A stretch of 33,221 nt of DNA from contig DAOSBJ010000005.1 in the NCBI GenBank assembly GCA_035360795.1, positions 1 through 33,221 on the forward strand. Direction: 5' to 3'. Positions 1 through 33,221 of this stretch are shown piece after piece. Position 1 is the stretch's first letter; the number at the start of each line of letters is the position of its first letter. The notes beneath the pieces are model-generated. The model ran no database searches. It had not been told where the DNA came from and saw only the letters and a program-made list of their open reading frames with translations. The position numbers were made by a program, and so were the translations under genes. This stretch comes from Minisyncoccota bacterium. Its GTDB lineage: Bacteria > Patescibacteriota > Minisyncoccia > UBA6257.

Positions 1-5
1 AAATC

Positions 6-34
6 AAAAATCCCGGCTTTTGGCCGGGATTTTT
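6..34. terminator. Bidirectional rho-independent terminator (A-run, GC hairpin, T-run)
   Basis: aaaaatcccggc / ttttg / gccgggattttt forms a 12-bp stem with an A-tract on one side and a T-tract on the other. It lies directly 3' of rnpB on the minus strand. Confidence 0.7.
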
Positions 35-45
35 GATAAAGTAAT

Positions 46-516
46 GGGTTTGTTTGTAAGCCGAATTCTGTCTTCTTGAATTAAACAAGGAGGCAGTTAT
101 TTCTCTGGGCCCGGCGTTACCTTCGGGCTCAAGCGAGCACTCCCCCCACTTGAAATGGATTGGTTATTACCAAAAATTGAGAATAAGATACCATGATTCA
201 TTTAATTATCCATTTCAAGTGGGGGGCACGGCTCTTGCATCCAGCAAGGATTTAGCCGTTTCACCCTGAAATTTCTTTCAGGCTCACCCCTCCTTTAAAA
301 GTGGGGGTTTTAATCCTTTCGGATTAAAACGTCTCTGTTCGCACCTCTCTCTTAAACCATCTTTAATAACCGTTACCAGTTATTAAATCAAACGGTTTCA
401 GAGGGTGGCTTTTAACCACTGCTTTTTTCTCTGTTGAAGCACAGAGGAATGTTCGGACTTTCCTCCAACCCCTCTTCATTAAAATGAAGAAGAGCCAGCA
501 ACTGCCCAACAAACCC
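46..516 (-). ncRNA. rnpB: RNase P RNA, bacterial type A, about 471 nt, with a large helix insertion
   Basis: The minus strand carries the universal motifs GGAGGAAAGTCCGAAC (revcomp of 451-466), GGGTGAAACGGC (revcomp of 254-265), GCTTGAGCC (P15 region) and ACAGAATTCGGCTTAC (revcomp of 55-70). P1 pairs GGGTTTGTT at the 5' end (516-508) with AACAAACCC at the 3' end (54-46). A promoter lies upstream and a terminator downstream. Confidence 0.9.
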
Positions 517-522
517 TTTCAT

Positions 523-552
523 ATTATAGCATAAAAATGAATCGGAAGTCAA
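523..552 (-). promoter_or_regulatory. Sigma70-type promoter for rnpB
   Basis: On the minus strand, TTGACT (552-547) is followed by an 18-nt spacer and TATAAT (528-523). This places the predicted start about 7 nt downstream, at the 5' end of P1. Confidence 0.6.
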
Positions 553-671
553 AAATTTTAGATAATCCTGTCATAAGGTTGCTTCAGCAATCTTATAACA
601 GGATAACATTTTTAATTATTTTTTAATTTTGTTTTGCTCAAAAATCATTAATTATTGAATAAATAGGTGAA

Positions 672-2471
672 TTGCTAAATTTTCGAAAATATAGTAAGAT
701 ATTTAAGAAATCTAAAATGCGACTGATAAAAAAAATATCTTTTTTGTTTCTTATCCTTGCTTTGTTAGGGGGTATTTTTTATCTTGGCGATTATGTTACA
801 AAATTAAGGTACAGCAATAAAAAGGTATTAAATTCGTTAGAAGAACAAAGTAAAACACAAAATCTTCAAGGAATTTCATCTCTGTCTGAAGAATTAGGCA
901 GAGTGAAAGAGGGTTTGACTCAAACGAAAGGAGAGTTAGAAAAATTTATCAATTTAATTCCTCGGCTTAAAGAAGATGTCAAATTAAAAGAAACTCTTAC
1001 TGCTATTATTGATAATTTAGATTGTTTAGACAATTTGACATTTATTTTAGATGGCTTAAATCAAAAAGAAGACAGTCTAATATGTTTAAAAAATCTTTAT
1101 AATAGTTTCAAAGACTTGGAAAAATTGAATGTTTCTTTTGGAAAAAATTACCAGCAAGATATTTCAACCATTTTGGATTTTCTGGGCGATAGTCAAAAAA
1201 AGAATTATTTAGTTTTGCTTCAATATCCTTTTATCTCAAGGCCAACCGGTGGTCTATTTGCCTCTTATGGGATTTTAAGTATTGATAAAGGCAAAATTAA
1301 TTTTTCCGGTAATCATATTAGCGACTTGGACAATATTTTCGTTTCCAAAATAATTCCTCCAGAACCCCTTCAAGCTATTTCTAATCAATGGTTTTTTCAT
1401 GATTTGGGCTGGTTTTATGATTTCGATTTTACGGCCAAAAAAATCATCCAGTTTTACGAAGAAAACACCCAAGATAAAATTGACGGCGTAATTCTGATTA
1501 ATCCTGAAACTATCGCGAATATAATGGAAGTGGTAGGGGAAATTAAATTAGAAGATTATTCTCTGGCGATTACCGCTAATAATTTTTCTGAGTTTTTAAA
1601 AGAGCAACTGGAAACTGGTTTTAAACCAGGTCCCTCACGTCTTAGCCCTTTAATTTTAGATGATTTTTTCACTTTAATTTTTGAAAAATTAAAAACTCAA
1701 GATCCAGAAAAAATAACAAATTTAATTGATAATTTTCAAAGTCAGATATTAGAAAAAGATATCCAATTTTATTTTAAAGACGAAAAATTTAATCAGTATT
1801 TTTCAAGATATCTAGAAAAAGAAACAAATCAAACTGATTATAGCAATTTTTTAGCCGTTACCTTTAGTTTAATAGATAAAGAACTAAAAACTGATACTCG
1901 CTTAAAAAAGATTATTCTAAAAACAGAGATAACAGAAGAAGGCAAATTTATCAATCAGTTAATAGTCAACGCCGAAGCAAGAACCTCAGCTGATAGAAAA
2001 AATCTAGATTATTTAAAGATTTATTTACCCGAAGGAGTTGAGATTTTGAAAGTTGAAGGATTGACTAAGGTCAATAAAGAGGACAATTCTAAATATTATG
2101 AGAAACTAAATTATGCAAAAGATAGCGATTTAAATCTAATTGAGCAAAGCAAAATTATAATGGAAGAGGAGAATGCAGAAATTTATAAAGAAAATGGCAA
2201 ACTTGTTATTGGCGGTTTTGCCTATTTGTCAAAAACCCCAGTTAATCTTGATTATGTTTTACCCTTCAGTCTTCAAAAAGAAAATTTGCCCCAGTTAGTG
2301 GAAACAAATATCTATAGACAGAGCGGCCAGAGTGTCAATTTTCTTTATAAAATAATTTTACCTAGTGAATTGAGATTATCGCCGACGCTTTTTTCTTTTG
2401 AAAAATGGATTCCTTTAGACAAAGATTTAAATATCAAAGTAAATATTGAAAAAAATGAACCAAATTTTTAA
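672..2471 (+). CDS. DUF4012 domain-containing membrane-anchored protein, function unknown
   Basis: 599-aa ORF with an N-terminal TM helix (ISFLFLILALLGGIFYLG). The motif LVLLQYPFISRPTGGLFASYGILSIDKGKI resembles the DUF4012 signature as I remember it. A more likely start is the ATG at 717 (MRLIKK...). Confidence 0.6.
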   Translation: MLNFRKYSKIFKKSKMRLIKKISFLFLILALLGGIFYLGDYVTKLRYSNKKVLNSLEEQSKTQNLQGISSLSEELGRVKEGLTQTKGELEKFINLIPRLKEDVKLKETLTAIIDNLDCLDNLTFILDGLNQKEDSLICLKNLYNSFKDLEKLNVSFGKNYQQDISTILDFLGDSQKKNYLVLLQYPFISRPTGGLFASYGILSIDKGKINFSGNHISDLDNIFVSKIIPPEPLQAISNQWFFHDLGWFYDFDFTAKKIIQFYEENTQDKIDGVILINPETIANIMEVVGEIKLEDYSLAITANNFSEFLKEQLETGFKPGPSRLSPLILDDFFTLIFEKLKTQDPEKITNLIDNFQSQILEKDIQFYFKDEKFNQYFSRYLEKETNQTDYSNFLAVTFSLIDKELKTDTRLKKIILKTEITEEGKFINQLIVNAEARTSADRKNLDYLKIYLPEGVEILKVEGLTKVNKEDNSKYYEKLNYAKDSDLNLIEQSKIIMEEENAEIYKENGKLVIGGFAYLSKTPVNLDYVLPFSLQKENLPQLVETNIYRQSGQSVNFLYKIILPSELRLSPTLFSFEKWIPLDKDLNIKVNIEKNEPNF

Positions 2472-4056
2472 AAAAATTTTGAATCATCAGACAGAAACAA
2501 TTTTAGGCGCTGGTTTAATTACTTCAGTTTGTGCTTTTTTAAGTTCTATCTTGGGATTTATCAGGAATGCCTTGCTTGCTTCGCGATTTGGTGCTTCATC
2601 CGCTTTGGATATTTATTATGCTTCTTTCAGGTTGCCAGATTTTATTTACAATGTTTTTATTGTCGGCACCATTTCTGCGGCTTTTATTCCACTTTTAAAT
2701 GATTATTTAGTTGAAAATAAAGAAAAAGCCTGGCAATTTTCTTCTTTAATTTTATCTTTGATTTCTTTTCTTTTAATAATTGTTGCTTTAATAGTTATTA
2801 TCTTTGCCTATCCTTTGCTAAAAAAAATATTGATTGGTTTTAGTGAAGAAAGTTTAAAAACAACTGTTTTTTTAACCCGACTCCTGATGATTCAACCGCT
2901 TCTTTTGGGGATTTCCGCGGTTTTTTCTTCTATTTTAAGAAGTTTTCGACTTTTTTTTATTAGCGCCCTGACGCCAGTAGTCTATAATTTGGGAATTATT
3001 TTTGGAATTTTATTTCTTGCCCCTAAATTTGGTTTAAGGGGATTAATTTTTGGGGTAATTTTAGGCGCTTTAGGCCATGTTTTAATTCAGGTGCCATCGC
3101 TTCTGTCATTAGGGTATCGATTTAAAAGATTTCAAATTTCTACTTTTGTTTTTAGTATAAAAAAATTATTTGGAGTTATGTCTTCTCGGGCTTTGAGTAT
3201 TATTCTCTCTCAGATTTTTTTGCTTGGCGTAACCTCAATTGCTACTCTTTTGAAAGAGGGAACAATCACTATTTTCAGTTTTGTTGACAATATTTTGCCT
3301 TATACTATTTTCGCTTTACCTTTGGCTGATGCCGCTTTTCCTTATTTATCGCGGTTTGAGTCAGAAAAGAAAAAAGACGAGTTTATTTTTAATTACCAAA
3401 AAACTCTGCTCTTAATTTTGCTTTTTATTATTCCTTTGTCTTTTTGGATGATTGTTTTTAAGGAACCGATTGTAAGGCTTCTTTTGGGTTATGGGAAGTT
3501 TGATTGGCAGACGACTTTAAATACAATGAAAGTGTTAGAAATTATGTCCTTGGCGATGATTTTCCAGAGTTTAAATTATTATCTTTTAAAAGTGTTTTTT
3601 GCCAAAAAAGACGCAAAAAGGCCATTTTTTGCCAGTTTCCTCTCTTATGGCATTGGTCTTTTAATTTGTTTTTATCTTGGTTTAAAACTAAAAGCAAGTG
3701 GTTTAGCGTTAGGAATTCTTTTTACCTATATTATTTATTCTTTACTTTTATTTCTTTTTCTTAGAAAACATCTGCAAATTCCTTTAGAGAATAAAAAAGA
3801 ATTTGTAAAATCTTTAATAAAAATATTAACTGCCTCAATTTTAAGCAGTTTAATTGGTTTTCTTTCCATAAGTTTCTTGAAGAGTGTTTATCCTTTTTCA
3901 AAAGTAAAAAATTTAGTTTTTTCTAGCATTATTTCCTTTGCTTTGACTCTTTTAATCTTTTTAATAGTTTGTAAGATTTTAGAAGTTAAAGAAGTCAAGG
4001 ATATTTTGAGTTATTTTAAAAAGAAGATTATTCACAAAAATGACCAACATTCGTAA
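2446..4056 (+). CDS. murJ: Lipid II flippase MurJ (MviN family)
   Basis: 536-aa polytopic membrane protein. The N-terminus (GAGLITSVCAFLSSILGFIRNALLASRFGASSALDIYYASFRLPDFIYN) is typical of MurJ. It overlaps the upstream ORF by 26 nt. Confidence 0.85.
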   Translation: MKKMNQIFKKILNHQTETILGAGLITSVCAFLSSILGFIRNALLASRFGASSALDIYYASFRLPDFIYNVFIVGTISAAFIPLLNDYLVENKEKAWQFSSLILSLISFLLIIVALIVIIFAYPLLKKILIGFSEESLKTTVFLTRLLMIQPLLLGISAVFSSILRSFRLFFISALTPVVYNLGIIFGILFLAPKFGLRGLIFGVILGALGHVLIQVPSLLSLGYRFKRFQISTFVFSIKKLFGVMSSRALSIILSQIFLLGVTSIATLLKEGTITIFSFVDNILPYTIFALPLADAAFPYLSRFESEKKKDEFIFNYQKTLLLILLFIIPLSFWMIVFKEPIVRLLLGYGKFDWQTTLNTMKVLEIMSLAMIFQSLNYYLLKVFFAKKDAKRPFFASFLSYGIGLLICFYLGLKLKASGLALGILFTYIIYSLLLFLFLRKHLQIPLENKKEFVKSLIKILTASILSSLIGFLSISFLKSVYPFSKVKNLVFSSIISFALTLLIFLIVCKILEVKEVKDILSYFKKKIIHKNDQHS

Positions 4057-5836
4057 TTTCGTTATTATTGCTCATATCGATCACGGGAAGTCGACGTTGG
4101 CGGATAGATTTTTGGAATTAACTGAGACAGTTCCTCGAATAAAATTAGAACCACAATATTTAGACAAAATGAATTTGGAAAAAGAGCATGGGGTAACGAT
4201 TAAAATGCATCCAGTCACAATGAGTTATCATAATTATGTTTTGAATTTAATAGATACCCCTGGTCACGTTGATTTTTCTTTTGAAGTTTCAAGAGCTTTA
4301 AAAGCAGTTGAAGGCGCAATTCTTTTAGTTGATATTACCCAAGGAATTCAGGCACAAACGATTTCTCATTTGAATTTGGCTTTAAAACAGAATTTAAAAA
4401 TTATTCCCGTTTTAAATAAAATCGATTTAGAAAATTACAATTTAGAAGATAGAAAAGAAGAATTGGTAAAACTTTTGAATATTAAACCAGAAGAAATTTC
4501 TTTAATTTCTGCCAAAAACGGCACAGGAGTAAAAGAATTGCTTGAAAGAGTTATTAGAGAAATTCCTCCTCCAAAAATAGAGACAAATCAAAATTTTTGC
4601 GCTTTAATTTTTGATAGTAAATTCGATTATTTTAAGGGAATTATTGCTTATGTTAGAGTGCTCGAAGGGAAAATTAAAAAAGGAGAAAGATTTTGTCTTT
4701 GGTTTAATAAAAGCAAAGGAGAGGTTTTAAGTTTAGGTTATTTTTCTCCTGAATTAAAAGAAAAAGAAACGCTTGAAGCAGGAGAAATTGGATGGTTAGC
4801 CACTGGTTTAAAAGAGCCGGATAAAATCAAAGTGGGGGATTATTTAATTTTAGAAAATCAAAGTTATGAATTAAAAGAAACAGAATTTAATCAACCAAAG
4901 CCGATGGTTTATGCCAGTTTTTATTTAAAGAAGGGAGATTCTTCAAAAGAGTTTGAAAATTTCCGCGCGGCTCTATTAAAATTAAAACTAAATGACTGGG
5001 CATTAGAGTATGCGCCCGAGACTTCTGAGGTTTTAGGAAGAGGTTTTCGTTTAGGTTTTTTGGGTCTTTTTCACTTAGAGATAATTCAGGAGAGATTAAA
5101 AGAAGAATATGGTCTTGATTTGGTAGTGGTAAATCCAACTGTGCCATACCGGGTTAAAATTAAAAACCAAAAAGAGCCAATAATTATTACTAATCCGAAC
5201 CAATGGCCAGAAGAAGAGGTTATTGAAAAAAGCGAAGAACCATGGGTCGAAGCAGAAATTATTACCCCTTCTTTATATTTAGCGCCAGTTTTAAAATTAA
5301 TCTCCCTTAAAAGAGGAGAAAATATTATTACTAATACTTTTAACGAAAAATTAGAGATTAAATTAGAGCTACCCCTTGAAGAAGTTGTTCGAAATTTTTA
5401 TGATGATTTAAAATCAGTGTCTTCTGGCTACGCTTCAATGGATTATAAAAGAGAAGAATTCTATAAACCGGCGAACTTAGAAAAAATGGAAGTTCTTTTA
5501 GCGGGCAAGGTCTTTGAAAGTTTAAGTCAAATAGTTTTAAAAGAAAAAATAGAAAAAGAAGCACGGTCTTTGGCTTTGAGATTAAAAGAATTAATTCCGC
5601 GGCAAAATTATCCTGTTGCTATTCAAATAAGAGGTTTGGGAAGAATTATTGCCAGAGAAACAATTCCATCTTTAAAAAAGGATGTTACGAGTCATTTGTA
5701 TGGTGGCGACAGAACCAGAAAGGAAAAACTTTGGGAAAAGCAGAAAAAAGGAAAAAAGAAACTGCTTCAAAAAGCAGATTTAGAGATTCCTTCTTCTGTT
5801 TTTGTCAGATTATTCACGAAAAAAGATGAACATTAA
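4040..5836 (+). CDS. lepA: Translation elongation factor 4 (LepA)
   Basis: 598 aa. G-domain motifs AHIDHGKST, DTPGHVDF and NKID are present, and the length and C-terminal domain fit LepA. It overlaps murJ by 17 nt. Confidence 0.95.
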   Translation: MTNIRNFVIIAHIDHGKSTLADRFLELTETVPRIKLEPQYLDKMNLEKEHGVTIKMHPVTMSYHNYVLNLIDTPGHVDFSFEVSRALKAVEGAILLVDITQGIQAQTISHLNLALKQNLKIIPVLNKIDLENYNLEDRKEELVKLLNIKPEEISLISAKNGTGVKELLERVIREIPPPKIETNQNFCALIFDSKFDYFKGIIAYVRVLEGKIKKGERFCLWFNKSKGEVLSLGYFSPELKEKETLEAGEIGWLATGLKEPDKIKVGDYLILENQSYELKETEFNQPKPMVYASFYLKKGDSSKEFENFRAALLKLKLNDWALEYAPETSEVLGRGFRLGFLGLFHLEIIQERLKEEYGLDLVVVNPTVPYRVKIKNQKEPIIITNPNQWPEEEVIEKSEEPWVEAEIITPSLYLAPVLKLISLKRGENIITNTFNEKLEIKLELPLEEVVRNFYDDLKSVSSGYASMDYKREEFYKPANLEKMEVLLAGKVFESLSQIVLKEKIEKEARSLALRLKELIPRQNYPVAIQIRGLGRIIARETIPSLKKDVTSHLYGGDRTRKEKLWEKQKKGKKKLLQKADLEIPSSVFVRLFTKKDEH

Positions 5837-5850
5837 TTAAAGATTTAGTT

Positions 5851-6261
5851 ATGAAAAATTTATTAATCAAAATTAGAAATTTTTTTCTTGTAATTATAGT
5901 TTTACTTCTTTTTGGGGGACTTCTCTATCGTTTATATCAAGACTACCAACGCCACCAGTATCTAAAGCAAGAAATTTCCAAATTATTAGCAAGAGAAAAA
6001 CAATTAAAGGAAGAGATAAGTAATTTAGAAAAAATCAAAAGTGAAAGCAATCTCGAAGAAAAATTAGAAAAACAGGTAAGATTGATGCTTGGGTTTAAAA
6101 AAGAAGGCGAGGAGGTTGTTTTAGTTATTCCTCCAAAAGAAACTATTCCCGAAACTTCAATTACCTCGACAACTACTGAAAATACCTTGGAGACCAAGAG
6201 TTTTTTTGAGGCTTTAAGAGATTTATGGTATAATATTTTGAGGACATTTAAAACGAATTAA
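5851..6261 (+). CDS. FtsB/DivIC-like septum formation initiator protein
   Basis: 136 aa. An N-terminal TM helix is followed by a coiled coil and a LGFKKEGEEVVLV motif, the layout typical of the FtsB/DivIC family. Confidence 0.6.
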   Translation: MKNLLIKIRNFFLVIIVLLLFGGLLYRLYQDYQRHQYLKQEISKLLAREKQLKEEISNLEKIKSESNLEEKLEKQVRLMLGFKKEGEEVVLVIPPKETIPETSITSTTTENTLETKSFFEALRDLWYNILRTFKTN

Positions 6262-6282
6262 AAGAGGGTTAAAAGAGAAAAT

Positions 6283-6353
6283 GCGGGTGTAGTATATTGG
6301 CAGTACGCGACCTTCCCAAGGTCGAAGAGAGGGTTCGATTCCCTTCACCCGCT
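6283..6353 (+). tRNA. tRNA-Gly (anticodon CCC)
   Basis: Cloverleaf folded by hand: acceptor gcgggtg/cacccgc, anticodon stem cgacc/ggtcg with loop ttCCCaa, T arm gaggg-ttcgatt-ccctt. No encoded CCA. Confidence 0.9.
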
Positions 6354-6393
6354 CAGCGGTTAGTTATATACTAGAAATAAATTTTGTTTAGAT

Positions 6394-7098
6394 ATGCGGT
6401 TAAATAGATTCTTTTTAGAATTTCAACCAGAAGCAAAAATTGTTAGGATTTTAGATAAAGAAATTATTCATCAGATAAGAAATGTTTTGAGATTAAAAGA
6501 GGGAAACGAAGTTATAATTTTTAACAATAATTTAAAAGAGGCGTTAACCAAAATAGTTAAAATTGACAAAAATTTCCTTGATTTAGAAATTTTAGAGATA
6601 AAAGAGAATTTAATTGAACCAAAAAGAGAAGTTATTCTTAATTGCGCAATTTTAAAAAAAGAGAATTTTGAATTAGTTGTTCAGAAAGCGGTTGAAATTG
6701 GAATAAAAGAAATTGTTCCCTTAATTACCGAAAGAACGGTTAAAATCAATCTCAATTTTGAAAGATTGGAAAAAATTATTAAAGAGGCTAGTGAACAGTC
6801 TGGTCGGGGAAAGTTGCCGCTTATCTCTAAACCAATAGATTTTGAGAAAGCGATTGTTCTCAGTAGAGGAAATGCTAATTTATTTTTTGATGTTAAAGGT
6901 AATAAATTTATTCCCTCTTTATTGAAAGATTTTAACAATAAAAAAATTGGTCTTTTTATTGGCCCGGAAGGAGGTTGGGATGAAAAAGAATTAGCATTAG
7001 CAAAAAATAAGGGATTTAAAATCGTGAGTTTGTCTCCTTTAACTTTTCGGGCAGAGACAGCCGCAATAATCGTTTGCTATCTTGCCCTGAATTTATAA
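6394..7098 (+). CDS. rsmE: 16S rRNA (uracil1498-N3)-methyltransferase RsmE
   Basis: 234 aa. The C-terminal LFIGPEGGWDEKEL...LTFRAETAAI matches the RsmE SPOUT signature. Confidence 0.85.
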   Translation: MRLNRFFLEFQPEAKIVRILDKEIIHQIRNVLRLKEGNEVIIFNNNLKEALTKIVKIDKNFLDLEILEIKENLIEPKREVILNCAILKKENFELVVQKAVEIGIKEIVPLITERTVKINLNFERLEKIIKEASEQSGRGKLPLISKPIDFEKAIVLSRGNANLFFDVKGNKFIPSLLKDFNNKKIGLFIGPEGGWDEKELALAKNKGFKIVSLSPLTFRAETAAIIVCYLALNL

Positions 7099-7099
7099 A

Positions 7100-8185
7100 T
7101 TATTTCCGAATTATCCCTCCACCTAAACATTTATCTTTTTGATAAAAAACAGCAATTTGACCAGGAGTAGGAGCAAAAACTCTTTTTTTAAAAATGATTT
7201 GATAGTGGTTATTTGAAAAAGGTTTTAAAATTGCTGGTAGAGGTTTTTGTTGAGAGCGGGTTTTAACAGAAACAGTAGTCGGCTTTCTAATTTTTCTGCC
7301 ACTGATAAAATTTACTTTTGAAATAATAATTTCTTTTTTATAAAGAGCGTTTCTATTTTTTGTTACTATTAAAAGATTTTTTTTAAAATCAAAACCGCAA
7401 ACATAATAAGGACCATTGGAGAGATTTATCCCTTTTCTTTGACCTAAAGTATAGAAATTCAAACCATTGTGCCTGCCAAGAATCTTTCCTGATTTATCAA
7501 TAATTAATCCTGGTTTTGGTTTTAGATAACTTTTAATAAATTCCTTGAGCGATTTATTTGAAACAAAACAAAAATCCTGACTTTGGGGCTTTTGGTAAAA
7601 AATCGAGAATCCTTCTTTTTCTGCCAATTTATAAACTTCTTTTTTAAACAAATTTCCAAGAGGGAAAATAAGGCGCTTTAATTGATTCTGGGTCAAAAAA
7701 GATAAATTATAACTCTGGTCCTTTTTTTTATCTTTAGCCCTAAATAATTCATATTTTTTTGTTTTTTTATTATATTTAATTTTGGCGTAATGACCGGTTG
7801 CCACATAAAAAATTTTATGTTTTGTTGCCCAATCAATTAAATGTTTAAATTTAAAATAACGATTACAAATTACGCAGGGGTTGGGCGTCCTGTTCTCCTT
7901 GATCTCTCTTTTAAAATAATCAACTACTATTTTTTTAAATTCTTTTCGTTTGTTTAAAATAAAGTAAGGGACGTCAAATTTTTGGCAGATTGATTTTGCC
8001 AGATTAACGGATTCTTTGGTACAACAGATGTTTTCTCTTAAAAGATTTTGAGAATTTTTCCAAATTGGTAAAAGTAAAGTAACCCCAAGAGGTTCATAGC
8101 CTTTATTTTTTAAAATGAGAAGGCTCATCGAAGAATCAACACCTCCAGACATTCCCACAATTACTTTTTTCTTTTTGACACTCAT
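7100..8185 (-). CDS. mnmA: tRNA-specific 2-thiouridylase MnmA
   Basis: PP-loop VIVGMSGGVDSS lies right after the M at 8185. The ORF track extends to 8290, but that extension overlaps tRNA-Thr, so I trimmed the start to the ATG at 8185 (MSVKKKKV...). Confidence 0.9.
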   Translation of the reverse strand: MSVKKKKVIVGMSGGVDSSMSLLILKNKGYEPLGVTLLLPIWKNSQNLLRENICCTKESVNLAKSICQKFDVPYFILNKRKEFKKIVVDYFKREIKENRTPNPCVICNRYFKFKHLIDWATKHKIFYVATGHYAKIKYNKKTKKYELFRAKDKKKDQSYNLSFLTQNQLKRLIFPLGNLFKKEVYKLAEKEGFSIFYQKPQSQDFCFVSNKSLKEFIKSYLKPKPGLIIDKSGKILGRHNGLNFYTLGQRKGINLSNGPYYVCGFDFKKNLLIVTKNRNALYKKEIIISKVNFISGRKIRKPTTVSVKTRSQQKPLPAILKPFSNNHYQIIFKKRVFAPTPGQIAVFYQKDKCLGGGIIRK

Positions 8186-8275
8186 AAAAACTAAAGAAAT
8201 TGTTTTGATAATTATTCTAACAAAAATTGAATATTCTGGCAATTTTACTAATTTGTGGTAAAATAAAGATAAAAA

Positions 8276-8348
8276 GCCGATGTAGCTCAACAGGTAGAGC
8301 AGACCCTTCGTAAGGGTAAGGTTGTCGGTTCGATTCCGACCATCGGCT
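8276..8348 (+). tRNA. tRNA-Thr (anticodon CGT)
   Basis: Acceptor gccgatg/catcggc, D arm gctc-aacaggta-gagc, anticodon loop ttCGTaa, T arm gtcgg-ttcgatt-ccgac. Confidence 0.9.
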
Positions 8349-8353
8349 CTGGG

Positions 8354-8382
8354 TTGACTTTATTTTTTTAATTTGCTATACT
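8354..8382 (+). promoter_or_regulatory. Sigma70-type promoter of the rplJL operon
   Basis: TTGACT (8354-8359), 17-nt spacer, TATACT (8377-8382). Confidence 0.6.
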
Positions 8383-8388
8383 GAATTA

Positions 8389-8497
8389 CATTATTCCGGA
8401 GACATTAGGTGCCTTTAAGGGTAAAGCCTAACGAGGAAATTTGGCTTTTCTGTTTTAAGCAGAACCTAATGTCTATTAAATTAATAGGCATTTTTTT
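8389..8497 (+). promoter_or_regulatory. Ribosomal protein L10 leader (autoregulatory 5' UTR), putative
   Basis: A structured leader of about 110 nt sits in the canonical position before rplJ. A long-range 11-bp stem pairs agacattaggt (8400-8410) with acctaatgtct (8464-8474) and encloses inner hairpins. A short AT hairpin (8473-8487) plus a T7 run (8491-8497) lies just before the start codon. Confidence 0.5.
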
Positions 8498-8500
8498 ATT

Positions 8501-9016
8501 ATGATTTCAAAAGATAAAAAACGGGAGATAGTCAAAGAATTAGGGGAGGATTTAGGCAAAGCTACTGCTCTTTATTTTTCCTCCATTAATGGCGTAAAAA
8601 CTACCGAGTTAAACAATTTCAAAGCGAAATTAAAAGAAGTCGGTGGTAAAGCGAAAGTAATGAAAAAAACTCTCTTAGATTTGGCTTTAAAAAGAAAAGG
8701 GTTAGAAGAGGATTGGCGGGAAAAATTAGAAGGGTCAATATTAGTCAATTTTGCCTTTGAAGACCCCCTTTCCCCAGCAAAAATTTTAAAAGAATTCTCC
8801 AAGCAGAATAAAAATTTCAAAATTATAGGAGGTTTGTTAGATAAAAAATTTCTAACAGCAGACCTCGTGGAGGAGTTAGCAAATATTCCTGCTAAAAATG
8901 TTTTATATGGTCGGTTAGCAGGAGCAATCTATTTACCCCCTTATCGTTTAGTTTATTCTTTAAAAAGTAATCTGTTTAGATTAGCGAGGGTAATAAATGC
9001 AATAGGTAATAAATAA
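8501..9016 (+). CDS. rplJ: 50S ribosomal protein L10
   Basis: 171 aa, with L10-like sequence, immediately upstream of L7/L12. Confidence 0.93.
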   Translation: MISKDKKREIVKELGEDLGKATALYFSSINGVKTTELNNFKAKLKEVGGKAKVMKKTLLDLALKRKGLEEDWREKLEGSILVNFAFEDPLSPAKILKEFSKQNKNFKIIGGLLDKKFLTADLVEELANIPAKNVLYGRLAGAIYLPPYRLVYSLKSNLFRLARVINAIGNK

Positions 9017-9022
9017 AACATT

Positions 9023-9424
9023 ATGGCAGAAGAAAAAAAAGTGTCAGAAAAATTGGAAAAAATCATTAAAGAAATAGAAGAACTTTCAGTTTTAGAATTA
9101 AATGATTTAGTAAAAGCCTTAGAAGAAAAATTTGGAGTTTCCGCGATGCCGATAATATCTAATCCGGGTGCTGCTAATATGGCTCAAACTGGTGCTGCGG
9201 AAGCGGCTCAAAAAGAAACTGTCTCTGTAATTTTAAAAGATGGTGGTCAATCAAAACTGCAGGTTATTAAAGTGGTGAAAGATTTATTAGGTTTGGGCCT
9301 TAAAGAATCAAAAGATTTAGTGGATGCTGCGCCAAAGCCAGTCAAAGAGAATATCTCTTTATCTGAAGCAGAAGATATTAAAAAGAAATTAGAAGAGGTT
9401 GGCGCCAGTGTGGAAATAAAATAG
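9023..9424 (+). CDS. rplL: 50S ribosomal protein L7/L12
   Basis: 133 aa. The layout is an N-terminal dimerisation helix, an Ala-rich hinge and a C-terminal domain containing KVVKDLLGLGLKESKDLVD. Confidence 0.95.
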   Translation: MAEEKKVSEKLEKIIKEIEELSVLELNDLVKALEEKFGVSAMPIISNPGAANMAQTGAAEAAQKETVSVILKDGGQSKLQVIKVVKDLLGLGLKESKDLVDAAPKPVKENISLSEAEDIKKKLEEVGASVEIK

Positions 9425-9483
9425 TTGCTTATTGTTTTGGCCGTTTCTCAAGATAAAATATTTTCTCATCAGTTAAAAAGATT

Positions 9484-9514
9484 AAAGAAACTCTATTAAT
9501 AGAGTTTCTTTTTT
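9484..9514 (+). terminator. Rho-independent terminator after rplL
   Basis: aaagaaactcta / ttaa / tagagtttcttt forms a perfect 12-bp stem followed by a T-run. Confidence 0.75.
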
Positions 9515-9524
9515 ATAAAAATTT

Positions 9525-9533
9525 TGCTATGAT
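9525..9533 (+). promoter_or_regulatory. Extended -10 promoter (TGcTATGAT) for tRNA-Val
   Basis: A TGnTATGAT motif lies 11 nt upstream of the tRNA 5' end. Confidence 0.45.
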
Positions 9534-9543
9534 TTATTGGAGA

Positions 9544-9616
9544 GGGCGTATAGCTCAATGGTCAGAGCGCTACGTTCACATCGTAGAGGTTTCCCGTTCA
9601 AATCGGGATACGCCCA
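9544..9616 (+). tRNA. tRNA-Val (anticodon CAC)
   Basis: Acceptor gggcgta/tacgccc, D arm gctc-aatggtca-gagc, anticodon stem ctacg/cgtag with loop ttCACat, T arm tcccg-ttcaaat-cggga. Confidence 0.9.
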
Positions 9617-9710
9617 CAAAAAATTTATTTATTACATAGAATAAAAAGTTAGTGTGAATAAATAGTGGATAAGTAAGAAAAGTAAGAGAGGAATATCTAT
9701 TATTAAAGCA

Positions 9711-9740
9711 GAAAAACACCCTTTTAAACAGGGTGTTTTT
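9711..9740 (+). terminator. Rho-independent terminator after tRNA-Val
   Basis: aaaaacaccct / tttaaac / agggtgttttt followed by T residues. Confidence 0.7.
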
Positions 9741-9754
9741 TAGTGGCAATTGCT

Positions 9755-9784
9755 CTTGACTTTAAGGCCGAAAAAATAATAAAA
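9755..9784 (+). promoter_or_regulatory. Sigma70-type promoter of the mraZ (dcw) operon
   Basis: TTGACT (9755-9760), 18-nt spacer, TAAAAT (9779-9784). Confidence 0.55.
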
Positions 9785-9793
9785 TGGAGAAAA

Positions 9794-9843
9794 GTGGATG
9801 ATTGTGGATAACTGTGGGGATAACTCAACTAAATTGTGGATAA
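9794..9843 (+). promoter_or_regulatory. Putative MraZ operator: direct GTGG repeats with 10-bp phasing
   Basis: GTGGATGATT, GTGGATAACT and GTGGGGATAA start at 9794, 9804 and 9814, exactly 10 bp apart. A fourth GTGGATAA starts at 9836. All lie between the -10 box and the mraZ ATG at 9854. Confidence 0.55.
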
Positions 9844-9853
9844 TAACATTGGT

Positions 9854-10285
9854 ATGTTAATCGGCGAATATCATTATAATTTAGATTCAAAAGGAAGAAT
9901 TGCGATGCCAGCAAAGTTAAGGACCCTTTTAGGAGAAGAAGTAACTATTACTCGGGGACTTGACAGTTGTTTGTTTATTTTTCCCAAAAAAGATTGGGAA
10001 GAAATAGTTTCAAAAATTAAAAATTTACCTTTAAGTCAAGCAAACTCTCGGGCTTTTCAAAGATTAATGTTGGCTGGCGCAATGAATGTTTCATCAGACA
10101 ATCAGGGAAGAATTATTATTCCTGATTATTTAAGAAAATTTGCTAATTTAAAAAAGAAAATTGTGATTGCCGGCGTTTATAATCGTTTAGAAATTTGGGA
10201 TGAAGAACTTTGGGAAGAGTATAAGAAACGCACAGAAAAAGAGTCAAGTAATATTGCGGAAAAACTAAGTGACTTAGGGATATAA
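9854..10285 (+). CDS. mraZ: Transcriptional regulator MraZ
   Basis: MLIGEYHYNLDSKGRIAMP plus a second SpoVT/AbrB-like repeat (DNQGRIIIP). The ORF track starts at GTG 9836, but ATG 9854 gives the canonical MraZ N-terminus. Confidence 0.92.
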   Translation: MLIGEYHYNLDSKGRIAMPAKLRTLLGEEVTITRGLDSCLFIFPKKDWEEIVSKIKNLPLSQANSRAFQRLMLAGAMNVSSDNQGRIIIPDYLRKFANLKKKIVIAGVYNRLEIWDEELWEEYKKRTEKESSNIAEKLSDLGI

Positions 10286-10354
10286 TATTCAGGATGACAA
10301 CTTTATTAACTATTGATTTTGACTTTTGACCTTTGAATTTTGACTTATTTCTTC

Positions 10355-11239
10355 ATGCATTTACCCGTTCTTTTAAAAGAAGCAATCCAGTATCTGAAAC
10401 CTCAGTCAAATGAAGATTTTATTGATGCAACATTCGGTGAAGGCGGACATTCATTAGAAATCTTAGAAAATAACAAGCCTCAAGGAAAAGTTTTAGGAAT
10501 AGAAATTGATAAAGAAATTTACAAAAAAGTTAAAGAAAGATTTAAAGATATTAAAAGATTGATTTTAGTTAATGATAGTTACACTAATTTAAAAGAAATA
10601 GTAAGACAGTGTCAATTTTACGAAGTAAAAGGAATTCTGTTTGACTTAGGGATTTGCTCTTATCAGTTAGAAGAATCTGGCCGCGGTTTCACTTATAAAA
10701 AAGATGAGCCGCTTGATATGAGATTTGATACTAATCAAGATTTGACTGCCAAAGATATTTTGAACTGGTATCCGGAAAAAGAAATTGAAAGAATTTTAAG
10801 AGAATTTGGGGAAGAAAGATATTCTTTAAAAATAGCGAAAGCAATTGTTAAGAAAAGGAAAGAGAAAAAATTTGAAACAACAATGGATTTGGTTGAACTT
10901 TTAAAAAGAGCGCTACCCAGAAACTACGACAATCATCGGTTGCCGTTTCCAACCCGGACTTTCCAGGCCTTAAGAATCGCGACCAATAACGAACTAGAAA
11001 ATATTAAAAAGGGAATAGCTGAGGCTTTTGAAGTTTTAAAACCGAATGGAAGATTAGTAGTTATCTCTTTTCATTCGCTTGAAGATAGAATCATCAAAAA
11101 CTTTTTTAAAGAATTAGAAAAACAAAACAAGGGTAAAATCCTCACAAAAAAACCAATTACTCCTTTAAAAGAAGAAATTTCTCTAAATCCTAAATCTAGT
11201 TCAGCAAAATTAAGGGCAATAGAAAAAAATAATAAATAA
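10355..11239 (+). CDS. rsmH: 16S rRNA (cytosine1402-N4)-methyltransferase RsmH
   Basis: MHLPVLLKEAI...DATFGEGGHS...DLGICSYQL are RsmH motifs. The track start is TTG 10340; ATG 10355 is more likely. Confidence 0.93.
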   Translation: MHLPVLLKEAIQYLKPQSNEDFIDATFGEGGHSLEILENNKPQGKVLGIEIDKEIYKKVKERFKDIKRLILVNDSYTNLKEIVRQCQFYEVKGILFDLGICSYQLEESGRGFTYKKDEPLDMRFDTNQDLTAKDILNWYPEKEIERILREFGEERYSLKIAKAIVKKRKEKKFETTMDLVELLKRALPRNYDNHRLPFPTRTFQALRIATNNELENIKKGIAEAFEVLKPNGRLVVISFHSLEDRIIKNFFKELEKQNKGKILTKKPITPLKEEISLNPKSSSAKLRAIEKNNK

Positions 11240-11243
11240 AAAT

Positions 11244-11666
11244 ATGACAATTATTTACGATTACTCTAATTCAAAGAAAATTAGAAGACCAGTTATTCTT
11301 GTTTCCAGTCAAAAATATCCCCGGAAGAAATTTCACTTCTTTTCTCCCATTTTAGATATCAAGAAATATTTTGGCCATATCAAATTAGCGGTATTTCTTC
11401 TTGCCCCACTAATAATTTCGCTTATGTTTTGGCTTATTTTATATGGTCAGAATATTTCTTTAGATTACCAGATTTACAAAGTTAAAAACGAAATCAGCCA
11501 AACTGAAGAAAATTTAGCCACTCTTCAGGAAGAGTTAGCCGACGCTGAGTCAACCATTGCGATTAATAAATGGGCAGCAGAAAATCATTTTGTTCCCGTA
11601 AAAAATATCAGTTATTTGAATTTAAAAGAAGACAATCTTGCCCAGAATTCTTTGTTAAGATTTTAA
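11244..11666 (+). CDS. ftsL: Cell division protein FtsL-like
   Basis: 140 aa with a single TM helix and a coiled coil. It sits in the conserved position between rsmH and ftsI. Confidence 0.6.
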   Translation: MTIIYDYSNSKKIRRPVILVSSQKYPRKKFHFFSPILDIKKYFGHIKLAVFLLAPLIISLMFWLILYGQNISLDYQIYKVKNEISQTEENLATLQEELADAESTIAINKWAAENHFVPVKNISYLNLKEDNLAQNSLLRF

Positions 11667-11675
11667 TATTTAGGT

Positions 11676-13448
11676 ATGCGGCGGTCTTATAAACGAAAAA
11701 TTACTCTTCCAAATGAAGAAATTAACCCTTCTGGAAGGGTTTTTTTTATTTATTTAGGTTTTATTATTCTTTTTGCGGTTTTAGCAGTGCGTTTATTTGA
11801 CCTTCAAATTTTAAAACATGAAGAATATCGGGCTTTGGCAGAAGCAAATCATTCCACCAAAACTACGCTTTTGCCTCAGCGAGGTTTAATTTATACTCAA
11901 GATAAAGACAAAGAAAAGATTGCTGTAGCAATCAATAAAAAATATTGGTCTCTTTATGCGGTTCCGAAAGAAATAGAAGACCCGCAGAAAGCAACTGATA
12001 TCCTAGCTCAATATTTACCTTTAAAAAAGGAGGAAATTTTGAAAAGATTAAGCAAAGCCGGCGACCCTTATGAACCATTAGTAAATAGAATTGAAGATGA
12101 AGAATTAATGGATATTATAAAAGAATTAGCAATAAATGGAATTTATTTTAAGGAAGAAAGATTTCGCTACTGGCCATTCGATAGTTTATTAAGTCAAACA
12201 ATTGGTTTTGTTTCTCAGGGAGAAGATGGAAAAATAAAAGGCAGATACGGACTTGAAGCCTATTATGAAGATGTTTTATCTGGACAGCCAGGTGAATTTT
12301 CCGGTGTAAGAGATGCTTTGGGGAGATTAATTTCTTCTCTTTTTACTTCAAACAGGGCCCCGGTTGAAGGAGCAAATCTGATTACTACCATTGATAAAAA
12401 TATTCAGGCCAAAAGTGAGGAAGCTTTAGAAAATTTAATCAAAGGCAGGGGAGCGGTAAAAGGTTCAATTATTGTAATGGAAGCAAAAACTGGTAGAATT
12501 TTAGCCTTAGCAAATTGGCCAACTTTTAATTTAAATAAATTTAATGAAGTTAAAGATTATTCAGTTTATAAAAATTATGCAGTAGAAGAAATGTATGAAC
12601 CGGGTTCAGTAATTAAACCTCTCACAATGGCAGCAGGAATAGATTTAAAAAAAGTGACTCCAGAGACTACTTATGATGATAAAGGATATTTTGAAGTTTC
12701 TGGCTATAGAATTAATAATTACCGGAATGAAGTTTATGGAAAAAATGTCACAATGACAAAAGTTTTAGAGCGTTCTATTAATACGGGCGCGATTTTTGTT
12801 GGTCAGAAAGTAGGAATGCAAAATTTAAGAGAATATTTTAAAAAGTTTGGTTTAGACGAAAAAACTGGCATTGACTTACCAAATGAAATTACTGGCGATC
12901 TGTCTAATTTGGAATATCCAAAAGCCAACCCAAGCCATTTGGCAACTGCCTGTTATGGCGAGGGAATTACAGTTACGCCAATTGGTTTAATTAGAGCTTA
13001 TTCTGCTTTTTTAAACGAAGGAAAAATGGTAAATCCCTATATTGTCGAGGCAATAGAAGATTCAAATGGCGTGTATCACTCAATTGACCAGCCAGAGCAA
13101 AAACAGGTAATCTCTCGTGAAACTGCCCAGACATTAACCACAATGCTTGTTTCCGTAATTGAAAATGGTTTTGGGGGAAATGCCAAAATAAAAGGCTACA
13201 GTTTAGGGGGGAAAACTGGTACTGCTCAAATTCCTTTATTTGGCAAAGGAGGATATTCAGATGACCAGATTCATACTTTCGTGGGATTCTTTCCAGCCTC
13301 AGACCCTCGCTTTTTAATCTTAGTGAAAATGGATAAGCCTATAGACCCAAATAGCGCTGCTAGTCATACTGTAACTCTAGCCTTCAAAGAAGTAGAGCAA
13401 TTTTTAATTAATTATTACAACATTCCTCCAGACGAGAAAATAGAATAA
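11676..13448 (+). CDS. ftsI: Class B penicillin-binding protein (peptidoglycan D,D-transpeptidase, FtsI/PBP2 type)
   Basis: 590 aa with an N-terminal TM helix and the transpeptidase motifs SVIK (SxxK), SIN (SxN) and KTGT. Confidence 0.9.
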   Translation: MRRSYKRKITLPNEEINPSGRVFFIYLGFIILFAVLAVRLFDLQILKHEEYRALAEANHSTKTTLLPQRGLIYTQDKDKEKIAVAINKKYWSLYAVPKEIEDPQKATDILAQYLPLKKEEILKRLSKAGDPYEPLVNRIEDEELMDIIKELAINGIYFKEERFRYWPFDSLLSQTIGFVSQGEDGKIKGRYGLEAYYEDVLSGQPGEFSGVRDALGRLISSLFTSNRAPVEGANLITTIDKNIQAKSEEALENLIKGRGAVKGSIIVMEAKTGRILALANWPTFNLNKFNEVKDYSVYKNYAVEEMYEPGSVIKPLTMAAGIDLKKVTPETTYDDKGYFEVSGYRINNYRNEVYGKNVTMTKVLERSINTGAIFVGQKVGMQNLREYFKKFGLDEKTGIDLPNEITGDLSNLEYPKANPSHLATACYGEGITVTPIGLIRAYSAFLNEGKMVNPYIVEAIEDSNGVYHSIDQPEQKQVISRETAQTLTTMLVSVIENGFGGNAKIKGYSLGGKTGTAQIPLFGKGGYSDDQIHTFVGFFPASDPRFLILVKMDKPIDPNSAASHTVTLAFKEVEQFLINYYNIPPDEKIE

Positions 13449-13477
13449 AAATTGGAGAAAAGATAAGACGACTACTT

Positions 13478-13508
13478 AAAGAGGCTTTTAGAGCCTTTTT
13501 TGTTTTTT
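13478..13508 (+). terminator. Rho-independent terminator after ftsI
   Basis: aaagaggct / tttag / agccttttt hairpin followed by tgtttttt. Confidence 0.55.
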
Positions 13509-13519
13509 AAGAAATTTTA

Positions 13520-13528
13520 TGTTATAAT
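13520..13528 (+). promoter_or_regulatory. Extended -10 promoter (TGtTATAAT)
   Basis: TGnTATAAT lies about 100 nt upstream of tRNA-Glu. The same atgttataatta string recurs at 32509-32520. Confidence 0.4.
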
Positions 13529-13632
13529 TACATTAAATTAGAAACGAATATAAAAGATAAAAGATTTTGTATTTTTCACCTGCCTAAGTTTTGCTTCGCA
13601 CAATTTTGACGGGTAAATTTTTGGCATTTTAT

Positions 13633-13707
13633 GGCATGTTCGTCTAGCCCGGTCTAGGACGCATCCCTCTCACGGATGAAACGTGGGTCCAAATCCCGCA
13701 CATGCCA
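13633..13707 (+). tRNA. tRNA-Glu (anticodon CTC), with an atypical T-loop
   Basis: Acceptor ggcatgt/acatgcc, Glu-type D arm tcgtctagcccggtctaggac, anticodon stem catcc/ggatg with loop ctCTCac, T arm gtggg-tccaaat-cccgc. Position 55 is C instead of the near-universal U. Confidence 0.8.
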
Positions 13708-13727
13708 CTAACTAAATTATGTAAAAT

Positions 13728-14636
13728 ATGCCTTTAGAATCTTATTCAGAATTACATTTTATTGGAGATGAAGAAAAAATAATAAGAATGGAGAACGAAG
13801 AAATTACTGAAGAACAAGAGAAAAACATCAAAGAAGGGGATCCTTGTAAAAGCATCTGGCCAATCCTTCAAGAGTTTTTTGCTGATATTCCCACTTATCC
13901 AGTAAAGAAAAAATTAAGCGGCTGTGCTAATGAAAAAACCGCAGAGGCGGTAATAGAGAACGATATCAATATAGCTGAGGAAAAAGAAAAGAAAAGAATT
14001 ATCGATTTTCCTTTTGTTTGTGAAAAAATAATCATTGGTTATCTTTATAATATAATTAAGAAGGAGGAAATGCAAAAGGCGATAAAGCAGAAATTAATAA
14101 AAGACAGATTAATAAAAGTTGAGGATAATATCAAAGCAGAAATCCAACAGGCTTCTCCTTATGATGATCGGATAGAGGGCGCGGACGCTTTTCTAGTAGT
14201 AAAAAAGTTAAATAAGGACTTAAATAAGGACAAAGAGGAATTAGAGGAATTAATAAAAGCTATCCCGATTCAAATTACAACTGCGATTGTTCAGAATGTT
14301 TTACTGGAAAAAATGCAAAAAACAAAAGAAAATGAAGGAATTTTAATAACAGTGAATGCAGGAAATATTAGATTATTAGTTAACAAGTATTTAGAGTATT
14401 ATAATTCTTTTGTAAAGCAAGAGAAAGAACAAAAGAAAGAACCAGAGAAAGAACAAAAGAAAGAACAAAAGAAAGAACCAGAGAAAGATAATTCTATGAA
14501 AGATGAGCCTAAATTAGCTCCGTGGGACTATTTTGAGTTTCAAGATATAGTAAGAAATGACGATCTGGAGAAAATCACAAAGGAAGGAGAAGAAATAAAG
14601 TGGCAATTTTTTTATGGGATGAAGGAAAGATTGTAA
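13728..14636 (+). CDS. Hypothetical acidic/lysine-rich soluble protein with a KEQKKEPE repeat (ORFan)
   Basis: 302-aa ORF with no TM segment and no motif I recognise. It contains a low-complexity tandem repeat near the C-terminus. Confidence 0.55.
   Translation: MPLESYSELHFIGDEEKIIRMENEEITEEQEKNIKEGDPCKSIWPILQEFFADIPTYPVKKKLSGCANEKTAEAVIENDINIAEEKEKKRIIDFPFVCEKIIIGYLYNIIKKEEMQKAIKQKLIKDRLIKVEDNIKAEIQQASPYDDRIEGADAFLVVKKLNKDLNKDKEELEELIKAIPIQITTAIVQNVLLEKMQKTKENEGILITVNAGNIRLLVNKYLEYYNSFVKQEKEQKKEPEKEQKKEQKKEPEKDNSMKDEPKLAPWDYFEFQDIVRNDDLEKITKEGEEIKWQFFYGMKERL
14421..14488 (+). repeat. In-frame tandem 12/24-nt repeat (gagaaagaacaaaagaaagaacca) encoding EKEQKKEP units
   Basis: The direct repeat was read from the sequence inside the 13728-14636 ORF. 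Confidence 0.85.
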
Positions 14637-14691
14637 TATTAAGAAGTTGAAATTATTAAGCAAAAAATAGAAAATAGAAATATAAAGAACA

Positions 14692-15024
14692 ATGAAGATT
14701 TATAACTTAAAGAAGATTAATTTATTTTTGATAATTTTCCTTATAATCTCTTTTGTTTTAATTTTGGAAGTTTATTTAAAATCAGCGCCGAATTTTCCCG
14801 TGGTTTTAAAAAGAAATGAATTAGGTTTTAATTTCTTAACCCAAAGACAAAGAGTTTTTAATTTTTATATTCTGGGAATTATTTTTCTTTTAGTTAATTT
14901 TTTATTGAGTAAAAAAGTAAAAATAAAGGGAGTAAATTTGAAAAAGGTTTTAAATTATGCTAATATAGTGATTGTCGTTTTAATTTTTCTGATTAGTCTT
15001 CAAATTTATTTTTTAAATTTATAA
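14692..15024 (+). CDS. Hypothetical small membrane protein (about 3 TM helices)
   Basis: 110-aa ORF with three hydrophobic stretches. It ends 4 nt before the rplU start. Confidence 0.5.
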   Translation: MKIYNLKKINLFLIIFLIISFVLILEVYLKSAPNFPVVLKRNELGFNFLTQRQRVFNFYILGIIFLLVNFLLSKKVKIKGVNLKKVLNYANIVIVVLIFLISLQIYFLNL

Positions 15025-15028
15025 TAAA

Positions 15029-15343
15029 ATGTTAGCAGTTATTGAGACTGGAGGAAAGGAGTATTTAGTTTCACCAAATCAAAAAATTAAGATAGAAAAA
15101 ATAAAAAACCTTAAACAAGGGGATAAGATTGAATTTGAAAAAGTACTTTTAATTTCTGATGAAAAAGAAGAAACTTTAATTGGTAAACCTTATTTAGAAG
15201 GGAAAAAGGTAATTGGCGAAGTTTTAAAAACTGGAAAAGGGAAAAAAGTAATTGTTTTTAAATATCATTCAAAAACTCGCTATCGCAAAAAGAAAGGGCA
15301 TCGTCAGCCCTATCTGGAAGTTTTGATAAAAGAAATACAATAG
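15029..15343 (+). CDS. rplU: 50S ribosomal protein L21
   Basis: 104 aa. MLAVIETGGKEYLV...VIVFKYHSKTRYRKKKGHRQPY is the L21 signature. Confidence 0.95.
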   Translation: MLAVIETGGKEYLVSPNQKIKIEKIKNLKQGDKIEFEKVLLISDEKEETLIGKPYLEGKKVIGEVLKTGKGKKVIVFKYHSKTRYRKKKGHRQPYLEVLIKEIQ

Positions 15344-15373
15344 AAATAAAGAAAATATTTTTTCCTTGATGCG

Positions 15374-15997
15374 TTACTTTCTTCCTTCCAGTGCGCTGAT
15401 TAGAGTTTCGCTATCAGCAAATTCGATATCTCCGCCAGTGGGTATTCCTCTGGCGAGTTTTGTAATTCTTATTTGAAGGTTGAGATTTTTTATTTCTTTT
15501 TCCAGATAATAACTAGTAAGATTTCCTTCGGAAGTCGGGTTTAAAGCCAAAATTACTTCTCGGATTGGCTGATTAGTTTTACTTTTATTTTTTATTCTTG
15601 AGATTAAGGTAGTTAAGTTTAGATTTTTGATTGTTTCTTTGTCTATTTCTGAAATAAGTCCTCCCAAAATATGATAAAGGCCATTGTATTTATTTGTTTT
15701 TTCCAAAGATAAAACATCTGTTTCTTTTTCTACTACGCAAATGATATTGTGATTTCTTCTTTTATCTCGGCAGAATTCACATAAGGTCTCGTTATTTTTT
15801 ATTTCAAAAGGAAACGAACATTCGGGGCAAAGTTTTATTTTCGAAAATAAATCATTAAAGTTTTTTAATAGTTCTGTTTGAACTTCTTTTTTTTGATGCA
15901 AAAGCCAAAAAGTCAGTCTTAAAGCCTGACGTGGTCCAATTCCTGGAAATTGCGCTAATGAATCGGCTAAATTTTTAATGGGTTTAGGTAAGGACAT
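15374..15997 (-). CDS. recR: Recombination protein RecR
   Basis: 207 aa. It has an HhH motif (FPGIGPRQALRL), a C4 zinc finger (CPEC...CEFC) and a Toprim domain. Confidence 0.93.
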   Translation of the reverse strand: MSLPKPIKNLADSLAQFPGIGPRQALRLTFWLLHQKKEVQTELLKNFNDLFSKIKLCPECSFPFEIKNNETLCEFCRDKRRNHNIICVVEKETDVLSLEKTNKYNGLYHILGGLISEIDKETIKNLNLTTLISRIKNKSKTNQPIREVILALNPTSEGNLTSYYLEKEIKNLNLQIRITKLARGIPTGGDIEFADSETLISALEGRK

Positions 15998-16110
15998 AAA
16001 AATAAAATAATAAATAAAAAATAAAAATTAAAAAACACAAATTAAAAATCAAAAATTTATCCTCTCTTTTATCTTCTATTTTTTATCTTTTATTTATTAT
16101 TTATTATTTA

Positions 16111-17484
16111 TTATTCTCCTTCTAATTCTTCAAACTCGCTGGAAAATTCTTCTTTTTCCAGATTTCTAAAACTAGTTAATTGCTCATTGAAATACAAAGA
16201 AATGCGGCCTAAAGGTCCATTGCGGTGTTTAGCAATTATAATATCAGCGATATTTTTTCTTTCAGTATCAGGATTATATTTATCTTCTCGATAAATAAAC
16301 ATTGCCACGTCACAGTCTTGTTCAATGGCTCCGGTTTCCCTTAAATCAGAGAGTCTAGGAATTGGCGGCGAACGTTGCTCAACTGCTCGTGACAATTGAG
16401 AAACAGTTAAAACTGGAACATTTAATTCTCTGGATAAGGCTTTGAGTGAACGCGAGATTTCAGAATATTGCTGAACTGTACTTTCTTTGAGAGAAGAAGG
16501 AGTTATTAATTGAAGATAATCAACTACTAGTAATCCTAAGCCCGCCTCTGCTTGAAGTCTTCTGGCGACAGTTCTCATTTGCATTATAGTTGGCGAAGGT
16601 GCATCGTCAATATAAATAGGCGCTTCGGCTAAGCGTGATAACGCATCTTGAATTAAAGTAAAATCATTTATTTCGCCCTCAGTTGAAAGTCTGCCAGTTC
16701 TGATTCTCCATAAGTCAACTGTTGATTCTGCAGCAATTAATCTGTCAACAATTTGGTCGCGAGACATTTCTAAACTAAAAATTCCCACCGGCACTCTTTC
16801 TCTGAGAGCAACGTGTCGGGCAATATCTAAAGCCAAAGAAGTTTTTCCCAATGAAGGCCTTGCCCCTAAAACTATTAAATCTGATTTTTGTAGGCCAGCC
16901 AAATATTTATCCAATTGGCTAAAGCCAGTTGTCAGTCCTCGCAATTTGCCACCGCCCTTATGAAGTTGGTCAATTCTTTCAAAGGCTTTTACTAATTCTT
17001 CTTTTAAAGGCAAAAATTCATAATTAATAGATTTCTGAGAGATATTAAAAATAATTTGTTCAGCAGTGTCCAAAACGTTATTCACGTCTTCTTCTTCGTT
17101 AAAACCCAATTCTGCGATTTGGTAAGAAGCGCTTATTAGATCTCTTAAAATTTTCTTTTCGTGAACAATTTTAGCATAATGAACAACGTGAGCGCTGGTT
17201 GGAGTTTTGTTAACAAGAGAAGTAAGAAAACTAACGCCGCCAATTTCTTTTAAAAGATTTTTTTCTTCTAATCTATTAGTTAAAGATAAAACATCAACAG
17301 GCTCATTTTTCTTGTATAAATCAAGAATTGCTTCAAAAATTTGCCGATGTTTTGGTAAATAAAAATCTTCCGGATACAAAATATCGGCAATTTTTATAAT
17401 AGCGTTATTGTCTATAATTAAAGCGCCTAAAACAGATTCCTCTGCTTCTATATTTTGTGGTGGTAATTTTTCTTCAGGAGACAT
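16111..17484 (-). CDS. dnaB: Replicative DNA helicase DnaB
   Basis: 457 aa. N-terminal PPQNIEAEESVLG, Walker A GARPSLGKTS and the RecA-like C-terminal domain are present. No intein. Confidence 0.95.
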   Translation of the reverse strand: MSPEEKLPPQNIEAEESVLGALIIDNNAIIKIADILYPEDFYLPKHRQIFEAILDLYKKNEPVDVLSLTNRLEEKNLLKEIGGVSFLTSLVNKTPTSAHVVHYAKIVHEKKILRDLISASYQIAELGFNEEEDVNNVLDTAEQIIFNISQKSINYEFLPLKEELVKAFERIDQLHKGGGKLRGLTTGFSQLDKYLAGLQKSDLIVLGARPSLGKTSLALDIARHVALRERVPVGIFSLEMSRDQIVDRLIAAESTVDLWRIRTGRLSTEGEINDFTLIQDALSRLAEAPIYIDDAPSPTIMQMRTVARRLQAEAGLGLLVVDYLQLITPSSLKESTVQQYSEISRSLKALSRELNVPVLTVSQLSRAVEQRSPPIPRLSDLRETGAIEQDCDVAMFIYREDKYNPDTERKNIADIIIAKHRNGPLGRISLYFNEQLTSFRNLEKEEFSSEFEELEGE

Positions 17485-18875
17485 ATTTTTGGTCCTTTAG
17501 CTGTATCTTCAATTAAATATCCTAATTTTTGTACTTGCTGTCTAATTTCATCAGCTTTTTTAAAATCTTTCTTCTTGCGGTATTCTTCTCGTTTTTTAAC
17601 CAATTCAGTAATCTTTTTAGGAAGTTTAAATAATCCTACTTCTTTAAGATTTAAACCGAAAACTTTATCCCAATCTAAGATTAAAGCATAAACTTTTTTA
17701 GAATCAAATTTAGATGGATTTTTATTATAATCTTTAATAAGTTTCCATAAAACGCTTAAGGCTTTTGGTATATTTAAATCGTTTTCGATTGCTTTTTTGA
17801 ATTCTTGTTGGTATTTTTTAAGACTAACTGTTTGTTTCCCCGAAGTCTTTTGTTCTATTAAAATTTTTCGTATAAATTCTCTTAATTTTTCCAACGAGAT
17901 TTGGGCTGCCTCTAATCCTTTGAAGGTAAAATTAAACCTCTGGCGATAGTGAGCGGTTAAAAAAAGATATCTTAAGCTTAAAGGCTCATATCCTTTATTT
18001 TCGAGGTCCTTTAGGGTATAGAAATTTTTGAGAGATTTGGACATTTTCTGTCCTTCAACCTGTAAAAATCTAGGATGAAACCAATATCTGACAAATTTTT
18101 TTCCCGTGGCAGTTTCTGCTTGAGCTATTTCTGATTCATGATGGGGGAAAATATTATCTTCTCCGCCAGTATGAATATCAAAACTTTCTCCTAAATATTT
18201 CATCGACATTGCCGAACATTCGATATGCCAGCCAGGAAAACCTCTGCCCCAAGGTGAGTCCCACTCCATTTGTCTTTTTACTCCTAAAGGAGTAAATTTC
18301 CATAGAGCAAAATCTGCCGGATGTTTTTTTTGGGGATTAACTTCAATCCTGACTCCGGCTTTTAGTTTTTCTAAAGTATTGCCGGAAAGTTGACCATATT
18401 TCGGATATTTTGAAACATCAAAGTAAACTCCATCATCAATAATATAAGCTGCGCCTTTTTCATTGATTTTTTCTATTAGATTTATCATCTCTTGTATATG
18501 GTCAGTTGCCTTGCAAATAACAGCTGGCTCCAACATATTCATTTTTTTTCGATTTAAAAGAAAAATTTCAGTAAAATATTGGGCAATTTCAAAAGCAGTT
18601 TTTCTATGTTTTTGAGCGCTTTTTTCAACTTTATCCTGGCCAGTATCAGCATCTGAAGTTAGATGACCAACATCGGTGATATTCATTATATGAGTTACTT
18701 TATAGCCTAAGTATTCAAGGGTTCGGCGCAATAAATCAGCCATCGTGTAGTTCCAGGCGTGGCCGAGGTGGTCATAATCATAAACAGTTGGTCCGCAAGT
18801 ATAAAGACCGACTTTTTTGTCTTTTAACGGTTTAAAGACTTCGATTTTTTTAGTAAGAGTATTATAAATTTTCAT
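17448..18875 (-). CDS. cysS: Cysteine--tRNA ligase
   Basis: 475 aa with a HIGH-type motif (HLGHAWNY) and KMSKS. Its 3' end overlaps the dnaB start by 37 nt. Confidence 0.95.
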   Translation of the reverse strand: MKIYNTLTKKIEVFKPLKDKKVGLYTCGPTVYDYDHLGHAWNYTMADLLRRTLEYLGYKVTHIMNITDVGHLTSDADTGQDKVEKSAQKHRKTAFEIAQYFTEIFLLNRKKMNMLEPAVICKATDHIQEMINLIEKINEKGAAYIIDDGVYFDVSKYPKYGQLSGNTLEKLKAGVRIEVNPQKKHPADFALWKFTPLGVKRQMEWDSPWGRGFPGWHIECSAMSMKYLGESFDIHTGGEDNIFPHHESEIAQAETATGKKFVRYWFHPRFLQVEGQKMSKSLKNFYTLKDLENKGYEPLSLRYLFLTAHYRQRFNFTFKGLEAAQISLEKLREFIRKILIEQKTSGKQTVSLKKYQQEFKKAIENDLNIPKALSVLWKLIKDYNKNPSKFDSKKVYALILDWDKVFGLNLKEVGLFKLPKKITELVKKREEYRKKKDFKKADEIRQQVQKLGYLIEDTAKGPKICLLKKNYHHKI

Positions 18876-18894
18876 TTTAATCTCTAATTAATCT

Positions 18895-19803
18895 TCAAAT
18901 CATTTTTTTCTTTTTAAGGATTAGGTAGAGAATAATAGCGGGAACAAAAGCCACTGTGAGAATAAGAAAATAATCATACGGCTTGCCTCTAATAGGTAAA
19001 TATTGAACATTCATTTGGAAAGAACTAATAATAATTAAAGCCGGCCAGCCAACAAAAGAGACAATGGTATAAATCTTGGTTAAAAGATTAATTTTATATT
19101 CGATATAGGAATTATTGGTATTTTCCAAAGACTCAATCGTATCTTTAAAACCTTCAATAATATTGTCAACTCTTAAACTTTCTCCCATTAAATCTTCAAA
19201 ATAAATTTTTGAACCTTCGCCCAAAATCATTGGTCCCCTTCGCACTAAAGAATTAATATCTTCTTTTAAATAGCGAAAAATTCTTCTGAAATTCAAGATA
19301 TCTCTTTTAGTATAGGAAATTAGGGGTATAACCTGGTGGTGTTTGCCGGCAAAAATTTCTTCTTCAATTCTGTTCATTTTTTCTTGAATATGAATAATTT
19401 GACGCATCGCAAAATTCAGATACTGAGTGAAGATAAAATAAAAAAGTTTTGAGACTTCATTTAAATAATTTTCTTCAAAATCTTTCTGATAAACTTTTTC
19501 CAAAATTTCTTGATGAGCATCTATCATTGGGCCATAAGAAGAGGTAATTAAAGAATGTTTCGTAATGATAATATCTAATTCCCAAGGGACAGATGTTTGT
19601 TTTATAGGGTCCCAGTAAGGAAAGTGGGTCACTATATAAATATAATCTTTATAAATTTCTGCTTTGGAACGTTGGCTTGGCACCCCTAATTCGTGAACAA
19701 TTAAAGGGTGTAATTTATAATTTTTAGCCACATATTCTAAATCTTCTTTTGTTGGGTTATGAATGTCTACCCAGATAATTTTACCTCTAAAGACTTGTTT
19801 CAT
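18895..19803 (-). CDS. corA: CorA-family divalent cation transporter with a variant signature (QMN instead of GMN)
   Basis: 302 aa. It has a CorA-like cytoplasmic domain and two C-terminal TM helices. The signature position reads SSFQMNVQYLP. Confidence 0.75.
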   Translation of the reverse strand: MKQVFRGKIIWVDIHNPTKEDLEYVAKNYKLHPLIVHELGVPSQRSKAEIYKDYIYIVTHFPYWDPIKQTSVPWELDIIITKHSLITSSYGPMIDAHQEILEKVYQKDFEENYLNEVSKLFYFIFTQYLNFAMRQIIHIQEKMNRIEEEIFAGKHHQVIPLISYTKRDILNFRRIFRYLKEDINSLVRRGPMILGEGSKIYFEDLMGESLRVDNIIEGFKDTIESLENTNNSYIEYKINLLTKIYTIVSFVGWPALIIISSFQMNVQYLPIRGKPYDYFLILTVAFVPAIILYLILKKKKMI

Positions 19804-19826
19804 AGCAATAAATTTATTTTAATACT

Positions 19827-19855
19827 ATTTTACCAACTCGAAGCCAAAAGCACAA
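19827..19855 (-). promoter_or_regulatory. Putative corA operon promoter (extended -10)
   Basis: On the minus strand, TTGTGC (19855-19850) is followed by a 17-nt spacer ending in TGg, then TAAAAT (19832-19827). Confidence 0.4.
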
Positions 19856-19921
19856 CCAACTTTGGGGATAAAAAGGGGATAGAAATAAGCGGCAAGAGAC
19901 GTCTATTTCTAATCTTTTCTT

Positions 19922-19963
19922 AAAATCTTTTTTTGTTGACGATCGTCAACAAAAAAAGATTTT
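19922..19963. repeat. Perfect 42-bp palindrome centred on CGATCG
   Basis: aaaatctttttttgttgacga|tcgtcaacaaaaaaagatttt. All 21 positions pair with no mismatch. It lies in the divergent corA/hrcA intergenic region. Confidence 0.9.
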
Positions 19964-19982
19964 TTAAGCGTTTGGTTCTTTT

Positions 19983-20030
19983 TATCTTTTATACTTTTTA
20001 TCTTTTATACTTTGTATCTTTTATAATTGT
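19983..20030 (+). repeat. Three tandem 16-bp AT-rich direct repeats
   Basis: tatcttttatactttt / tatcttttatactttg / tatcttttataattgt, head to tail, about 40 bp upstream of the hrcA -35 box. Confidence 0.85.
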
Positions 20031-20059
20031 AATAAAAAGAAGGAGGAAGAACAAGACAA

Positions 20060-20086
20060 TTAGCACTCTTGACTTTTAATTGCTAA
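20060..20086. promoter_or_regulatory. CIRCE operator (HrcA binding site) at the hrcA promoter
   Basis: TTAGCACTC-N9-AATTGCTAA matches the consensus TTAGCACTC-N9-GAGTGCTAA at 16 of 18 positions. The -35 TTGACT (20069-20074) lies inside the spacer. The -10 TAAAAT is at 20091-20096 after a 16-nt spacer. Confidence 0.8.
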
Positions 20087-20111
20087 TGAGTAAAATATAG
20101 GGGTAAGGAGT

Positions 20112-20822
20112 ATGATAATAATAAAAGAGGAATTTCAAAAAAGAAAGAAAAGAATTCTCCAAAAGGTAGTCAGTTCTTATTTGGAAAAAGGCGAGCCAGT
20201 GGCTTCTAGTTTTTTGGTTTATCGTTATCACTTGGATTTAAGTTCAGCAACGATTAGAAATGATTTTCAAAGACTGAGCAAAGAAGGCTATCTTTACAAA
20301 TGCCATATCTCGAGTGGTCGCTTACCAACTGATAAGGCTTTAAAGTTTTTTATTTCCAATATTCTTGAAAGCGGCGAGATAGACCAGTGGAAGCATAGAT
20401 GGTTTGAAAAGTTAAAAGAAAGAATTTCAATGTTAAAAGATTTTGACAAGTTAGCTGAATTTTTATCAGAAGAAACAAAATCGTTTAGTTTTTTTTATCT
20501 TTCCGATGAAGACTTCTTAGTTAAGAAAGGTCTACGATATCTTTTTGCTAATATTGATAATAGCCGAAATAATGTTTTAGAATTAATAGAAGAAGTTGCT
20601 GAATCGCTTGAAAAGTTCGACAAACAGATTAAAAACTTAAAGATAGAAGATAGTCCCTTAGTTTATATCGGAAGAGAGAATCCCTTTGTTAAAATTGATT
20701 GTCTGAGTTTTTTGGGAGAAAAATCGCATTCTAAAAATGGAATTTTTGGTATCTTAGGTTCTAAAAGAATGCCTTATGAGAAAAATTTAGGATTAATTAA
20801 GGCGGTATCTGAATTAGTGTAA
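20112..20822 (+). CDS. hrcA: Heat-inducible transcription repressor HrcA (short form, 236 aa)
   Basis: The N-terminal winged-helix region (RKKRILQKVVSSYLEKGEPVASSFLV...SSATIRNDFQRLSKEGYL) is HrcA-like. The gene sits first in a grpE-dnaK operon, is preceded by CIRCE, and has an AAGGAG Shine-Dalgarno sequence. Confidence 0.85.
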   Translation: MIIIKEEFQKRKKRILQKVVSSYLEKGEPVASSFLVYRYHLDLSSATIRNDFQRLSKEGYLYKCHISSGRLPTDKALKFFISNILESGEIDQWKHRWFEKLKERISMLKDFDKLAEFLSEETKSFSFFYLSDEDFLVKKGLRYLFANIDNSRNNVLELIEEVAESLEKFDKQIKNLKIEDSPLVYIGRENPFVKIDCLSFLGEKSHSKNGIFGILGSKRMPYEKNLGLIKAVSELV

Positions 20823-20839
20823 AAAGTTTTTTAACTAAT

Positions 20840-21361
20840 ATGGCTAATGAAGAAAGAAAAGAGGAAAAAACCGAAAAAGAGGAGAGTTTAAAAGAAGAAT
20901 TAGATAAGTTAAAAAAGGAGAAAGAAGAACTATTTAATGATTGGCAGAAAGCGCGAGCAGAGTTGATTAATTACAAGAAAGAGGAAAAAGAAAGGCTGTC
21001 AGAAGTAATTCGTTTTTCCAATGAGAGGATTATCAAGGAACTGATAACAGTCTTGGATAGTTTCGAATTGGCTTTGAATAGTTTGAAAAATGAAGAAGAA
21101 TCGATGAAAGAAAAATACTTGAAAGGAGTTATTTTAATCAAAAGCCAATTAGAAGAAATACTGAAAAGAGAAGGACTGGAAGAAATTCCAGTGGAAAAAG
21201 GAAAAATACCGGATTTAAACTATATGGAAATAGTTTCAGAAATAGTTACAAATCGCTATCCAAAAAATACGGTGGCAGAAGTTTTTCAGAAAGGATATCT
21301 TTTAAATGGTAAAATGCTGCGACCGGCGAGAGTGGCAGTAGAAAAAGAAATTAAAAATTAA
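20840..21361 (+). CDS. grpE: Nucleotide exchange factor GrpE
   Basis: 173 aa. A coiled-coil N-terminus is followed by the GrpE core (RAELINYKKE...; GYLLNGKMLRPARV). Confidence 0.93.
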   Translation: MANEERKEEKTEKEESLKEELDKLKKEKEELFNDWQKARAELINYKKEEKERLSEVIRFSNERIIKELITVLDSFELALNSLKNEEESMKEKYLKGVILIKSQLEEILKREGLEEIPVEKGKIPDLNYMEIVSEIVTNRYPKNTVAEVFQKGYLLNGKMLRPARVAVEKEIKN

Positions 21362-21390
21362 AATTAAAATTAAAATTAATTATAACTACT

Positions 21391-23313
21391 ATGTCTAAAG
21401 TATTAGGAATTGATTTGGGAACATCTATTGCAAAAATGGCTTCCATTGTTAATGGCGAGCCAAAATGTTTAGAATCAAGAGAGGGTTCAATTTTGATTCC
21501 CTCGGTTGTCGCTTTAACCAAAAATAATGAAAGGTTGGTTGGTGAATTAGCAAAAAGACAAGCAGTTACTAACCCTAAAAATACTATCTTTGAAGTGAAA
21601 AGATTCATTGGCAGAAAATACGACGACCCAGAAATCCAGAAAGAATTAAAAAACCTTCCTTATGAGACAAGAAAGGCTGCTGATGGTTCAGTTGAAGTAA
21701 AGATGGGAGATAAGTGGTATTCGCCGATTGAAATTTCTTCAATGATTCTGCAAAAAATCAAAATAGACGCCGAGGATAAATTGTCAGATAAAGTAGAAAA
21801 AGTTGTCATCACTTGTCCGGCAAATTTTGATGACAGCCAAAGAAAGGCAACAAAAACAGCAGCGGAGATTGCCGGTTTTGAAGTTTTAAGGGTAATTAAT
21901 GAACCAACAGCCGCGGCTCTGTCTTATGGTTTAGGAAAAAAACAATCACAAAAAGTTTTAGTTTATGACTTTGGAGGCGGAACTTTTGATGTAACAATCT
22001 TAGAGGTAGCACCAGAAACTGTTGAAGTACTTGCTACTGGGGGTGAACCGCATTTAGGCGGAAAAGATTTTGACCAGCGGATAATTAATTGGTTAATAGA
22101 AGAATTCAAAAAAGAACAGGGATTTGATTTGTCAAAAGACCCTTTGGCTTTGCAAAGAGTAAAAGAAGCAGCAGAAAAAGCAAAAATTGAACTTTCTTCA
22201 GTTTTGGAAACAGAGATAAATCTTCCCTATATTACGGCTGATGAAAACGGGCCGAAACATTTGTATTACAAATTAAAGCGCGCTCAATTTGAGAATTTGG
22301 TAAATGATTTAATTGAGAAATCAATTGAAAGGGTAAAAAAGACTTTAGAAGAAGTAAAGCTAGATAAAAGCCAGATAGATGAAATAGTATTAGTAGGGGG
22401 AACGACTTTAATCCCAAAAGTCAGGGAAACAGTAAAAAACTTTTTTGGCAAAGAGCCAAACAAATCAATTAATCCGGAAGAAATTGTAGCAATCGGCGCC
22501 GCAATTGAGGCAGAGATTATCACCGCTTCCCAGGAAAAGAGAGTGCCAGAAGGAGAAATCAAAAATGTTCTTCTTTTGGATGTTTTGCCACTGTCATTGG
22601 GAATTGAAACTTTAGGTGGAATTAATACAATTATGATTCCAAAAAATACTACTATTCCAGTTTCAAAAACCCAAATTTTTTCCACTGCCAGCGATAATCA
22701 AACCTCAGTCGAAATAAATGTTTTACAAGGTGAAAGACCAATGGCTAATGATTGTCGAAGTTTGGGTAAATTTATCTTAGATGGTATTCCGCCAGCCCCT
22801 CGAGGTCTTCCTCAAATTGAGGTGACTTTTGACATTGATGCCAATGGAATTTTATCAGTAACTGCAAAAGATAAAGCGACTTCAAAATCACAATCAGTAA
22901 AAATTGAAGGTTCAAGCGGTTTGTCAAAAGAAGAAGTAGAGAGATTAAAGAGAGAAGCAGAAATGTATGCCGAAGAAGATAAAAAGAAAAAGGAATTAGT
23001 TGAAGTGCGGAATAATGCCGAAAACTTAATCTATACAGCGGAAAAAACTTTAAATGACGCCAAAGGCAAAATTTCCGATGATTTGGTAAAAAGGGTTGAA
23101 GAAAAGATAAAAGAGTTGAAAGAAATAAAGGATAAAGATGATAAAGAGGCGATAGAGACAAAAATTAAAGAATTTTCTCAAATTCTTTCTGAGATCGGCC
23201 AAGAACTTTATAAAAATCAACAGACTGGCCCTTCTCAATCTCAATCAGCGCCGGAAGAAAAAACTGAAGAAGATAAAGAAAAACCAAAAGACGCAGACTT
23301 TAAAGAAGAATAA
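21391..23313 (+). CDS. dnaK: Molecular chaperone DnaK (Hsp70)
   Basis: 640 aa with Hsp70 signatures [15 protein letters not shown] and [12 protein letters not shown]. Confidence 0.97.
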
Positions 23314-23336
23314 AAAGGTGGTATAATTGAACTAGT

Positions 23337-24326
23337 ATGTTAGAACAAAACACTTCGAAGGGAAGTGATATTTATCGGATTTATAGATTAGCCCAAAAAG
23401 ATATCAAAGGCTTTTATAAATCAATTCTTTTAATCGTAATTCTGGCGGCGATTTTCGCTTTTTTTTCGCTTTTGGCTATAAATACAATTAAAAATTTTAC
23501 TCTTTTTTCTTTAATAAGCAGTGTAATATTGGGACTTTTGGGTTTTGCTCTTTTAACTATCTTCGCTTTATCTGCCGAATCTAAATATATTTTTTTTGGA
23601 TTAATTATTTTTTCTTTTTCTTTCTTTTTGCCTATTTTTTTATTTAAGTTTTTTGAAGTTTATCTTTGGTATGTAATTCTTAGTGTTTTTATTCTTTTAG
23701 GATTGTATTGTTTAAGCATTAAAGGAGAATCAAATGTTTTAATTAATTTGAATTGGCCGCGAATAGTAAAAAAAGGTTCAATTTTTTTAAGTTGGGCAGT
23801 GGTAATTCTGTTAATCTTTTTCTTTTTCTTTGTATTTACTAGCCAAGGTGAAGAAATAAAAAACAAACTTAGCGGGGGTTTAGATTTTGTTTTAAGCCGA
23901 TTTATAAAAACCCCAGAAGGAATAACTTTTTCCGGCACTGTTGACGATTTGCTTAAAGGATTTATTGCAAAACAAAAAGTAGAGGCGCCGGAAAAAACAA
24001 AAAAAACTCTTGAGGAGTCTTTATTGAAAGAAACAAAGGCAAAGTTAAGCGATTTTTTATCAGTGCCTTTAAAAGGAGATGAAAAGATTAGTTTGGTTTT
24101 AATAGATTCTGTATTTAACAAATGGCAAACTCTTTCTCCTGTTTTAAAGTGGGTTTTTTATTTTATTATTTTCTTGATACTTTATTCGCTAGTAAGTTTG
24201 TTTAATTTTGTTTTTTCTTATATAGTGATTATTTTTAGTTGGATGATGAAAGAAATACTGGTAAGTTTGAAAATTGTCAGAACAGAAAGCAAGGGAATAG
24301 AAAAAGAATTTTTAACTTTAGAGTAA
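23337..24326 (+). CDS. Hypothetical polytopic membrane protein
   Basis: 329-aa ORF with roughly 6 hydrophobic helices and a charged central loop. It contains no motif I recognise and sits between dnaK and dnaJ. Confidence 0.55.
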   Translation: MLEQNTSKGSDIYRIYRLAQKDIKGFYKSILLIVILAAIFAFFSLLAINTIKNFTLFSLISSVILGLLGFALLTIFALSAESKYIFFGLIIFSFSFFLPIFLFKFFEVYLWYVILSVFILLGLYCLSIKGESNVLINLNWPRIVKKGSIFLSWAVVILLIFFFFFVFTSQGEEIKNKLSGGLDFVLSRFIKTPEGITFSGTVDDLLKGFIAKQKVEAPEKTKKTLEESLLKETKAKLSDFLSVPLKGDEKISLVLIDSVFNKWQTLSPVLKWVFYFIIFLILYSLVSLFNFVFSYIVIIFSWMMKEILVSLKIVRTESKGIEKEFLTLE

Positions 24327-24360
24327 GAAGTGGAAAGACAATATCATTATTCATTTTTTA

Positions 24361-24517
24361 CCAGTCCAAGTGAATAAGCTCTCGCTACCGTTCGCTCGCC
24401 CAGCGTGCTCGCTCTCTGGCGCTGCTCGCTCGCTCCCGAGCACTCAACTGCGTTGAGTGCTCGGACCATGCCCGCTCGCTCGCAGAGCCGCGCTACGAAC
24501 TTATTCACTTGGACTGG
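24361..24517. other. GC-rich 157-bp island bounded by perfect 18-bp inverted repeats (candidate MITE-like element or structured RNA)
   Basis: ccagtccaagtgaataag (24361-24378) is the exact reverse complement of cttattcacttggactgg (24500-24517). The interior is about two-thirds G+C by hand count, in a strongly AT-rich context. CTCGC occurs 7 times on the + strand. There is a central perfect 13-bp hairpin. Confidence 0.8.
24437..24463. promoter_or_regulatory. CIRCE-like inverted repeat (cGAGCACTC-N9-GAGTGCTCg) upstream of dnaJ
   Basis: It matches the CIRCE consensus at 14 of 18 positions. The inner 7 nt of each half-site (AGCACTC / GAGTGCT) and the 9-nt spacing are exact. The spacer aactgcgtt extends the pairing to a 13-bp stem with a 3-nt loop. 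Confidence 0.5.
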
Positions 24518-24565
24518 AAATAGTTTAATATAAATTGCAGTTGAAGTTCTTACAAATAAAATTTT

Positions 24566-25675
24566 ATGAAAGATTATTATGAAATTTTAGGAGTGCCAAA
24601 AAACGCCTCTCAAGATGAAATTAAAAAGGCGTTTTATAAATTGGCTCATCAATATCATCCAGATAAAGGGGGAAACCCGGAAAAATTTAAAGAGATAAAC
24701 GAGGCTTATCAAGTTCTATCCAATCCGGAAAGAAGAGCCCAGTATGATAAATTTGGCAGAACCTTTGAAGGAGCAAGTGCTGGCGCTTCTCAGGGATTTG
24801 GGGGCTTTGATTGGTCTTCTTTTGATTTCGGAACGCCATTCGAATCTGATTTTTTTAACTTTAGCAAAGATTTTGATTTCTCAGATATTTTTGGCGATTT
24901 TTTTGGTAGCAGGCAAACTAACACTCGCGAAGCGTCAATGGAAGGGAAAGATTTAGAAGTCACCCAAGAAATAACCTTAGAAGAAGCGGCTTTTGGGGCA
25001 AAAAAGGAGGTTTCTTTTAAAACTTATGTGGTTTGCGACCATTGCAAAGGCAAAGGTTATGAGCCTGATTCAAAATTGAAAACCTGTCCGGTCTGCAAAG
25101 GCGAGGGAGTGGTGAGAGAATCAAGACGCACTATTTTGGGAGCCTTTACTCAGATTACTGACTGTCCAAAATGCAAAGGTCGTGGAAGAGTACCAGAAAG
25201 ACCCTGCCATATTTGCGGAGGAGACGGAAGACTTTATGATAAAAAGACAGTTTTGGTGGAAATTCCTCCGGGGGTGAGAAATAATGAAACAATTAAAATC
25301 AAAAGCGAAGGCGAGGCAGGAATTTTTGGCAGTAAAAGTGGCGACCTTTATTTGAAAATTAAAATTCTTCCTCATAAAATCTTTGAAAGAAAAGAAGATG
25401 ATTTGTTTATGGTTCTAAATATTTCTTTTCCAGAGGCTGCTTTAGGAGCAGAAAAAGAAATCGAAACCCTTGATAAGAAAAAAATTATTTTTAAAATTCC
25501 TCCTGGTACAGATTCTGGAGAAATATTTAGAATTAAAGGAAAGGGAATTAAACATTTTAATCGGCTAGGCGCTGGAGATTTGTTTATTAAGATTAAAGTT
25601 TCCACTCCAAAAAATCTCTCTAAAAAAGTAAAAGAATTGTTAGAGGAACTCAAAAAAGAACTTAATAATGACTAA
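24566..25675 (+). CDS. dnaJ: Molecular chaperone DnaJ (type I Hsp40)
   Basis: 369 aa with a J domain containing HPD, a G/F-rich linker and four CxxCxGxG zinc-finger repeats. Confidence 0.96.
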
Positions 25676-27422
25676 AGAAAAGTTAAGTTTAAAGGAAGGC
25701 TTAAAGTTTGTTTTTGGGCATTTACCCTCTCGTTCTAAATTTTATTTAGGAGTTTCTGCAATTTTAATTTCAAGCGCTTTAAGCGCAGTGGTACCGTTTA
25801 TTTACGGCCGGCTTATTGATTTAGCCCTTAATGCTAATTCTTCTTTTTATTCTATTATAAGACTGATTGTCTTTTGGGTGAGTCTTTCTATTTTAGCCAA
25901 TTTGTTTGGAAAATATGGCGATAAAAAAAGTTATGAATTATCGATTGATTTAAGCAACAATCTGACAAGCGACCTATACAGTCATATTATTAATTTACCA
26001 ATTTCTTTTTACAAAGAAAAGAAAATTGGCGAAGTGAACAGAAAAATAGACCGCGGGGCCCAAAGCATGTACACGATTATTGAAGAGGTGCTTTTTTCTT
26101 TTCTTCCCGCTGTTTTGTCTTTTGTTATCGCTTTAATAATTCTTTTTTCTGTTGAATGGCGATTAGCTACTACCTTACTAATAATGTCAGGTGTTTTTGT
26201 TTTAATTACTTTGTATTACACAAAGCAAATATTAAAAACCCAAATTATTTTGCACCGGAAATATGAAAAATCTTTTGGCAGCATTTTTGACATTGTCAGA
26301 AATATTCCAATCGTAAAATACAATACCGCTGAAAATTTAGCGAAAAAAACTATTACCAAAGAATTAAACGAGGCTGGGAGAGTAGAAAAAAATTGGCGTT
26401 TTATTTGGCTTAAAATGGGTTTATGGCAAGGGATTGTAGATGTTTTAGGTTTTAGTAGCGTTTTTGGTTTTGGTATTCTAATGCTAAAGCAGGGCACTCT
26501 TACTGCCGGTTCTTTGGTAATGTTTATTGCCTATATTCCAATGCTTACTCGACCTTTGAACAATTTGGCTAGCCAATATCGTCAATTGAATTCTTCGCTT
26601 ATGGCTCTTGGCCGAGCACTGAAATTATATGATTATCATCCTGAAAAGGATATGCCGCAAAGTATAAAGATAGAAATTAAAGGTAAGGTGGAGTTTAAAA
26701 ATGTGTATTTTTATTATAAAAAAACAGTTCCTATTTTAAACAATATTTCTTTTGTCGCAGAACCAGGAGAAAAAGTAGCAATTGTTGGAGAAAGTGGAGT
26801 AGGAAAGACAACTCTTGTAGATTTGATTGGTCGCTATTATCACCCCCAAAAAGGAAAAATACTTATTGATGATATAGATATTAAAAAAATTAATTTAAAA
26901 AGTTTAAGAAAACAGATGGCAGTTGTGCCTCAAGAAGTGGCGTTGTTTAATGATACCATTAAACAAAATATTAGATACGGCCGTTTAAATGCTACTGAGA
27001 AAGAAATTATTGAGGCTGCTCAACTTGCTAATGCTTCCGAATTTATTGAAAAATTTCCACAAAAATACAACCAAGTCGTCGGCGAGAGAGGAATTAAACT
27101 CTCAACTGGTCAAAAACAAAGGATTGCCATCGCAAGAGCAATTTTAAGAAATCCAAAGATTTTAATTTTAGATGAAGCCACTTCTGCCTTAGATTCTGTT
27201 TCAGAAAGATTAGTTCAAGAAGGGTTGGAAAGATTAATGAAAGGGCGGACCTCTTTTATTATCGCTCACCGTTTATCAACAATTAAAAGCGCTGATAAAA
27301 TTATTGTGCTTAAAGAAGGAGAAATTGTGGAAATGGGAAAGCACGAAGATTTAGTTCAAAAGTTAGATGGTGTTTATCGTCAGTTCTGGGAAATCCAGAG
27401 CAGTCTTCAAAATCTCTCCTAA
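25668..27422 (+). CDS. ABC exporter, fused permease/ATPase (MsbA/MdlB-like)
   Basis: 584 aa. A 6-TM domain precedes a nucleotide-binding domain with Walker [10 protein letters not shown], signature LSTGQKQR and Walker [13 protein letters not shown]. The start overlaps the dnaJ stop by 8 nt. Confidence 0.9.
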
Positions 27423-27565
27423 ATCTGGTAAAATAAAAAGAATAAAACTAAAAAGAATAAAACGATGATGTATTTACATTTGCTATTTGCTTCTTATTTT
27501 TAAAAAGTGCGTAATTTGTAACTCATAAATTTGTTTTTTATTAATGTTTAACCGTAAACAATACT

Positions 27566-28615
27566 ATGTCTAATTTAATTCTCACTATCGGAATTCTAAT
27601 TGTCGCTGCAATAGCAGGAGCAGTTTTTTTAATTAACAAAAGTCGAAAAAAACAACAACCAGCCGATGCGGCTTTGCTTTTAATTCAAAATCAAATTCAA
27701 GAAATTATCAGAACTTTAGACAATAAAATGAGCGAAACAAATAAAAGTATCGAAGAGCAGTTTTCAAAAAACATTGAAATTATAAAAGACATAACAGAAA
27801 AATTAACTAGATTAGATGAAACTAATAAACAAGTAGTAAATTTTGCTGACCAACTGAAAAAACTGGAAGATGTTCTGACTAATCCAAAACAGCGAGGAGT
27901 TTTAGGTGAATATTATTTAGAGACAGTTTTAAAAAATGTTTTGCCGCCTTCCACTTACCAAATGCAATATGAATTTAAAGACGGAACAAAAGTTGATGCG
28001 GTAATTTTTATAAGAAATAAAGTCATTCCGATTGATTCTAAGTTTTCGTTGGAAAATTATAATCGGATTTTAGAAGCAACTTCTGAGGAAGAGAAAAGAA
28101 GATTAGAAGAAACTTTTAAAAACGATTTGAAATTAAGAATTGAAGAAACCGCTAAATATATTAGACCAGAAGAGGGAACGATGGAGTTTGCTTTTATGTT
28201 TATTCCCTCTGAGGCAATTTATTATGATTTACTGGTTAATAAAATCGGCGCTGTTAAATCTAATACTCGGGATTTGATTCAATACGCGGCAGGCGAGAAA
28301 AAAGTGATTATTGTTTCTCCGACTTCTTTTTTGGCTTATCTTCAGACTGTGCTTCAAGGATTAAAAGCGTTAGAAATCGAAGAATCTGCCAAAGAAATCA
28401 AAAAAAGAGTAGAAGAATTAGCAAGACATCTGACTAGTTATGAGAGTTATATGCAGAAATTAGGTAATCATTTAGGCACCACCGTTTCAATGTACAATTC
28501 AGCTTATAAAGAATTAAGCAAGATTGATAAAGATGTTTATCGCATTTCCGGCAAAAAAATAGAAGTTGAACCAATAGAACTTCAAAAACCGGAAGAAGAA
28601 GTAGAAGAGGAATAG
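27566..28615 (+). CDS. rmuC: DNA recombination protein RmuC
   Basis: 349 aa with an N-terminal TM helix, a coiled coil and an RmuC-type C-terminal region (RGVLGEYYLE...FMFIPSEAIY). Confidence 0.85.
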   Translation: MSNLILTIGILIVAAIAGAVFLINKSRKKQQPADAALLLIQNQIQEIIRTLDNKMSETNKSIEEQFSKNIEIIKDITEKLTRLDETNKQVVNFADQLKKLEDVLTNPKQRGVLGEYYLETVLKNVLPPSTYQMQYEFKDGTKVDAVIFIRNKVIPIDSKFSLENYNRILEATSEEEKRRLEETFKNDLKLRIEETAKYIRPEEGTMEFAFMFIPSEAIYYDLLVNKIGAVKSNTRDLIQYAAGEKKVIIVSPTSFLAYLQTVLQGLKALEIEESAKEIKKRVEELARHLTSYESYMQKLGNHLGTTVSMYNSAYKELSKIDKDVYRISGKKIEVEPIELQKPEEEVEEE

Positions 28616-28776
28616 AACCGTATAGCTTGTAACGCATAACATATAACCCAAGACTCAAGAGTTATAAATTAAGAAATACATAGGAATACATAGAAATAGA
28701 TAGAAGTTAATGGTAAATTTGACGAGACTTTTTTATTTCTTAAATAATAAAATTCGTTTTATCTTTTTTGAGAGGC

Positions 28777-28804
28777 TTGACAAAATTTTTCTTGCGAGTA
28801 AAAT
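28777..28804 (+). promoter_or_regulatory. Sigma70-type promoter of groESL
   Basis: TTGACA (28777-28782), 16-nt spacer, TAAAAT (28799-28804). Confidence 0.65.
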
Positions 28805-28810
28805 ATTGTA

Positions 28811-28837
28811 TTAGCAATTAAGGTCGAGGAGTGCTAA
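28811..28837. promoter_or_regulatory. CIRCE operator at the groESL promoter
   Basis: TTAGCAATT-N9-GAGTGCTAA matches the consensus at 16 of 18 positions. It starts 7 nt downstream of the -10 box. Confidence 0.8.
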
Positions 28838-28866
28838 AAATAATAAATTTCTCCACAATAAAAACT

Positions 28867-29154
28867 ATGAACATTAAACCATTATCTAATCATATTTTTG
28901 TTGAGCCAATTAAAGAAGAAAAAACTTCCAAATCAGGGATAGTTATTCCTGATACAGCCGAAGAAAAACCGATGATGGGAAAAGTTTTGGCAGTTGGTCC
29001 AGGAAAAATGAATGAAGAAGGGAAAATTTTACCGCTTTCAGTGAAAGTGGGTGATAAAGTTTTGTTTACTAAATACGCGCCAACTGAAATTAAAATTGAT
29101 GATAAAGAATATTATGTGATAAGAGAAGATGATGTTATGGCAATCATTGAATAG
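28867..29154 (+). CDS. groES: Co-chaperonin GroES
   Basis: MNIKPLSNHIFVEP...GKVLAVGPG is GroES-like. The track start (GTG 28831) would lie inside CIRCE, so ATG 28867 is preferred. Confidence 0.95.
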   Translation: MNIKPLSNHIFVEPIKEEKTSKSGIVIPDTAEEKPMMGKVLAVGPGKMNEEGKILPLSVKVGDKVLFTKYAPTEIKIDDKEYYVIREDDVMAIIE

Positions 29155-29187
29155 ATAAAAAATAAAAAATAATAAATAATAAATAAT

Positions 29188-29280
29188 CAATTTAACAATT
29201 TACAATTCACAATTTACAATAAATTTTCAATGATTAAATGATTCAATGTAAATTCAATGAAAATTGTAAATTGAAAATTA
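29188..29280. repeat. AT-rich short tandem and inverted repeats in the groES-groEL spacer
   Basis: caattta-type heptamers occur about 4.5 times (29188-29223), followed by ttcaatg-type repeats. An 11-bp inverted repeat pairs caatttacaat (29210-29220) with attgtaaattg (29263-29273). Confidence 0.7.
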
Positions 29281-29281
29281 A

Positions 29282-30916
<1,635 letters not shown>

Positions 30917-30924
30917 AGAATTAT

Positions 30925-30952
30925 AAAACCTCTGGCTTTTACCAGAGGTTTT
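30925..30952 (+). terminator. Rho-independent terminator after groEL
   Basis: aaaacctctgg / ctttta / ccagaggtttt forms a perfect 11-bp stem ending in a T-run. Confidence 0.8.
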
Positions 30953-30953
30953 G

Positions 30954-30962
30954 TGATATAAT
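30954..30962 (+). promoter_or_regulatory. Extended -10 promoter (TGaTATAAT) for lemA-htpX
   Basis: TGnTATAAT lies immediately after the groEL terminator and about 50 nt upstream of lemA. Confidence 0.55.
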
Positions 30963-31012
30963 GGAGCAAGGTCGAAAACTAAATTCTAAATTTTAAATTA
31001 AAAAATTTAAAT

Positions 31013-31555
31013 ATGACTATTTTTTGGTTAATTTTAGTTGTTTTGCTTATTTGGGTGATAGGCACTTATAATTCTTTAATTAAAGGCAGAATTAGAGTGA
31101 GGGAGGCCTGGGCAGATATTGATGTTCAGTTAAAACGTCGATATGATTTAATTCCCAACATAATAGAAACAATCAAAGGTTATGCAACTCACGAAAAAGA
31201 GGTTTTGGAAAAAGTGACCGAAGCGCGGACAAGGGCAATGGCTTCCAAGGGTAAAGAAAAAATTGAAGCGGAGAACCAGTTAGGAGAAACTTTAAAGTCT
31301 CTTTTTGCGGTGGCGGAAAATTATCCTGAATTAAAAGCAAATCAAAATTTTTTGCAATTACAGCAAGAATTAGTTGACACCGAAGATAAAATTCAAGCCG
31401 CCAGAAGATTTTATAATGGTTTGGTGAGAGACTATAACATTAAAACTGAAGTTTTCCCTTCTAATATTATTGCCGCTATTTTTGGTTTTAAAAAAGAAGA
31501 ACTTTTTGAATTGAAAGAAGAAAAAGAAAAAGAAGCCCCGAAAGTGAGTTTTTAA
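31013..31555 (+). CDS. lemA: LemA family membrane protein
   Basis: 180 aa with an N-terminal TM helix and the LemA core (YNSLIKGRIRVREAWADIDVQLKRRYDLIPN). Confidence 0.9.
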   Translation: MTIFWLILVVLLIWVIGTYNSLIKGRIRVREAWADIDVQLKRRYDLIPNIIETIKGYATHEKEVLEKVTEARTRAMASKGKEKIEAENQLGETLKSLFAVAENYPELKANQNFLQLQQELVDTEDKIQAARRFYNGLVRDYNIKTEVFPSNIIAAIFGFKKEELFELKEEKEKEAPKVSF

Positions 31556-31584
31556 GAAATTAATTTTCAGGGTGAGTTGTTAAT

Positions 31585-32478
31585 ATGACTCTTTATACTT
31601 TTCGTTCTAAAAATATAACTAAGACGTGGTTTTTTATCAGTCTTTTTTTGGTTTTTATCATTTTTTTAGGCTGGCTTTTTGCTGAAATCTACGATAATTC
31701 AATAATTTTAATTATTGCTATTGCCATTGCCTTTGTTCAGAGTTTTTTGAGTTATTGGTATTCAGATAAAATAATTTTGGGTTTATATAAAGCAAAAGAA
31801 GTTAAAAAAGAAGATAATCCAGAACTTTATCGGATTGTGGAAAATCTTTCTATTGCCGCTGGTTTACCAATGCCAAAAATATATCTAATTAATGACCCTT
31901 CGCCTAATGCTTTTGCTACTGGTAGAAATCCTAGTCACAGTGTGGTTTGCGTTACCACTGGCCTCCTTGAAAAATTGGAAAAGTCAGAATTAGAAGGAGT
32001 AATTGCTCACGAATTGTCTCATATCGGCAATTATGATATTTTACTTGCTTCAGTGATTGTTATTTTAGCAGGAGTAGTTTCTCTTTTGGCAAGATGGTTT
32101 TTAAATGGTTCTCTTCCTCGCAAAAGCGAGAGTGAAGATAATGGCAATGTAAGGATAGTTATTCTTTTATTAGGTTTAATTTTTGCGATTTTAGCCCCAA
32201 TTTTTACCACTCTTTTAAGATTAGCAATTTCCAGAAAAAGAGAATTTTTGGCTGATGCTAATGCTGCTCTTTTAACTCGTTATCCAGAAGGATTGGCTCG
32301 AGCATTAGAAAAAATCAGTAGCGACCCCCAACCATTAAAAAATACTGATCAATCAACTGCCCATTTGTTTATTGCTGACCCTTTCAAAAAAAAGAAAGTC
32401 AGTTGGTTCGCGAAAATTCTAATGACTCATCCGCCGGTTGAAGAAAGGATTAAAATTTTAAGAGGGATGAGCGTTTAA
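31585..32478 (+). CDS. htpX: M48 family zinc metalloprotease HtpX
   Basis: 297 aa with 4 TM helices, the HEXXH motif (HELSHI) and a downstream EFLAD glutamate. Confidence 0.92.
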   Translation: MTLYTFRSKNITKTWFFISLFLVFIIFLGWLFAEIYDNSIILIIAIAIAFVQSFLSYWYSDKIILGLYKAKEVKKEDNPELYRIVENLSIAAGLPMPKIYLINDPSPNAFATGRNPSHSVVCVTTGLLEKLEKSELEGVIAHELSHIGNYDILLASVIVILAGVVSLLARWFLNGSLPRKSESEDNGNVRIVILLLGLIFAILAPIFTTLLRLAISRKREFLADANAALLTRYPEGLARALEKISSDPQPLKNTDQSTAHLFIADPFKKKKVSWFAKILMTHPPVEERIKILRGMSV

Positions 32479-32509
32479 GAAAATAAAATTTTCAAAGTTT
32501 TAAAATAGA

Positions 32510-32518
32510 TGTTATAAT
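32510..32518 (+). promoter_or_regulatory. Extended -10 promoter (TGtTATAAT)
   Basis: TGnTATAAT lies about 70 nt upstream of the 32588 ORF. Confidence 0.45.
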
Positions 32519-32587
32519 TAAAAAGGTCGATTCGCCTTGATTCAAATTAAAAAGGCGAAAAAAATTTAAAAAAATTAAAATAAATTT

Positions 32588-32965
32588 ATGGCAGAAGAAA
32601 TAAAACAGGAAGAGAAAAAAGAGAGTCCTAAAATGAACGAAAATAAACTTTGGGGAATTTTGAGTTATATCTCTATCCTTTGTTTAATTCCCTTGTTTAC
32701 TAAGAAAGATAATGATTTCGTTTACTTTCACGCAAAACAGGGTTTAGTACTGTTTATTGCAGAAATTATTTGGTATGTCATAACCAGTATTGTGAGTGCT
32801 CTGTTTTTGAAAAATATTGTGGCTCTTTCTATTTGGGGTGTAATTGCTACTTTAGTTAATCTTGGCTTGGTGATTTTAGCAATTTTGGGAATTATTAATG
32901 TTGTTCAGGATAAGAAGAAAGAATTGCCCTTGATTGGAAAATTTAGTGAAAAGATAAAGATTTAA
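32588..32965 (+). CDS. Small membrane protein, DUF4870-like
   Basis: 125 aa. The pattern [35 protein letters not shown] resembles DUF4870 proteins as I remember them. It has 3 TM helices. Confidence 0.5.
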
Positions 32966-33022
32966 AAATAGCTCTCTCTTTCATAAACATAAAGAGGGAA
33001 TAAAAGGAGGAGTCGCATAGTT

Positions 33023-33044
33023 CCGCCTGCCTACCGGCAGGCGG
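33023..33044 (+). other. GC-rich hairpin (9-bp stem, 4-nt loop) in a locally GC-rich intergenic patch
   Basis: ccgcctgcc / tacc / ggcaggcgg. No T-run follows. CCGCCT/AGGCGG strings recur at 33053-33060 and 33115-33124. Confidence 0.6.
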
Positions 33045-33126
33045 ACAGGGGACTAGGCGGTTGATTGTTCTCGATTTATCTAAAATTTATTTAAATTTTA
33101 GTAATAAACGCAATCCCGCCTATAGC

Positions 33127-33216
33127 GGAAAGGTGGCTGAGCGGTCTAAAGCGCGCGCTTGGAGAGCGCGTGTCCTGGTAACGGGACCGTGGGTTCGAAT
33201 CCCACCCTTTCCGCCA
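33127..33216 (+). tRNA. tRNA-Ser (anticodon GGA), long variable arm, CCA encoded
   Basis: Acceptor ggaaagg/cctttcc, anticodon stem cgcgc/gcgcg with loop ttGGAga, variable arm tgtcctggtaacgggac, T arm gtggg-ttcgaat-cccac, then gCCA. Confidence 0.9.
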
Positions 33217-33221
33217 ATTTT

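Follow-up and report, generated by a model that had tools for sequence, protein, structure and literature searches.

A GC-rich palindromic island upstream of dnaJ as a probable member of a dispersed foldback insertion family in CPR bacteria

Introduction

REP/BIME sequences and REPINs are extragenic palindromes that are thought to work as folded single strands and are tied to mRNA stability. The strongly AT-rich genome of yeast mitochondria harbours GC clusters and 'byp' elements, mobile GC-rich insertions that form hairpins and are also found within protein genes. Rickettsia palindromic elements are palindromic repeats of ~100–150 bp that look non-coding and occur between genes and in-frame in unrelated housekeeping genes, which they do not destroy (PMC10969869). 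Known members of the Correia elements of Neisseria and the ERIC elements of enterobacteria alter mRNA processing via RNase III or RNase E (PMC10969869).

Here we describe a palindromic island from the window, i.e. the whole analysed stretch of 33,221 nucleotides of a Minisyncoccota contig. We consider it probable, at roughly two chances in three, that the island is a member of a non-autonomous foldback (palindromic) insertion family, dispersed at low copy number in Paceibacteria/'Minisyncoccia'-type CPR bacteria. The family is apparently undescribed; a literature search on CPR palindromic elements, MITEs and the core sequence returned nothing relevant.

Results

The island in the dnaK-dnaJ operon

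The genes around the island are arranged in the order hrcA-grpE-dnaK-329-aa protein-[island]-dnaJ-ABC-rmuC-groES-groEL, and the ATG of dnaJ starts 48 nt past the island end. A previous sequence-only reading had placed the island about 50 bp upstream of dnaJ in an operon headed by hrcA, which agrees with this measurement. Its description of the island itself was likewise reproduced. The interior (24379–24499), given as about 68% G+C, has a G+C content of 67.8% compared to 32.3% for the window and contains the pentamer CTCGC seven times. The island indeed stands out from its AT-rich surroundings, as it forms the highest G+C peak of the window; the remaining peaks correspond to RNase P RNA and tRNAs. 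The bounding 18-bp inverted repeats are perfect on recomputation, with CCAGTCCAAGTGAATAAG at 24361–24378 fully complementary to 24500–24517. For an inverted repeat of this length two matches were found, compared to 0.02 expected, and it reaches 21 bp if one C/T difference is allowed. The central hairpin (24436–24464, sequence cGAGCACTC-N9-GAGTGCTCg) has a 13-bp stem without mispairs and a 3-nt loop.

The palindrome is larger than first noted. Imperfect outer arms (GTAAGAA...TTCTTAC; GTAAGAAGTGG... on the left, ...GAAGTTCTTAC on the right) extend it to about 24323–24553, so that the whole foldback element is a long imperfect palindrome filling nearly the entire intergenic region between the membrane gene and dnaJ. 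The 18-bp repeats form its inner closing stem. In the minimum-free-energy fold the core is enclosed by 34 pairs, and the folding energy is far better than that of shuffled sequences (z = -7.7 and -7.6, one value per strand). Only short chance ORFs overlap the 157–231-bp element, and no transposase ORF is among them.

The same locus in other assemblies and in relatives

The 239-bp spacer was recovered from ten assemblies (ENA, JGI, NCBI) and is identical in all of them except at four sites. All four are transitions (three C/T, one G/A) and lie within the island. Since at least ten independent assemblies reproduce the island, the earlier suggestion of an assembly artefact has to be abandoned.

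In the closest relative (L011/L012; 84% identity of the upstream protein) the membrane gene and dnaJ are separated by a spacer of 7 bp (TAA-AAAAATT-ATG). The spacer measures 6 bp in L014–L016, and L017 and L018 have short unrelated spacers. The family covariance model R1 detected no element in L011, L014, L015 and L017–L019. The sister species (L013) carries the 157-bp island at 91% identity, compared with 56–74% identity at four-fold-degenerate sites of the flanking genes, but there it is inverted between the inverted repeats. The minus strand of the window matches the plus strand of L013 at 143 of 157 positions without gaps, whereas comparison of like strands gives 69% identity. Both flanks align collinearly (68% and 75% identity, compared to 45% and 21% when crossed). 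The inversion breakpoints fall in the inverted repeats, the left one at 24361–24378 and the right one at 24500–24517. The orientation is constant in each species (all 13 sequences of the window species agree, and all 3 of the sister species have the opposite one), where assemblies display the majority state only.

The comparison of these relatives shows an insertion in the common lineage followed by an inversion. In the lineage leading to the window and sister species, the 7-bp gap that separates the membrane gene from dnaJ received the element, and the segment between the perfect 18–21-bp inverted repeats flipped later. As a consequence of the flip, the window species has the C-rich strand in the operon sense.

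Dispersal of the family

A pattern scan of CPR representative genomes revealed single copies in three of them. One (L025) is the dnaJ-locus copy of the sister species; the other two, L024 and L026, are labelled Wolfebacteria and have arms and an apical hairpin unlike those of the window copy. Scanning of metagenomes yielded 50 real loci in AT-rich CPR contigs, with 43 distinct cores overall. Model R1 scored all these loci at 71–115 bits and recovered additional copies as well as the sister type C. The conserved GC-rich family core of the window, recognizable also by the invariant alignment blocks, spans 24375–24501 on the minus strand (101.1 bits, E = 2e-35), i.e. its G-rich structured strand is antisense to the dnaK-dnaJ operon.

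Copy number is low, with 1–3 copies per contig; the window species has two in one contig of 298 kb, and up to three lie within 3 kb (L040). The second copy of the window species (L060/L077) is located between RNase J and pilM/N and has only the inner GAATAAGTTC of the arms in common with copy 1. A 5-nt indel between these two copies is mirrored in both arms. Other intergenic copies lie in the rpoD-alaS, rnc-rpsP and GAPDH-trmD gaps and beside recA and infA. According to our tally, sense and antisense placement relative to the neighbouring genes is about equally frequent among intergenic copies. All copies have inverted arms, whose AT-rich sequence is copy-specific, and a conserved centre. Empty orthologous sites are found in L011 (dnaJ spacer) and L081 (tsaD).

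The sequence-only reading had considered a MITE-like element that carries or mimics a CIRCE. Given the filled and empty sites, the second copy and the ~50 relatives, the mobile-element part of this proposal comes nearest to the data among the readings offered there, but its CIRCE part fails, as the hairpin concerned, P3, is the most variable portion. No transposase or other mobilising gene and no recurring neighbour gene was found beside any copy examined, and no autonomous insertion sequence with matching ends was seen in ~400 kb of flanks. A direct repeat is evident neither at the dnaJ site (TAA...AAAATT compared with TAAAAAAATT) nor at tsaD; at both sites, duplications of 2–3 bp are undecidable in the AT-rich sequence. 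The family copies are accompanied by no conserved promoter or terminator.

The island has no match in Rfam 15 (including 6S, SRP, HDV-like, hammerhead and twister models) at E≤10 and none at gathering score in a scan of the window, and ten further loci gave none at E≤1. The sequence-only reading had likewise recognised no named RNA family in it. BLAST searches of phage and plasmid collections with the island gave nothing significant, and three scans of viral contigs, which covered 2.9 million contigs, detected no element. The one exact 20-mer hit in a viral contig (L021) sits in GC-rich phage coding sequence and was discarded as a chance match.

Structure and covariation of the core

The shared core comprises ~100 nt and reads GAGCGGGCAUGGU … GCGAGC-N-CGCUGG-GCGAGCGAA on the G-rich strand. 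This strand folds as a three-way junction formed by a closing stem, an arm consisting of P2, the bulge GGGCAUGGU and P3, and the hairpin P4 with its CGCUGG loop. In the window copy, the 5' strand of P2 (CUGCGAGC followed by GAGC; 24474–24485, minus strand) pairs with its 3' strand (GCGA followed by GCGAGCAG; 24422–24433, minus strand). The inner P2 pairs covary over 34 members as GC/CG/UA; the outer pairs and the tandem G.A pairs of P2 are putative and read from the sequences. The bulge at the junction of P2 and the apical hairpin (24465–24473, minus strand) is invariant in the alignment of the family cores but is mostly contained in the search pattern; type C sister elements, which were found without the bulge pattern, have GC(A/U)UGGU at this position.

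P3 (24436–24464) is the variable module. All six aligned pairs covary, and the sequences are quite different in L024, L026 and other members. Its loop is flipped between the two copies of the window species (GCA in copy 1, UGC in copy 2, L077). P4 (24394–24412, minus strand; GCGAGC-ACGCUGG-GCGAGC) has a tandem G.A stem and a conserved CGCUGG loop. It covaries, and in L069b (GCCCGCC/GGCGGGC), L026c and L040c its helix is fully Watson-Crick with the loop unchanged.

In the family alignment 90.8% of the cells are paired, compared to 61% in shuffles and 26–41% in slid controls, and 105 cells show double changes, compared to 41 in shuffles. The closing stems of the family contain 63 G.U pairs on the G-rich strand and 30 on the other strand, and the conserved tandem G.A motifs are confined to the G-rich strand. 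Therefore, a folded RNA or single-stranded DNA fits better than inert duplex DNA. Moreover, the core is conserved well beyond what decaying selfish DNA would retain in an AT-biased genome, which indicates a sequence-specific function.

Some structural candidates were rejected. A pseudoknot AGCGGGC/GCNCGCU and an HDV-like fold were dropped, as AGC pairs within P2 and CGCUGG is the loop of the covarying P4 hairpin. A 13-nt stretch shared with E. coli 23S rRNA (GGCGAGCGAACGG, nt 247–259) is real, yet within the range of shuffles.

Copies within genes

Family members are also located in-frame within TsaD, GatA, TGT and MnmA, and all of them keep the frame open. Among the 120 nearest TsaD homologues, at least 22 carry a loop insert of 33–68 aa; the inserts differ in element type and reading frame. 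In TsaD, the core is read in frame 1 in type A (…SGHG…) and in frame 0 in type B (…RAGMV…); MnmA uses the opposite strand. Apart from P3, the elements of L026 and L070 have a single difference, whereas the TsaD proteins that carry them share only ~70% identity. At the tsaD insertion point the core sits at the junction of a T-run and an A-run without an evident duplication. The in-gene copies are mostly oriented with the G-rich strand in sense, but this amounts to ~5 versus 1 independent events and is not significant. Out-of-frame, intron-like splitting of a gene was not seen among the intergenic copies examined, each of which lies between unrelated genes. Protein searches with translations of the element (two short ORFs in a word-index search, three against a representative library) were uninformative for in-frame inserts, because the cluster representatives that stand for the host proteins lack the insert.

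Discussion

If the island is a copy of a foldback insertion family, it would presumably be a passenger at the dnaJ locus. It is probably co-transcribed with hrcA-grpE-dnaK-X-dnaJ, because neither a terminator nor a good sense-strand promoter was seen. A hairpin of about -79 kcal/mol would thereby be placed in the operon mRNA. By analogy to Correia and ERIC, this hairpin could mark a site of RNase III or exonuclease action and uncouple the levels of dnaJ and the ABC gene from those of dnaK. Any such effect on the expression of dnaJ is purely conjectural. Several observations speak against the foldback-insertion reading as a whole: no target-site duplication is evident at the two filled/empty comparisons, no mobilising gene was found near any copy examined, the termini vary around a conserved centre, unlike those of ordinary MITEs, the copy number is low, and the conservation and strand asymmetry of the core suit a folded, functional nucleic acid better than inert repeat DNA.

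It is tentatively possible that the ~100-nt core is a new functional class of nucleic acid specific to CPR, e.g. an RNA that processes itself or recruits proteins, or a folded single-stranded DNA that serves recognition in an undescribed mobility system. Its defining parts would be the bulge, the CGCUGG loop and the tandem G.A helices, and it would tolerate any context, essential genes included, since the activity would lie in the fold.

The more specific proposal that the core is a structured RNA, an option already listed in the sequence-only reading, made from the G-rich strand, such as a new ribozyme, a protein-binding RNA or a processing signal, with copies persisting through the RNA function, appears rather doubtful to us. 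Nucleotides in bulges, loops and junctions are invariant and the helices covary. However, templated repair at the DNA level can keep the arms complementary, as the mirrored indel of copies 1 and 2 exemplifies, and covariation is therefore no proof of RNA. The tandem G.A motifs and the 63:30 excess of G.U pairs favour one strand, and the core changes at a lower rate than synonymous sites do, in coding sequence as well, where the peptide depends on the frame. On the other hand, the balanced sense and antisense placement of intergenic copies and the lack of a family-wide promoter or terminator speak against this proposal, and the in-gene copies keep the frame open as translated insertions would, unlike excised RNAs. 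For the window copy, this would mean either antisense expression relative to the operon or inactivation by the flip. Two SNPs of the window species at otherwise invariant core positions are conceivable after such an inactivation. A weak promoter-like match on the minus strand (TTGTAA-17-TATATT, 24555 to 24527) is aimed into the G-rich strand, but it is within chance (three found compared to 1.3 expected).

Less probable still, and in our view unlikely, is a DNA cis site that acts as folded single strand, e.g. as a recognition hairpin of HUH/Y1 type or as a priming or recombination site, and that also provides the route of mobility. This would be in line with the tolerance of G.T and G.A on one strand only, combined with an orientation of the copies that is independent of transcription, and with the tsaD core at its T-run/A-run junction, where the lack of an evident duplication is like that of peel-and-paste elements. 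The GAGC/GCGAGC repeats are presumably reminiscent of Rep-binding elements. However, HUH, Y1 and Rep genes were not seen in the flanks examined, a search for a conserved target tetranucleotide found none, TTAC-like ends occur in some copies only, and the element was detected neither in the viral contigs nor in the phage and plasmid records.

The sequence-only reading had also proposed that dnaJ and the ABC gene are governed by an internal operator of HrcA/CIRCE type or by an mRNA element, which is highly improbable. The hairpin has the inner 6–7 nt of each half of CIRCE and the 9-nt spacing in common with the operator (GCACTC-N9-GAGTGC) and lies within an hrcA-headed operon; by a rough estimate, such a half-site would arise by chance among the ~40 family hairpins with a probability of ~1%. 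Compared to the full CIRCE (TTAGCACTC-N9-GAGTGCTAA), however, it has four mismatches, all at the outer TT/AA. A search of the window with up to three mismatches retrieved only 20060–20086 and 28811–28837. These are the two sites that had been called canonical; they are present, but with two mismatches each. Both keep the outer TTAGCA/TGCTAA, i.e. the very TTA/TAA positions that are missing in the island hairpin. Furthermore, the CIRCE-like site is conserved neither at the locus nor in the family. It is missing at the dnaJ locus of L011, L012 and L014–L020, and the half-site is mutated to GAATGCT in the sister species. A hairpin identical to that of the island occurs at the RNase J-pilM locus (copy 2, L060/L077), which is not a heat-shock locus, and the modules CCGAGCAC...GUGCUCGG and CACUCAAC-N-GUUGAGUG recur in the unrelated members L040b, L030 and L041. 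The resemblance to CIRCE is most probably a coincidence that stems from the variable apical hairpin of the family.

Equally improbable is that the island is an inverton, whose promoter or terminator would switch dnaJ and ABC expression by phase variation: a segment bounded by perfect repeats does lie just upstream of dnaJ in opposite orientations in two sister species, with the breakpoints in the repeats, but the orientation is fixed per species (13 versus 0 and 0 versus 3 assemblies), no sigma-70-like promoter lies wholly within 24379–24499, the nearest candidate (24374 to 24346, minus strand) begins in the left repeat arm and exits the island, most members sit where switching makes no sense, e.g. 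within tsaD and gatA, and the small loop flips of the apical hairpin (GCA/UGC) match spontaneous repeat-mediated inversion.

CPR bacteria (Patescibacteria) have tiny, streamlined genomes that are usually called repeat-poor. A foldback insertion family as proposed here would reveal selfish or semi-selfish DNA at work in these genomes, which crosses lineage boundaries, inserts in-frame into the essential translation-related genes tsaD, gatA, tgt and mnmA and is under constraint at the nucleotide level. The in-frame inserts would account for puzzling length variation of CPR proteins, and the element could serve as a marker for tracking strains and lineages. For annotation, the variable apical hairpin should not be taken for a CIRCE operator. 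If the core is an active RNA or single-stranded DNA module, it would represent a new class of structured nucleic acid from a large uncultivated branch of bacteria.

Among the known systems, HDV-like ribozymes come into consideration for the core, since it contains the strings GGCAUGGUCC, CGCUGGGC and GCGAA, which we take to resemble the HDV genomic ribozyme. However, the strand order of the CPR core is not that of the nested double pseudoknot, CGCUGG is the loop of P4, and HDV-type models are included among the Rfam models that do not match the island at E≤10. The yeast mitochondrial GC clusters and byps have no sequence relationship to the CPR family and belong to another domain of hosts; ribosomes jump over byps, which do not have to hold the frame, whereas the in-gene CPR copies are all open-frame. 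In REPINs the arms (REP units) are conserved and the spacer is variable, while the CPR family shows the reverse. REPINs are also strictly extragenic, usually number in the hundreds and have a RAYT gene alongside, which was not seen near CPR copies.

Bacterial MITEs such as Correia and ERIC are similarly small (<~500 bp) and ORF-less, have inverted repeats that give a long hairpin in the transcript and show filled and empty sites. Their terminal repeats, which are binding sites of the transposase, are conserved, whereas the termini of the CPR family vary. MITEs also have target-site duplications, of which none is evident in the CPR family (2–3 bp would be undecidable in the AT-rich sequence), and the parent insertion sequence of the CPR family is not known.

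The Rickettsia palindromic elements differ in that they are reported to encode a conserved peptide, while the peptide of the CPR core varies by frame. The CPR family has a far lower copy number, is GC-rich in an AT-rich genome and combines copy-specific arms with a centre that is conserved over distant CPR lineages. Nevertheless, the CPR foldback family may be regarded as analogous in kind to the Rickettsia elements: both are palindromic repeats in reduced genomes that lie between genes, as the window copy itself does, as well as in-frame within them.

The island and its setting

The GC-rich island at 24361–24517 lies between the gene of a 329-aa membrane protein, in which no Pfam domains were found, and dnaJ. 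The heat-shock operon setting described in the sequence-only reading was confirmed (hrcA, grpE, dnaK, the 329-aa protein, island, dnaJ, ABC transporter, rmuC, groES, groEL), as were the main sequence features. The perfect 18-bp inverted repeat CCAGTCCAAGTGAATAAG (24361–24378) is complementary to 24500–24517, with 2 matches versus 0.02 expected. The interior has a G+C content of 67.8% (window 32.3%) and contains the pentamer CTCGC seven times, and at 24436–24464 a 13-bp stem without mismatch and with a 3-nt loop carries GCACTC-N9-GAGTGC. The palindrome is larger than first noted: with its imperfect outer arms (GTAAGAA...TTCTTAC) it spans about 24323–24553. Folding energies of the two strands are -79.4 and -88.3 kcal/mol, with z values of about -7.6 versus shuffles for either strand.

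The island is the highest G+C peak of the whole 33 kb; the remaining peaks correspond to RNase P RNA and tRNAs. A second GC-rich patch (32995–33065, peak G+C 0.59), flanked by the ORF 32588–32965 and tRNA-Ser(GGA), includes the perfect hairpin CCGCCTGCC-TACC-GGCAGGCGG. It had no Rfam match at the gathering score; a small RNA and a terminator are both conceivable.

Orthologous loci

Comparison of orthologous loci shows that the window copy is a lineage-specific insertion with a flipped interior. Homologues of the membrane protein upstream of dnaJ form only six clusters, one of them labelled Minisyncoccia, and their loci were fetched. In the closest relative (L011/L012, 84% identity in the upstream protein) the inter-gene spacer is TAA-AAAAATT-ATG, in a relative at 61% identity it comprises 6 bp, and two further relatives have short AT-rich spacers of unrelated sequence. 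The sister species (L013, L025 and L042, 79% identity) has a 241-bp spacer containing the same 157-bp island, inverted. The window minus strand and the L013 plus strand are identical at 143/157 positions without gaps, versus 69% in the same-strand comparison. While the island is inverted, its AT-rich flanks align in collinear order (68% and 75%; crosswise 45% and 21%), so the breakpoints of the inversion are the inverted repeats themselves. Orientation is constant within each species (13 window-species versus 3 sister-species sequences). Island identity between the two species is 91%, four-fold-degenerate sites of the flanking genes reach 56–74%, and the core is under strong nucleotide-level constraint.

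DnaK sequences of the window species, L011 and L013 are nearly equidistant (94.7–94.8% identity) and the element is absent from the outgroup clade of this trio, which points to a gain in the ancestry of the trio. Presumably, this gain was followed by loss in L011, unless the branching order is unsettled, and then by one flip. In more distant relatives (L018:4994–5052, L017:4997–5083) the spacer between membrane gene and dnaJ contains direct repeats and AT-rich perfect palindromes such as TTATCGACTTC-CG-GAAGTCGATAA, which might represent hairpins without relation to the element or the "solo stems" of elements that lost their core.

A dispersed element family

The searches show that the island is a copy of a dispersed, low-copy, structurally conserved family of foldback insertion elements in CPR genomes. 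Scanning one genome per species with the core 20-mer GCGAGCGAACGGTAGCGAGA yielded, besides three chance matches in GC-rich coding regions, a single match in each of three CPR genomes: two Wolfebacteria by label, and that of the L013 species, labelled Paceibacterota. The Wolfebacteria copies retain the core blocks, but their closing arms are wholly different and the apical hairpin differs as well. A two-block pattern search over metagenome contigs returned 52 loci, of which 50 are real and lie on AT-rich contigs from groundwater, sediments and digesters; including the earlier copies, 43 distinct cores were obtained. The covariance model R1, built on the 34 members of family alignment A2, scores every copy with 71–115 bits and adds two copies (in L061 and L069). 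Its three weak matches represent a sister type, type C, with the same architecture and other sequence. The densest cluster seen has three elements, one of type C and two of the main type, within 1.7 kb flanking recA (L040:44–1694).

Unrelated housekeeping genes flank the intergenic copies (for example rpoD-alaS, rnc-rpsP, GAPDH-trmD and, for the second copy of the window species, RNase J-pilM/N); others adjoin recA or precede infA. By our tally, their orientation to the neighbours is about even. Other copies preserve the frame within long ORFs, namely TsaD, GatA, TGT, MnmA and an unannotated membrane protein. As all in-gene copies are open and in frame, the sequences argue for inserts that are translated through rather than excised as RNA. 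TsaD insertions share one loop in at least three species, and this loop is an insertion hot spot. Of the 120 nearest homologues of the Wolfebacteria TsaD (L026), most have 15–25 aa there, whereas at least 22 have 33–68 aa. The inserts include recognisable translations of type A, read in frame 1, of type B, read in frame 0, and of other types; because types A and B use different frames, the peptide is not what is conserved. Comparison with the closest insert-free TsaD (L081, 74% identity) places the core between a T-run and an A-run, and a target-site duplication is not evident. Many CPR TsaD proteins, among them P0083, P0123, P0090, P0074, P0075, P0040, P0061, P0035, P0059 and P0067, have K/N/R-rich inserts of 33–67 aa in the same loop that do not resemble core translations; these inserts may represent AT-rich palindromic elements of other kinds or copies that have decayed.

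Dispersed copies and filled and empty sites agree with the earlier suggestion of a MITE-like mobile element; the part of it in which the element carries a CIRCE falls because the hairpin is a variable module. Neither evident target-site duplications nor a transposase nor conserved termini that would point to a means of spread were found with the copies. We classify the family with the palindromic, non-autonomous repeats.

Architecture of the core

On the G-rich strand (window minus strand) the core is a three-way junction. Its closing stem of 15–45 bp is AT-rich and copy-specific and frequently ends in GCGAGG/CCGAGC. In helix P2 the inner pairs covary (GC/CG/UA), followed by G.A, A.G, G-C and C-G. 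The bulge between P2 and P3 is the invariant GGGCAUGGU, or GC(A/U)UGGU in type C, and the apical hairpin P3 is free in sequence and length. Helix P4, GCGAGC-(N)CGCUGG-GCGAGC, has tandem G.A pairs in the main family and is wholly Watson-Crick in L069b, L026c and L040c. Some type B copies (among L030, L041/L068, L053, L063 and L069) have an extra perfect hairpin, GCCCCGU(A/C)ACUCAAC-N-GUUGAGU..ACGGGGC, immediately 5' of GAGCGGGCAUGGU, and L035 has an additional one ahead of P4; the element thus accepts modular hairpin insertions. The 13-mer GGCGAGCGAACGG (24394–24406, minus strand) is identical to a conserved stretch of E. coli 23S rRNA (nt 247–259), but the local-alignment score is within the shuffle range and the match is probably due to chance.

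In A2, 90.8% of the cells are paired versus 61% in shuffles (0/500 as high) and 26–41% in slid controls, and double-change cells number 105 versus 41. Tandem G.A helices form on the G-rich strand only, and the closing stems contain 63 G.U pairs with this strand folded versus 30 with the other. Together, this suggests folding as a single strand of RNA or DNA. Between the two copies of the window species a mirrored 5-nt indel occurs in both arms, most easily explained, we infer, by palindrome homogenisation at the DNA level; hence covariation alone is no proof of RNA. We put the chance that the core constitutes a new class of functional RNA or ssDNA module at about one in four.

The CIRCE-like hairpin and the assembly

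An HrcA operator had been proposed from the hairpin, which is P3 of the island. In the sister species one half is altered to GAATGCT, and the second copy of the window species has the same hairpin, with the loop flipped, at a non-heat-shock locus. Related stems (CCGAGCAC...GUGCUCGG and CACUCAAC-N-GUUGAGUG) recur in the unrelated members L040b, L030 and L041. The genome's own CIRCE sites, TTAGCACTC-N9-AATTGCTAA (20060–20086) and TTAGCAATT-N9-GAGTGCTAA (28811–28837), are indeed present upstream of hrcA and groES, respectively, but are not canonical, each being imperfect in one half. The outer TTAGCA/TGCTAA, missing from the island, is kept in both, which suggests that HrcA of the lineage mainly reads these outer blocks. 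We conclude from these comparisons that the CIRCE likeness is probably coincidental, and the operator reading is not supported; at most, HrcA might bind weakly.

An assembly artefact is refuted by all ten contigs retrieved from ENA, JGI and NCBI assemblies, which reproduce the same 239-bp spacer; the exact DnaJ protein is encoded by at least 15 public contigs. Among the ten assemblies the spacer varies at four positions, all within the island (24361, 24379, 24399 and 24432; columns 35, 53, 73 and 106 of spacer alignment A1). All are transitions (three C/T, one G/A) exchanging a G/C base with an A/T base, and two affect otherwise invariant core positions (GCUGGGCG->GCUGGACG; GAGCGA->GAGUGA). 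This pattern is compatible with AT-biased decay of the flipped copy.

Local effect and relation to known elements

At the dnaJ locus the element is presumably a passenger co-transcribed with the operon, because no terminator was found at the island and the only promoter-like matches are weak ones on the minus strand. One of these, TTGTAA-17-TATATT in the outer arm (minus strand, 24527–24555), is directed into the island's G-rich strand; three matches were found versus 1.3 expected, and such matches are frequent in AT-rich DNA. The very stable hairpin added to the mRNA may change how the transcript is processed in the stretch from the membrane gene to dnaJ, as is the case for Correia and ERIC elements, which act via RNase III or RNase E (PMC10969869).

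No Rfam family matches the island or ten further family members, phage and plasmid collections show no similarity to the island, and viral-contig scans gave nothing beyond one chance 20-mer match in a phage coding sequence. Full-text literature searches turned up no paper dealing with palindromic elements or MITEs of CPR bacteria or with the core sequence. Rickettsia palindromic elements come closest among known systems, as they share in-frame insertions with the CPR family (PMC10969869). In contrast to them, the CPR family has a GC-rich conserved centre with variable arms, a low copy number and no conserved peptide, and its distribution spans CPR lineages.
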